A stretch of DNA of 63,959 nucleotides, counting the filler, from Reclinomonas americana ATCC 50394 (Eukaryota): the NCBI GenBank assembly GCA_048213135.1. It is 9 parts of 2 records of this genome, joined end to end, with 100 filler letters (N's around TTAATTAATTAA, not from the genome) between each part and the next. Parts side by side here need not be neighbours in the genome. Positions count along the whole stretch, not along the records: positions 24,982 to 51,293 come from PS015360.1; 8 more parts are not named here. One strand, 5' to 3'. The translations under genes were made by a program, and so were the position numbers. The notes under the pieces were generated by a model that was not told the origin of the DNA, searched no databases, and was given only the letters and a program-made list of their open reading frames with translations. This document shows positions 1-63,959 of the stretch, one piece after another. Within the stretch, counting starts at the first letter, position 1. Each line of letters starts with the position of its first letter.

Positions 1-54
<54 letters not shown>

Positions 55-325
55 CGGAGGGAAGGAGAAGAGATCGACACGAGAAGAGATGAGATCGAAC
101 GCGACAAGAAGAGGCACCCTTGCACTCTCTCACTCACTCACTCCCTCCCTCACTCACCCACTCCCTCACTCACCCACTCCCTCATTCACCCACTCCTTCA
201 CTCCCTCCTTCACTCACCCCCTCACTCACTCCCTCACTCACTCCCTCACTCACTCCTTCACTCACCCCTTCACTCCCTCCCTCCCTCTCTCGCTCCCTCT
301 CTCCCTCCTCTCCTCTCCTCCCTCC
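1..325. repeat. (GA)n microsatellite and CACT/CCCT low-complexity repeats (intronic)
   Basis: Directly visible; similar (CT)n and (CA)n tracts at 797-843, 2260-2375, 2810-3135, 12297-12340. Confidence 0.9.
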
Positions 326-328
326 AAG

Positions 329-795
329 GGTCTTCTGGGAGCCGAGTACGCCGTGCGTGGCGCGCTGGTGCTGCGTGCGCTGCAGATTGAGAAGGAGATC
401 CGCAGCGGGAAGCACTCGCGCCCATTCGATCGCATTCTCTACTGCAACATTGGCAATCCGCAGCAGCTGCTGCAGCCGCCACTCACGTTTGGGCGACAAG
501 TCGGGGCGCTGATGGAGTACCCGGCGCTCATTGGTCTCTCGGAGCTGCGCGGTGTGATTCCGGCCGATGCCATGGAGCGTGCGGCGTCGCTGCTGGAGCG
601 GGTGCCGGGCGGAGTGGGAGCGTATTCGGATTCGCGTGGTGTGCCGGCGATTCGTGAGAGTGTGGCGCGCTTCATTGAGCGTCGTGATGGAGGCATTGCG
701 GCCTCGGCCGACAATGTGTTCCTGGCCGATGGAGCCACACCGGCCATCACACGTGTGATCCAGATGCTGATTCGTGACAATAATGATGCTGTTGC

Positions 796-844
<49 letters not shown>

Positions 845-1519
845 TCCCATCTTTCTAACGTCTCTCGTGGCATCAGATTATGATCCCGGTGCCGACATAC
901 CCGCTGTACACGGCCACGGTGGTGCTCTTTGGAGGACACCAGTCGTTCTACCAGCTGAATGAGGACAAGGACTGGGGCTTGGAGGTCGACGAGCTTGAGG
1001 CCCGTTTCCGCGAGGCGCGTGCCATTGGCAAGCGTGTGCGTGCGCTCACCGTCATCAACCCGGGCAACCCCGCCGGCAACGTCCTGGACGAGGACAACCA
1101 GCGCGATGTTGCGAACCGCCCCTATCTCCTCCCTCTCTCTTTTCGGCAGTCGCTCACCGACACATATGCACAGATTATCCGCTGGTGCGCACGCAACGGT
1201 GTGGCGCTGCTGGCCGACGAGGTGTACCAAGACAACGTGCACCGCGACGACAAGAGGTTTGTCAGCTTCAAGAAGGTGTGGAGCGATCTGGCCGGCGAGA
1301 GCGACGAGATCAAGAACATGCAGCTGTTCTCGTTCCACTCGACCTCCAAGGGCTTCACCGGCGAGTGCGGCAAGCGCGGTGGCTACGTGGAGATGATCAA
1401 CATTGAGGACGCCGTCAAGGACCAAATGTACAAGCACGCCTCGCTGAACCTGTGCCCCAACCTCGGCGGTCAGGTGAGGCAGGCACAGAGGACTGAGGGA
1501 ATGGGAGAGAAGAGGGAGA

Positions 1520-1559
<40 letters not shown>

Positions 1560-2028
1560 AGAGAGTAATGCTCACTGTCCCTTCTTCCCCCTACAGGTGG
1601 CCGTGGAGTGCATGGTCAACCCGCCAAGCCCCGGCTCCCCCTCCTACGATCTGTACATTCAGGAGCGCGACGCCATCAATGCGTCGCTGAAGCGCAAGGC
1701 ACAGATGCTGTCGGACGCCTTCAACCACCAGATGGAGGGCGTGACGTGCAACTTCCCCTCGGGCGCACTCTACGCCTTCCCGCAAATCCGGCTGCCGGCC
1801 AAGGCCGTGGCAGAGGCCAAGAAGCAGGGCAAGGCGCCGGACGCGCTGTATTGCTTCGAGTTGCTGGAGAACACGGGCATTTGCGTGGTGCCGGGCTCCG
1901 GCTGCCAGCAAAAGGCCGGCACCTATCACTTCCGCACAACCTTGCTGCCGCAAGAGAAGGACATTCCGGAGGTGGTGGAGCGCATGACGAGATTCCACGC
2001 CGATTTCATGGCTCGCTACGCCGACTAG
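329..2028 (+). CDS. GPT: Alanine aminotransferase (PLP-dependent), 5' end outside window or lost in repeats; at least 3 introns
   Basis: Motifs AEYAVRG, YCNIGNPQ, GAYSDSRG, YPLY, VINPGNP, LADEVYQDN, SFHSTSKGFTGECGKRGG, VVPGSG, YHFRTTLLP; introns at 791-877, 1108-1173, 1474-1597; stop TAG 2026-2028. Confidence 0.95.
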
Positions 2029-2069
2029 GCACTCGCTTGAATCGCTTGCCCTCTCTCTTTCATTCTCTC

Positions 2070-2169
2070 NNNNNNNNNNNNNNNNNNNNNNNNNNNNNNN
2101 NNNNNNNNNNNNNTTAATTAATTAANNNNNNNNNNNNNNNNNNNNNNNNNNNNNNNNNNNNNNNNNNNN
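2070..2169. other. Artificial contig-joining spacer N44-TTAATTAATTAA-N44 (also at ~3637, 7014, 19871, 24882, 51294, 53055, 61035)
   Basis: Identical 100-nt spacer with stop codons in all six frames. Confidence 0.97.
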
Positions 2170-2259
2170 ACGTACGGACGTACGGTCGTACGTAGGTACG
2201 GTACGTACGGTACGTACGTACGGTACGTACGTACGTCGTCGTCGTCGTCTCTCGTCGTC

Positions 2260-2374
<115 letters not shown>

Positions 2375-2757
2375 GTGCCTCTCATCTGCAATCTCTCTCT
2401 CTCTGCCTCTTTCCACACATGAGCATTCACCTGATTCAAAGTCGACTCTGTGATGCGCGTCGACGGAGCAGCCGAGGAGGAAGCCATGGTGCGTGAAAAC
2501 AGTCGCGACACTGCTTACACACAAAAACACAAGACGAATCAGTGATGCACACGTGTGCGTGCACGCGTGTCTCAACAATGAGAGAGACAGACAAAGAGAG
2601 AGAGAGAGACGCACCACTGCCAGCACCAACAACAAGAGAACGCATTCACTCAAGAGTGTGAGTGATTGCAAAGTCATTGATCCGATGAATGATCAACAGA
2701 CACACAAAGGAGAGAACGCGCGCGCACACACACATACTCTCTCTCACGCACAAACAG

Positions 2758-3306
2758 ATGACATCAGCAGCTGAACAGGTAAGAGCGTGCGCGTGTGTGT
2801 CATGTCGCACACATCACTCTCACACACTCTCTCTCACTCACACTCTCTCTCATTCACTCACTCACTAACACACTCACACACTCACACACACGCACACAAT
2901 CACACACAATCACACACAATCACACACACTGTCACACACTCTCTCTTGTCTCTCTCCCCCTCTCTCTTCTCTCTCTCCCCCCTCTCTCTCTTCTCTCTCT
3001 CACACACACTCACACACTCTCTCACACACAACACTCATACACACACACTCACACACACTCACACACTCACACTCACACAATCGCTCACTCTTCTCTCTCT
3101 CTCTGTCTCTCTCTCTCTCTCTCCCTCTCTCTCTTTCTCCCTTGTGAGCAGGTGCATGGTGATGTGGAGGATGATGTGTATGAGGAGTATGAGGAAGAGA
3201 GTGATCCTCTGGCACACGTGCATGCATTCTTCACGGATACGTACTTTAAGAGGTCGGCGGATCTGCTGTCGGCGATTGAGACGCTGCGCACGTCGTTCAA
3301 GACGAG
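2758..3306 (+). CDS. First exons of an unidentified gene, possibly the eIF2B-beta N-terminus
   Basis: ATG exon MTSAAEQ|GTAAG then exon VHGDVEDDVYEE...LLSAIETLRTSFKTR|GTGAGT; link to the next contig is only inferred. Confidence 0.35.
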
Positions 3307-3737
3307 GTGAGTGGAGGGAGGAGAGAGAGAAGAGAGGGAGAGAGAGAGAGAGAGAAGAGAGTGAGTGCATTGTGAGATGTGCATACTGGCTGCTTTCTGA
3401 GTCAGTTGTCTTGCTGTTCTCCCTATTCTTCTTCTCCTCTTGTCTCTGCTCTCATGTTGTCACTGTGCTTGTGCCTTGTGCGTCTGTGCGTGAGGCTCGT
3501 GTTGGGGTCACGCAGTCACAGACAACACCGTCCGTCGCCTTTCAAGTCCTCCGTATTATTATCTGTCTTCTCCTTCTCTTCTCCTTCTTCTGCTTCTCCT
3601 CCTCTCTCCTCTTCTCTCTCTCTCTTTCTCTCTCTCNNNNNNNNNNNNNNNNNNNNNNNNNNNNNNNNNNNNNNNNNNNNTTAATTAATTAANNNNNNNN
3701 NNNNNNNNNNNNNNNNNNNNNNNNNNNNNNNNNNNNG

Positions 3738-4374
3738 ATTACCGATGCATCGGCCTTTGCCATGATGCACCGCGTGAACAAGGTCATTTTGTCGCCGTCG
3801 GCAGGTTTGTTTTTCACGCAGTGTCGTGTGCATGCTTCAACGCGGTCTGACGCTGTAGGTGCAGTGTTGGCCGACGGCGGACTGCTTGCTCGTGCCGGCA
3901 CACGTGGTGTGGTGCTGGCCGCCAGGCATCTGTCCGTACCCGTAGTCGTGTTGGCTGGTCTGTACAAGCTCAGCCCCGTGTTTTCGCTTGATCAGGTGAG
4001 TGGAGGACAATGGTCTCTCTCTCTCTCTCCCTCTCCCTCTCCCTCTCCCTCCTCTCTCTCTCTCTCACGCCCTTCTCACCTTGTCTGGCCGTGCAGGACA
4101 CCTTCAACGAACTGCGATCACCGGCCGAAGTGCTGTCGTTCCCCATGGCCAAGAGCCTCGTGCACGCCGAAGTCATCAACCCTGCCTACGACTACATCAC
4201 CGCCGACCTGGTCTCACTCATCATCACCGACGAGTTGCGTTGCTTTCTCATGCGTCAATGATTTGTCCTTGCACCGCTCACTGTTCACGTCGCCACAGAG
4301 AAAGCTGCGCCCCGTCGTACATTTACCGCATGGTGAAAGACAACTACGACCCCGCCGATAGGTTTACAGAGTAA
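3738..4374 (+). CDS. EIF2B2: Translation initiation factor eIF2B beta subunit, C-terminal part
   Basis: Spliced DASAFAMMHRVNKVIL..AVLADGGL..VPVVVLAGLYKLSP..VINPAYDYI..LIITD..PSYIYR is typical of the eIF2B regulatory beta subunit. Confidence 0.88.
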
Positions 4375-4460
4375 AGCAAGACCGCAAACAAGAAAGAATC
4401 ATCAGTGTCCTTCCGTCCTCTCTTATTGTTGTCGTGGGCCGTCGTGGTATCGTGAGTTCC

Positions 4461-5535
4461 ATGGCGTCATCATCGTCTTCCGCCTCCACCAATCGTGTGT
4501 TCCTCGACATTGACCTGGGCGATCGCGCAGCCTTTGAGCAGGCCACACAGTTGCGCACAAATGAACTTCAGTCTCTTTGCATGCATGCATGCATTGACAG
4601 AGAAGCGAGCAGAGAGTATGAGCGCGGTCAGGCGTTTCTCGAGTCGATTGCGGCCTCGTACAGTCTCCCCTCTCGTGCAGAGGAGCTGAGTGAAGACGAC
4701 CGCGCCATGGTCAGTGAGTTGTACGAGAGCAGTCGACAGCATGGCGATCGCATGCGACTTGTCGCACCTCCGCCTCTGCACGCCGGTCGACTTGTGATTG
4801 AGTTGCTGGTCGACGCAGCACCGCAGGCGTGCGAGAACTTTCGCGTACTGGTGTGTGTATGTGTGGACTGCTGCTGCCACTGCTGCTGCTGCTTGTGTGC
4901 TGAGAGCACTCGCCCACAGTGCACTGGCGAGCGTGGCGTCAGCAGGGCCAGTGGCAAGCTGTTGCATTACAAAGGCGTGCGCTTCCACCGCATCATGCGC
5001 GACTTTATGGCGCAGAGTGGTGACGTGATTCGTGGCGATGGCAGCGGTGGCGAGAGCATCTTTGGCAAAAAGTTCAACGATGAAAAGGGCGGCCTCAAGC
5101 TCCGACATGATCGCGTGGGCATTGTGTCGATGGTGCGTTTGCTGCGTGCCATTGTTATTGTTGTTGGCTACTACTGATGGTGGTGGTGCTCCATGCAGGC
5201 CAACTCTGGGCGCAACAGCAACACCTCGCAGTTCTTTATTCTGCTGCAGGCTCCGAAACCCAACCTGGACGGCAAGTTGCGTGCAACTCCAACCTTTTCG
5301 CGTCCCTCTCGCGTGCAGTCGAATCACTCGCTGCTGATGGCAGGCACGTTGTGTTTGGGCACGTGGTCGAAGGTGCGCGGCGACATATCGCGTCGTGCCG
5401 TCGTCTGTGATGCATGGCGCACTCATTCTGTTTGCAGGGCTTGAGATCCTCGAGCGCATCAATCGGGAGGCGGCCTCTGAGGATGGCGCACCGCGGACCG
5501 AGGTGGTGATTGCAGATTGTGGAGTCGTGCAATGA
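4461..5535 (+). CDS. Cyclophilin-type peptidyl-prolyl isomerase with an N-terminal insertion
   Basis: RVFLDI..GRLVIEL..ACENFRVLCTGE..LHYKGVRFHRI..FMAQSGD..GGESIFG..VSMANSG.NSNTSQFFI..LDGKHVVFGHVVEG; 5 introns. Confidence 0.93.
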
Positions 5536-6199
5536 ATGAGCTTACAACGGCGCAGCAGCAGCTTACATTTTCCTTCACCAACAACAACAAACACACCGAC
5601 AGCGCGCCAACAACACACGCATAAGAACTACAACTTTTAACGACTACTTCTCACTTTTTCTTCACCTGCCTTCATCGTCTCTTTCTCTCCTCTCCCACGC
5701 ACGCACACATGCACACAATCGCCTCTCTCTCTCTCACCAACAATGTCAACGGTGAGCAATGAATAGAGTGATACGAGCACGCGCAGCAGGAGACACCAAA
5801 CGACGACGACGACAGCAACACTCGACTGCACACCGACAACAAGAACAACAACTGGAGCAACGGAAACCACAAGTAGGAACGAAGCAACGCAATAAAGAAC
5901 GCGAAGAAAGAACACACTAAAACGGGACAAAAGAACAACAACAACAACAGCAACAAGGAACAGCGCAGACGGAGACACCGGAATGGTGTCGCACGCCAAA
6001 ACGCGTGATGTACAAGCACAATCCACCGTGCGGCGCAACAAAGAGACGCACGCGGTAGGATGTGAATCGAATTACAACGCAGCAAATGAAAGCAACGTCA
6101 AGATGGTGAAAATAAGAAAAGAATGGGCAAACGAAAACAAGCACGAACTGGAGTGTGCACAGAAAGCAGGGGCGACGACGACAGTGCACGCCAATAACT

Positions 6200-7013
6200 A
6201 AGGCATGCACTCCGCATTCGTCTCTCGCTGTCTCCACGTGGGGACGAACACAACACGCGCAATTAATTCTGTCAGACGCAGGCGAGTGAGCCACCATTGA
6301 CGAGTGACAGACAGTCTCAACAAACAGGACAAGTACGCAACAGAGCGGTCAATAGTGGAGCAGGCCATCTCCGTCTCACGCGAGACCAGTGCGCGGTACC
6401 AGCACCGAGGTCTCGCGCAGTGGCGACGAAGAAGCAGACACGGCGCGCTTGGCGCCTCTGAGAGGCGCATGCACGTGCTTCTTGCCGTCGAGACTGAAAT
6501 CCTCGTCGTCGGCCAAATCGCACTCGGTGCACCTTCTCTCGCGGCCGACACTCATCTGGCGCACATCCTCGTCCTCTTCTTCGGCCTTCTCCAGCGGGCT
6601 CAGGTTGGCCACAGGCGTCGAGGCTGCTGAGCGACGGGGGGAAAGCACAACAATCAGTCAGGGAGGGGAAAACAAAGATCAAGAACACAACACGCACCAT
6701 CGTCGTCGGCCTCGGGCATCGACAGCATCACCGACTGCAGCGACATGCGCATCGAGCTCGGGCTGCTGCCGGCTGACGGCGGCGGAGTCAACGGCGCCTC
6801 CTCCTCTTCCTCCTCGTCCTCGGCCGGCGTCAACGCATCGGTCGCGTCGTCGTCCAGCTCACTGCCGCGGCGCAGACTGCTCTTGCCCGACATCAGCGAC
6901 GAAGTGAAAGGCGACGCTGTCAGTACCGGAAAGATGGGAGTTTTCGGTACATCCACGGGGATTCCCGACGGCAGCGACGAATCGACTGGCACCTCCAAGC
7001 CCAAGCGACTGCA
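6200..7013 (-). CDS. Partial hypothetical protein (acidic, Ser/Pro-rich C-terminal region)
   Basis: GC-rich coding-like frames 6654-7004 and 6376-6648 separated by an intron-like stretch; no recognisable domain. Confidence 0.4.
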
Positions 7014-7113
7014 NNNNNNNNNNNNNNNNNNNNNNNNNNNNNNNNNNNNNNNNNNNNTTAATTAATTAANNNNNNNNNNNNNNNNNNNNNNNNNNNNNNN
7101 NNNNNNNNNNNNN

Positions 7114-8085
7114 CTTCCTGACTTCCTCGTGCAACGGTGCAGCGTCAGCGTACTTGCCTTGCGAGGCCAGCGCGGCGGCCAGGTGTGAGATGCACGACAG
7201 TGTCAGCGGGTGCGACGAGCCGTGAGTCGCGCGGAAGGCCGGAGCGGCCTTTTGCAGTGCCACCTCGGCTTCGGCATGGCGACCGGCAGCCGACAGGCAG
7301 CGACCGAGTGCACAGGCCTCGGCCAGCGTCCGCGGGTGCCCGTATCCCAGGGCCTCGGTGAACATTTCCACCGCATCCTCATGCACCGCGGCGGCGTCGG
7401 CAAAGCGCGACTGCGAGTCCAGCAGCGAGCCCAGATTCACCACCATGTCCAGGCAGTGCGAGTGCGAATTGCCGAGCTCCCTTCGCAGGCCCTCCAGCGC
7501 CATGCGATACGTGCTCTCGGCCTCGGTCGCCAATCCCTGGCGCTCCAGCGTCTCGGCGACCCATCCATACCTGCACGTGCGCAAAGGGTAATGAGTGCGC
7601 TAGCGACAATCTCGAGTAGATTGTGGCCGACTACGCAACAGAGTGTAGCGGTCGACCTCGCGCTTGGCAATGGCAGCCGCCTGGCGGAAAATGTCCGCGG
7701 CGGCCGCATAGTTTTCGTTTTGCATCTCCTCCCGCCCGAGACTGTACAGGGTGGCGGCGGTCTGCGAGTTGCGACGCTTCTTCTCCGACTTTTTCGAGGT
7801 GGTCGACGTGGCCGACGCCACATCGCTGTTGAGGTCGAACTTGATCTCCGAAGAGGGGTGATTCACATGCAGCGCCATCACCGCGGCGTCGACAGAGTGC
7901 GAACGCGGCCGTGAGTTGGCCGCCAACATCGCCTCTGTGGGTGGTGGCAGAATCATGCTGGCATGGCTGCTCTTGCGGCTGCCGCCGACTGCGGCCGACT
8001 GTCCGGCCTGCGCAGTCGGAAGGGTGTAGGCCGACACCGAGGCCGACACACCCGACTTGTTCGCCTGCGATCCAGTGGCTCCCAT
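7114..8085 (-). CDS. TPR (kinesin-light-chain-like) repeat protein, 3' truncated by contig end; possible N-myristoylation (MGATGS)
   Basis: Repeats such as GLATEAESTYRMALEGLRRELGNSHSHCL, LGYGHPRTL, HGSSHPLTL, QGKYADAAPL; intron ~7572-7639. Confidence 0.85.
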
Positions 8086-9936
8086 GTTTCTCGCTGCAGC
8101 AGGGTGGGGGAGAGAAAACAGATGAGAAAGAAGCGAAAGGAATCACAGGGGATCTGCTCGGAGGAAAAACTAAAAAGACACGATCGACATGGAAGCCACG
8201 AGGGCAGAAGGGAATGCGCATCTACGACGACCTGAAACTGACGTGAGCGAGAAAAGAAAGCAGGGAATTGATCGGCAAAAAGGAGAGAGAGAGATATTGC
8301 AGCGTGGTACTGTAGAGGAGTTGCAAAGAAGGCGGGCAAGTGGTTCGCACCAGTGCGCAGTGGCGCTGTCGCGCGGAGCAACCGCCGAGTGAGGAAGACA
8401 AGATGAACCGGAAAAAATGAATCACTGATAACCTTCAAATTGAGTCACAAGATGACGTAATGCGATTCAAACTTGCACACACACACCGGAGTGACAGACA
8501 AAGACCAGGAAGGAAGATAGGTGGGTGGGTAGGGAGGGAGAGGAGGCGGAGGAAGGATCGTGTGCAAACGCTGTTGCACAGAAAAAGAAAGAAATTGGCA
8601 GTTCGAACAAATGAGGCATTTACAAAGGAAACCCACGACATCGTCCACAACGCCCCTGCAGCCATACTCAGCGACGTGTGGTCGGCACGCCGAAGAGGAA
8701 AAGAGAAGGAGACAGAGAGAAAGACATGAGACATTCATGAACAGGCAGCAAGTGGTGACACAAGACACATGCAGTCCTCCAGAGAGCGCGAGAGATACAG
8801 GAATTCACAGAAGGAAAAAAGGGAAAAAGCCGAACACCAACCTCTTTGTGCGATGACGACAGCAGCGACAACAACAAGGTAGTGAATGTGGAAATGCCTC
8901 CGCTCAGATGACACAACAAAATAAAAGCAAAGCACAGGACGAAATGCAGAGAGACGGAGCGAAACAGGGGGACGGACGGAAGAATCTGACTTGTGTGCCC
9001 TTTCACCAACATATACATGCCTTTTCACACGCTCCAAACCAGCACGCGGCACTGGTGATGTGGCGGAGGAGGACAGAGAGCGCGAGAGAGTGTGAGAGTG
9101 AGGATGAGAGAAGGGAGGCGGTGCGGAAGAGGCGGCCAACTGAAACACATATACATGTGCAAGTCAACCGACGCGAGAGGAGAATCAAAAAAATCATGTG
9201 AAATGCTGATGGACTTCCGAGAGAGACAGACAGACACACAGAAAGAGAGACACTCACTCGCACTCTCAAACAAAATGTATTGCTGGACACAAAGCGCGCG
9301 CTTCTTGGACACACTCACAGACACACTCACAGACACGGAAATAGGAGAATGAAAAGACACACTGCACGTGTATTGAGAGTGCGAGTGAGAGATGTGAAGA
9401 GCATGATATCATCAAAGTGCATCAAGACGCCGAGTGTGAGAAGAACACATGGGCGAGAGAGACACGACAAATATGCGCAGATTCATGACTTTTTGACTCT
9501 CTTCACACGCGTGCACACGTGTGCCACTCACTCTCTCACACGCGCGCACTCTCTATCTCTCACAGTGAGAGAGCTTCTCTGTGTGTGCTATGGCGAACAA
9601 AAGTCGGCGATGATGGCCGCCAAAGGACACTCTCGCACTTACACAACAGCTCATGGAGAGCGAGGCAGCGAGAGAGATGGAGAGAGTGCTTCTCACTTAC
9701 ACACACAAAGAGAGACAGAAAGAGAGGCGTGTTGCACATGGCGGCCACAAGAACATCTCTCGCACTGTGCCCTCACCTTAGTCACTCGTCCACGCCAGTG
9801 TAACTCGCACACAGACAGTCACACACAGGTAATGAAAAGATCTCCTTTGCGCGTTGTGTAAGCTCCGTCCGCGTGAGAAGAAACAAAACAGGTGTTTTCC
9901 GTCGACTGGCATGGACCGGTGAAATCAGGTATCATA

Positions 9937-12012
9937 ATGCGCGTTGTGGCCGCCACTGTGTTGCTGCTGGTGCTGCTGCTCGCGGCATTAGTCTGCGCAG
10001 ATGACACTGTCAACTTGCCCGGGTTCCACTTTGTTCCACTTCCGCACGGGTGGATGAATGATCCCAAGTGCGTCGGTCATGCTCTGCTTTCCCGCGCGCT
10101 CTCTCTTCACAGCCAGCCCGCATATTAACGCTCTCTCTCTCTTTCTTGCTCAGCGGGCCATTCTACGATCCGTCGACGCAGTTGTATCATCTCATGTACC
10201 AGTACTTGACGCCACGCACGTGGGGCCATGCTGTCTCTGTCGACTTGCTGCACTGGAAGCAGCTGCCGATTGCGCTCGTCAACGACGAGTGGTACGACGA
10301 AGGCGGCGTGTTCTCCGGCAGCGCCACTCTCCTCGACGATGGCACTCCCGTGCTCAGCTACTCGGTCTCCACCAATGACATGCAGGTTTGTATTGTTCCG
10401 ACCGATTATGTGGGCGACAAGACAGCTGCTCATGTCGCACAAAAAAACAACAACACAGTGTCTGGCGGCGCCGACCAATCGTTCCGATCCGTACCTGGTG
10501 TGGTGGACGAAGAACGACGAGAATCCGGTGATCTCGACCAAGACCGGGGCGCCGCCGGGTCGCGATGATACCACCGCGTGGAAGAGTGCCGACGGCAAGA
10601 CGTGGCGCATGGCGTATGGCTATCAGCCGGATGCCTCCTCCGGCGCCGCCATTGTGTTCACCTCCACCGATTTTCAGACGTGGACCAAGGCCGGGGATTT
10701 GCACGTGTCGCACACCACCGGCATGTGGGAGTGCCCAGGTGAGAAACGCCCAAAAGACACGCGCTTCTCCTCTTCATTCATTGCTCTTTCCTCGCGTGTT
10801 GGTGAATGAGCAGCGAGAGAGTTGGAGTTTGCGCGAATAGAGTGGTGATTGAGCTCACTCACGTTCACAGACTTCTTCCCCATCCCATACGCCTCTTCCA
10901 ATTCGACGGCGCGGGTGACGCACCTGCTGAAGGCCTCGACCATGGGCAAGGACTACTGGGTCTCCGGCACCTACGACGACTCGCGCATCGCCTTTACGCC
11001 GCACGATACCGCCACCGACATGGGCACCCGCACGCAGCTGTACGACGCCGGCGCCTTTTACGCCAGCAAGACGTTCCGCGATCCGAGCACGGATCCGCCG
11101 AGCCAGGTGCTGTGGGGTTGGGTGCCGGAGGAGCGCAGCGTGGACGCCAATGGCTCCCCGTACGGCTGGGCCTCGGTCATGTCGCTGCCGCGCCTGGTGG
11201 TGCTCGACGACGACGGCGTGCGCATCCGCACTCCGCCACACCCGCGCCTCTCCACGCTGCGCGTGCAGTCGTCGTACTACCGAATCTCGAACTTGCTGGT
11301 GCCTCGTAGCACCGTCAAGTGGGTGCCGGTGCACGGCGACCAACTGGAGCTGCGCCTGGAGATCGCCCTCACCAGCGGCACCGCCATTGAGTGCGGCATG
11401 CTGGTGCGTGCATCGTCCGACGGGCGGGAACAGACGCTGGTCGGCGTCTCCATGGTCGACACGTCGTACATGAACGCCACCGACCTGCCGGGCCTCGACT
11501 ACAACGTCACGCCCGTGTCGTACACCGACCCGCGTCTGTGCCAGCAGGCCTGCCAGGCCGACTCGCGCTGCGCAGCGTGGACCTACGTGCTGCCAGTGCC
11601 CGGCCAGGAGCGGCGCTGCTGCCTGAAGAGCGCCGTGCCGGCCGAGGTGTCGGAGAGCTTTTGCGTCTCCGGCATCAAGAATGGCGGCGTGGAGATGAGC
11701 GTCTTCGGCGACACCACCAAGTCGTCGCTGAACAGCAGCGACGGACATGCATCGTCCGTCGTTCGCTCCCCCCTGCCGCCTCGCACTGGCCTCGGCAGCA
11801 CCGTGTCACTGCATGTGTTTGTCGATCACAGCGTGGTGGAGACGTTCATCAATGAGGGACAGGCGGCCGTCACCCGTCGCGTGTATCCCACTCTGGCCGC
11901 GTCCACCGGCGTGGCACTTTACGCGGGCGCACAGTCCGACTGCCGCGTTGTCAACTTTGAGTCGTGGGCCGTGGCCAGCGCGCCTGTCACGGTCATGGAG
12001 GGGTTCGAGTGA
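9937..12012 (+). CDS. Secreted glycoside hydrolase family 32 (beta-fructofuranosidase/fructanase) with a PAN/Apple domain insertion
   Basis: Signal peptide [70 protein letters not shown]; 3 introns. Confidence 0.93.
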
Positions 12013-12295
12013 AGAGAGAGAAAATTCGATTGCGTTTGTAACGGTCAGCATTGTCATATGGCACGCACGCGCACAGAGATGCGCACTATTGACAGGCGCC
12101 GCAGGAGTGAGATTCCCTTCTCTCATCACTCTCTCTGCCTCTGCACCTATTCTCCTCGCTCTCTCACGCTCGCGCACACAGAGTGACAAACACACACACA
12201 ATTAGAAAAAAGTCAGTATTTGCGGGTGGCGCGGAGAAAAGACCAGTGAGCGACGAAGACAGTGAGAGCGAGGGCCAACCGTAAACACCTCGCAG

Positions 12296-12343
<48 letters not shown>

Positions 12344-12379
12344 CCACACACTCCTCCCCCACTCTGTCTGTGCTGTTTC

Positions 12380-14476
12380 ATGCAGCACCATGCAACAAGG
12401 CAATCGGGCGCCAACAGCAACAGCAATAACACAGCCTCAGCCGCCACCGCGGGAGCGTCGAGTGGCACTGACCGCACTAGCACTCGCCGCCGAAGCAGCA
12501 GCGGCGCAGGAAGCAACAGTATGCGTGGACGGTCCGGCAGCGGCTACGCCGTCGTCGACTCCTCCGCCCCCTTCACCCCTGTCGCTGACGCTGCTCTCGA
12601 TGCTGGTGCTTTCCCCACCGGAAACACCAAGCTCGCCAACCCTGTGGCAGCGGGAGCCCGCATGGCATCGCCGCTGGCGCCAGCCGCCAACCGTGGCAAT
12701 GGAAACCTCCTCACCCACCCCACCCTGGCCAGTGTCGTCGATGTGGCAAGGTACGTTTACTCCTCTCTCTCCCTCACACTCTCGAGCCACTTTTGGTACT
12801 GAACGGCTGTGTCGTGCGGCAGGCTCCAGGAACTTGAATCGGTGTGCACCTCGAAGGACGCACTGAGTCAGGATCCACCCGAGGTGTTCGCCTTTGTCGG
12901 CTCGCAGCTGGATCGCGCGGCGCATCGCCTCATGGACGCCTACGACATGCACGTGCTGCGGTACCCGACTCTGTGGGCGGCCAAGCACATTAACCGACTG
13001 CTGCTCATCGATCGCCGGTGGAAGGCCACCCGAGAGCATGTGTTTCGCGAGTTCACTGCCGAGCGCACCCGCTATCTCTTCACGCGCTTCCAACGCCTGC
13101 TGTGGTGCCTGGCCTTTATCGAGGACCTGGAACGCACCGTGAAGGAGATGCGCCAGGTCATGCCCGAGCGACTGACCAACAACCGACGTGCCTACCGTGC
13201 CATGTTCACACGCACGCTGGCCTCTGTGACGGCGGCCGCGGGCAGCAAGAGGATACCCGTCGCCACGCCACCCGTGGTGCCGCCGCTCATGTTCCCTCCA
13301 CAAGGGCACCACCAGTCTATCGACACGGTGTCGCAGTTGGCCGACTACGTGACGCGACCGCTGACCGACCGATCCAATGCGTCCGACGATTTCGAAGAAG
13401 AGGGCACAGCGGCTTCCGCGTCCTCTGCTGCAGCGGCCACTGGCTCCACTCCGACCGCCAACGCAGGCAAGTCCCCGCGGCCAACCGGCGGCCGGTCGAC
13501 GACTGCGGCGCCGGCACGGAGGTACAGACCCGGCACCAGCTTGAGCGCTCGATCCGAGTCCGAGACGTCTCCGCCAACGACTACCACCACCACCTCCACT
13601 GCCTCCACCGCTGGCGCTGCTGCAAAGAGCACGCGCAGCGGCGGGAGCAGCAGCAAGCCAGTGATCGATCCACTGCCCATCAGTGCACGATCCGAGGTTC
13701 CCAACAGCACCGCAGAACCGTCGCAACCGCGACGCGGCCATCGTCGGCGAATGACAGCCGACGGCAGTCGTGAGGCCGACAAGGTGTTCTCACGACAGTC
13801 CACCGCCAACTCCGCCACCGCCATTGGTCAACGCGCTCCGCCCGCCGCCTCCGCCGCCGCCGCGGCGCCCACACCACCGACCACTCCGTCGCCTCGGCAG
13901 CGTTATGCCATCGCCGCTGCCATCGCCGCCGTCGTTCCCACTCCCGCTGCAACCACCGCCCCCAGTCACTCCCGGAGTCGGAGTACGTCGAGGGAACCGA
14001 GTCCGCGCCAGCTGCCGGCCATTCCCTCCGCCTCGTCGTCATCATCGTCGTCGCGAGCCAGCAGCAGCCGCCGGTACCGCGCACAGACGATTCCGAATTC
14101 GTCGCGATCATCAGGTCGCACCAGTGCTACCGCACTGCCGATCCAGGCAGCGACGGTGACGGCGGCGGTACTGGCCGCCGCCCACTCGCAAGCCGCTCGC
14201 AGCGTCACCGGCTCCAGCGCCGACAACCCACGACATCGTGTGCCCTCTGCCGGCCTCATTCACGCGCCTGGGCCTCTGCCGCAGACGCGGCGGCCATCGT
14301 CCTCGCACGTCAACCGCCGCGCCTCACAGACGCACGTCAGCCGCCGCTCCTCGCAGACGCACGTCCGCCACACGTCCAAGCACACTGGCTCGTCATCGGC
14401 CATTCGGCACATCCACACCAGCAGCGTCGCACACTCGCGAATGCCCTCAACGGGGCATGCGCATCGAGTGGCGTAG
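12380..14476 (+). CDS. Hypothetical protein: helical domain followed by a long S/T/A/R/P-rich disordered region; may splice onto the next feature
   Basis: Long ORFs 12380-12750 and ~12822-14476 joined by a GT-AG intron. Confidence 0.6.
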
Positions 14477-14579
14477 TCGTGCGTAGGGGAGGAGAAATGT
14501 TTTATACGGGAGAATCAATGAATCGTTGTTGTATGAGAAACGGAGTCAAATCGCGGGAAGGAACATTGTAACTCACACA

Positions 14580-16250
14580 GACACACACGCGCCCATGCAC
14601 CGTGGCAGGGAACGGGCACCATCACTGATCTCCTCTGTGGACAGCGACAGCAGTGTCTCACACGACGATGACGACGATGACGAGGAGGAGGAAGACGAGG
14701 ATGCCTATGTCGATGCGGGTGTCGAGCTGGGGGACGACGGTGACTACGACGAGGAGGATGCTGATGCAGAGGGCGACGCAGAGGCTGAGCGGCGGCAACG
14801 ACAGCGGAGAGAAGGCGGTCGACCTCGACGCGCCACCTCGGATTCCTCATCGTCGGGGTACGCTGACGAGGCCGCCTTTCGCGCCTACTGGAGACGACGA
14901 GAGGCAGCAGCTGTGGCTGCTGCTCGCGAGGCACAGCTGAGAGGGAAGGATGACGGAGGCGGAGGAGGAGGCGGTCTGTTGGGTGGCGGGTCACGGGTGT
15001 CGTTGAATGGAACGCAGTTGCGCAGTCGCTCGTCGTCGCGTCGACGCAGGCGGTCGTCGACATCGCAGTATCCGCGGCGACTGTGCACTGTGTGGTTTAT
15101 CTTTGTGGTGGTTGGCATGGTGCTGTGTGCGGCCGGTGCGGCGGTGGCACTTGCCGTGTTTCTCATTCCGGATGTGATGCGAGTTGAGTCGCGTCTCTCT
15201 CTCACCACACGTGCGTGTGTGTCTACGATGGCTCATTGCCTCTCCACGAACCACACACAGTATCAAGACTACATAGAGTCGACGTGCACGGTCACAGCCA
15301 GCGCGGTGCAAGACACCAATGGTGTCTTTGCGGCCGTGTTCACAGTTGCGTTCCTCACACACGCTTGCATGCATTGTTCGGCAGCTCATGCTGGCGCGGG
15401 CGGTGCAGGTTGACTACAGCGTCGGCAGCCATGTGACTGACGCGCAGTACAAGCACGCCACGGGCGACGACAAGTTGGCGGCCGAGGACTACACGAAGCG
15501 GTTTGTGATTGGTCACAAGTACAAGTGCTGGTGGGATGTGCATGACGAGCACTCGGGTGAGTGTGTCTCTCCGCAGTAGTGTGGCGAGCTAGCTCGAGTA
15601 TCTCATTCGCTCGTACCGTGTAGTGGTGTTCGACACGGGTTTCCAGCAGTACACGATTGTGTTTTCGGCCGTGCCCATTGTGTTGCGCCTCTCTCGTTTT
15701 TCTCCCTTGTCGACACGCGTGCTTGCTGAACATATATATGCCACGACCGCGCAGCGTGTTTGTGGCTCTCTTCGTGTTTGTCATGTTTGTGCTGCGGCGA
15801 CGGAAGCGACGGTACGGCAAGGCATGCACTCCGTGCTGTCACGACGTTCCACGGTATCGCGGGCGACTGCTGTTGCGTACGAACCGTCGCGGCAACCATC
15901 GTGGCGCGCCCTGTACTTACCGCGCGCCGCATGCAGGAGTTATGGCACGTCGTCAACCACCACGCAGCCGTCATTACCGGGACCGATTGAGCCGCCACTC
16001 ATGGCGGCGCCGGAGAACCGCTTCGTGCCATTAACGTTGCGTCTCAACTCACTGCCGTGCCATGAACATTGCGGCCTCACTTCGCCTGTGCCGGTACTGC
16101 AGCACTGATGCGGACACCGACTTCGATCCGAACCGCACACTGCCACTGCAAGGACTCGCCGGTCCACCACCACGCACAGCGTCTGTCCTTCGTGGACCTT
16201 ATCTATGACCACCCCTCCATCTGCATGAATCCTGTTGTCGCTCGAGATAA
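14580..16250 (+). CDS. Two-TM membrane protein with a Cys-containing extracellular loop (resembles the DUF3592 / KCa-beta topology)
   Basis: Acidic N-region, TM LCTVWFIFVVVGMVLCAAGAAVALAVFLIP, loop YQDYIESTCTV...IGHKYKCWWD, second TM ending in LRRRKRR; several short introns. Confidence 0.55.
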
Positions 16251-16321
16251 GCATGGCCGACGTTCAATCGGTGTCCTTCCTCTGATCCCCGCTGCGATTC
16301 ATCTCGTTCGTTGTGCACGCC

Positions 16322-18664
16322 ATGGTGAAGACAGTGGAGCGCATGCTCGCACGAAAGGAGAAGAAGGAGGAGAAGTCGCGCAAGAAGAAGCCGGCCAAAG
16401 AGGTGATGCATGCATGCACCAACACTGCCACCTCGCTGTCTCTCTCTGTCTCTGTGCATGCTTCTGCACGTTGGGTGCTCTCACACGATAGTCACCACCT
16501 CCACTCACACATGGCACTGAAGGGAGAGAGAGAGAGAGGGCACGCAGTGTGGCCATGGCTGTACATGCCTTTCACTCACTCTCTCACTGCCTCTCTGTTG
16601 GTCAGACCACTCGTGGACAGCGCATTCTCAGTGCACTGGCCATCCTCAGTGTGGCCATTGGCATTGGCTTGATTCTCGGTCGCTTCGGCAACACACGTTG
16701 CGTGTGATCAATGCATGATTGATTGTGCATTGCAGTGAGCTGATCCTTCTCCTTCTTCTCCGCCACCCACGCAGCCAAGTACAAGGTCGAGCAGGAGCAA
16801 GAGATTCGCTTCGATCAGGTGTTTCCCTATCTGGAGGAGGCCGTGGAGACCATTGACAGCGTTGCGTGCCACTTGTCGTCAGTTTGCATCTCACTCACTC
16901 GCCCGCGCTCATTCAATCGCCGCCGGGATGCAGGTGATTCGCAAGGAGACTGGCGATGCAGAGGACACGGCGTGGGAGATCAACTATGGTGGCGACAAGG
17001 ACGTGCAGCGTTTCTTCAACAAGGCGATGCAGAGTCCGAGCGACACGGTGCGCGGCCTGTCGCAGACGTTGATCGATGTGATGGCGCAGGCCACGGTGCG
17101 CACGCTGGTGCAGTGCATTGTGAGCACCAAGTCCGACAAGGTCAAGGCCGCCGCCTCCATTGGTCTCAAGTCGAAGCTCATCACCGGCAAGGATCAGTTG
17201 CCGGATCGCGGTGTGGGCATTGTGGCGGAGATGGCGGCGCACACAGATGCCGGCGTGCAGGAGTTGATGGCGTACACGTTCCGTCAGATGATTTACGACG
17301 ACTATGAGCGCGAGATCAAGGACGCGGCCGACAAGCCGTCGCCGTCGGTGCTGCGAGTGATTGAGTTGACCAATCACCACTCGCTGTTGGTGCAAGAGGT
17401 CGCCAAGCGCGTGCTCCACGACCTCGTTCAATGTTACGCCTGTGTTCTCCTCTCGTTGGGAAGTTTGCAGCAACACTCACACTCAGTCACGCACGCAGCC
17501 GAGACAAAGCACCAGCGATTCGCCATGTACCTGACGTCGGAGAACGAGAAGCTGCGCAAGGAGGCGGAGCGCGTGCTGTACACGGTGGTGCGCAAGATGG
17601 CCGACGACGGCAATGAGCTCGATGCACATGAGCTGATGGCGGTGCCGGAGACGGGCACGGTGGCGGCCAAGGCCATTGCCGACTCGTACATGTCGACGGA
17701 GAACTTGAAGAAGGTGAGAGAGTGTGCTGACTTGGCTGGATGGAGGGAGTGTCTCGTGTGCTGACCAGCCGCGGTGTCGGTGCAGGACGGTGGTCTGGAG
17801 CGCATTGTCGAATTCAGCGACTCGCCGCTGCCGATGGCACAAGAACTGGCGGCTTCCGTGGCCTTCCACCTTTTCAATGGCAAGCTCGAGGAGCACGTGT
17901 CGGCTGCCGATGCGCTCAACCGCATTGTCAAGCTGCTCGATCCGCCAGCTCCCGAGCACGTGCAGAAGCAGGCCAAGGCCACCATCTACAAGGCTCTTCG
18001 TCGTGCGTTGTCCCCGCACATTCACCATTGTCCCTTTTGAGAGTTGGTCTCACTGACGCGCGTGTGTGCAGTGGGCGGCAAGATTGGTCAAATCCAGCTG
18101 TCCAACGTGCTGGCACAGCATCCGGATCCGCGCGTCCGTCTCATCGAAGACGCCTGGCGGTACGCCATCATCAAGCGCTTTGAGGAGGCACCGGCGGCTG
18201 TGGTGGCCGAAGTGCTGAAGCATACACCGTCGGCGAAGATTAAGGAGCTGGAGAAGACCTTTGCGCCGTCGGAGGAGGAGCTGAAAGAGTGGGCCCAGCA
18301 GAACGGTGGCGACACCGCCGCGGCGGCGGCGGCATTCGGTCAGTCGCAGGCCAACACTGCGGCGGCGGGGGCAGCCTCGGCGTACGACGACGTCGAGGAG
18401 ATTGAGGAGATCGACGAGCCGGCGGCTGCCGCCAATCGTGAGGAGGCGGAGGAGGAGCAGGAGCAGGAGGAGGAGGAAGAGGAGGATGCTGGCTACAGGG
18501 GTCATGCCGGCGAGGGCGACGATGACAACGCGGCGGCGGCTGAGGATGAAAACGACGAGTATCAACCCATGGACCAGGAGGATGAGGATGAGGAGTCCGG
18601 AGAAGGGGACGACGGCGATGCGGGTGAAATAGTGGTCGGTGGCGACGACGATGACGACGAGTAA
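16322..18664 (+). CDS. ARM/HEAT-like helical-repeat protein with a basic N-terminus and acidic C-tail
   Basis: Spliced ORFs with helical repeats (DGGLERIVEF, ALNRIVKLL) and an E/D-rich tail to TAA 18662-18664. Confidence 0.65.
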
Positions 18665-18727
18665 TGGTTGTGGAGAACAAATGCGTTTGTAATGATGAAT
18701 TCGAACAACTAAAAAAACGAGCGTGGT

Positions 18728-19870
18728 TTAAATGAGCCCGTGCCTCCAGCAGTACCATACTGCAGCCGTTGGTGAGTGGGCAAGAGAGAGGAGGATTAAT
18801 CGTAGAGCGGAAGGTACGCAACGGATAAATGACATGGATCCGACCGAGAGCACGCCCATGCCCATTACCACATTCATGACTGTGTAGCGTGGAGCGCAAC
18901 AATCAGCGTCGCAGTGGGAGAGTGGCTTTGAGGAGAGATGCATGACACGCAACAAGCAGTGCGGCTCTCCTCCAACTCGGTCGCTAAATTCATGCCAAAG
19001 ATGCCGGTGACCACCGACGATAAAGAGAAGCTAAACATGGAGGCCGACAAGACCAGCTGCAGTCGAATGATTCGATTGCGGTTGCTGCACGCATCACGGC
19101 CTACTCGTCAGCGACTCAAAAAAAATGCAGCAACAGCATCACTGCGCGCAACGTGTCGAGTCGGAGCATCACCACGTCCTCCACATCTCGAATGCTGAGC
19201 GACATGGCGGCGGTGAGTCGAGGAGAGAGAGGAGAAGAAAGCAAGCGATTCACACTCACGATCGTTTGAAATGCGTGACTTGATGTAGGACCTGGCGATG
19301 AGGATACTCACTTGTGTGAGAACGACGGGGAAGGAATACAAGTGCATGAGAGAGACGAAACGTCAGTCTGCTGCTTCAAGAAGCCCTCGAACAGCAACTC
19401 AACCTCCTCGTGTTGATTGACTTGCCGAGGATGCCTGCGCGCAGATGTCAGGAAGCAGCGGGGGAAAAGGAAGCAGGAGAGGAGGAGACGCAACCCCAGC
19501 ACTGCTTTCGTTGTCAAGTACATTTGCGCCATGTCCTGCGCAGGAGGTGTTAGGTTCTCCTCGCTCGGCAGGCTCGTGTGCGGCGAACTTACCTCGTCAT
19601 TCATTAGTACTTCAGAGAGCGCGTCGCAAATCGATTGCACATGATGGCCAAACGTGCTCAGCCTGCACAAACAAAAGTCAGGCGATTCATACTGACAATC
19701 CAGCACTCGGCCAGACGCAACGCTTTCTTGAGCGGCAGCAGCCGGGCCAAGTGGTGTGTCCTCACATCGACAGCCATAATGTTCAAGATCTGCGATCGAC
19801 TGGTGCGTCAAGAGGGGCACCAGGCACGTACGCGACACGAACTGGGCCAATACACACCTCGTCTACTGCC
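18728..19870 (-). CDS. MRS2: MRS2/CorA-family Mg2+ transporter, 5' part missing
   Basis: MAQMYLT..HEEVELLFEGF..LDTNRNRIIRLQLVLS..VVTGIFGMNL (GMN motif) followed by a second TM. Confidence 0.88.
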
Positions 19871-20586
19871 NNNNNNNNNNNNNNNNNNNNNNNNNNNNNN
19901 NNNNNNNNNNNNNNTTAATTAATTAANNNNNNNNNNNNNNNNNNNNNNNNNNNNNNNNNNNNNNNNNNNNTCCTCCTCCTCCTACATTGCCATTTCTCCT
20001 CCCCGACTCCGCAGTCGGCGCCACCGACGACAACACCGACGATACCTCCTGCATATCCGCTGCGCGTGCGACACACTCGTCACACCACACTCACTGATTC
20101 ACTCGCTGTCTTACACACATGCATTGCACCGACCTCGCGTGGCATCAAAGTCTGCGCGTTTCGACGCCTCCTCTTCCTCCTCGTCTTGCAGCGCCCATTC
20201 CTCTTGCATGGCGCGTTTGGCGCGACCGCCAGACACCTGCCCAGTGTCGCTCATTTGGCCAGTGGGAGGAATGATGGCACACAGTGTGCGTCGCTGTTGC
20301 GCGACAGACACCCATGGTGGTGGTGATAGTGTGCCTCGGGCGAGCAGGTGCCGAGGCAATCGCCACAGCATTCGCTGAGTGAGTGAGAGAGTGAGGATCA
20401 AGGAGAGGACACGTTAGTCGACGTTCTGCCGCGCAATGAAGGCACTTGTGCGCCCGCTAGAGACTATGCAGTAACAGTGCACAGTGAGCAGCGTCAGCGT
20501 TTTTAGCCGCAAGGCAACGAGCGAGACGGAAGAGAGAGAATGTCCCGAACGTCGACCTGCAACATCCTTCTATTCGTTGACAAAAG

Positions 20587-21857
20587 ATGTTGGCGAGCTC
20601 GCTGCTTCGTCGCTGTGTGAGTGCGTGTGGCCGGCGTTCCACTGTGCCACTGTTCTCCACCAGTGCCACTGCTGCAGCGGCCACATGTGCGCGATTGGAG
20701 CTGTTGCAGGGCGATGACAAGGGTCATGTTCCACTCACTCGCGACACTCTTCTCTTCATCGCTGACTGACGTGCATGAGAGCAGGCATCGCAGTGATCAC
20801 TCTGGACCGCGCGCCAGCCAATGCCCTCGGTCGCCAGATGCTGCAGGAGGTCCACTGATTGCTCTGTCTGTCACAGATGCATGCATCACTCTGACTCTTG
20901 CGCGTGCATCAGTTCCGCGGGGCGGTGGCGCAATGCCGCTTCGAGCCCTCTCTGCGCTGCGTGATTGTGCGCTCGGCACTGGAGAAGGTGTTTTGTGCGG
21001 GCGCCGATCTCAAGGAGCGCGCCGAGATGACGCAACGTGAGGTCGGCGAGTTTGTGTACGGATTGCGTTCAGGATTCACGGAGCTGGAGTCGCTGCCGGT
21101 GCCGACGATTGCTGCGCTCGATGGAGCCACCTTGGGCGGTGGATTGGAGCTGGCGCTGGCGTGTGACATGCGTGTGGCCAGTGAGGGGGCGTTGATTGGC
21201 TTGCCGGAGACGGCGCTGGCCATTATTCCGGGGTGTGTGTGTAGTGCGTGAGGGGAGAAGCAGGGGGTGGCGCTGATGCGAGTGTGGTGATGCAGAGCGG
21301 GTGGTACGCAGCGACTGCCGCGTCTGATTGGACCCTCGCGCGCCAAGGAGCTGACGTTCACCGCGCGGCGCATCAGTTCGGCGGATGCGGCCGCGATCGG
21401 TTCGCCCTGTGTCGTATGCTCGCCCTCTCTCGCTCGCCTTCTTCCTGCTCATGCACGTGTGCGGTTTGCGAAGGGCTGGTGAACTACAGTGTGCCAAAGG
21501 GCAAGGCATACGAAAAGGCTCTGGCGCTGGCGCGAGAAATACTGCCGCAGGTCGGTGGTGGCGATGCAGGAAAAAGCTGGCCAGCGTTGGCACTCACACT
21601 CCGCATACGTAGGGACCGGTGGCGCTGCGCATGGCCAAGCTGGCAATCGACGGTGGTATGCAAATGGATCGCACCAGTGGCATGCTGCTGGAGCAGCAGT
21701 GCTACGCGCAGGTCATTCCGACCAAGGACCGACTGGAGGGTTCGAACGCCTTGTTGTGTATATTAACGCCGTCCGATTTCGTTAACTGTTGGAAAACCCC
21801 GACGCAGGACTCGCGGCCTTCAAGGAGAAGCGCAAGCCGCAGTACACTGGCGAGTGA
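20587..21857 (+). CDS. AUH: Methylglutaconyl-CoA hydratase (crotonase family), mitochondrial-type presequence
   Basis: [87 protein letters not shown]; 6 introns. Confidence 0.93.
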
Positions 21858-22021
21858 GACGCGCTCGGGGAAACGTACGAAAGTAAAATATGGTCCGATT
21901 TGGCAACAAGTAGCCACTCAACGGCCGAAATTGACGGTTTCACTCGACCGTTCTTCGAAACTCACGCACGAACGGAGAGGAGAGAGATAAGAGAGACGAG
22001 TGACGCGCATCTGTCGGTGCA

Positions 22022-24881
22022 ATGTCTAGTCGCAGTGAGTAACATGCACACGCGCGTGTGTGTTGTCAGAAAAGTGACTCACACCCGTTGATCAGATGCG
22101 TGGCGACGGGCTCCTGGCGACGACGACGACGATGATGATCGCGGTCGCGATATCGAGGCGTCGAGAGCGATCGAGCAGCGGACGCCCATCACCATGATGA
22201 CATCGCCCAGAGCGCCTGACTACTTGCTCAGCGATGTCGATGACACACCAACACCAGCAGAAGCAACAGCAGCAGCGCCTGCCTATGTGAATGAGGTGAA
22301 GAGAGGGTGTTTGATTCCTCTTGTTGCACCACTTGTTTTGATCAAGCGGTCTCACTCTCTCCCACGTAGCGCTTCTTGCCGTACCGCGTTCCGGGAAGTC
22401 GCGACACGGTGGTCCGACCGTCGCTGCCACTGTTGGAGCAGCGGTCGTCGAGCTCCTCGGCACTTGTCTTTAGCGCGCTGCCGATGGTGGGCGACGATGG
22501 GGCGCAGCCGCGAGTGCAGAGCGCACGCGGTAGGGCAGTTGAAAAGGAAGGCGTGCGCGGAGAGGCGGCAGCGTCGGAGGTGTTGGAGGGCGATGTGGGC
22601 GGGGATGAGGTGGAGAGCGGTCGTGGATGGCGACAGAACAAGCCGGTGCAGTTGGCGCCGGTGACAGCGCTGTCGTCAGAACCCGACATCATGTCGGCTT
22701 CGGTGCAATCCAAGTCGTTCTTCACGGCACGCATGCTCGGCAACGACGCGAGCAGCAGCGACGGTGTGCCCACCCAAGCCGCACGGCGCACCCATGCGGG
22801 TATTCGTGACCCCGACGACACCGACAATGACGACGCCGAGACGTCGGAGATGGATCTGGACTCGGCGCGAGGCAGTCAGACGCACCAGAAGAGCGAGTTG
22901 CGCCGCTTTTCTCGTTTTCCGTGTGCCTTTACTCTCTCTCTCTCTCTCGCTTACACACACGCACACAGTCACAGCAATCACGGGCAATCCACGATTGTCG
23001 TGCTCGGCAAGTCCACTGGCAGCAAGCACGGCGACGATGAGGATGGAATGCTGCCAGAAGCCGAAGAGGAGGAGAGTTTCGAGGACGAGGAAGGTGGCGA
23101 CGATGATGGAGACGGCGACGACGACGATGGCGACGACGGGAAGAAGGCCGACGATTCCGACGAAAGCGACGAAGACAGTGACGATGAGGAGGACCGCGGC
23201 TGGTTTGGCGCTCCCAACGGAGCACCGTTTGTGATGCGACAAGTGTCACGTTTCCGCATTCTGTGGGATGTGTGGATGCTGCTGGTGGCCTTCTACCTCG
23301 TGACGTTTGTGCCGGCGATCATTTGCTTCGGGGTGCAAAACACAACCGTGGTACTCAGTGCCAACGCCGTGGTCGACTTCTTCCTGTGGGCCGACATGCT
23401 CGTTGAGTGTTTCACGGCCTACGAGGACGACGGGGTGTCGGTGATTGACCGCAAGCTGATTCGGCGAAGATACTTGCGGGGCTGGTTCACGGTGGACCTG
23501 ATCAGTGCGCTACCGTTTGAGGTTATTGCGGCCGGCGTCAGCATCTCGCGACCTGGTATCTTCCGTCTCAACAGATTAGCGCGCCTGGCGCATGTGCCCT
23601 CGTACTTTACGCTGTGGGAGACCGAAACGAGTGTCAACACGAGTCTGCTGCGCATCCTCAGGTTCGTGCTGTACGTGTTGTACATTATGCACTTGCTGGC
23701 GTGCGTGTGGTTCCTCGTGGTGGCGCTGGAGTACGAAGCAGGCGAGCTCCACAACTCCTACGTGTTCTCGATGACAATCGTGACCGCGCCACTGCGATAT
23801 CAGTACATGCAGGCGTTTTTCTGGGCGCTGGCCTCCATGACTGGCTACGGCAACACGCTGCCAATCAGTAACGTGGAGCTCATGACCACCATTGTGGTGT
23901 CGATTATCGGCACCTCGCTCTTCGTCATCACCATCGGCGTCGTCAGCTCGCTGCTGAGCAACATGGATGCGGCCAATCAGGCCTTCCGTAGCAAGGTCGA
24001 AAACATCGACCGCTTCATGACGTACCGCCGCGTGCCACCGCACTTGCAAAAGACCGTCAAGCACTACTACAGCTACTTGTGGAACTCGCGACGAGTTGCG
24101 TGCGCGCTCTGCGGGTGGGTGAATTTTATCGAAACTGACGCTGTGTTTTATCCGTGCAGGGTGTCGACGAGCGTGAAATGCTGCAGGACTTGCCCGAGTA
24201 CCTGCGCACCGAGTTGGTGTTTGAGGTGTGTCACTTTACTTTCCATTCCTTTTGTACTTCTGTGACTGCCGCCGACCACTTTGACAGATCAACAAGGAGA
24301 TCATCACGGCAGTCCCGTTCTTCGCCAAGTGCCAGGCGGCATTCATCGAGCGCCTGGTGGTGCGCCTCCGCCCGCGTGTAGTCCTCCCGCACACCTACAT
24401 TGTGCGCAAGGGCGATTTTGGCAAGGAGATGTACTTTATCTCTCGCGGCGTGGTGCAAGTGGTCGGCGACAATGGCGAGGTGTACGCCACCATCAAGGAC
24501 TGGTTCGGCGAGATTGCGCTGCTGTTCAATATGCGGCGCACGGCCAATGTCAGGGTGCGTGTGTGCGCCGAACCGGCGAACAGGCTGGGCCACAAACTCA
24601 CTCACCTCCTCGTGCAGGCGGCGACATTTTGCGATATCTTTGTGCTGTCGCGCTCCGACTTTAACGATGTGATCAAGCTGTTCCCTGCCGAGGCCAAGAT
24701 CATGGAAGAGGTGGCAGAGGAGCGAAAGAAAGCCCTGGGCATCCAGGACGACGGTGAGACGACAGAAGCTAGAAGTGACATCTGTAATGACAATTTTGAC
24801 TTACACGAACTGCATGCAGCCTCGTCCATGCACAGTGGCGACGACACGGACGACCTCAACTCGACCGCCAGCTCATTCAGC
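22022..24881 (+). CDS. 6-TM cation channel with C-terminal cyclic-nucleotide-binding domain (KCNH/HCN/CNG-like); 3' truncated
   Basis: IRRRYLRGWF.VDLISALPF, S4 FRLNRLARL, pore GYG, C-linker, CNBD IVRKGDFGKEMYFISRG..FGEIALL...RRTANV; start position approximate. Confidence 0.92.
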
Positions 24882-24981
24882 NNNNNNNNNNNNNNNNNNN
24901 NNNNNNNNNNNNNNNNNNNNNNNNNTTAATTAATTAANNNNNNNNNNNNNNNNNNNNNNNNNNNNNNNNNNNNNNNNNNNN

Positions 24982-26907
24982 GAGGCGTTGCTGTGTGGTG
25001 GCCTCGGATTGCGCGGCCTCGCGGAGGGCTTCGCTGGCCACGCGCTCCAGCATGGCGCGGAGAAGGTGCTGCTCCAGGGCTGTGTCGGCTGCGCACTCGG
25101 CCGCCACGGCGTGTGCGGCGTCGTCGACGTAGGCGTCGAGTACCTCTTCGGTGGTTTCGAGAGCGCGGCGGCCGCGGACGTGCTCGTCGGCGATCTCGGC
25201 CACGCATTCGGTCACGACGCGGCGACACTCGTTGCGTACGTGCGTGGCCACCACGTGCTCGCACGTCTCCGCCAAAATGAGTGCGCCCTGCATCGACACG
25301 TCGTCGTGTCGCAGTGTCACCGTGTGCGCGACTGCTTGCCGCTTCGCCGCCATGTGCGAGCGCACAATGTCTGACAGGCACTCGCGAACGACCGCCGCCG
25401 TCTGCTGCCGCACCACCTCTCCCACAATGATGTCGGCCGTGGGTCGAACGAGTGCCAGCACTGCCTCGTCGTTGGCGGTGCTCGGTAGCGCCTGCGAACG
25501 TGGATCGGCCAGCACCGACGCCAGCACGTCGGGCAGGAACGACTTGCGAATCAAGTGCGTAATCACCATGTCGGCCACCGCGTTCGCATTCTTGTCGAGG
25601 TATCGCAGCTGGCGACGCTTCAGCGCCGACTTGCGTCCCAGGTGACCACGGTAGGTCTTCTGAATGCGAGTGGCGGCCTGATTCCGCCGCGACATTTCTA
25701 ACACGAGGGAAAACAAAAATGAGCACGAGGAAACAGTCCGGCAAGCGCATGCACGAATGCACCATCAAACTTGAGATATCTCTTCTGGTCGGCCTTGGCG
25801 ATTTGCGGCCGCAACGAGGCCGCCTCGCGCTTGGCCTCCTCCCGTTTCCTCTTGCTCGGCGACGACGAGCGATGTGTGCTGCGTCGCCGATCCCGATGCC
25901 GATCTCTGTCGCGATCTCGATCTCGATCCCTGTCCCTATCCCTTTCACGTTCCCGATCGCGGTGCTCCCGATGCCCGCCATGATGTCGTCGGTGCGAGTC
26001 CCTCTCTCGATGCTCACGATGCCGCCGGTGATTCGAGTGTCGCCGATGTCGCCGATCCTCCGCGTCCCGCTGCCGTCTCCGATGCTGCCGATCATCCGCT
26101 CTCCTTCGCCGCTGCTCTGCGTCCTCACAATCGGAGCACGAGCAGGATCCATCATCGTCGCCATCAGACGACGACGAGTCATCCTCCGAGTGCGACAGTG
26201 GCGGAGGCGGCGTGGTCGACGACGACGACGAATCCGACAACGACACCTCATCACTGCGCCTTCTCCTCTCCTTGCGCGCCATTGGCTTCATCGGCGGAAG
26301 CACCTCCCCTCGATTACGATAGCGATTGCGATGCCGTTGCGCGCGGACCTCACTGCAACGCACAGGTCGTGAGCATGTGGTGAGCACGCGCGCGAGACAA
26401 GACGAGCGGAACTTGACAGTCTGTGTCTCACTCGGCGCCGACAGCGCTCCTCGAGACAGCGCCGACAATGGAGTGGCCACCATACTCGGTGTCGCACCAG
26501 AGCTCTCTGGTCGTGATGGTCGCAGCGACGAGGAAGCCACCTTTCCCACACACACACACACAGTCAGAGCGATGGAAGAGAGAGTGTGTGTCTCTCGAGA
26601 AACAGACAGACCGAGGCAGCTTGATACGCAGAGACTTGATGCGCGCCTGAAGGCGTCACATAGTAGTACTGTGATGGATGAACCGCATTCGCCGCGGCCA
26701 CAGTCACCGGGTATCTGATCACCTATGTGTGAGAAGAGGAAGAGGAAACAGGTGACTAGAGGCACTCAACAGTCCATAGTAAGGCGGTGCACCCGCGGCC
26801 GCCATGTGGTGCTGAGGAGGAGCATATGGATGTGGTAATGGATGATGGTGGAGAAGAGGGGGAACAGCCGCAGCCGCCGCGGAGTACGGATACATCCCTC
26901 CCTCCAC
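24982..26907 (-). CDS. IQ-motif protein with an R/D/H-rich low-complexity region; 3' truncated
   Basis: AATRIQKTYRGHLGRK IQ motif; RD/RE dipeptide tract; several introns. Confidence 0.65.
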
Positions 26908-27103
26908 ACAACCGATTTTTCGACACCGAGTCCGTTAACGTCGCAGTGTCCTCTTCGAATTGTGGCACATATTAAAACAACCGCAGACAGAGGGGAATGG
27001 GTTGTGGAGTAACACGGGGGTAATGTGTAATCGTGTGCACGGGCGTCGCAGTTGTGTTGTTGCGAGGAGTGTCCCGCGACGTTCTCTTGTCAACTCTCAC
27101 AGC

Positions 27104-30100
27104 ATGCACGGTGTGCGCAAGTCAGATGGAGCAGCGCGTCAAGCTGCGGCTCGCGCCAAGATTGAGAACTATTGCACCTTGTCAGCGCGCAGTCTTGAGC
27201 TTGTGCGTGACATGCTCTTCTCTCTCTCTCTTTCACACACTCACTCACTCACTCTTGTCTGTTTGCGTGCGTGTGTGTGTAGCGCAAGGCCAATGCGCTG
27301 ACTGCGGAGAGCTTGGAGGTGACTGCGCAAACGCTGCTCATCAATCCGGATTATTACACATTGTGGAACTTTAGGCGCGATGTGCTCACGCACATGATTG
27401 ACAGCATGTTGCGTCTCTCTGCTCCTCTCTCAGTGTGTCTCTCTCTCGTGTGCATGGTTGCTCATATGTGGTGCATAAGGACTGATGAGAAGGAGGTTGT
27501 GGCGCTCAAGCAGCGCGAGTTGAGCTTCAACAAGGACGCGCTCAAGATCAATCCAAAGATCTACGCCATCTGGAATCACCGCAAGTGGGTGCGTTGCTCC
27601 ACCCTTTCCGCACAAGTCTCTCTCACACACATGCACGAATGAGGAGACGAGACAAGGCGGAGGAGAGCGAACACGTGGGATGTATTTCTGTAGCTGACAC
27701 ACGTTGCTTGTGTGGATCAGGTGGTGGAGAAGTTCCCGGCGTGTTGGGAACACGAGCTGTTCTTGTGCGAGCAGCTGCTGTCGCTGGATGAGCGGAATTG
27801 TTGAGTGTTTGTGGGCATCGACTTGTCTGGATGGAAGATGGATTCGTTGTTGACTGTGTACGTCGCGCCTGTCGCAGTCCACTGCTGGAACTATCGGCGA
27901 TATGTGTTGTCGCTGGCGGGAGTGCCGGCTGAGAAGGAGATCTTGTTTTCCAGGAAGAAGATTGACAAGGTGGGTGTGGGTGTTCAATCGTGGCTCTGTC
28001 TGTCGTTCAGCAGTTGTGCGAGACGCATGTTTAGGCCTACTAGTTTACTGGTAGAACCCTACGTTCCGAACGTAGTGGACCGCGTTCGATTCGCGGGTGG
28101 GCCTTTCCTTTTTGTTGAGCGTGCTCACTTTTTTTCTAATTGCTGGCTCGTCTCTTTGAAGTCTTCTGGTTGGTGTGCACGCGTTGTTTTCGTGTTGTGG
28201 TTAGAAGTGTATACGATAGTAGTAGAGTTCTTCTCTTCTGCCTCTCCTTCTTCGTGCGCCCCGCCCTTGATCTCCAGCAGAGGCTGTCGTGTCCTGTCAC
28301 CCCCCACCCCATTTGTACTATTTTTGACTTTTCATCATATCGACTCTCGATTCATCGCCTCCGTTGCCTTGCGTTCAACCCTACAGCATTCGCATACATC
28401 CTACCGTATGTCTTCTGCATGTTGGGTTCAGAGGTCGACGTATGCTTGCACGCTGGGTTTTCTGCCTGCATTGCATTTCTGAAAGATTTATTCCCATTCT
28501 CTCCCATTTCAAGAGTGCTCTTGTCGCCATACCATAGTGATAAGCAACACATGGCCTGCTAGTTTACTGGTAGAATCCTACGCTACGAACGTAGTGGACC
28601 GCGTTCGATTCGCGGGTGGGCCTTTCCTTTTTGTCGATTTGTCGTAACTTTTTCGTTGCATGTCTCCTTTTTTTCCGCGCACACATTCTTTCGTTCCGCA
28701 ACTGGATCATATGTTGCTGCAGGGGTGCTGAATGCTTCATATCTCTGTCTCCGCCTGCCTGTTCATCTCCGTTGACCTCTGCAGAAGTTGTCTTGTCCTG
28801 TAACCCTGCTCGGACTATTTTGATATCCTTCTTGTCGACACTTGATTTGTGGTTTCCTTTGCCTTTCGCTGGACCCGATGTTGACTGCGTGTTGGGTTCA
28901 GAGGTCATATGCTCGCGTTCTGGCTATCGTGTGTTGCATTTCCTGTCATTGCATATTTCCACACTTTGCGTCTCGCTGTCAAGAATGCTTTTGTTGCCTA
29001 CCATATTGATGTACGGAAGCAACACATGGCCTGCTAGTTTACTGGTAGAATCCTACGTTCGGGACGTAGGGAACCGCGTTCGATTCGCGGGTGGGCCTTT
29101 CTTCTTTTTTCTTTTGTGCCTCTAATGTTACTTTGTGTCGTTTACCTTTTGCTCACCACTGATCTGTACTCGCCTGTTGCATGCTGCATGCAGCATCTCT
29201 GTTCCTACTCCACCCTTCGCTGTCTCTTCCGTTGCATGCTGTCGCTTCTTGTCGTATTGTCGTGTCCTTGCACCTCCCAACCCTACGTTGTCCTATTTTT
29301 GACCATTTCAACACGACACGCACACTCGTTCCTCGGTCGCTCTCTTGTATCCACCCCTGGTGTCCGTGTTGTATAGACGCGCGTAGCAGCGCGCATTAGA
29401 GTACTTGCTGAAGCGACGCAATGACACAGCGTGTATGACGTCTGCATTGCAGTCGGTGCAGCACATTCCTTTCCGTTCTCTCTCTTTGCCTCGCTGTCTC
29501 AACCACCCCCTCGTCACTTGTTGGAAGGGTTAGCAGAAGCACATGACATGGCCTACTAGTTTACTGGTAGAACCCTACGCTTCGAACGTAGTGGACCGCG
29601 TTCGATTCGCGGGTGGGCCTTTCCTTTTTGTTGATTTGTGATCATTTTTTTCGTCGACAGTCTTCTTTTTGCCGCGCACACATTCTTTCGTTCCGCAACT
29701 GGTTCGTGTTGCTGCATGAGTGCTGAATGCTTCGCCTCTCTCCCTGTATCTCTCTGTGCCTGCGTGCCCATCTCCGTTTACCTGTGCAGAGTGCTCGTAC
29801 TATTTGATATCCTTCATGTCGACTCTTGATTCGTGGTTTTCTTTGCCTGTCGTTGGGCCCTGTGTTTACGATCTGTCTTGCATCATCTGCGTGTTGGGAT
29901 CAGAGGCCGCATGCTCGCATTCTGGCTATCGTGTGTTGCCTTTCCTGCCGATGCATTTTCCTCTCAGGCATCTCTCTGTCAAGAATGCTCTTGCTGCCTT
30001 ACCTTAGTGATTCACGGAAGCAACACATGGCCTGCTAGTTTACTGGTAGAATCCTACGTTAGGGACGTAGGGAACCGCGTTCGATTCGCGGGTGGGCCTT

Positions 30101-32522
30101 TCTTCTTTTTTCCTTTTGTGCCGATCTATTTTGCCAGCTCATCGCTGATCTGCACGCACTTGCTGCTTGCTGCATGCAGCATATCCTTTCCTACTCCACC
30201 CTGCCCTCTCCCTGCCGTTCTCATTCCACCCTGCCCTCTCCCTGCCGTTGCATGCTGTCGCTTCTTGTCGTATTGTCGTGTCCTTGCACCTCCCAACCCT
30301 ACGATGTCCTATTTTTGACCATTTTCAACACGTCTCGCACACTCGTTCCTCGCTCGCCATCTTCGTATCAACCCTTGGCATCTCTGTTGTATATACGCGC
30401 GTAGCAGCGCGCATTAGAGTACTTGCTGAAACGCAGCGATGGCGCAGCGTGCATGACGTCTGCCTTGCATCCGGTGCACGTGCAATTCCTTACCTTTCTC
30501 TCCCTCGGTCTCGCTATCTCAACCACCCCCTCGTCACTTGTTGGAAGAGTTAGCAGAAGCACATGACATGGCCTGCTAGTTTACTGGTAGAATCCTACGT
30601 TCGGGACGTAGGGAACCGCGTTCGATTCGCGGGCGGGCCCTTGAACGCTTCCTTTTTTTGTGTTTCTTTTTTTATTGACTCATGTGTGCTGTCTCCTCCC
30701 CGCAGAACTTCTCCAACTACTCGGCGTGGCACCACCGCAGCAATCTGCTGACGCAAATCATGGCCAGCAAGTCGACAGAGGAAAAGCGCCGCATGATCGG
30801 AGACGAGTTCGAGCTGGTGTCGCAGGCGTTTTTCACTGAGCCGGCCGATCAGAGTGCCTGGCTGTATCACCGCTGGCTTCTCGGCAAGGGTGCGTTCCAC
30901 CGAGTGCTCTGTTGCTCTTGCCGCCCTCTGAGAATTCCTTCGCCCCGCCCTCATTTTGCAGTGCCCTCGGAGCTGTTTGTGGAGAACGTGGCGCCGTCTA
31001 CGCTGGCAGGTGCACGGCAAGTGCTGTTGGCGTTCTCGACATTGGTACAGGTGCGGCTGTGCCCGGGAACTTGAACACTCCTTTGAGATGCTGAATCCCA
31101 CTGTAGGGAGTGTCGCCATCGACCGTGCTGCTGACGGCAGGCGGACACACTGTGGCAGTGACATGGACGCCCGTGTACGAGTCCACTCAGGCCGAGATCG
31201 ACCGCAGTCCGTTCGCCAGCGTGTGGCTCGGAGATGTGAGCGAAGAGGTGCCGTTGGGCGAGAGCGGTGAACTGGCAGTGCATGGAGACGGTATCGTTTC
31301 TGTGGATGGTGTGGCGCTGTCGCTGGGCGGCGTGTGCCGGTGGACTGCGGAGGGCATGGTGCTCTTGCCGCTTCTCAGCAAGGACGTTGTGGATCGGGCC
31401 GAGGAGGATCAAGGTGCTGCTGATGTCCCTTGATGATGGTGGTGGTGGTGGAGCTTCACAATTGTGTCTCATCACGAATGACATGTGTGTGTGTGCAGAG
31501 TTGCGCGCCTTGTCAGTGCTGGAAAAGGATATCGAGCTGTGTCGCGAGCTGCTGAGCGAGGAGGATGGGCTGAAATGTTGAGTGAGATGCCTTGGTCTTT
31601 GTCCCTCATCGCATTCTTTGCGTGGCTACCCTTCTCAATGCCACTGTCCACGCAACGCAGGGGCATCCATCACGCTGGCATTCTCGCTGCGCGAGCGTGA
31701 CTTGCAGATTGTTCGTCGTGAGCGACGCGTGAACCCTGCTCTTTCCGGTTCCGTACGCCCTCCTCCTCAGCTTCGTCATCGGTGTCGGTTCTCGTTGACA
31801 ATTGTGCGTGCGTGCCACAGAGAGCTCGGAGGACTCGCTTGCTTCCTCGCTGGAGGCCATCGAGCTCCTTGGTGGCCTCGCAGCCTCCGACAGCATGCAC
31901 ACACGTTACTATGACGATATGCGGAGCGACTACTCGCTGGAGCTGCGCACTCGCCATCCGTTCCCCAAGGACGCGGCTCCTCGCTCACAGGTGCACGCCG
32001 ACGACTGGACGCTGGACCTGTGTGGCCAGTGTTTCACGCGTGTGCGCCACTTGAATAGGTGTGGCGTCGTGCGCCTGCAGTCTTGCATATTGCGCACGCG
32101 CAAGTGCTAATGATTTCTGCAGGATGGTGCACATTCGCCACCTGGACTTGTCTCGCAATGCGCTCGTCTCGCTGGAGGGCATTCAGTTTTTGGCGCTGTT
32201 GGAGACTCTGATTGCCGACGACAACCAGTTGACGAATCTCGATGTGAGACTGTCGGCGCTGAAGCACTTGCGAGTGCTCTCCGTGGCCAACAATGGTGTG
32301 TGTGTGCGCCCACTTGTCCTTGTCGTGTCTGTGTGTGCGCTTGCTTGCACTCAACCGTGGTGTGCGTGTGCGCGCCGCGCAGCCATTGCGTTGTTGCCAA
32401 CCAACGCCGTGAGCGATGTGGTCACGGAGGTGCGCGGTGGCAACAATCCGGCCACCACCGCTGCTCTGCTGCGGACTGCTTTTCCGGCAGCCACGACGGT
32501 GGTGTGGGAGGTGACGGAATGA
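27104..32522 (+). CDS. RABGGTA: Rab geranylgeranyltransferase alpha subunit (prenyltransferase repeats, Ig-like region, LRR)
   Basis: MHGVRK start; INPDYYTLWNFRR, INPKIYAIWNHRKW, DERNFHCWNYRR, NFSNYSAWHHRS, AFFTEPADQSAWLYHRWLL, LRRs LDLSRNALVSL; many short introns plus one 2.7-kb intron. Confidence 0.93.
28034..28104 (+). tRNA. tRNA with anticodon CCG (nominal Arg), array copy 1
   Basis: GGCCTAC TA GTTT ACTGGTA GAAC C CTACG TT-CCG-AA CGTAG TGGA CCGCG TTCGATT CGCGG GTGGGCC T; A and B boxes; oligo-T terminator. Confidence 0.88.
28553..28623 (+). tRNA. tRNA with anticodon ACG (nominal Arg), array copy 2
   Basis: Same cloverleaf; loop CT-ACG-AA (anticodon 28585-28587); T5 terminator. Confidence 0.88.
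29028..29098 (+). tRNA. tRNA with anticodon CGG (nominal Pro), array copy 3
   Basis: Same cloverleaf; loop TT-CGG-GA (29060-29062); variable loop GGAA; T6 terminator. Confidence 0.88.
29550..29620 (+). tRNA. tRNA with anticodon TCG (nominal Arg), array copy 4
   Basis: Same cloverleaf; loop CT-TCG-AA (29582-29584); T5 terminator. Confidence 0.88.
30029..30099 (+). tRNA. tRNA with anticodon AGG (nominal Pro), array copy 5
   Basis: Same cloverleaf; loop TT-AGG-GA (30061-30063); T6 terminator. Confidence 0.88.
30570..30640 (+). tRNA. tRNA with anticodon CGG (nominal Pro), array copy 6; discriminator C
   Basis: Same cloverleaf; loop TT-CGG-GA (30602-30604); G6-C67 pair; T7 run 13 nt downstream. 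Confidence 0.88.
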
Positions 32523-32636
32523 AACACTCGGCATGCAGAGACACACAGTCACTGTGTATATTCGTTGTGTGCGTGCGGGAGAAAAAGGACATTGCCGGTG
32601 CCGCGCGACTCGGTGATCCACGTGCTTGGAGCGGAA

Positions 32637-35600
32637 TTAGCGCACAATGGAGTTGGGAATCGCCGGCTGTGTGCAGATACCGGCCGATGTCATCGCCGGG
32701 TTGCCGCGGAAGTTGCAGATGCCACTCTCGTCGGTCCGCAGGTCCTGCGCGAAGAGTAAGCCGTCAGGAACAACAACGAAGAGGGAGAGAGAGAAAAGAC
32801 GCAACTGCCAGAACCACTGGAATCTTCTTGGAGCTGAGGACCTTGTCGGGCGCTGCCTCAAAGCCGGCAAACGACACGCGCTCGCCGATGCGCGATCCCT
32901 CTGGCGGATTGATAAAGTCGACCTTGCTGTCGTCGGCACTGGCAGCGCACAGGACCATGGCCTCGCTCTTCACGTCGCGCAGCTTGGAGGGCTTCATGTT
33001 GCACACGACAAGAATGACACGGTCCTGCGATATGCCGGGCGACAGGTGAGGGAAACGGCACGCTGGGACACGCATCAGCCATGCACAACCAACCTGCATC
33101 CTGTCAATCGGGATGTGTTGCACGAGTCCACTGACCACCTGGCGCGGCTCCGCCTCACCCACGTCGATCCTTTCCACATACAGCCTGCCGACAACAAGAA
33201 AGATGAACAATGACCGCGATATCGATCGTGCTTCTGACAGAAACACAGAGACAACGTACCGATCGGCCGTCGGGTGACGCTCCACATGCACAATGCGACC
33301 GACGCGAATGTCAAACGCCGAAATGTCTTCCAGATCCACCTTGGGTGGTGGAGGTGGAGCCTTCGTCTTTTCCTTCTTCTCCTTCTTCTCTGTCCGCTTG
33401 CCAGCGGCGGCCGGGGGTGCAGATTCCGCTGCCGCAGCCGCAGATTCAGAGGCAACAGATTCCGCGGCGGCTTCCGACTTCTGTGATGCCGGTGGCGGTG
33501 GTGGTGGTGCGCCACTGCCAGACGCTCCCCCCGAGGCGTCGGCGAATTCCAGCGGCGCCTCTCCAATGCTGCGACGGTACTCGTTGTGCGCCTCCAGCTG
33601 CTTCTCCCACTGCTTCTGCAACCTCTTCTGCGCGGCCTTGGCCACCGGCTTGCCGTCCTTGTCGACGGTTGGCAGACCCCTCTCGTCCCAGGCCGAGTAC
33701 TCCGCGTCCCTGAACATGTCCAGCGGCGACTTCTTTGCCGCCTCCAGTTTCAACGCTGTGAACGGGCGCAACGTCGGCGACAGAATGCGCCAGAGAAATC
33801 CGGCCAACAACAACAACAACGAACCCTGCGCAGCCTCACGCTCCAACCGGCGCTTCTCCTTATCCGCTTCCCGTGCAGCCTCCGCAGCGCGCTTCTCTTC
33901 CAACTCCTGCTGCAAAACCTCCGGCTTCTCAAACTTCCATGCACTCTTGCCGTCGGGGCGGTCCTCCAGACGCACACCAAGAGGAATCAAGGTGGTGTCA
34001 CGGATATCGTCAGTCATGCGCAAAATCACTTGGTAATCTGCGACGAGCGAGCAAGTGCGTGAGCGAGTGAGAGACACAAGAACAGCCATAAGTTCTCCCC
34101 CCACGCTCGTCAATCCCAACACACCTGCTTTTTGACGAGCCGCCGTGCGCACTTGCTCGCGGAAATCGGCGAGCACGTTGAGGTACGGTGCGATGCGGTC
34201 CTCCGCCTGTCAGCAAGAGACGTTGGTCAGTGCATGGCCATCGAATCAATAAACGAAGAGGCGTCTNNNNNNNNNNNNNNNNNNNNNNNNNNNNNNNNNN
34301 NNNNNNNNNNNNNNNNNNNNNNNNNNNNNNNNNNNNNNNNNNNNNNNNNNNNNNNNNNNNNNNNNNNNNNNNNNNNNNNNNNNNNNNNNNNNNNNNNNNN
34401 NNNNNNNNNNNNNNNNNNNNNNNNNNNNNNNNNNNNNNNNNNNNNNNNNNNNNNNNNNNNNNNNNNNNNNNNNNNNNNNNNNNNNNNNNNNNNNNNNNNN
34501 NNNNNNNNNNNNNNNNNNNNNNNNNNNNNNNNNNNNNNNNNNNNNNNNNNNNNNNNNNNNNNNNNNNNNNNNNNNNNNNNNNNNNNNNNNNNNNNNNNNN
34601 NNNNNNNNNNNNNNNNNNNNNNNNNNNNNNNNNNNNNNNNNNNNNNNNNNNNNNNNNNNNNNNNNNNNNNNNNNNNNNNNNNNNNNNNNNNNNNNNNNNN
34701 NNNNNNNNNNNNNNNNNNNNNNNNNNNNNNNNNNNNNNNNNNNNNNNNNNNNNNNNNNNNNNNNNNNNNNNNNNNNNNNNNNNNNNNNNNNNNNNNNNNN
34801 NNNNNNNNNNNNNNNNNNNNNNNNNNNNNNNNNNNNNNNNNNNNNNNNNNNNNNNNNNNNNNNNNNNNNNNNNNNNNNNNNNNNNNNNNNNNNNNNNNNN
34901 NNNNNNNNNNNNNNNNNNNNNNNNNNNNNNNNNNNNNNNNNNNNNNNNNNNNNNNNNNNNNNNNNNNNNNNNNNNNNNNNNNNNNNNNNNNNNNNNNNNN
35001 NNNNNNNNNNNNNNNNNNNNNNNNNNNNNNNNNNNNNNNNNNNNNNNNNNNNNNNNNNNNNNNNNNNNNNNNNNNNNNNNNNNNNNNNNNNNNNNNNNNN
35101 NNNNNNNNNNNNNNNNNNNNNNNNNNNNNNNNNNNNNNNNNNNNNNNNNNNNNNNNNNNNNNNNNNNNNNNNNNNNNNNNNNNNNNGGGAGAGCATTGGT
35201 CAGTGGCCGAACACGGTTCTTTGCTTTCTCGTCGAGCGCGACGCAACGTGGCCATGGCCGAGCACTCAATGTGCCAACCGGGGCGACCGCGTCCCCACGG
35301 CGAGTCCCACGCTGGCTCGCCAATCTTTGAGGCCTTCCACAGCGCAAAATCGGCCGCCGTCTTCTTCTCCGACACACCACCGCACAGCGAACCTGCCAGC
35401 GAAGAGGACGACAAAATGTCAGGAGAGACCACGCACGCATCAGCGATTGACAGACTGGACGGACTGACCCTCGCCCTCAGCCATCAGCTCCAGATCATTG
35501 TGGCGCTCTGGTGCGAGCTTGGGATGCTCGTGGCCGGCAGCGAGGTAGGCAGTGGTGTCAAAGTACACCGAACCAGTGGCGCTGGCGTACGCAAAGCCAT

Positions 35601-36740
35601 TGTCCACAATCTTCTGAATAAAGGCCACCACCTCGGGCACATACTCGGTGACACGCGGCATGGCCTGCGCTGGTCGAACCTGGAAAAAGGAGTGCGGAGT
35701 GTGAGACCGAGTGCGAGGGGTGGCGACTGGCGACTGGTGGAGAAACAATAAGCAACTCCCAGCGACGCCATGTCCTCGAGGAAATCACGCTCGTAGTGAC
35801 GAGCGTGGCCCTCAAAGTCGGGTTCACGTGCCGCCGCCTCAGCGCTAATCAGATTGGCACTCAGCGCCGCCTGCTTGATGGCTTGTGCCGCGGCATAGGT
35901 GCGCGCCACCTTGCGCGATTCCTCACCATCGGCCAGCAGCTCACGCGCCTCTGTCAGCGCCTGCTCCAGCGCCGCACTGCACATACGCACACGTCAGCGA
36001 AAGAGAGAGCGACTAGGAGGGAGGGAGGGAGGGAGAGCGGCAGAGACGCAACGATGCAGAAGCGCGTGGAGACAACTCATTCACCAAGTCCTGCAGATGC
36101 TTCTGCGAGGAGGCAATGATGATCTTGTCGTCCACGTCGGTGATGTTCATGACAAACAGCGTCGGCAGGTGGAAGTAGTCCTCCAGCACACGACGGATAA
36201 TGTCAAGCGACACGTAGTTGCTGATCCCAGAGAGCGAGAGATGAGTTCAAGTGTCTCGAGTGTGCAAGCTCTGATTCGCACGCACGCGCGTGCGACCTCA
36301 CCGTGCATGACCCAAGTGCGACACATTGTACACGGTCGGCCCGCACGAGTACCATCGCAGAGGCCCATTGCGCGGCTTGCGAAGAGGCACCTGTTGAGAG
36401 CGCAAATGTGAGCAACTGTGAGCGGAGGTGGGAGGAGGTGGGAGGCAGTCACAGTCACTTGGAAAACACAAACAAGCACACAGTGTGCCTCTCCTACGCA
36501 CACGCACACACGCACACAGACAATGGGGCATGCGTGCGCGCGTGCTGGCGACAACTCCCACTCTCTCAGTCGCACATGACTGACATGTCCCTCACTGCCA
36601 CACGCTCTCTCTCTCCCCCAGCTGAGCACCTTGCTGCGCGTCAACGAGTTGTACACAAAGACTCCAGTCTCCTCGTACTCGCCACTGGCCACACTCGGCT
36701 CAATCCACTTTGGCTGATGACTTCCGCTCGCAGCAGCCAT
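32637..36740 (-). CDS. CARS: Cytosolic cysteinyl-tRNA synthetase with C-terminal EMAP-II/Trbp111-like tRNA-binding OB domain; spans the N gap
   Basis: [88 protein letters not shown], then [48 protein letters not shown]. Confidence 0.95.
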
Positions 36741-36803
36741 GTTGAACAATTGCAAGGTTTTGGCGCGAAATTAATTGTCCCCATACCAAATCTTCCGATC
36801 GCG

Positions 36804-37706
36804 ATGTCGAGGCCGCTGACCGCACTCACTCTCCGCCTCACTGCTCTCCGCGGCCGCGGTCTGTTCGCTCCCCGCGCGATCACCAAAGGCGAGTGCATTG
36901 CCACCGAGCACGCGCTGGTCTGTGCACCGCGTGTCGCTGGTGCATGCACGCACTGTCTGTCGAGGGCGGCTTGTCGATGCAATGCGGAGGCGGGAACGCG
37001 TGGGGAGGTGGAGGAGCTGTGTCGACAGTGGGGCGGCATGCGGTACCCGGTGATGACGAAGCGATTGATGGTGCGCAGTGCACGCGAGGTGGGCTTCTTT
37101 GAGGAGGTGCTGCAGACGTTGTGTTTCGCGCGCATTGCGCCGCCGTATCCGGCTGAGTGGGTGACGTTGTATGAGGCCGCCATGCGCGACTGTGCGAGTT
37201 TGGCGATTGATGAGCAGTGGCGCGGGGTGTGGATGGTGGAGTCGTTTGTGCGGGTGCTGAGTGCGGTGCACATTAATGCGTTTGCGGCGGGCGATGAGTT
37301 GCCCGGATCGGTGTTGTTTCACGAGTTGTCCATGTTGAATCATGCGTGTCGACCGAATGCCGAACTGCGCTTCTCTCTTGTCAGCGGTGCGCGTCTCTCT
37401 CTCTCTCTGTCTCTCTTCATCCTCTCTCTGCTCATTGGCAGCAGCCTCATCCTCCTCGTTGCATGTGCAGGCGACAATGTTCCGCATCCACTCATCGGCT
37501 CACTGATCGCACTGCGCGACATTGCTGTGGACGAGGAGGTTACTGTGTCGTACACGGACGTCAACGCGACGCAAAAGGAGCGACGTGAGGCTCTGCAGTT
37601 TGCCTATGGATTCGACTGCGTGGCCACGTGCACGTCCTCTTGTCGAGACGAGAACGTGGAGACGAAGAGAAGGAGGGCGGTGAATGGCACGCCGCATACG
37701 AGATAG
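36804..37706 (+). CDS. SET-domain (SMYD-like) lysine methyltransferase
   Basis: RGRGLFA...I..GE.I, CTHC, SMLNHACRPNA, ALRDIAVDEEVTVSY, YGFDC; one in-frame intron ~7 kb-independent at ~37388-37470. Confidence 0.88.
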   Translation: MSRPLTALTLRLTALRGRGLFAPRAITKGECIATEHALVCAPRVAGACTHCLSRAACRCNAEAGTRGEVEELCRQWGGMRYPVMTKRLMVRSAREVGFFEEVLQTLCFARIAPPYPAEWVTLYEAAMRDCASLAIDEQWRGVWMVESFVRVLSAVHINAFAAGDELPGSVLFHELSMLNHACRPNAELRFSLVSGARLSLSLSLFILSLLIGSSLILLVACAGDNVPHPLIGSLIALRDIAVDEEVTVSYTDVNATQKERREALQFAYGFDCVATCTSSCRDENVETKRRRAVNGTPHTR

Positions 37707-37765
37707 CAATGTAGTAGCACAGACGCCTCGTGTACTGTCTGTCGCCACAGCTCTACAAATGATGC

Positions 37766-40700
37766 TCACAGCTCGTCGTGCTTCCTGCGCTTCTTTGTCG
37801 CTTTCTTCTGTGGCTTCTTCTTCGTGCTGCTGCTGCTGTTGCTGCTGGCGGCGGTGGTCTCTTCCTCCAACGGCGGCGGCGGTTTCGTGGTGGCTGTCCC
37901 GGCCTCGGCCTTCTTGTTGGAGCTCTTCTTGGGCGTGTCGACCGCCGCTGTCGCCGGCGCTGATTTTTGACTGACTGGTGGTGGTGCAGCGGCTGTGGTT
38001 TCGGTGGTGCCGCGCGCCTTCTCCGCCTCCTCGAATTCGCGCACCACACGATCGTACTCGCTCCATTCGGGTGCCACGCGACGCGCCACGTCCAACTTGG
38101 CCTCCTTGGTCAGCGGGTTGTTGCACTGCGAAGCACAACTCGTCAGCTCCTCAACTGCCGGCATCTTCCTATCACCGCATAGCCACACAAACACACACCA
38201 GATCAATTGTCTTGGCGCGTTCCTTGGTCTCATCCGAGCACCACGTCTCACACCACAGCCACTCTTGCGGCAGAGAGAAAATGCGCACTCCGTGCTGCGC
38301 GTAGTTGGGCAGATCCTGATCCAAGTTGGAGAGGCTGTTTGGATCCTGACTGAGACTGTCGTAGATGGCGCGATAGTGATCGCCGGCTGCCAGTTTGCGG
38401 AAGCGGTACAGGTCAATGACAAAGAGCGCACTGATGTGGTACGGCTTGCCGCGCAGATGCTTCTCCCACTGAGACAACAGCGATGAGTCACAAACACGCA
38501 CGCACACACACATGCAAGGAGATGCTCGTCACAACGCAACGTAGCCAGCCTTCCAGAAACGGAAACCGTCCATTTCCTTGCGCGAGTCGCAGAATGGCGT
38601 GTAGCCGATGGGTGCGCCGTTGAGGTCCATGTTGAACAACTCTGACATGTCGGCGCGCACAATCTGGTGGCACAGGGGTACAGTCAGTGGCACGCACCAC
38701 ACTGAACAATGCTGGCAATGCACGACAAGCCTGATCGGCGTCCACAAAGATGATCTTGCGCAGGCTCAGCGGGAAAATGACGTCCACGAACAGCACCTTG
38801 TACCTGCACGGCATGTGTGTGAGTGCCAGAGAAAGAGCCGATTAATGTCGGTGCGCAAACGCACGCCCAGATGATTCGCTGCTTCTCGGTCTGCTTATTG
38901 AGCCAGGTCGGCCACTTGTAGGCCACCAACTCGTACTCGAATCCGATTTGCTCCGCATATCTTGGCAGTGAGCGCTGTGTGGACACGTGTCAGAACCATG
39001 CGGTGTCACTCACTTGCCCCCCAGAGTGTGTGGCGTACCTTGAATTGCGGGCTCAAGAACTGCTTGAGGAACCAGAACTTGAGCGGTGATTTGGTGTGCC
39101 GACGGACAGCCATGATCATGATCTTCAGTAGCCGCTCATACAAATGACCACTGGCCACACTGAAAATGTGCACCGTGTCGCCTGCCGAGGCACCGCCGCC
39201 ACCGCCGAACATACTGTGTGCGAGGTCGATGGCGGGTGAGTACACAAAAAGATAGCAGTTGGCAGATGGGATGCGCGACGACACGCACTTGCTCAAACTG
39301 TTCCACAACCCGCTGCCACTGTCCTCGCCCTCGCTGCCGTCCGCCTGCACATCCAGCACACTTTCCGCCTCTTTGCCCGCACGCTTCTGCACCCACAGGA
39401 ACAATTCATCTCCCTCAAAGTTGTCCATGAGGAACGACTGGTTGTCGGCGTGACCGCCGGTGCGATTGTTGGTGCTGAGGAAGTGCAGGTTGTTGATCTC
39501 GTAGATCTCCGATGCGCGGCCTTGAAATGCAAAGAGAGAGTGTGTGCGTTCAGTACGTCAGATATATCTGTCGCCAGACAAAGATGATGTGAGAATACCA
39601 CACCTTCGGCCAGTCCGAGTGTGAACAGGCCTGGTCGACCCTTCAGCTGGAAGTAGCCATAATTCGCCATCACAATGGTGTCATCCACCAACGACCGGTC
39701 AGCACCACCACGGAGCTCCAGCTCGAGACCACGCGGTGGAGCATTAGTCTTGTCGTAGCATTGACCTAAAAGCACGAAGGAGTAAGAGGGAAACTGGAAC
39801 TGCGATGGAAGAGGGCAAGCACCACGCACCCGTGAGCACCATGTCCTCCAGCTCAAACTCGGCACTAACGACAGATCTACTCGTGCGATACGCAAAGCGA
39901 GTGAGCGACAGGCCGATGCAACATCTGTGGAGCGCGTCGCCCACTCACCGTGGCTGCGCAGTCAGACGGATGTTGTCGAGGTCTTCTTCCGCGAGCACCG
40001 ATTCCACCAGCCACGATTCCGGCGGCAACACATTCATGGTCAACACATAGTGCGTGGGCAGGCCGGCAAACTCCACACGCGGAGCTGGCAAGACAATTTG
40101 GCATGCCACGAATGAGCCAGCGCACATGCGCAATACAATGTGCAGCGAAAGATAAAACGCACCCGAGTTGGAGAACGGCTCGGCCGTGATGAAGCGGTAG
40201 AAGCTGCGCAATCGCGGTGGCAGCGAGAACGACTTTTGCGACGACAGATACACGGACACGGCTGCGCCGGCATCGTACAGAGTCTGCGTGCGATCCACGA
40301 CTGAGTGTCTCATTGCAAGATTTCATGTTGAAATGAACAGTTAGCAACCTGCAAAAAGTTGGCCGCCTTGGCTGCAAACTGGGCCAGTGGGTCCATGACC
40401 ACCTCAATGCGCACAAATGGCAGTTGGCCATTCGAGTCCAGAGAAATCGAACTGTGCGGATCCGACGGAGTGAGGGCGACAGCAAGACATGCACAGTGGG
40501 GGAATGGACGGCAGGCACGCAACGCTCGCTTGTCCAACCCAGGTGGCAGCTCCTCATGCGAGATCTGCTGCTGGTACTGACGGTGCACCAAGAACGACGA
40601 CACGCCGAGCACAATCGACGATTGCTCCCTGCGCAGCACTCTTTAGTCACGGAACTCTCATCCTCCCTCTTAATTCTCGTGCACGCAACCGTGAGCTTCG

Positions 40701-43700
40701 CGAGTTCCACGAATCGTCCAAACGGATCATGTCGTACACAGGTCGCAGGCGCTCATCGTGCTCCTTGCGGTGCAGCAGGTGCCAGTCGTCGACGGCGAAC
40801 AGCCCATACGAGGGGAATCGCACCATCTACCACAACACGCGAGTGAGATCAAGCACCTCACAGCACGGCGCATAGCTGACGAAACTCGTCCATTGACAAT
40901 GATCGCCGCTTGGCTGTTGGTCTGGTCACGCAAGAAGGCAGATACGGCACTGAACTCTTTCTGGAAGGCGTGGTACTCGGATTCGAGAATCGCGCGTTCG
41001 CCAGCTGCGCACATATCAGCAACAGTCATGAAAAAGGACACTGCATGAAACGCGCACCGTCCGTCAGCACACGATTCACACGGTCAGCCATGCACTGGTC
41101 TGGCACCGGATCGTCCTTGGTCACCGACAGCGCGAAATCGCTTCCGAGCACATCCAGTCCCTCGGCACCAACACGAACATGCTTCTCTGCGTGCGCCAAT
41201 TGCACTCGCAGTTTGCGCAACAGATTGAGTCGCTCGTGGCGCGACAGATCGTCCTGCCCGCATCGTGCATCGGAACCCACGAGAATAGTGTGCGTCAGCA
41301 TCGCAATCGCCGGGTTCTGCAGGCACAAGTACACGGGTCGGTTCTCCCGACGTCTTGTACAGAGAAGTACTATATGAACACACACACCTGCGGAGGCAGG
41401 TACACAAAGGAGAGGTTCACGATCGAGTGCGGAGCCCGGGTCTGCATGCACCACCAACAAGAATGTGCGTCAAACAACAATGCGCGCTGAGTGCAGAACG
41501 TCACCGACAGCCAGCACTCACAAGGAAATCCAGGCCATCGATGACCATGGTGAGACCGTCGACAGTCGACGGGTCGAAGAGCACCATGGTGGTCACCGGC
41601 ACGCGCGACTTTGACTGTGTGCGGGACACAAAGTAGCTCGACGCCTGCGGCAAGCGCGACAGTTCGCCCATCACTGGCGACGACGGCACCGCCATCGGCA
41701 GCGACACAAACTCGAGGCCAGCGGTCACTGCCAGACTCAGCTTCTGCACTCGTGAACACACCACAGCGCTCGTCAGCGCAAGGGAGAACAAGGCGCTCAC
41801 ACCTCTATCATACCACCCACCTTGACTGCACTCGATGTGAGGTAAGAGTACACGTTGGTGGAATCATTGATGGCTCCCTCCAGCAGCTTGCCAATCAACA
41901 GTCGGTTCTCGCTGGTGACACCAGCAGCAAACAGGTACGCCTCAGGCTGCGTGTGAATGTGGGTGTGTGCGCGTGTCAGTCAACACCCAATGTCACCCTG
42001 AAGAAGACGCAGAAAGGACGATTGCAAACCGACGGATAGTTGATGTGAATTCCGTTCAGCAGCATCACGCACGAGGCGGAGGCGAGGCCGCGGTTCACTG
42101 CAAACTCGTTCGTACGCACAATCGAGCGGACGTAGGAGCCCGACGACAGGATCTCCATCGCGTCAGACCTGGAAGGTCGTAGACTCAGACAAGCAAAGTA
42201 TAGAAGTAAACAGGCATCGCTGTCACCACACGCAACTTGGTTGCTTCTCCATGTTGCGGGTGCGCAGCATTGGCCGTCAGCACGGCATCGTACGCGTCAA
42301 GCACCATGTCCATGGAGAGCGGAAGATCGGCGTTCGCGTTCGCCTGCTCTTGCCACACCACGAAAGCACGATAGTAGAAGAGCAAGCTGGCCGGCGCACC
42401 AAAGCGCTTCCGCACATGACGGAAGAGTGCATTCAGTGCATACGACACCGACGCCTTGGTGTCGAACGTAAAGGCTAACAAGGCACACGCGCACACACAC
42501 GGTGTGAGTCACACAAGTCAGAAACAGAGTGCTATCTGGCAAACAGACCTTGCGCGGACACACTGTCATCATCACCGCCTTCGTCATCGCTACCACGAGT
42601 GGCCACGCTGCACAAGAACAGTGAGCCACTTTTTGTCGGTGATAGTGGCGTCGATACGGATCGCAGACCTGATGCGTTGCTGCGTCTTGAAAGTGACGTA
42701 CTCGTCGATATCACCCATGGACACGAGCATTATGCGGACAGGTGCACGCTGGCTGAGCATCATGTACAACGATGCCGCCGTCCGCAAGTCACTCACACTG
42801 CACGAGTCGCGCCAAGTAAGACGACACTGGAAGAGAACAAGCAGAAGAAAAAAAGGAAATGAGTGCAGCACCGTCCCGGATCCACGGCAGTCACCACCGT
42901 GTACAGATTACGCGCAATCGGTGTCACGCGGCCCGGATACTGCGGCTTCAGCATCTGGTCGTAGATTGAAAAAGCGCGTCAGTGTTGGAGGACGATTCAG
43001 AACAACAGCACCAATCTCACCTCCTTCAGTGTCTTCGGCCAGCGAGCGTAAGTCTGATCGGTCTCCAGGTCGTTGATCGTCACAATCACACCCATCGGTG
43101 CATCAGTTACCACATCAACACGAGGACTCTGCTCTTGCACATGAGCCACACGTCGGCACGACGATACGTACTGAGAGGTGCACACACCGGCGAGGAGAAT
43201 TTGATGGCCAGCAGCTTGCCGACCACTGCATGCTGCAAGCCGAGTGAAGCCAGCGCCGACCCTGCACCGTGCTCCTCCTTGACAATGCGGAGCGCGCTGC
43301 AGAGCGCACACAATCAACCACAGCGACCAGCACAGAAAGACAAGTGTGATAGGAAGTGGGGTACCTGAAAATGCTGGCCACCTCCATGCGGATCGGGCGC
43401 CCGTTGATGAAGAAGCGAATCTCTGTCGAGCGACCAAGGTGAGCGAAGGAAAAAGAACAGCAAGTGACTTCACCCACACCTTGCGAGGGATCAGCCGGGG
43501 CATTCTGACGCAGGGCATTGGCGACCTTCGACTTGGCGATCTTCGGCATGCGCTTCAGCTGCGGTGCCAGCGCCGGCCAATTCTCCGTCACGTGTCGCAG
43601 CGTGGCGAGCGGGCTCGGGCTGTTGAGCACCACGGCACTGCCGCGCATACCCACCGTGGCAACATCGACCTCCTCCCACTTGTGCAACTCGGCCTCCGCT

Positions 43701-45091
43701 GGCGTCAACTCGCACGACGGCACGCTGTCGGCATCGACGCCAGCCTCCGCCAACACGGCCTTGGTCAATTCGTACTGGCAGTCCACGGCTGCGAGGGGAG
43801 ACAACAGACGGGAAGTGAGCGAGTGACAATCAGTGTCGGGTGACTATAGGTCAACTGCGCAACTATCGTCGGAGCCGGCCTTGCCACTGGCGTTCAGCGC
43901 ACTGTACTCAGTGCTCTTGACCTGCAACTCAACACCGTAGCCAGTGAGCGGCTGCGGCGATGCGGTGCTTCCGGAAGCCGTCGGGGCAAATGGTCGCCAC
44001 ACATAGCGAACCGAGCCATCGACAGCGCGCCTGTGTGTGCACGAGTGAGCTTCCCCGCAGCAAGCCACCGGCAGCGCATCATCCTACGCAACTGTCGCAG
44101 CGCAAAGTGCAGTGGGAGGAAGGCGTCGGTCTCGGGCGTTCCGTACAGCACCGCCAGCGGCAACTTGTCACCGGGTGTGCCAAACACGAAACCGGCCTCC
44201 ATGCGAGTCACCAGCAACCCGCTGCACGAGCGCAGTGAGAAAGAGAGAAAGCGGGGAACAGTAAGTGGCAGCTGCTTGCAAGACGCAACAGACGCTCGCT
44301 GTCTGTGGAGGTGGCCGCCGGCGTGTTCTTCTGCAACTGGTCGGCACTGACAAACGCCGACGATCCCACCACGACAAACGTGCTGGTCTCTGATACACGC
44401 CTCGCTCAACAACAAAAATGCAAACCGCAAAGCAGCAGCAGCGGACGCAACCTTCGGGCAAGCCAAACAAGCGCAAGACCTCGCGTGTCGACTCACGAAA
44501 CATCTCCACACGTGGCGATTTCTCATGCAGCTGCAACGAGAATTGCAACAAGGCCGACGAGAAGGCCTGTCACACACACACACGCGCACACGCACACAGA
44601 GTGAGTGAGAGTCCATGTGTGCACGCCTGTGTCACTGTCACGTAACAGGCTCATTGCCGAACAAGTCCGCACAAAAGCCGACAGTGTCTTCCGCGCTCCA
44701 TTGCACACGCTCCGCACTGGCGAGCTTGGCGCGTGTCTCCACCAGAGGCCACACCAAGTCGGGGTTCATGTCACCAAGAAACTCGCTGTGTGTGTGCATT
44801 GCGTGAGTGTGCGAGAGCGTGTCCAGTGTGCGTCACGTGCACTCACCATGCCTCCAGAAAGGCAGGCGTGCGAGTCCACTTGGCCACAAGACCGACACTG
44901 ACATCGACAGGAAGCGCGGGCGGTGGCGCTCCAGAGAGAGCGGAGGCGGAGCGCGAGTTGTCGTCATCACTCTCTTCAGTCACGGTGAACACCTCCTCCG
45001 AGACCACTGGCGCCTCATTGCACGTGCACAGCAGTGCGGTGGCGATGCTGAGCAGTGCAAGAGCAAGAAGCAGAACTGCGGGAGACCGCAT
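37766..45091 (-). CDS. UGGT: UDP-glucose:glycoprotein glucosyltransferase
   Basis: Signal peptide; [115 protein letters not shown]-terminal HDEL; many introns. Confidence 0.97.
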
Positions 45092-45140
45092 TCGTTGTTC
45101 TCCGTCGAAACGAAGACGACACTGTTGAGAGGACATCATA

Positions 45141-47863
45141 TCATTCACTCTCGAGAAGCCACAGGCCCAGCGACTGCATGGTCTGACGCTTCGGTGGTAG
45201 TGTGCCAGCAACGTGAACGATGGCCGGCGAACCTGCATCCCACATGCCTCGGTCGACGACGTCTGGGGTCTTCCAGCTGAGCGTCTCGAAGCCCATGGTG
45301 ACACCAGCCTGCGACACGTCGAGCCAGTCGAAGACAAGGCGGTCGAGACGCACGTGGTATTCGACCAGCAGATTGAGTATGAGCTGCTCGGCGTGCGTCG
45401 ACCAGTGCATGTCCAGCAGGCCGAGGAGGTGCGTCAGAAGACGCAGGGAGTATGCAGTTGGTCGAATGGTGAAGACACCGGCGTTCAAAGCGAAGAAGCG
45501 CTGGTTTTCGGCACACGTGCGCGTGACCTGCATCGCGCGCCATGATGGGTGTATGCAGGGTAGAGTGGTAACGGAAGAGATCACACGCACCCACGGGTCG
45601 CTGTGAAGGCTGTTGAGCGGTACATACGCCCAGGGTGCACGTCGGCGTTGATGCGACGGGGTGTGGAGGAGGGCGGTGAAATCGATCCGATAGTTGTGCA
45701 AGTCGGCCAGCACCAGCAGGTCGGGTGCGGTCAGGCTGTCAGCGTCGGCAAGTTGCGGCATGTGTGCCAAGTGACTGACAAACACGGCGTCGACGTCGGC
45801 GTAAAATGGTCGGTAGCCACACCGAACCATGAGGTAGGCGTAGAGCCAGCGCGTGTTGACCACGTTGGGAAACCGGAGCGGTACGTCGCCGCGGCCACCA
45901 ACGCCACCGGACCTGCAATGCACGGATCTCAGCCGACAGCTAAAAACAACGACATGACAGTCTCTTCTTCTTCTTCTTTGCACGCGGACAAACCATCCAT
46001 AGTCGTCGAGATATGCAGCCGCCTCCCGGTCGGGGCCAAGGATGCTCTTGACGATACGCAGCGTGACTTCGTCTTCGCACACCACCAGCGGCAGCACAGC
46101 GTCGCCGTGGAACTTCCAAAAGTGGAGCAGCCAGTTGCGCAGCATGAGAGCCCAGTCGCCACCATTGTCATCGTCGTCCGACAACTTGACCGCAGTGAAC
46201 ACGACAACCGAGTCACCGCCACCGTCGGGACGAGCCGACAGTGAGAAGGGGTGCGCGGCAAGATGCTGTGCCAGGCGGCGCAACTTGGACCGGTCTTCCC
46301 GCAGCACTGACCCCTCCACGAACAACGACGAGGGTGCAGGCGCCTGCACATTGCCGACAGCCACCTCAGCCTCCAGCAGCGCCCTCCGCTGCGTGAGCAC
46401 TCGCCACAAGTGCTCCTCCAGACCACGGCACAACGCGTCCGGATAGAATCCTACGCGGAAGCCAGCAGCCTCATACTCTGGCGTCAAGAGCAGCTGGCGG
46501 TGCGGTTCCTCCAGATCAGGGAGTGGAGGTGGCAGAAGCCACTTGCTGCGCTCCACAAACACGCGCCCATGGAATGGACAGTCTGCGACCACAGCGGGAA
46601 AGGAAGTCACGAACTTTCCGACTGCAAAGCACATTGGAAGACCAGACCAGCGGTGCCCCTGAGCAGGCAGACGAGATCGACATCTGCGGCTGAACTCTGC
46701 AGCGACTTGATGGTGAGCTCCCTGCCGTATCGCCACTCGGCAAACACCGGCCGCGGAAGGTCACTGGTTTCTGGATCATCGACAGGCAGTGGAAGGATTG
46801 GAGCGCTCTCGTCCACCAGCCCCGGTGGCGGTGGTGGTGGTGACCGGTACCAGAGTGATGGTCGCTGCACGAAAACAACACTTGAGACGGAACGCTTCGT
46901 GCTTCTTCTTCTTCCTCTCGGACCCCAGTTCACGCAACCACCGGCATGAGCACGCGAAAGTCGCAGACAAACTTTCTCAACGCCACCACATCGGGATCGG
47001 CGCTCACAAGGCTCGTCCACGCGGCCTGCATGGCGGCCGGAAGCGACGACACTGGCAAGCCCTGACGATGGATGAAATCGAGCACTGCACGAAAGACGAC
47101 ACGTGAGGCATACAGCACACGTACACACACCGCAAGCTCCCCATCAAGCAGTGCGCACCCCCTTCGCGCACAGTCTTCACACTCTCGAGCAACACCTCGA
47201 ACTGCTGCCCGCCAACAGTCAGCATAACACCGCGAATGTCGCCGGGAATGGCATCACGCGGTGCGTCCGACAGTAGCTCCCTCTCGTTCTCCCCCGCATA
47301 CATGAATCCGCAGCCAATGGCCACTGCTCGCTTCCGCTATCATCGTCGTCAGCAGAGCACGGAGTGAGCACGAGAAATTTGCGGTACAGACGACAGACCA
47401 TCACATGAGAGCACACATCCTGCAGGAGTTGCGTCCGCATGGGTGAGTCGGCGAGCCACGGCGTGCCGGATCCGTGTGCACGATGCAGAAAGTCGTCCAC
47501 TGCCACCAACACCAATCATCATCTTCATCATCATGTGATCACATGCACGCAATGCACTCTCCACCGACCTGCTTCACCAAGTGTCGAGTGACCAGTGAGT
47601 TGCAGACTACTGACACTACCGGAGGCGGTTAACGACAAGGCGGCGGAAGACAGGCTGGCCACACGCCAGTGCATGCTGCTACTGCCGTCGTTGCTGTCGG
47701 CTAGAGGCAGCACAGTCACCTGGTGAATGCCGGCTTGCAAGAACGGCTGCACGGGTACGCTGCTCATCAGCGACACCGGTGGCAACGTGCAGAGTGTGCA
47801 GTGCGCCAGGCATAGCACAAGCAACAGTGACGGCAGCAGCAAAGAGGCTGCTTGTCGTCTCAT
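45141..47863 (-). CDS. Secretory nucleotide-diphospho-sugar transferase (GT-A, GT77-like) with a long N-terminal region; paralog A
   Basis: Signal/anchor MRRQAASLLLPSLLLVLCLA; MLRNWLLHF, YADVDAVF (DxD), LNAGVF, EQLILN, IVHVAG. Confidence 0.75.
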
Positions 47864-47955
47864 CAACTTGCCAAAAAGTGAAAACGAAAATGCGACACCG
47901 TTCTTCGTTCGAAAACACCAAGCAACAACCACTGGTACCATTCGCCACGTCTACA

Positions 47956-50948
47956 TTATGCAGCAAAGGTCGCCTCAAACTCCTCTTCATCAACCATCCA
48001 CATGCCCAGCTCGAACATGCGGCCGATCTTGCCAATGGCCATGGCTGTCACGTGAACCTGCGCGATGCAGAGCATGCATGAGTTACTTGCATGTCGACAA
48101 CTTGCCGTCTCAGAACAACTCACCACTCCGATAGAGCCTGCTTCGTGGATCCGCGGTGCACTGCCGTCCTTATTGTAGCCGGCTCGCATCATCAGCAATC
48201 CCTGCGCAGTGTTCACTTGCCACAGGTCGAACCAGTCGAAGAGCAGACGCCCCAGCCGCGTGTGATAATCGAGCAGCAGCTGAAGTAGCAGCTGCTCGTT
48301 GTACTCGGACCAGTGTTGATCCAACAGACCGAGCAGATGCGCAACCAATCGCAGCGAGTATGGCGTCGGACGCACACTGAACACACCAACGTTGATGGGA
48401 AGGTAACGCGAATGCTCGGCACACGTCAGCGTCACCTGTCGCACGCGGTGTCTCATGATCAGCACGGAAGATACTACAAGAGTGCGTGAAGGCACACGGC
48501 ACCGACTCACCCACGGCTTTGGCATCAGCGCAGATGACAGTGCAAACTCCCACGGCGACCATCGCCGCTGCGTGGACGGAGTCTCCAACACCGAGGTCAC
48601 ATTCGTCTCGAACAAAAAGTAGTCGTACTGCAGAAGAATGTCGGGTGCGGAGCGATCGTCGGCCTCGCCCATTTGCTGCAGGTGGCGCATGTGGCTCATG
48701 AACAGTGCATCCACATCGGTGTGCATCGGCCGGTATCCGCAGCGCAGAAGCAAATACGTGTACAGCCACTTGAGATTGATGGCCGCACCGGGAAACCGCA
48801 TGGGTACGGCGCCCTTGTCTCGTTGCCTGGGCACAAACGCAGGGGAGAATCAATATCACCAATGCATCTAAACAGGCCACAAACATGCAACGCAGTACCA
48901 GCCATACTCGTCGAGGAACGCCGCAGCAGCGCGCTTCGGACCCAACAGCTGCTGGACCATGTAATACGCGGCCGGCGTCTCGCACACGATGAGCGGCAGT
49001 GCTTCATCGCCGTGGAACTTCCAGAAGTGCAGCAGCCAGTTCTGCAACATGCGCAACCACTCGACACCCGATTCGCGGGTCAGCACAAACACGGTGAAGA
49101 CAACCACTCGATCGCCCGTGTTCTCATCCACGGTCACGGCGAAAGGGTGTGCCTGCAGATGCGCGGCCAGGCGCTGCAGCTGCACCGTGTTCTCCTCGAA
49201 TCGAGAACCACGCGGGAAGAGACTGGAGGGCGCCGGTGCACGGGGATTGCCGATCGCCGCCGCCGCCTCAGCAATCGGTCGCATTTCTGTCAACACACGC
49301 CACAGGTGCTCCTCCAGCTCACGACAAAAGTCAGCCGGCAGCAACTCAACGCGCCGAGCCACCGGGTCTATTGTGGGAAGCGGCGCTCGCGCCACGATAT
49401 TCTGCAGGTCCGGCAGCGGCGGTAGCAGCATGCGTTGACTGCGTTCCACAAAGCCGGGGCCGAGGTACGAACACTCATCGTCGTCTGCAAGTTCAGAGAT
49501 TAGGAAGCGCCTTCTCTACAGCTAGCACCGCCGCACGGAACACACGTACCGGCTCCGGAGGGAGTGAGCAGACACATCATGGTGTGGATTGGGAGTCCGT
49601 TGCCGACCAGCGTGCGTCGGACCAGCTCTCGCCCGTACGCCCACTCGGCGAATAGTGCACGCTGGTACGCATCCTCCGCAGGCGGCGACGATAAGGGCAC
49701 AGATGTGGATTCTGGTCGCTGTGATGGCAGCTGGAACCAACCGGGAGGGCGCTGTGGAGTAGCAACAGAGAGCACATCAGCTTGTGGGTTGCATTGCAAC
49801 GTTGCGAACGCAGCACGAGCCACACGCAACAGCTCTCAAGTACAGCAGACAGTCGCAGACATAGTCACGCGTGTACTGTTGTTGGTAATCGCGCTGCACC
49901 ACACAACACACACACACACGTGAGAGTGAGCATCGGTGGGTGACTTCAATCGAGAGGAGGCAGCAGCAGCAAGACCTCAATGTGCGCCAACCACACTCCG
50001 TACATGATGCTCCTAACATCTTCCGGATCGCTGTATCGGGCCATCACTGCGCAGCATCATGCCAGTCAGTGGAGGAGGATTTCGTGGCACCCCCGGGCCC
50101 AACACCCAGGATTGAACGCACCAATGTCACGCAATGACCGATACTCTGGCTTGATCTCAAGCTCAATGATCTCGTCCGGGAGCGCGCCCCTTCGAATAAG
50201 CTCGCCTTGGACGGTGAGCACACGACTCAGACCACGTACAATCACTCCCGGCAGCGGCGTATCAAAGGCATAGTCGGCATCACCAAGGTCGTACGCACAG
50301 CCGGTTCGCACCACACGCTCACGCTGCACCTCAACGTTGTCACGAACACGATGCGCATCGACGAAACGAAAGAGGCTTTCCGCACACCTCAATGTGCACC
50401 GCGATCTGCTCGAGAAGCTCCGCAGTGACGCCCTCCGCAGCGAACGCCTTGACTGTTGTCGCCACTCAGTTTGCCTCGAGGCACAAGAGGAAAAAAAGAA
50501 GAGGACGCTCACCTGCATCGCCCAACGTCTCATGTGCATCCAGCGAGAGCAACGAGTCGCACTGCAGACCAGACTGCTCGTTGCCTGCATACACACTCCA
50601 CTCGGAATGGCCATCTGCCACCACCACCAGCGGCTCTGCAGTCGCCGCAGTTGACATCAACAGTGGCGCCGACGCATTGTTCCTGTGCGTGCCAGCGGGA
50701 GCACACATGCGCACTGAATGCACACCAGCGCGTCGGTATGGCACCAGACGCACTTGGGCGGCCGACGATGCAAACAGTGGACCGCGCAGAGGCACATAGG
50801 AAATGCGACCGAGGTGAGTCGAGTAGTCGACTTGTGGTGGCGCTGATTCGTTACTTTGTGCGAGTGAGGGAGCGGTGAAGAAGATGAGGAGGAGAGCGAG
50901 GAGAGCGAGGAGAAAAGAGCCGGTTTGCCATGGTCGGCGCATGGGCAT
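47956..50948 (-). CDS. Secretory nucleotide-diphospho-sugar transferase (GT77-like); paralog B
   Basis: Signal/anchor FLLALLALLLIFF; MLQNWLLHFWKFHGD, HTDVDALF, INVGVF, EQLLLQ; collinear with paralog A. Confidence 0.75.
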
Positions 50949-51393
50949 TGATAACAAAATTGCAGCATTCGAGGACGCTGCGAACGTCGGCTGCACTGAG
51001 GGGGCGAGGCGAGTGCAGTGGATGTAGGTATTGGGGGTATCGCCCGCTACGAGATGATACCATTTGTGAAGAGTCTGCAGAGTGCGAGGACGTCGCGTTG
51101 GATGTCTTTCATTGTCGACTGTGGCGTACTACGACGGTCCGAGCATCTTCTCTGGTCGCACCCATTCCTGTAGCACGATGGATTTTCTTTTGCAATGAGG
51201 ATTGGAGACGTCGATCGAGACATGGATGGAAACGAAACATCGAATTGCTCCGCCGTCAGCAGCGACAGTGCGAGACAGGCCTCTTTAAGCGACNNNNNNN
51301 NNNNNNNNNNNNNNNNNNNNNNNNNNNNNNNNNNNNNTTAATTAATTAANNNNNNNNNNNNNNNNNNNNNNNNNNNNNNNNNNNNNNNNNNNN

Positions 51394-53054
51394 ACTACCG
51401 ACGGGGATTGGTGGCGAGCCGGTCTCTAACCGCAGCCATCCGTAATTGTCCATCACCGCGTCTTCTGGCACGCCCGTTGCCGTGGGCGCTGCCGCTGCCG
51501 CTGCCGCGGCCATTGGTGTGACTGTGGTGGTGGTCGCAACAATGTTTGCCATGGCCACGGTAGTAGCGGAAGTGGCAGCAGCTGCAGCAGCAGCAGCGGC
51601 AGCGGCGGCCGCGGCAGCACCGGTCGTGGCCAGCGCGCTCGACAGCAGCGGTGTGGTTTCTGTAGGACCCTGGTGTGCTGACGCCGTGGCTGCCTCTCCC
51701 AATGCCGCAACTACAGCGGCGGCAGCAGCACTGCTGGCTGGTACGACTGCGATGGACGAGGTGGCCTGCGTGGCGGCCGCTGCACTCGAGCCACTGGCCC
51801 CGCGTGTGTTGCGACTGTCCGTGATGCGATGATTCATGCGAATGGCGGCATCCAGAGCTTCGCCTTCGAGGCGCAACATGTCATCCTCCAGCATGGCGCT
51901 GAGACACGAGAGACCATTGGCCGAGCGGAATGCACTCGCAGCCTCGGGTGTCTGCGCCAGCAACACGTCGGCCGCCAACAATGCCGCCTATAAGCACCAC
52001 GACCTGGTCAGGCACCGCCCGCGCAATGCGAGAAGAAACGGGACGGCAAACCTCGAGAACGCGCATATACTGTCGATTCTGCCGCGCAAATTCGTACCAC
52101 CTGCGCAGTGCCCGAATGAAATCGGCAGCACCGACATTGGCGAACTGAATAGCATTCTCCGGACAGCCTGTGGTGACAAGAAAATGCACCCACATGAGAC
52201 CAGCACTCCGAGTTTCGGTACATCAAGACCACGGACCTCGCACAGCGTCGCGAATTGCGCTGCAGGCGGCGACAAACGTCGCAGCGTCGGTCATATGTCG
52301 CACGATGGCGTCACGTACGGCGACGATACCGCGCTCGGCGAGCAGCAACAACTGATTCGGGGCATACATCTGGGTGGCCACGCTGATGGCCCACAAGCAC
52401 TCGCGCACACACTCGGCCGCATCCAAGCGCCTCGAGAGCGCTCTGACCACCGCGGCCAACCCGCCATATTCACCGAAAGTCACGCAGTTCTCTGGCACGT
52501 CTTGCATTGCAAATCGTGCCAGCCACGCCGCCGCACGCACCACATCCTCGTGATCCAGATTGGAGTTGATTACGGGAATGAGCGCTTGCATGCCATCTGC
52601 GCCAAACATGCGTCGATACTGCGGCTCATCTACGCGCACCAGACAGAGACAGCCGTGAGTAGAAAGTAGGGCGGGGATCAATTTAGCTGCGAGGGGCGAA
52701 TCACTGCGACGCAACAAGAGAGGGCACTGCGTGCCGCACGGCAAGCTTTTTGCATTGCTTCTCGCTTGCCGGGCAGCGCCTGCATGGCCTTGATTAGCGC
52801 CAACATACCACCGTTGGAGGAGAACTCGGTTTTGTTGAGTTTGTCGCCCGAGGTGGCGTTGAGGACAGCCGAACATGCTGCTCGAACAATGTGATCGTCA
52901 TGACAGTAGCGGTCAATTACTGGAATCAGGCGCTGCAGTCCACCGACAATGCCAAACACGCGTCCATTCGCTTGATTATCTGCTCACACACGCGCATAGA
53001 GATGAGCAGCGCCACTTCATGAACACACTCGGTTGCTCATGTCATGAGGCACAC
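51394..53054 (-). CDS. Armadillo-repeat protein, internal fragment
   Basis: Repeats FGIVGGLQRLIPVI..VRAACSAVLN, NGGMLALIKAM, ADGMQALIPVI, YGGLAAVVRAL, ANGLSCLSAML. Confidence 0.8.
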
Positions 53055-53788
53055 NNNNNNNNNNNNNNNNNNNNNNNNNNNNNNNNNNNNNNNNNNNNTT
53101 AATTAATTAANNNNNNNNNNNNNNNNNNNNNNNNNNNNNNNNNNNNNNNNNNNNCACACACATGCACAGACAGAGGAAGATAGAAGAGAGTCTGTTTGTG
53201 AGTGCGCGCGTTGTCAGACCTCGGTCCACAGTTCCACCGGCAACAGTGACAACAGTGTGCGGTGTTGCACAGCTCCACCTCCACTTCGACTTGCACTTCC
53301 TTCTCCACCACTACCACCACCAGCAGCGCCATCATCACATCCATCACCACCGCCATCAGCAAGAGCAAAGGGAGCGACCGAAGTCGAGATGGTGGTGGTG
53401 GTCGACAAGGAATCCATTTTCCCTCCCTTTTCCATGCGTATTACGCCGCCAGTGATCACCCGCTGACACTCAGCCTGTGCACACAATGGTACACGATGTC
53501 AAAAGAGCACGCGCCAATAACACACTCTCGCCATAAAGAGAAGCAACCTCTCGGATTCTCCGTGACTGAGTGAGCAAACAACACGCGCACGCGGACACAC
53601 ACACACAGACACACACAGACACAGAGAAGAACTCAGTGCGTCCGCACACACACTCGCACTTGCACTCTCTCTCTCTCTCTCTCTCACGCACAAGCGCAAG
53701 TCTCCCGCTTTCTCACCGAAAACGCGTTGTGTTTGTGTTGACAATGATGCACACCGCGAGCACACTGCACACTCTTCGTATCGCACCC

Positions 53789-56700
53789 ATGCGCTGCGCC
53801 TTGCTCCTCGCAGTGCTGCTCATATGCATCACTGCGGTAGCAGCAGCAGCAACGACGACTCCGCTCTCTATGCAGCGACGACATGAAGCAATGAGTCGAC
53901 GCGCAGAGTATAGCAGCAGCAGTGTGGATGATGATTATGAAAGTGACTCGGGGAGAGTGCATGGCACTGCGAGTGTGATGAACTTCCAGCCGCAGGTGTT
54001 GCCCATGAAGGCCACTGGAGGCAACTCGTGGAGTGTCACGATCATTGGCACGGGGTGAGCTGCCGTGTGCACTCTTCTCATTATTTCTCCTCGGAGTGTG
54101 TCATCATCTGCGTGTGTACATGAAGGCTGCTGGTTGGCGACTCGATCAAGGTGGTGAATGTGACGGCGTCTTGTGCGGCGGCGGAGGCTGCGGGGACGAT
54201 GGTGGTGCCGGGTGCGGTGAATGCAAACGCCACGCAGCATGTGTTTCAGTTTTCAGGCGCGCCTCCTGCGCAGGTTTGGTCGTCTCTGTGGTGGGAAAAC
54301 GGTCGTTCGCGCCTCTCTCAGCGTGCATTCTCCGGTGCAGATGTATCATGTGTGCTACCAGTTTGACAAGACCACGACGTGGGTGCTGGTGTCAAATATT
54401 CCGCTAGAGACACAGGTGTGGCGTTGGACAAGTACTGTGTGCGTGTACTGGTTTCTTGACCGTCGATGTGCTCCAGGGAACGGTGTCCGTGTCGCCATCG
54501 ATCATCATCACCAGCGAGTGGCAGTACTTGACGGTGAAGGGAAACGGGTTCACCACCACCGACACATTCAAGTTTATCTCGGCCAATCCCGAGACCGACT
54601 GCACGAGCGATGCGAGTGGTGCGTGCGTACTCTCTATGTGTATGCGACGGTGGCAGTGTGTTGTAGCATGATATATGACACAAGCCTGGTCTCTTCTTTC
54701 ACACAGCCGATATCACCGTCAATCTGCAGGAGGTCAAGTCACCGCGAGAGATTATTCTCACTGTGGAGGCCACGGTTGCCGCCAAGCAGTACAAGGTAAC
54801 TCGGCGTCTCGTTGTTGTTCGCTCTCCGTGCGAGTGCCTCCGTTCCTGAACGACTGATGCAGATGTGCATTGTGTGGACGCAAGACATCACGAAGTGGTA
54901 TCCCGTGCAGCAGAGCACGATTCAAGTGCTGGGTTGCGTACACCGCTGCTGCCCTTCGAGCTCGCCAAGTTTACCGACCTGTTCTCCATCGGCACAGGCG
55001 AGATCGTGTCGATGTTCTATCCGCGCACTCTTGCGGTGAATGTGGCCTCGCAAATGACCATCCTGGGTCAGAAACTGTCGCCCATGACCAATCCCATTCG
55101 AGTCATTGATCCATCCAAGGGCAACTGCGAGGTGGCTAATCCCACGGCCGAGCCGTCTGTCACTCTCGGTGCTCGTTGCGTAGCATTTAACGAGTTACAC
55201 CTGTGCGACGACGTTGTCAATCTTGTCTGCGTTTCCACGCAGTGAGTGCCACGACCGGCGGTATCACCGCCTCGCTCACCCCGAGCAAGCCCATGTCCAT
55301 TCAAGTTTGCATCCAGTGCGTTCGTTTCTGCCAGCCTCCCTCGTCGTACATGGCATTCACCTCGGCCGTTGCAGGTACACTGGCGTGCCCACGTGGGAGG
55401 CTCTCGATACGTACGCCGACACGCCCGGAGACGATGTGACCGTAGTCGGTGCGGTATTCGCTGCTTGGGTCTCATCCCGTTGCTCTGACGTGACACTCAC
55501 TGCATGTGTTGCAGCCACCATCAACCCGTCAACAAATTCCACCACGCCGACCATCGTGCAGCGCTGGGCGAACACTGACATGGCCATCTACGGCACACAG
55601 CTTCTCGGTGCGTACGTGTTCACTGGCATTATGCGATCGCGCATCCTCTGACTTTTGCGCGTGCAGCAATGCAAGATCTTCGCGCGGTGGCGAGCTCGGT
55701 GAACTGCGCCATGACTCCGGATCCGACACCTGTCGCTGACGTGTCGTGTTGCACGGATTCGATAGACGTGGAAGACAAGCAGATTACCTTCCGCCTGACT
55801 GTCACGGCTGCCCTCATGGTTAGAGAGTGGGGGAAAGGGGGAGAGTGGGAGAAACGGGGAGAGTGGGGGAAAGGGGCAGAGTGAGGAATTGGAATGCATG
55901 TTGCCTATCGAGCGAGAGAAAGAGAGAGAGAGAGAGAGTGAAGCAGTGATGTATGTGTGTGAGAGAGAAAAGCAGTGACATTCTCTTTTCCTTCTTCTTC
56001 CTTCCTTTTCCTCCTCCCGCTCCTTGCGGTGCGACTCACACATCAGTTGCAGGACTTGCGTCTGTGCATCAAATACTCGGGCCAGGCCAATTGGAGTGCC
56101 GTTGCTGGAGCTCACATTTTTGTCAATTGTGCGGCCTCGATCTTGATTGATGGTGTGTATACGTGATGTGCTCACACAGCATGTGGGTGCGCGTACAGCT
56201 CCATCTGTCACCGACTTTGCCCCGCACACGATCGATCAGAAGGCACCGGCTACACTCACCATTACTGTTGCGTACCTTGCTTGCAAGTTCGGTGGGTTCC
56301 ACAGTCGCAATACTCATCGACTTCACTCCTTTGCAGGGTGTCAACTTTATGCCTTCAGGTCAAGTCGTCAGCGCAGTGAAGCCCGGTCAGGCGTGCTCAG
56401 CCACCAATGCCGATGGTATCTTGTTCGGTGTTCCCAGGAGCGCCGACCCGCCTGGCCAGCGGTTGCTTGTCGACGTGCTGGCCACAGCTGCTCCGGGAAC
56501 CACGTTCCAGCTGTGTATCAGGTGAGTGCATGTGCCGTGCCGCCCCATCTGCAACGGCGGTAGCTCACGTTTTCCTTGTGGAAAGATATGCACTGGCACC
56601 CAATTTTGCACCCTTGTCGACCACGCTGCTGCAGATTGCAGGTGTGTAATCACTTCTTGCATTCGTGTCTCATGTTCATATCGCTCATCGCTGAATAACG

Positions 56701-59349
56701 GCAGCACATGCGACGACGGGCATCAACCCCGCATTCGGGCCGGTCAACACGGCCACCGTGGTGTCGGTGTTGGGCTCCGGTCTCACCGGCGCCGTGCTGT
56801 CGGCTGTGAGTGCCACCAACAGCACGTGCGTCACCGCCAACCCTGTTGTACCGGTACGATCAGACGTGCCCTCCCTCCGTAGCATGTTCTTGTTGTTGCC
56901 AATCCGTGCATTGACAGGAGGGCGTCACTTTGACTGCATTGACACCGGTCTCCGACTCTCAAGTGGACGTCACTGTGCAGAGCACTGTGGCCACCAGCAT
57001 CCAGCTGTGCATTCGTATGGCCGGTGCCACCAACTATGCAGCTGTGACAGGTGGCGTGTTTGCGTTCCCCGAGGCTGTGACGTACAACGTCAGTCCGCCC
57101 GAGATCGGCGTCGGCGACACGTACACCATGAGTGTGTTTGGCAACATGTTCAGTCCGGCCAACACCATCACGGTGGTTGGTTATTACGCCACATGTAGCC
57201 CGCCAGTGACACCGGTGAGGCGCGCGTGAGGCGTACAAACTTGTTTTCGCGCAATGAGGCTGAGCTGTTTTTCCGGCAGAACACGATTGTTGTCTCCAAC
57301 TTCAAGTTTGTCACCTCGTCGCTTCTCAAGCTCGACGTGGTCGCCGACGCAACCGGTCCGTTCAAGTTCTGCATCAAGCTGTCGACTGGGTGCGTCGGCA
57401 CCGCTGCGCTGCATCATTCGCTCGTGTATGTGGCAGTGCTGACGCTCCTCGCAGCATCTTTACCGAGGTGTCGAATGGCAAGTTCGTGGTCGACATTCCG
57501 TCTCAAACGGCGCCAGCCTTTCCGCTCCATCTCGGGTGCGTTGATGTGGCTGTAGTGGTGTCTTGCCGAGGGTTTCCGTGATGTGACAGGTGGGATGTGG
57601 GAGTGCAGTGTTAACGCACCGACGACGGTCACCGTGTACGGCAAGAATCTGGTGCAATTGGACTCGGAGATGCGTGCATTGCCACAGGGCGCTCTGTGCG
57701 ATGGGCACGATAATCCCACCGCCGATCCCAGTGTCACCGTTTCCACGCTGGTGTTGAGTCAAACTGGTGCCATGTTTACGGCCACTGTCACGGCCGCCAA
57801 GGTGGACTCGTTTGTGCTGTGTGTCCGCTTGGCTCCACTCTTTGTGTGGGCCACTGTTATGGGGTCACCGGTGCGTCGCCAGTCGTTGACTTTTGAGTGT
57901 AGCATCTTTGCTTCTCACGATTGGGTGTGTCGTAGCTGGTGGTGGAGACGCCCGCTGTCAGCAACATTGTGGCGATACCGATGGCCACTGGCATTCCGAA
58001 CTACGTGACGATTGCCGGCGCCGGACTTAGTGCCGTGTCGCAGTTCGTTGTCGTCGATCTGGCGACACGCGCCACGCATGCAGCCGCAGCACCATCGGTG
58101 TGCGACAACCCAGTGCAGACCGGCAAGGTGGAGGTGCTCAGCAAGTCATTACTGCCGACGTACGAGCTGGTGATGAGTCTCGTGCCCAGCGTGGTACGTC
58201 GTCGCCTCAGTCACTTGCGCTGGTGTTTGTTGGCGTTTCCCTCATTTCTTCCTGTTGTACCGCGTGACCCAGTCTGGCACATTTGCCATGTGCATCCGGT
58301 TCAGCGGTGGCTCGCCCATGGCAACCGAGCTCCCGGGCACCATTTCTTCGCTCGGTTTGTTTCCCCTCTTTTTCTTCAAGAATTACTATGCCTGGTGCTC
58401 ACCGCCCTCGCAGTGCCGAGTGTGGCGTCGTTCAATCCGGCAATCACCTTTAGCTCACCGTCGTTTGGCCACTTGTTCACCATTGTTGGTCAGGCGCTGC
58501 GTGCCAGCAACCGCCTGGTGGTGGTGAATTCGTCGTCGGACTGCTCGTTGCCGTCGTTTGCTCCCGGTGTCTCCATCAAGACGTCACCCGTAATCAACGG
58601 CGACGGCTCCATGATGTCCTTCCCGCTGGTGGTGTCGCTGCCGGGTACCTACCAAGTGTGCACCCTGCTCGGTGCCGACACCAAGTGGACCATGGTGCCT
58701 GGTGGCCCACTTGCGGTCTCTCGTTGCGTCGCGCGCCTGCTCATCGGTCTTCATCCTCCTCCTCCTCCACGCATGAGCTGACAGAAGGCACTGGCAAACA
58801 GCGCTGGCGGTCAACGATTTCATGCCCAAGGCGATTGATGCGGGCACCACCACGGCGATCACCCTCTCGGGTTCAGGGCTGAAGGCCTCAGATGCCGTCC
58901 GCGTCATCTCCTGGTCCAATGCCTGCGTCGGCACGAGCATTTCGAATGCAGGTGGCGTCACCGTCGGCACCCAGGGTGAGTGGCGCGACTGGAGTGCGCG
59001 TTTTCCTTGTCTCTGTCCTGTTCGCGTCTCTCAACGCTGCGCACTTGCAGTGGTTGCACGCGACGGCTTGACGGAGACCGTGCAGATCACCGCCACCAAT
59101 GTCGGCGTGTATCGCATCTGCCAGCGCAACGAGGAGCTGTCCGAGTTCGGCACCGTCCTGGGCGGGCAGCTCGAGGTGCAGCCGCCACCAGGCGCGCTGA
59201 GCGGCACCAAACTCGGTCTCCTCATCGGCTTCACCGTCGGTGGCGTACTCCTCGTCGCCATTGTCGTGGTGGTATTGATTGTGCGTGCACGCCGACGCCG
59301 ACGCCTCGCGTTGAGCAGCACCGACATGGGCGACTACGCCAACTTGTGA
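53789..59349 (+). CDS. Large type-I membrane protein with ~10 or more IPT/Ig-like beta repeats, each carrying two Cys
   Basis: Signal peptide MRCALLLAVLLICITAVAA; repeats of P...TI.G.(N/G)(F/L)...C...(Y/F)xxC; TM LGLLIGFTVGGVLLVAIVVVVLIV-RARRRRR; tail GDYANL; about 20 short introns. Confidence 0.75.
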
Positions 59350-59451
59350 CACACCGTTATAACGAGAAGCGTAGTAGATACAATAAAGGGCATAGACAAC
59401 AGAGAGAGAACGAGAAGAGTAGAAATCTCCATGGGCATTGCACATGGAAGG

Positions 59452-60286
59452 TCAACTTGCCGGCGAAACTGCATCTGCGGGAGAGGGTTCTGATGGTGGC
59501 GGAATCCCCGACTCCACCACAGTCGCCGTGACAGCAGTGGTCACCGGTGCAGAGATGACTGTCGTCGTCGCCGCCACTACTGGTACTGCCTGCACGTGAA
59601 CAGGCTGGTGTGCTGCCACTGGTGGTGGCAGCGGTGGTGGCAGGTGCGCTGCCGCACCAAACAGACTCGCATACGCTGGCATGCCCGCGATCAGTCCAAG
59701 CATTGGCGAACTGCCACCACACAAGGAGTGAGCTCTTTCATCATCATCTCTCTCCATACTTTCTTCACATCGCACCTCATATAGGATGACAGTGACATGG
59801 CATGTGATGGCGAAGGCGAGGTCGGTGATGGCGCGACTCCTCCATTGGCCTTGGCTGCCTCTCTGCGCGCGCGTGTGTGTGTAAGTGTGACATGGACGCT
59901 CTCTCTCTCCACACACACACTCTCTCTCTCGCAGGGCGCACGCAACTCTCTGAAGATGACCACCAGCTGCTCGACAATGTCGCGAGTCTGAGAATGTGTG
60001 TGTGTTGGGTGAGTGTCAGTGATGCGTCAGCACTGGGAGTGTGTGAGTCAGGTCCAAGATGACAGTGCGGTGTGTCACTACTCACCGGCATGTTGCCCTT
60101 CAGCCCGCGACTCTTGCCCAACCTGCACACATAGAGGGAGACAAGGAGAGGAAGAGGAAGGAGGGCGTTAGTCCTCTCTCTCTCTTGCTTCTCACTTGCG
60201 CGCGCACACTCTTACTTTTGCAGGTCGCGGCGACTGAGTGCCGCCAGCTCCGGCCGTGTGTACACCTTGTCAGTGTCGACACCCAT
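59452..60286 (-). CDS. Small hypothetical protein with a SAP/HeH-like N-terminal helix pair
   Basis: MGVDTDKVYTRPELAALSRRDLQK|LGKSRGLKGNMP; downstream exon structure uncertain. Confidence 0.35.
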
Positions 60287-60433
60287 GCGCAAAGACGACG
60301 AGAGGGGTTGATTTGTGAAGAACTGTGCTTCCCGCGCGACACGAGGCAAACCCCTTCCAACTCTTTCATTTCTCCACTGTGCGCGCGCCCCCGTTAGACA
60401 AGTGGGGGGCGTCAGCCTCAAGCAGATCGCAAC

Positions 60434-61034
60434 TTACTCATCATCGCCACCCTTGCCCTTCTTCTTCGGCAGCAGCGAGCCGTGAATGTGCGGAATAACG
60501 CCACCCTGTGCAATGGTGACGTTCTTCAGCAGCTTGTTGAGCTCCTCGTCGTTGCGGACGGCCAGCTGAATGTGACGCGGCACAATGCGCGACTTTTTGT
60601 TGTCGCGAGCGGCGTTGCCGGCGAGCTCGAGGATTTCGGCGGCGAGGTATTCGAGCACCGCAGCCAGGTACACGGGCGCACCGGCGCCAACGCGCTCGGC
60701 GTAGTTGCCCGACTTGAGGAAGCGAGCCAGACGACCGACAGGGAACTGCAGGCCGGCACGCGCCGAACGTGACACGGCACGCGACTTGTGCTTGGGCGCC
60801 GAGGAACCAGAGGAGGAACCCTTGCTCGCCGGCATGCTCTTGGAGGCCACCTATGCATGCACTGTAAGCAGGCCGCGCATGCCACAAGACGATACAACAA
60901 AGGGGAAGCGCGTTAATGACCTTGGGAGCCGGTGCAGGGCGCTTGCCACCCTTGTGATCGGCAAACCAGCCACTCATCTGCTGCATCTGCTTCTCCAGCT
61001 CGTTGTACTTTTTCGCCATGGTCTCGAGGAACTC
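60434..61034 (-). CDS. H2A: Histone H2A, probably with a spliced N-terminal extension running to the contig edge
   Basis: [73 protein letters not shown] intron 60920-60851. Confidence 0.95.
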
Positions 61035-61323
61035 NNNNNNNNNNNNNNNNNNNNNNNNNNNNNNNNNNNNNNNNNNNNTTAATTAATTAANNNNNNNNNN
61101 NNNNNNNNNNNNNNNNNNNNNNNNNNNNNNNNNNAAGAGAGGGGAAAGGGGAAAAGGGGAGGAGAGAGAGAGAGAGGTGAGAAGAGCAATGAGCAGGAAG
61201 CGAGAAGGGTGAGAAGGAGAAGGAACGAGGAATCACTCGTAGCACTTGAGGTGAGGCAGGAAGAGAGGGAGTGAGAGGGAGAGGGAGGGAGGGGAGACAG
61301 AGAACACCCTGCATGCACTCACA

Positions 61324-61884
61324 GTGTGCTTGCTGGTGCCCGTGGGTGTGATCAGATCGACACCATAGTCGGTGGGCGGTGCATTGCCTTGGTTCACCGG
61401 CAGCGTCCAGTTCACCCAGATTTCAGTCTGTCCACCGGTGGCACTGGATGTGTCGAGGCCTTTGCAACACACACAGAGAGAGTGTGCGTGAGAGAGAGAG
61501 AGAGAGCACAGAATGTCCAATGTAAGTTACTCCGATTGCGCAACTGTTCTCGCCGACTGCCTTGATGATCTGGAACTGCTCTGGCTCACTGGAGCTGCCA
61601 GGTGCAAAGACTACAGACTGACCATTGACGACTGTGTGCGTGCGTGTCAGTGCGAGAGAGTGAGAATGAGCGAGTGAGTGAGTGCGTCTCACCACTGATG
61701 ATACACAAGCAGACGAGCAGAGCCACTGGCAGCGATTGAGTGATTGTGTGCTGCTGCTGCCTCCTCCCTCTCCTTCGCCTTTTGTGGTGAAGGTGGAGCG
61801 GGGGAGACGCGGTTGCTCTCATCAGGTGGAGGTTGTGATGCAGGACATGATATCGGACAAACGAGGAACGAAGCTCATCTCCAT
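61324..61884 (-). CDS. Secreted or membrane protein with a fibronectin type-III-like domain; 3' truncated
   Basis: Hydrophobic LPVALLVCLCIIS; IWVNWTLPVNQGNAPPTDYGV resembles the FN3 W..P...G....Y pattern. Confidence 0.5.
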
Positions 61885-62113
61885 GCCTCCTGCTTGCTGC
61901 GTACTTCTATGTAAGAGTGTGTGTGTGTGAGCCTTCAGAGTCTCCGATCTCTCGCTCTTTCTCACTCGTGGCCTTCCTGTCGACGTCCCCTCCCTCGAAG
62001 CCGAACCAACGACAACAACAACTATAATATCGCCATCTACCGTACAAGCCTAGCGAGTGTTAACAAACATGCACAGCTGCGTTATGTACACAGTGCAACG
62101 TCACATAAACTCC

Positions 62114-63466
62114 TCAAAGACGGAGACCATCATTGAGGGAGCACTGACGCAAAACAAGCTCGGCATCCTCGACCAGGAAGCAGCGCAGCACGATTTCCGG
62201 CAAGCAGCGCGGATCTGCATCCTCATCGTCGCACTCCGCCTGCACCAGCAGCATCTCCTGCACAGCGTGCACGGCCAAGCGCGCCATGTCGAGCTCGAGC
62301 CGAGCAGTGCCGCAGATGGTGGACCACAAGCGCACCATCTTGCAGGCGACGACAATGTGCTGGCAGTCGGGCGTGACGGCCACGGCGAGCGTCATCCCCG
62401 TGTTGACGTTCAGCTCTTGCACCTGTTGCCCAGTCTCGAGGGACCACAAGCGCACGGTGAAGTCCCAGCTGCCGCTCACAATGTACTGCCCATCGCGGGT
62501 GACGGCGACAGACCGCACAACCTGTGTGTGCCCTTCGAATCGTTGCACCTCCTCGCCAGTCTCCAATGACCACACACGGACGGTCGAGTCGCTGGAGCCG
62601 CTCACAACGTGCTGGCAATCGGGAGTGACGGCGACAGAGTACACGGTGTGAATGTGGCCGTGAAGCTGTTGCACTGCGCCAGTGGCCAGCGACCACACCC
62701 GCACAGTCCTGTCCTCACTGCCACTGACAATGTGCTGCCCATCGGGAGTGACAGCGACGGAGAAGACGGGCTTGGAGTGGCCCGTCAGGCACTCCACCTC
62801 GTCACCAGTGGCCAACAGCCACACACGCACAGTCTTATCCTGACTGCCACTCACGACGAGCTCGCCCGAGGGAGCAAAGGCGACTGTCAGCACACCACTC
62901 GAGTGACCGTGCAGCTGCAGCGCTTCCTCTCCACTCTCCATCGACCACACGCGCACGGTCTTGTCCAAGCTGCCACTCACAATGTGGTCGCCAGTGGGAG
63001 AGAAGGCGACGGAGAGCACTGTGCCCTCGTGGCCCTCGAAATGCCGCGCATCCTTGTAATTGGCGAGTGTCCACACTCGCACAGTCTTGTCCTCTCCGCT
63101 GCTCACAGCGTGCAGGCCGTCGGGAGCAACGGCCACAGAAGAGACGCGACCGTATTCGTCGTACACGTGGCTCAAGAACACAGACATGGTGAAAGCAAAA
63201 ATACCATCGACGTCGGGCATTGTCCCGTCGACCATTGAGAACGGATCCAATGAGCGCAACAGGGCGCGCAGCACGTGGTCTCTCGCACAGCAGACGAGCT
63301 TGCAAGACGAATTCGAAAAACGTCGCGCGCAGAAATCAACGTCGGCATGAATATTCTCTGCAGCTGTACGCTCAATCACACACCAGCGTCTATCCCTCCG
63401 CTCGCTCGCCCTATGCACAGGCAGTGGCATACTGCACTCGCATGCATGCAACACCGCATGTCCCAC
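62114..63466 (-). CDS. WD40 repeat protein (about 7 highly regular repeats); true start uncertain
   Basis: GH...V.SVA(F/V)(S/T)P.G..IVSGS.D.TVRVW repeated. Confidence 0.92.
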   Translation of the reverse strand: MGHAVLHACECSMPLPVHRASERRDRRWCVIERTAAENIHADVDFCARRFSNSSCKLVCCARDHVLRALLRSLDPFSMVDGTMPDVDGIFAFTMSVFLSHVYDEYGRVSSVAVAPDGLHAVSSGEDKTVRVWTLANYKDARHFEGHEGTVLSVAFSPTGDHIVSGSLDKTVRVWSMESGEEALQLHGHSSGVLTVAFAPSGELVVSGSQDKTVRVWLLATGDEVECLTGHSKPVFSVAVTPDGQHIVSGSEDRTVRVWSLATGAVQQLHGHIHTVYSVAVTPDCQHVVSGSSDSTVRVWSLETGEEVQRFEGHTQVVRSVAVTRDGQYIVSGSWDFTVRLWSLETGQQVQELNVNTGMTLAVAVTPDCQHIVVACKMVRLWSTICGTARLELDMARLAVHAVQEMLLVQAECDDEDADPRCLPEIVLRCFLVEDAELVLRQCSLNDGLRL

Positions 63467-63959
63467 CTCGATATCTAGCAGTAAATTTTCGACGACTTCT
63501 CACGCGCACCAATCAATTTGCAATCCGCAACCGCAATGTCACAACAGCCCACTGGCAAGTCCCTCCTCTTCTCACCTCTCCTCTCACGCACACACTCACA
63601 CTCACTCTCACTCACACACACAGACGATGGTGGCCTGCGCAGTGCACGCGGACGTCGCGCCCCCTCTGCACCTGCTCCTCCTCTCGACGACGAGCAGGAC
63701 GAGAACAGGCCGCCTGCCTCCTCCTCCACAACAACCACAGACGGAAGAACCCGCGCCTTGTCTCACCCGGCGCCCGATCGCCGACCATGGTTTCGTAACA
63801 GCAGCAAACCGCGTCCGATAACACCTCAGCACCAATCGCCCTCGCCGCTCTTCTTCCCGCCACACATGTGCACCTCGAGTATACTCTCTGTGTCCTCTGC
63901 CTCCTCTGCGTCGACTGCATCGCTGCAAAGACCGCGATCGGCGGTGCAGTTGGTGTTGG

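Follow-up and report, generated by a model that had tools for sequence, protein, structure and literature searches.

The window analysed here, a 63,959-nt stretch of Reclinomonas americana ATCC 50394 DNA, contains six 71-nt tRNA genes, all on the + strand and inside 28033-30640, as located by ARAGORN over its whole length. The Rfam model RF00005 agrees, with exactly six genes and the anticodon order CCG, ACG, CGG, TCG, AGG, CGG; by anticodon three are Arg (CCG, ACG, TCG) and three Pro (CGG, AGG, CGG), the very set of cloverleafs that the original prediction had read from the sequence. The array takes up one whole intron of a gene for Rab geranylgeranyltransferase alpha, with the tRNAs on the host's strand. 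The features of the locus, with the RF00005 score of each tRNA gene (t1 to t6) and the T-run found in each spacer (S), are listed below.

27283..27639, + strand: 5' coding portion of the host, a Rab geranylgeranyltransferase alpha-like gene, two PPTA repeats (Pfam PF01239, E 3.6e-18, 2 stretches)
27805..27969, + strand: host-gene exon up to the donor site, third PPTA-like repeat HCWNYRRYV (PDB 4ehm_A residues 143-168, E 0.0036)
27970..30705, + strand: phase-0 intron of 2,736 nt, whole array inside (GT at 27970, AG at 30704-30705)
28034..28104, + strand: t1, anticodon CCG (Arg), with A6-U67, G10-C25, U32, A37, variable loop TGGA, U73; 52.9 bits
28105..28552, + strand: spacer S12, diverged X-type, T-run 28109-28113
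28553..28623, + strand: t2, anticodon ACG (Arg), recombinant, with G6, U25, C32, A37, TGGA; 47.1 bits
28624..29027, + strand: spacer S23, X-type, homologue of S45, T-run 28628-28632
29028..29098, + strand: t3, anticodon CGG (Pro), with G6.U67, G10.U25, U32, G37, variable loop GGAA, U73; 44.3 bits
29099..29549, + strand: spacer S34, Y-type, homologue of S56, T-run 29105-29110
29550..29620, + strand: t4, anticodon TCG (Arg), with A6-U67, G10-C25, C32, A37, TGGA, U73; 54.9 bits
29621..30028, + strand: spacer S45, X-type, T-run 29625-29629
30029..30099, + strand: t5, anticodon AGG (Pro), differing from t3 at wobble position 34 alone; 43.1 bits
30100..30569, + strand: spacer S56, Y-type, T-run 30106-30111
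30570..30640, + strand: t6, anticodon CGG (Pro), Pro-type body with a 5' flank of the Arg-position (beta) class; 45.6 bits
30653-30659, + strand: T-run downstream of t6
30706..31071, + strand: host-gene exon 3' of the array, NFSNYSAWHHR..., PPTA repeats 4 and 5 (PDB 3dss_A residues 175-240, E 2.6e-21; Pfam PF01239, E 1.4e-13)

The exon at 27805..27969 has no Pfam match at E 0.01, and in the PDB alignments the exons on either side of the intron abut at RabGGTA residues ~173/174-175. The intron leaves 64 nt ahead of the first tRNA and 65 nt beyond the last. This location, like the recombination described below (a chimeric copy 2 and a converted copy 6), goes beyond what the original prediction had considered.

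All six genes clear the RF00005 gathering threshold of 29 bits, with moderate scores (43-55 bits). An Rfam run over the whole window at default settings returned 2/6 copies and a run over 3.7 kb 4/6, so the filters lose the remaining copies. The ends of t1 were set by homology and Infernal, the ARAGORN call being longer by one base at each end. None of the six genes encodes CCA. A run of at least five T begins 5-13 nt downstream in 6/6 genes; the background figure for the intron is 170 of 2,284 positions. The T-rich, non-coding spacers and the tandem units of ~0.5 kb would suit a tRNA-derived repeat, SINE-like or satellite, whose anticodons drift and which holds no tRNA genes at all. This reading is extremely improbable: a covariance model of the family, which gives the six genes 99.9-102 bits, detects no other copy anywhere in the window (its next-best matches are the genes' own antisense strands at 19.7 bits and a simple repeat at 18.2 bits), no cloverleaf is degraded, position 36 is constant, and position 35 is only ever C or G, with no stop or odd anticodon.

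The six bodies align without gaps over 71 columns, of which 61 are invariant and 10 variable (sequence positions 6, 24, 31, 33, 34, 36, 43, 45, 65 and 71; in standard numbering, with nucleotides 17 and 47 absent, 6, 25, 32, 34, 35, 37, 44, 46, 67 and 73). These are exactly the variable positions that had been listed in advance, and the predicted identity of the anticodon stem (CTACG/CGTAG), D-loop and T-arm likewise holds in 6/6 copies. U8, A14, G18G19, A21, U33 and the T-loop GTTCGATTC are also invariant. The acceptor stem and discriminator are the same in 5/6 copies, G6-C67 and C73 occurring in t6 only. Variation is concentrated in two loops: 6 of 11 anticodon-loop and variable-loop positions vary, compared with 4 of 60 elsewhere (p 5e-4). 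The fixed differences between Arg and Pro copies are positions 35, 37, 44 and 46; the anticodons themselves are separated by the single change C35/G35, and the expected linkage to isotype is complete, with A37 and variable loop TGGA in 3/3 Arg copies and G37 and GGAA in 3/3 Pro copies. C32 is present in the ACG and UCG copies, and no site except wobble position 34 has three states. It had also been proposed that every stem difference keeps its pairing, in a manner suggestive of selection. The pairing is indeed standard in 126/126 cloverleaf pair cells; it carries no statistical weight, however, as 344/500 shuffles did equally well and no pair was scored as altered at both partners. When the alignment was folded thermodynamically, the D-arm was not recovered.

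The flanks reveal an organisation in units of ~1 kb, each made of an Arg gene, a spacer of type X, a Pro gene and a spacer of type Y. S23 and S45 align with 324 matches, 49 mismatches and 66 gap columns, and S34 and S56 with 388 matches, 44 mismatches and 57 gap columns; together, 93 of 805 aligned sites differ (11.6%) and 123 of 928 columns are gaps. The tRNAs contain no gap columns. Between their positional duplicates (t2 against t4, t3 against t5) 4 of 142 sites are different, a significant contrast with the spacers (Fisher p 7.8e-4) which agrees with the prediction that spacers have diverged more than bodies. Adding the third positional pair, t4/t6, with its 10 differences (14/213), weakens the contrast (p 0.033). 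Apart from recombination markers, the differences within t2/t4 and t3/t5 are confined to wobble position 34. By flank class, t2 is a recombinant with a Pro-type 5' flank and 5' half joined to an Arg-type core and trailer, and t6 is a converted copy, with the 5' flank of the Arg-position class and a Pro body. Recombination among array members helps to hold the bodies alike, and gene conversion, instead of purifying selection, could be the cause of their low divergence.

The same spacers bear on the quality of the sequence. The window is made of short contigs joined by N-linkers and the assembly is therefore a draft, in which anticodon differences within a repeated region might be assembly or consensus errors. 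We regard this as very improbable, since every copy is flanked by spacers of its own, which diverge by 10-13% plus indels, unique flank begins only 33 nt from the anticodon, and random errors would not vary in step with positions 32, 37, 44 and 46 and the trailer class, as these differences do.

A34 occurs in both codon boxes and G34 in neither, which is reportedly the eukaryotic pattern. The array covers five of the six anticodons expected for the two boxes, the Pro anticodon UGG being absent from it in the ARAGORN results. The body carries C15 with A48, an unusual Levitt pair. According to the accessible sections of one review of identity rules (PMC9976931), Arg identity in yeast resides in C35 with G36 or U36 and does not involve position 73, m1G37 is listed among the antideterminants for ArgRS, and Pro identity in human lies mainly in the anticodon branch. 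Measured against the textbook rules in the same sections, the body deviates for both isotypes, which speaks against the reading preferred below: it has U20 in place of the A20 and U73 in place of the purine of Arg, and the C73 of Pro is present in only one of three Pro copies.

In the genes of the window, conserved Arg coincides with CGN in 16 of 18 informative columns and conserved Pro with CCN in 20 of 22, so the genetic code is standard. This bears directly on the suggestion, raised in the original prediction, that the six tRNAs all carry a single amino acid or are charged ambiguously, such that CGN or CCN is partly mistranslated, or serve a role outside translation. The near-identical body, with one acceptor stem and discriminator in 5/6 copies, would favour such charging, because it leaves two synthetases little to distinguish outside the anticodon loop, and a Drosophila study suggested, in its accessible part, that shifted tRNAs kept their ancestral charging (PMC7919458). 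The idea gained no support from the codon columns; moreover, the misreading of a much-used box by three genes would come at a very high cost, and the isotype-linked changes at A37/G37 and in the variable loop are the retuning expected of a true switch in charging. It is improbable, and the array tRNAs may be mischarged at a low level.

The array looks like a tRNA family that changed its amino-acid identity through one anticodon base and stayed in use. We assign a probability of about 0.6 to the reading that these are working Pol III tRNA genes which arose by an alloacceptor shift at position 35, followed by adjustments at 32 and 37 and in the variable loop and then by diversification of the wobble base, with recombination keeping the bodies alike. 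The anatomy of the genes, the layout of the array, its recombinant copies, the contrast in conservation and the normal reading of CGN and CCN are shown by the results above; transcription, modification, charging and the direction of the shift we infer as follows. The six would be functional nuclear tRNA genes in a GC-rich eukaryote whose genes bear introns, all descended from a single ancestral tRNA gene; RNA polymerase III would transcribe each from internal promoter boxes, and its own downstream T-run would end the transcript. A change at position 35 (C or G) would have moved part of the family between the Arg CGN and Pro CCN boxes. Retuning by isotype would have come next (A37 and UGGA in Arg, G37 and GGAA in Pro, C32 in the ACG and UCG copies), after which the wobble base would have diversified within each isotype, to CCG, ACG and UCG for Arg and CGG and AGG for Pro, with ACG and AGG presumably deaminated to I34. 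ArgRS would recognise C35/G36 and ProRS G35/G36, G37 (as m1G37) would help to exclude ArgRS from the Pro copies, and the shared body would be neutral for both enzymes. The ~1-kb Arg-Pro unit would have been duplicated in tandem, unequal crossover or gene conversion keeping the bodies near-identical. A pyrimidine at 73, with C73 in copy 6, points weakly to a Pro-like ancestor.

One scaffold spread over CGN and CCN, as originally predicted, fits everything computed: the single C35/G35 change, the linked position 37 and variable loop, the three-state position 34, the conserved bodies and the genes' own T-runs. That the recruitment was caught in the act is unsupported, because the spacers of the duplicated units have already diverged by ~12% and the wobble base has already diversified in each isotype. 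Possible, though rather doubtful, is that one isotype set at most is functional, the rest being remolded duplicates that are becoming pseudogenes and are kept intact-looking by gene conversion from functional neighbours, with the real decoders of that box elsewhere. Most nuclear alloacceptor remoldings are regarded as young and probably non-functional, and primate and fly surveys place almost all of them on terminal branches (PMC4981973, accessible part); here, the array members demonstrably recombine, U73 breaks the rule for Arg as well as that for eukaryotic Pro, and Pro UGG is missing. On the other hand, conversion from the other isotype would erase the four isotype-linked differences, which are retained in 3/3 copies of each type, position 34 has diversified in both isotypes into anticodons sensible for a eukaryote, and T-run terminators and perfect stems persist in 6/6 genes despite ~12% spacer divergence.

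The alloacceptor shift proposed here has several precedents. In tRNA gene recruitment, duplication followed by anticodon mutation is said to yield a tRNA nearer to the genes of another isotype than to those of its own. Mitochondrial tRNA remolding follows a similar course (Sahyoun et al. 2015, PMC4783518, accessible part); such recruitment and remolding cases (Saks et al. 1998; Sahyoun et al. 2015) come from bacteria or organelles and usually make up for the loss of a gene, whereas the present array is nuclear, tandem and multi-copy. Closer are the nuclear alloacceptor shifts of Rogers and Griffiths-Jones (2014, PMC3923123), in which, according to the main-text passages, one anticodon substitution likewise changes the nominal amino acid, position 35 is the commonest shifted base, and changes at 37, 45 and 73 covary, with 37 among the top covarying positions and 45 the top one; the fixed differences of the array include 37, and 44 and 46 flank position 45. 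Shifts across synthetase classes are common there, and an Arg-to-Pro shift, from class I to class II, is of this kind. No Arg/Pro pair is named in those main-text passages; the cases they describe are single genes found by synteny in close species, whereas ours is an array with three copies per isotype, a wobble base diversified within each isotype and units ~12% diverged. In primates, a deep remolding of Cys(GCA) into Tyr(GTA) has been described (Velandia-Huerto et al. 2016, PMC4981973, accessible part), in which a nuclear tRNA near-identical to its ancestor also persists over long evolutionary times; it is one gene, and its authors doubt a role in translation, whereas here both isotype sets have been retuned in the anticodon loop. 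Finally, the locus resembles tandem nuclear tRNA arrays under concerted evolution, in which unequal crossover or conversion keeps the head-to-tail units homogeneous (PMC4981973, PMC5745555; in plants PMC12652284). In the accessible parts of those reports, such arrays have distinct bodies for each amino acid; here one body serves both isotypes, and within copy 2 a crossover has fused an Arg-type identity core to a 5' half of Pro type.

The observation proves real and accurate: the window contains six near-identical tRNA genes with arginine or proline anticodons. ARAGORN, run over the whole window, places all six within 28033–30640 on the + strand, in the order Arg CCG, Arg ACG, Pro CGG, Arg TCG, Pro AGG and Pro CGG (copies 1 to 6), and RF00005 scores every copy at 43.1–54.9 bits, against the Rfam threshold of 29. 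Under default filters, Rfam reported two of the six over the whole window and four of six in a 3.7-kb run; routine annotation could therefore miss some copies, and such filtering can overlook four of six genes of this sort. A family covariance model built from the six copies and run on the whole window with filters off gave them 99.9–102 bits and the best other match 19.7 bits, which leaves the remaining ~61 kb without further or decayed copies. A tRNA-derived SINE, with its many dispersed and decayed copies, was rejected as a source, as the same unfiltered search of the 63,959-nt window found no extra copy. A weak, false match to the family model (18.2 bits) falls in a ACGTACGG-like simple repeat at 2170–2240, at the start of a contig.

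The window consists of nuclear DNA from a eukaryote, has about 58% G+C and carries spliced genes. Eight identical 100-nt joints, each with TTAATTAATTAA between two runs of 44 N, mark the window as a chain of contigs, not necessarily neighbours in the genome; a 920-N gap is separate from these.

Joints and gap in the window
2070–2169, 100-nt joint
3637–3736, 100-nt joint
7014–7113, 100-nt joint
19871–19970, 100-nt joint
24882–24981, 100-nt joint
34267–35186, separate gap of 920 N
51294–51393, 100-nt joint
53055–53154, 100-nt joint
61035–61134, 100-nt joint

The tRNA array lies within the uninterrupted stretch 24982–34266. A single intron of a gene for Rab geranylgeranyltransferase alpha hosts it there, gene and tRNAs having the same orientation. 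The exon that closes at 27969 matches RabGGTase alpha residues 143–168 and the exon from 30706 matches from residue 174/175; the intron is in phase 0, is 2,736 nt long and has GT at 27970 and AG at 30704–30705. Just 64 nt remain 5' of copy 1 and 65 nt 3' of copy 6, so that the array occupies nearly the whole intron.

Protein-coding features near the array and elsewhere in the window
27283–27639, + strand, PPTA repeats of the host gene (Pfam)
30679–31071, + strand, PPTA repeats of the host gene (Pfam)
32767–34209, − strand, gene for an Arc1p/AIMP1-like tRNA-binding protein (Pfam tRNA_bind, E 1.1e-20)
10062–12009, + strand, glycoside hydrolase family 32 gene

The Arc1p/AIMP1-like gene, whose best homologues bear PF21972 and PF01588, is ~2 kb from the array on the opposite strand, and its position there is probably a coincidence. 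The family 32 gene has an unusual combination of domains, with PAN_4 (ORF residues 211–260) inside the span of the C-terminal GH32 match (135–373). Protein searches with the window ORFs returned no close relative (an ion channel at 25% identity or less, the tRNA-binding protein at 47% or less over part), and the WD40 query met generic repeats only.

The six copies align gap-free at 71 nt each, with 61 invariant columns. The ten variable positions (6, 25, 32, 34, 35, 37, 44, 46, 67 and 73) agree with those in the original prediction, and all copies share one anticodon stem, one D-loop and one T-arm, as it said. In the cloverleaf, with its 7/4/5/5-bp stems and 7-nt anticodon loop, each of the 126 pair cells holds a standard pair; when the alignment is folded by free energy, the anticodon arm, the T arm and five acceptor pairs out of seven are recovered, and the weak D-stem is not. 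The nucleotides expected of a tRNA include U8, A14, G18G19, A21, G53 T54 T55 C56 A58 C61 and the R15-Y48 Levitt pair. In the array U8, A14, G18G19, A21, U33, G53 T54 T55 C56 A58 C61 and the T-loop GTTCGATTC are all invariant; the two Levitt positions hold C15 and A48, an unusual combination there. Besides C15 with A48, the body is unusual in its 4-nt variable loop and in U20 (D-loop ACTGGTA). The discriminator is U in five copies and C in copy 6, and none of the genes encodes CCA, the trailers beginning TTC or TTG. A run of five to seven T begins 5–13 nt 3' of each of the six genes, and such a run occurs within 15 nt at 170 of 2,284 other intron positions (7.4%); by their sequence these runs resemble RNA polymerase III terminators.

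The changes within stems (A6-U67, G6.U67 and G6-C67; G10-C25 and G10.U25) had been proposed as a mark of selection. Pairing is indeed kept, but as a signal of selection its retention is not significant (344 of 500 shuffles were equal), because there are only six near-identical rows, with which covariation is uninformative as proof of either structure or selection. Alignment columns 24 and 45 (standard 25 and 46) covary, being C-G in copies 1 and 4, U-A in copies 3, 5 and 6, and U-G in the recombinant copy 2; RNAalifold pairs them, and they might reflect a tertiary contact of the 10-25 pair with the variable loop in the folded tRNA.

Arg and Pro copies differ from each other at 5–10 of the 71 positions, and position 35 is the sole anticodon difference between CCG and CGG and between ACG and AGG. 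With near-identical bodies and anticodons one substitution apart, the genes show the sequence pattern of an alloacceptor shift, or remolding, and are candidates for one. The passages of Giege and Eriani (PMC9976931) on these systems give A20, C35, U/G36 and a purine at 73 for arginine identity in E. coli, plants and mammals, and C35 with G36 or U36 for yeast, where position 20 is marginal and 73 unneeded; they list m1G37 as an antideterminant against ArgRS, ascribe C73 and G1-C72 to eukaryotic tRNA-Pro, and place human proline identity mainly in the anticodon branch. All three Arg-anticodon copies have the C35 and G36 of a tRNA-Arg, and all three have U20 and U73 in place of A20 and a purine at 73. 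The three Pro-anticodon copies share the G35, G36 and G37 of a tRNA-Pro as well as G1-C72; C73 is confined to copy 6 (one of three), with U73 in copies 3 and 5, and copy 6 additionally has a G6-C67 pair which, like its C73, was either acquired or kept. There is a misfit with the textbook scheme, U20 and U73 being atypical for Arg and U73 being atypical for eukaryotic Pro in two of three Pro copies. In sequence the array fits a yeast-like, anticodon-driven scheme, in which C35/G36 with A37 would specify Arg and G35/G36 with G37 would specify Pro. Position 32 is C in the ACG and UCG copies and U in the others, apparently a second anticodon-linked adjustment.

Five of the six anticodons expected for the CGN and CCN boxes are present in the array, Pro UGG being absent. 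A34, never G34, is found in both boxes, which matches the eukaryotic decoding pattern reportedly described by Marck and Grosjean in 2002. To the anticodons can be added the codons: three window ORFs were compared with their protein-search homologues at columns where at least 60% of the homologues share one residue, and of 18 CGN codons 16 fell in Arg columns (the other two in a Pro and a Lys column), of 22 CCN codons 20 in Pro columns (the other two in an Asn and a Ser column). The organism therefore reads CGN as Arg and CCN as Pro. The original prediction had offered, as one of its alternatives, a set charged with a single amino acid that mis-decodes these boxes; the codon counts exclude a box swap or wholesale mis-decoding, an exclusion that stops short of low-level mischarging.

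Repeat analysis reveals a duplicated unit of ~1 kb, 28553–29620 resembling 29550–30640. Each gene was assigned to classes after alignment with 70 nt of its 5' flank and 60 nt of its 3' flank.

Classes of flanks, trailers and body markers among the six copies
5' flank alpha: copies 2, 3 and 5
5' flank beta: copies 4 and 6
5' flank unique: copy 1
3' trailer a: copies 1, 2 and 4 (every Arg copy)
3' trailer b: copies 3 and 5
3' trailer unique: copy 6
Body markers A, C at positions 6/25: copies 1 and 4
Body markers G, U at positions 6/25: copies 2, 3, 5 and 6

From these classes the basic unit is beta-Arg(A,C)-a ... alpha-Pro(G,U)-b. Copy 2 departs from it in having a Pro-type 5' flank and 5' half fused to an Arg-type core and trailer, a mosaic that an intragenic crossover between positions 25 and 32 would explain. 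Copy 6 combines the 5' flank of an Arg position with a wholly Pro-type body, which points to conversion or to a crossover at the 5' edge. Members of the array have thus recombined at least twice, and such recombination appears to be one mechanism that keeps the bodies alike. Within the spacers, one block of the X type (between an Arg and the following Pro copy) is better conserved, 28669–28708 against 29666–29705 (95% over 40 nt), as is one of the Y type (between a Pro copy and the next unit), 29347–29460 against 30365–30478 (85% over 114 nt), which includes a GC-rich palindrome; no other RNA family was matched by Rfam at E<=1 in the spacers, these blocks included.

That the spacers had diverged more than the tRNA bodies was correctly predicted: the homologous spacer pairs (copies 2–3 against 4–5, X type; copies 3–4 against 5–6, Y type) differ at 93 of 805 aligned sites (11.6%), with 123 gap columns of 928. 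The positional duplicates 2/4 and 3/5 differ at 4 of 142 sites and have no indels (Fisher p 7.8e-4 against the spacers); two of these four differences are recombination markers and the other two are at the wobble position 34, and at the spacer rate two or fewer changes per 140 sites would have a probability of 6e-6. When the duplicates 4/6 are added the contrast becomes 14/213 (p 0.033), this pair alone having ten differences because copy 6 carries a Pro-type body. The anticodon and variable loops, 11 positions in all, contain six of the ten variable sites, against four among the 60 positions elsewhere (p 5e-4); three states occur at position 34 only, position 35 is only C or G, and position 36 is invariant. 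Gene conversion alone could explain the low divergence of the bodies, but it cannot explain the anticodon differences that were kept, nor the four isotype-linked differences, each present in three of three copies per type. Selection on the anticodon and on the isotype-linked sites would be the simplest reading of these patterns.

We consider the array, with a probability of about 0.6, to be a tandem family of working Pol III tRNA genes, one that would have changed its amino acid through position 35, been retuned after that switch, and been kept homogeneous by recombination. The pyrimidine discriminator and the C73 of copy 6, at the edge of the array, lean weakly toward a Pro-like ancestor. Known nuclear alloacceptor shifts are mostly single, young and suspected dead, a durable working outcome being an open point in tRNA evolution, whereas in this array each isotype has several copies, a retuned anticodon loop, a diversified wobble position and conservation across ~12% neutral divergence. 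The main rival explanation, which we regard as unlikely, is that one of the isotype sets is a non-functional by-product. A bolder reading, also rather unlikely, is that a single scaffold supplies most or all CGN and CCN decoders, Arg/Pro identity residing wholly in a cassette of ~4 nt (35, 37 and two variable-loop nucleotides) that would distinguish tRNAs for a class I from those for a class II synthetase. This cassette being confined to the 3' two-thirds of the gene, a single crossover could swap amino-acid identity in one step, of which the recombinant copy 2 suggests an example; if the single-scaffold reading is true, this would be a natural, modular, recombination-driven tuning of tRNA gene dosage between two amino acids.

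The array may be a rare durable switch of nuclear tRNA identity. If expressed and correctly charged, it would be a clear case of such a switch across synthetase classes (I and II) and a natural minimal identity set of four nucleotides on a constant body. It would then also offer a ready substrate pair for studies of ArgRS/ProRS discrimination and for orthogonal tRNA engineering.

Relatives of the shared body were sought by pattern. The D-arm and anticodon stem with a free anticodon gave no match in viral, metagenome and prokaryote-genome collections, and the 3' half gave none among the viral or the prokaryote sequences. Loosening the pattern to D-arm, gap and T-loop brought up 17 metagenome loci, with seven Gly, four His, two Ile and one each of Trp, Pro and Met tRNAs and one locus without a tRNA call; these were rejected as relatives, being of mixed isotype and identical at 40–56 of 71–78 aligned columns, about 23 of them forced by the pattern. 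The best of them, a Pro(TGG) on metagenome contig L009 (56/71), is no closer than a Gly (54/73); its first five bases and its last six, U73 among them, are those of the window tRNAs, and it is otherwise no closer than unrelated tRNAs. On L009, nineteen tRNA genes lie in ~2 kb (1281–3406), among them a suppressor-like TTA anticodon and two four-base anticodon calls, a cluster reminiscent of the tRNA arrays of phages or bacteria.

Literature searches turned up no paper on a nuclear array in which Arg and Pro tRNAs share one body; an Arg/Pro case might be among the shifts tabulated with PMC3923123 and PMC4981973. Rogers and Griffiths-Jones report 31 alloacceptor shifts, many across synthetase classes, with position 35 the commonest site and covarying changes strongest at 45, 37, 72 and 73 (PMC3923123). 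According to Velandia-Huerto et al., nuclear alloacceptor remoldings fall almost only on terminal branches and are judged probably non-functional, the single deep one being Cys to Tyr in primates (PMC4981973); a Drosophila study suggests that shifted tRNAs retain the ancestral charging (PMC7919458). The array is of the same kind as the surveyed shifts and differs from them in degree, by its three copies per isotype, its loop retuning, its wobble diversification within each isotype, its five of six expected anticodons, its intragenic recombinant and its persistence across ~12% spacer divergence.

What the first reader, a model, noticed from the sequence alone, without database searches (positions are those of the whole stretch)
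28034..28104. The shared tRNA body does not look like tRNA-Arg or tRNA-Pro
Seen: 4-nt variable loop, U13.G22 D-stem, 7-nt D-loop ACUGGUA with C15 and U20, A at position 48 (a C15/A48 Levitt position instead of G15:C48 or A15:U48), G1-C72/G2-C71/C3-G70, and U73 in five copies (C73 in copy 6). Established: cytosolic Arg and Pro tRNAs usually have 5-nt variable loops; A20 is a common Arg determinant; C73 is typical of eukaryotic Pro; U73 occurs in Gln, Cys and Thr; 4-nt variable loops typify His/Gln/Gly/Glu/Asp. Inference: the scaffold may derive from a Gln- or His-type tRNA (all anticodons keep G36, and TCG/CCG are one change from Gln TTG/CTG). Copy 6 may be the most Pro-adapted.
Basis: partly seen in the sequence, partly recalled or inferred. 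Interest (0 to 1): 0.7.

Follow-up and report, generated by a model that had tools for sequence, protein, structure and literature searches.

The report
One tRNA scaffold serving arginine and proline
Six neighbouring tRNA genes inside one intron of a eukaryotic gene share almost the same body but carry three arginine and two proline anticodons, a natural case of tRNA genes changing amino-acid identity by one anticodon letter; where the shared body came from could not be settled here.

Summary
28034-28104 is copy 1 of six 71-nt tRNA genes (28034-30640, + strand) with one body and the anticodons Arg-CCG, Arg-ACG, Pro-CGG, Arg-UCG, Pro-AGG, Pro-CGG. Every listed feature is present: 4-nt variable loop, U13.G22, 7-nt D-loop with C15 and U20, A48, G1-C72/G2-C71/C3-G70, and U73 in five copies against C73 in copy 6.

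New here:
- Only 10 of 71 positions vary. Positions 35, 37, 44 and 46 split perfectly by amino acid.
- Bodies are far better conserved than their homologous flanks.
- The array lies inside one intron of a Rab geranylgeranyltransferase alpha-like gene.
- It is built from a roughly 1-kb Arg+Pro unit. Copy 2 is a Pro-5'/Arg-3' recombinant, and copy 6 is a Pro body behind an Arg-type flank.

Best reading: a working tandem family diversified by iso- and alloacceptor anticodon shifts and kept uniform by recombination. Identity is set by nucleotide 35, because eukaryotic ArgRS and ProRS read mainly the anticodon.

The Gln/His-origin idea could not be tested. No genome, relatives or eukaryotic comparison tRNAs were reachable. 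U20 does not exclude Arg, and the His marks listed for eukaryotes are not met.

The parts
28034..28104 (+). c1, tRNA with anticodon CCG (Arg). Has A6-U67, G10-C25, U32, A37, variable loop UGGA and U73. A T5 run follows.
   Evidence: RF00005 52.9 bits
28553..28623 (+). c2, tRNA with anticodon ACG (Arg). Recombinant copy: Pro-type 5' flank and 5' part (G6.U67, G10.U25), then Arg-type from C32 onward (A37, UGGA) with an Arg-type 3' flank.
   Evidence: 47.1 bits. Upstream 40 nt is 88-91% identical to c3/c5 and 56% to c4. Downstream 150 nt is 72% identical to c4 and 43-48% to c3/c5.
29028..29098 (+). c3, tRNA with anticodon CGG (Pro). Has G6.U67, G10.U25, U32, G37, variable loop GGAA and U73.
   Evidence: 44.3 bits
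29550..29620 (+). c4, tRNA with anticodon UCG (Arg). Has A6-U67, G10-C25, C32, A37, UGGA and U73.
   Evidence: 54.9 bits
30029..30099 (+). c5, tRNA with anticodon AGG (Pro). Differs from c3 only at position 34.
   Evidence: 43.1 bits
30570..30640 (+). c6, tRNA with anticodon CGG (Pro). Pro-type body behind an Arg-type 5' flank. The only copy with G6-C67 and C73.
   Evidence: 45.6 bits. Upstream 40 nt is 98% identical to c4.
28105..28552 (+). Spacer A' (c1 to c2), a diverged copy of the A spacer.
   Evidence: family D8; (first 40 nt 69% to those after c2/c4; last 150 nt 68-69% to those before c3/c5)
28624..29027 (+). Spacer A1 (c2 to c3), homologous to spacer A2.
   Evidence: families D6, D7, D9, D10, D12, D13 (76-95%)
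29099..29549 (+). Spacer B1 (c3 to c4), homologous to spacer B2.
   Evidence: families D3, D4, D5, D11 (81-92%)
29621..30028 (+). Spacer A2 (c4 to c5).
30100..30569 (+). Spacer B2 (c5 to c6).
27970..30705 (+). Intron of about 2.7 kb (GT...AG, phase 0) of the host gene. It contains the whole array.
   Evidence: the exon ends ...SRKKIDK at 27969 and the next exon starts NFSNYSAWHHRSNLL at 30706.
27283..27969 (+). Upstream exons of the host gene, with prenyltransferase alpha-subunit repeats.
   Evidence: PF01239 PPTA, E 3.6e-18 on 27283-27639. The last short exon alone gave no Pfam hit.
30706..30888 (+). Downstream exon of the host gene, with two PPTA repeats.
   Evidence: PF01239, E 8.3e-14

Best explanation
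This is a working family of six nuclear, RNA polymerase III-type tRNA genes. It grew by tandem duplication inside one intron, and a single 71-nt scaffold was diversified in two ways. Changes at position 34 are isoacceptor shifts (CCG/ACG/UCG and CGG/AGG). The change at position 35 is an alloacceptor shift: C35 gives Arg and G35 gives Pro.

The amino acid is set by nucleotide 35, with G36 shared by all copies, because eukaryotic ArgRS and ProRS read mainly the anticodon. The Pro copies also carry G37 and a GGAA variable loop, where the Arg copies carry A37 and UGGA. I infer that G37 becomes m1G37 and keeps the reading frame on CCN codons.

The common body lets Arg and Pro genes recombine by unequal crossing-over or gene conversion. 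c2 and c6 are such products. This recombination keeps the body uniform across the two identities.

Shown: the genes, the shared body, the isotype-linked positions, conservation above the flanks, the unit structure and the recombinant copies.

Inferred: expression, charging according to the anticodon, and the role of positions 37, 44 and 46.

The direction of the shift is unresolved. I lean towards a Pro-type ancestor.
For: 1. Six intact cloverleaf tRNAs score 43-55 bits on RF00005 against a gathering score of 29. Each is followed by a run of 5-7 T within 20 nt. None encodes CCA.
2. Only 10 of 71 positions vary. The three that lie in stems keep pairing: 6-67 runs A-U, G.U, G-C, and 10-25 is G-C or G.U. 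No position varies in the D-loop, the anticodon stem or the T-arm.
3. Bodies are much better conserved than homologous flanks. c3/c5 match at 70/71 against 82% and 86% in 200-nt flanks (Fisher p 8e-5 and 1e-3). c2/c4 match at 68/71 against 72% downstream (p 4e-6).
4. Positions 35, 37, 44 and 46 co-vary perfectly with isotype in 6 of 6 copies.
5. The wobble bases are A, C and U, never G. A34 occurs in both boxes, which I recall as the eukaryotic sparing pattern.
6. Unit structure and recombinants are shown. Upstream flanks group as {c2, c3, c5} and {c4, c6}. Downstream flanks group as {c1, c2, c4} and {c3, c5}.
7. Literature supports anticodon-driven identity. C35 and then G/U36 are the prominent yeast Arg determinants, and position 73 is not needed. 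[quoted passage not shown] Position 35 is the commonest site of eukaryotic alloacceptor shifts (PMC3923123 passage).
8. Demand fits. In 1,146 codons from four Pfam-supported stretches, 62 of 70 Arg codons are CGN. CCG is the commonest Pro codon, at 20 of 45.
Against: - There are no expression or charging data. No sequencing run was reachable.
- The six copies are paralogues in one array. The perfect link of 35 with 37, 44 and 46 may rest on only two or three independent events, and the sites lie within 12 nt of each other.
- Conservation above the flanks could come partly from gene conversion and not from selection.
- If this organism's cytosolic ArgRS needs A20, as reported for plants and mammals, the U20 Arg copies would be poor substrates.
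- U73 in c3 and c5 departs from the eukaryal Pro discriminator C73.
- The C15/A48 combination is not a standard R15:Y48 Levitt pair (describes the standard form).
- In yeast, a tRNA-Arg(CCG) mutated to CGG is still arginylated almost optimally in vivo (PMC4742068 passages). Charging by anticodon is therefore not guaranteed for c3 and c6.
- c4 and c6 occupy the same slot but differ at 10 of 71 positions. That is no better than their upstream flank (85%; p 0.54).
Confidence: 0.62

Rival explanations
1. Third-isotype origin. The scaffold descends from a tRNA of another amino acid that has a 4-nt variable loop: Gln, or also Asp, Gly, Glu or His. Both the Arg and the Pro genes would then be remolded derivatives. 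For Gln the path would run through G36-keeping anticodon steps, YUG to YCG to YGG.
For: - The body has a 4-nt variable loop, U13.G22, and U73 in 5 of 6 copies. That these typify eukaryotic Gln is my recollection and was not tested.
- G10.U25, found in 4 of 6 copies, is a listed eukaryal Asp determinant.
- There is a precedent for a nuclear Arg tRNA built on another isotype's body. Yeast tRNA-Arg(CCG) is described as a cryptic tRNA-Asp (PMC9976931 passage; PMC4742068 passage citing Fender 2004).
- Weak lead: the 17-18-nt D-arm word matched 17 prokaryotic or viral places. Its only tRNA matches (3 of 17) were two bacterial tRNA-Gly(UCC) and one phage tRNA-Trp.
Against: - No tRNA-Gln, His, Asp or Gly from this organism or any eukaryote could be compared.
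- The His marks listed for Eukarya (G-1, A73) do not fit U73 or C73.
- The Asp discriminator G73 does not fit either.
- c6 carries the complete eukaryal Pro set, and G1-C72 is eukaryal-Pro-like.
- The D-arm word matches are prokaryotic, and 14 of 17 were not in tRNAs at all.
Confidence: 0.2
2. Ambiguous or mistranslating copies. The CGG-anticodon genes (c3, c6) keep an Arg-competent body and are charged at least partly with arginine, so CCG codons would be read ambiguously. Alternatively, some copies are tolerated near-neutral by-products of recombination and not needed genes.
For: - Yeast ArgRS arginylates a CGG-anticodon version of tRNA-Arg(CCG) almost optimally in vivo, by sliding recognition of the C34-G35 dinucleotide (PMC4742068 passages).
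- c3 and c6 differ from the Arg copy c2 at only 6 and 8 positions.
Against: - c5 has AGG, with no C to slide.
- All three G35 copies carry G37 and the GGAA loop, and c6 adds C73.
- c3 and c5 stay 70/71 identical while their flanks have diverged to 82-86%.
- Standing Pro-to-Arg mistranslation at the commonest Pro codon would be costly. This last point is inference.
Confidence: 0.1
3. Assembly artefact or dead repeat. The array would be a mis-assembled or decaying tRNA-derived repeat without function.
For: - Tandem repeats are prone to assembly error.
- No reads could be laid on the region to check it.
Against: - The spacers are clearly diverged (72-86% between homologous spacers, with many gaps) and each copy has its own flank combination. 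The copies are therefore distinct loci and not a collapsed or inflated repeat.
- All six keep a full cloverleaf, box-B-like T-arm and a T-run terminator.
- Every stem change is compensated or is a wobble pair.
Confidence: 0.05

Closest known systems
Alloacceptor anticodon shifts in eukaryotic nuclear genomes, also called tRNA gene recruitment or remolding (Rogers and Griffiths-Jones 2014, PMC3923123; passages seen)
   Same: - Near-identical tRNA bodies carry anticodons of different amino acids.
- The change is at the middle base 35, the commonest site in that survey.
- The switch crosses synthetase classes (ArgRS class I, ProRS class II), as did 17 of their 30 cases.
- Extra-anticodon sites co-vary with the anticodon.
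   Different: - Here one scaffold in one tandem array carries five anticodons of two codon boxes, with both iso- and alloacceptor shifts.
- Two copies are recombinants between the two identities.
- Direction cannot be set because no orthologues are available.
- The passages I saw do not mention an Arg/Pro pair. I did not see their tables.
Yeast minor tRNA-Arg(CCG), a 'remnant aspartate acceptor' (Fender et al. 2004, paper not held; known to me through PMC9976931 and PMC4742068 passages)
   Same: A nuclear CGN-reading Arg tRNA sits on a body that is not the usual Arg type. ArgRS accepts it through C35 and G36, and positions 20 and 73 matter little.
   Different: That case is a single gene related to Asp. 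Here there is a multi-copy array shared with Pro, and the donor isotype is unknown.
Alloacceptor tRNA remolding in metazoan mitochondria (PMC4783518; search listing and abstract start only)
   Same: Duplication of a tRNA gene followed by an anticodon change that alters identity.
   Different: That is organellar and usually involves loss of the original gene. Here the genes are nuclear and both identities persist side by side.
Cytosolic tRNA-Arg without A20 in fungi and diatoms (Igloi 2022, PMC8975779; abstract and whole Results read)
   Same: Nuclear tRNA-Arg genes with U at position 20.
   Different: The window (57% G+C, many short introns) does not look like a diatom or fungal genome to me, which is a judgement from recall, and its lineage is unknown. 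Whether its ArgRS ignores position 20 is untested.

Membership tests
Canonical elongator tRNA (Rfam RF00005) | Score at or above the gathering threshold with a full-length cloverleaf | tested here: met
   6 of 6 copies score 43.1-54.9 bits against 29, covering model positions 1-71
Canonical elongator tRNA (Rfam RF00005) | Standard R15:Y48 Levitt pair | tested here: not met
   C15 and A48 in 6 of 6 copies. The standard form is described.
Eukaryal cytosolic tRNA-Pro | G35 and G36 | tested here: met
   c3, c5 and c6. Determinants are listed in Table 1 of PMC9976931.
Eukaryal cytosolic tRNA-Pro | C73 discriminator and G1-C72 | tested here: inconclusive
   G1-C72 is present in all copies. C73 is present only in c6, and c3 and c5 have U73. 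Human ProRS relies mainly on the anticodon branch.
Eukaryal cytosolic tRNA-Pro | Body similar to the lineage's other tRNA-Pro genes | not testable with these tools
   No genome is held and no relatives were found
tRNA-Arg (CGN readers) | C35 and G36 | tested here: met
   c1, c2 and c4
tRNA-Arg (CGN readers) | A20 in the D-loop | tested here: not met
   U20 in all copies. A20 is not required in yeast and is absent from diatom cytosolic tRNA-Arg.
tRNA-Arg (CGN readers) | A38, listed as a eukaryal determinant | tested here: met
   A38 in 6 of 6 copies (Table 1)
Alloacceptor anticodon shift / remolding | Genes of common descent with anticodons of different amino acids | tested here: met
   Bodies are 86-99% identical, with homologous flanks and spacers
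Alloacceptor anticodon shift / remolding | Direction shown by orthologues or synteny in related species | not testable with these tools
   No related genome was reachable
Alloacceptor anticodon shift / remolding | Both forms functional (expressed and charged) | not testable with these tools
   Only indirect evidence: conservation above the flanks and compensated stems
   No tRNA-Gln is available. The U73, 4-nt loop and U13.G22 resemblance rests on recall.
   U73 or C73 in all copies, and base -1 is T or A. The eukaryal His set is listed.

The most novel reading that the evidence does not exclude
This single, atypical scaffold (4-nt variable loop, C15/A48, U20, U73) may have replaced both the canonical CGN-arginine and the canonical CCN-proline tRNA families of this organism. 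One recombining intronic array would then supply the decoders for most of two codon boxes. The scaffold would have been captured from a third isotype, and the CGG copies would sit on the edge between Arg and Pro identity.
Probability: 0.12. Interest if true: 0.8.

Novelty: new variant of a known kind. Interest (0 to 1): 0.5.

Why it matters
Identity switches of nuclear tRNA genes are usually inferred one gene at a time. Here one array shows several stages side by side:
- wobble-base diversification
- a class I to class II identity switch at base 35
- the few linked body changes at positions 37, 44 and 46
- recombinant genes that mix the two identities

This gives a small, concrete set of natural variants for testing which nucleotides separate Arg from Pro identity on a common body. 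It also bears on whether recombination between genes of different identity can keep their bodies uniform. If this scaffold proves to be the organism's only source of these decoders, it would be a nuclear case of whole-family replacement.

Tried and rejected
- Whole genome: none is held. An anticodon-masked tree and a comparison with this organism's Gln, His, Gly, Asp, Pro and Arg genes were therefore impossible.
- D-arm word scans: a 17-nt word gave 10 viral loci and an 18-nt word gave 7 prokaryotic loci. Only 3 of the 17 lie in tRNA genes: one phage tRNA-Trp and two Izemoplasmatales tRNA-Gly(UCC). The other 14 are chance matches. None says anything about eukaryotes.
- Eukaryotic comparison tRNAs: the control genomes of the genome search are all prokaryotic. 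I did not build isotype models from prokaryotic tRNAs, because a cross-domain score would not answer the question.
- Sequencing runs: none was listed and no RNA holder was listed, so no reads could be laid.
- Lineage: three protein searches gave no close relative. The tRNA-binding-domain ORF reached at best 41% identity among 35 hits. The WD40 ORF gave only generic repeats. The GH32 ORF gave 13 hits at 26-43%. The organism remains an unidentified intron-rich eukaryote with 57% G+C.
- Earlier scan notes: nothing for this genome or sequence. Notes on anticodon shifts in other genomes did not bear on this case.
- Papers not held: Marck and Grosjean 2002 and Fender 2004.
- Considered and rejected: a tRNA-derived SINE. 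The copies are full tRNAs in a head-to-tail 1-kb unit, each with its own T-run.
- Considered and rejected: an organellar or bacterial origin. Pro-AGG, the absence of encoded CCA and the location in a spliceosomal intron all argue against it.
Full report
**What is there**

ARAGORN finds six tRNA genes on the + strand between 28033 and 30640.

| Copy | Coordinates | Anticodon |
|---|---|---|
| c1 | 28033-28105 | Arg-CCG |
| c2 | 28553-28623 | Arg-ACG |
| c3 | 29028-29098 | Pro-CGG |
| c4 | 29550-29620 | Arg-UCG |
| c5 | 30029-30099 | Pro-AGG |
| c6 | 30570-30640 | Pro-CGG |

The finding's coordinates, 28034-28104, are exactly the 71-nt Rfam match for c1. ARAGORN adds one base on each side of it. 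All six pass RF00005: 54.9, 52.9, 47.1, 45.6, 44.3 and 43.1 bits against a gathering score of 29. The whole-window run listed only 2 of 6, and a 2.9-kb run listed 4 of 6. c3 and c5 appeared only in 151-nt searches, which I attribute to the speed filters. blastn of c1 and c6 against the window finds only these six copies. Everything else is 19 nt or shorter.

**Check of the listed features**

Parsed as a cloverleaf, every copy reads:
- a 7-bp acceptor stem starting G1-C72, G2-C71, C3-G70
- U8 A9
- D-stem GUUU/GAA(C or U), with U13.G22
- a 7-nt D-loop ACUGGUA, giving C15 and U20 with position 17 absent
- C26
- anticodon stem CUACG/CGUAG
- a 4-nt variable loop, so position 48 is A
- T-arm CCGCG-UUCGAUU-CGCGG
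- U73 in c1-c5 and C73 in c6

The body is not fully identical. 10 of 71 positions vary: 6, 25, 32, 34, 35, 37, 44, 46, 67 and 73. The three stem positions keep pairing: 6-67 is A-U in c1 and c4, G.U in c2, c3 and c5, and G-C in c6, while 10-25 is G-C or G.U. Positions 35, 37, 44 and 46 split perfectly by amino acid. The Arg copies have C35, A37, U44 and G46. The Pro copies have G35, G37, G44 and A46.

**Context**

The window is eukaryotic nuclear DNA with 57% G+C and many short GT-AG introns. The array sits inside one intron, 27970-30705, of a gene with prenyltransferase alpha-subunit repeats on both sides:
- PF01239, E 3.6e-18, on 27283-27639
- PF01239, E 8.3e-14, on 30706-88

The exon before the intron ends ...SRKKIDK and the next begins NFSNYSAWHHRSNLL. 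The leucine-rich-repeat-like tail further on makes it look like the Rab geranylgeranyltransferase alpha type. That judgement is mine, from recall of the animal protein. Each tRNA is followed by a run of 5-7 T, and none encodes CCA. These are the expected signs of separate polymerase III genes.

**Architecture and history**

The repeat analysis and flank alignments show a unit of about 1 kb: Arg gene, spacer A, Pro gene, spacer B. Spacer A follows c1 (diverged), c2 and c4. Spacer B follows c3 and c5.

| Flank | Groups | Identity | Odd one out |
|---|---|---|---|
| Upstream | {c2, c3, c5} | 85-91% over 40 nt | c1 unique |
| Upstream | {c4, c6} | 98% over 40 nt, 85% over 150 nt | |
| Downstream | {c1, c2, c4} | 68-69% over 40 nt; c2/c4 72% over 150 nt | c6 unique |
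| Downstream | {c3, c5} | 68% over 150 nt | |

Unrelated pairs give 34-48%.

Two copies break the pattern.
- c2 has the 'before-Pro' flank and the Pro-type states G6 and U25. From C32 onward it has the Arg-type states (A37, U44, G46) and the 'after-Arg' flank. It looks like the product of an unequal crossover between a Pro gene and an Arg gene, with the exchange inside the identical stretch 26-31.
- c6 has the 'before-Arg' flank (98% to c4's) but is Pro-type from position 6 on.

The shared body is therefore a substrate for recombination between genes of different identity, and that recombination would keep it shared.

**Signs of constraint**

c3 and c5 differ at 1 of 71 body positions, while their 200-nt flanks are 82% and 86% identical with many gaps (Fisher p 8e-5 and 1e-3). 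c2 and c4 differ at 3 of 71 against 72% downstream (p 4e-6). No change hits the D-loop, the T-arm or the anticodon stem.

One result points the other way. c4 and c6 occupy the same slot but differ at 10 of 71 positions, which is no better than their upstream flank (p 0.54). This is expected if c6 took over a Pro body. Gene conversion could also produce part of the apparent conservation.

In 1,146 codons from four Pfam-supported stretches, 62 of 70 Arg codons are CGN. CCG is the commonest Pro codon (20 of 45), which matches the two CGG copies. Some of those stretches are stop-to-stop frames and may include non-coding ends.

**How it most likely works**

The identity literature makes an Arg/Pro switch at base 35 plausible.
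- In yeast, C35 followed by G36 or U36 are the prominent Arg determinants. Position 20 is marginal and position 73 is not needed.
- For eukaryal Pro the listed determinants are C73, G35 and G36. [quoted passage not shown]

(PMC9976931 passages and Table 1; PMC4742068 passages.)

Position 35 is also the commonest site of eukaryotic alloacceptor shifts (PMC3923123 passage). I therefore read the C35 copies as Arg acceptors and the G35 copies as Pro acceptors. G37 in the Pro copies probably serves as the m1G37 site. That last point is inference from general knowledge, supported only loosely by the review's remark that G37 methylation contributes to E. coli proline identity.

One caveat is real. 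Yeast ArgRS still arginylates a CGG-anticodon version of tRNA-Arg(CCG) almost optimally in vivo, by sliding onto C34-G35. c3 and c6 could therefore be partly ambiguous. c5 (AGG) cannot be read that way.

The claim that the body lacks usual Arg and Pro marks holds in part. The Arg copies have U20 where A20 is the listed determinant, five copies have U73 where eukaryal Pro has C73, and C15/A48 is not a standard Levitt pair. The 4-nt variable loop is unusual for both, by my recollection.

These marks are weak evidence on origin.
- U20 or C20 is the rule for cytosolic tRNA-Arg in fungi and diatoms (PMC8975779).
- Position 73 is not an Arg determinant in Eukarya.
- c6 carries the full eukaryal Pro set, and G1-C72 is the eukaryal Pro orientation.
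- I also recall that animal and plant tRNA-Pro have a 7-nt D-loop and G10.U25, like four of these copies. This is recall and not a test.

A His-type origin fits badly, because the eukaryal His set is G-1 and A73.

A Gln-type origin remains possible, since U73, the 4-nt loop and U13.G22 are Gln-like by recall. So do Asp- or Gly-type origins. G10.U25 is a listed Asp determinant, and yeast tRNA-Arg(CCG) is a known Asp-derived precedent.

Deciding among these needs the organism's other tRNAs, and I could not reach them. My split on origin is:
- Pro-type ancestor, about 0.4
- third isotype, about 0.2
- Arg-type ancestor, about 0.15
- the rest undecided

**Comparison and novelty**

The phenomenon belongs to the known class of alloacceptor anticodon shifts or tRNA remolding. 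The unusual part is the packaging:
- one scaffold with five anticodons covering most of two codon boxes
- a switch between a class I and a class II synthetase
- a tandem array inside an intron
- two copies that are recombinants between the two identities

I rate it a new variant of a known kind. The passages I saw in PMC3923123 do not mention an Arg/Pro pair, but I did not see its tables. I have not searched the literature specifically for Arg/Pro arrays beyond, so I make no claim that it is unreported.

**Verdict**

Interest is moderate. It would rise sharply if a genome-wide scan showed that this scaffold is the organism's only source of CGN and CCN decoders.

Noticed in passing
window 27970-30705: The whole six-gene tRNA array lies inside a single phase-0 intron of about 2.7 kb. 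The host is a prenyltransferase alpha-subunit (Rab GGTase alpha-like) gene on the same strand.
   Followed up: partly
window 28553-28623 and 30570-30640: c2 is a Pro-5'/Arg-3' recombinant tRNA gene with the exchange between positions 25 and 32. c6 is a Pro-type body behind an Arg-type upstream flank. Together they indicate recombination between tRNA genes of different identity.
   Followed up: yes
window 32767-34209 (- strand): A frame with a tRNA-binding domain (PF01588, E 1.1e-20; Arc1p/EMAP-like) lies about 2 kb downstream of the tRNA array. Its best database relatives are only about 40% identical. The proximity may be coincidence.
   Followed up: no
window 10210-12009 (+ strand): A glycosyl hydrolase family 32 frame has a PAN_4 domain (PF14295, E 1.9e-12) inserted within the C-terminal domain region. 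No close relative was found among longer proteins (13 hits, 26-43% identity).
   Followed up: partly
window 28034-30640, position 32 of each tRNA: Position 32 is C in the ACG and UCG Arg copies but U in the CCG Arg copy and in all Pro copies. This may be anticodon-specific tuning of the 32-38 pair.
   Followed up: no
window 22370-24926 (+ strand): An ion-transport domain frame (PF00520) is followed by a cyclic-nucleotide-binding frame (PF00027). This looks like a cyclic-nucleotide-gated or HCN-like channel gene.
   Followed up: no
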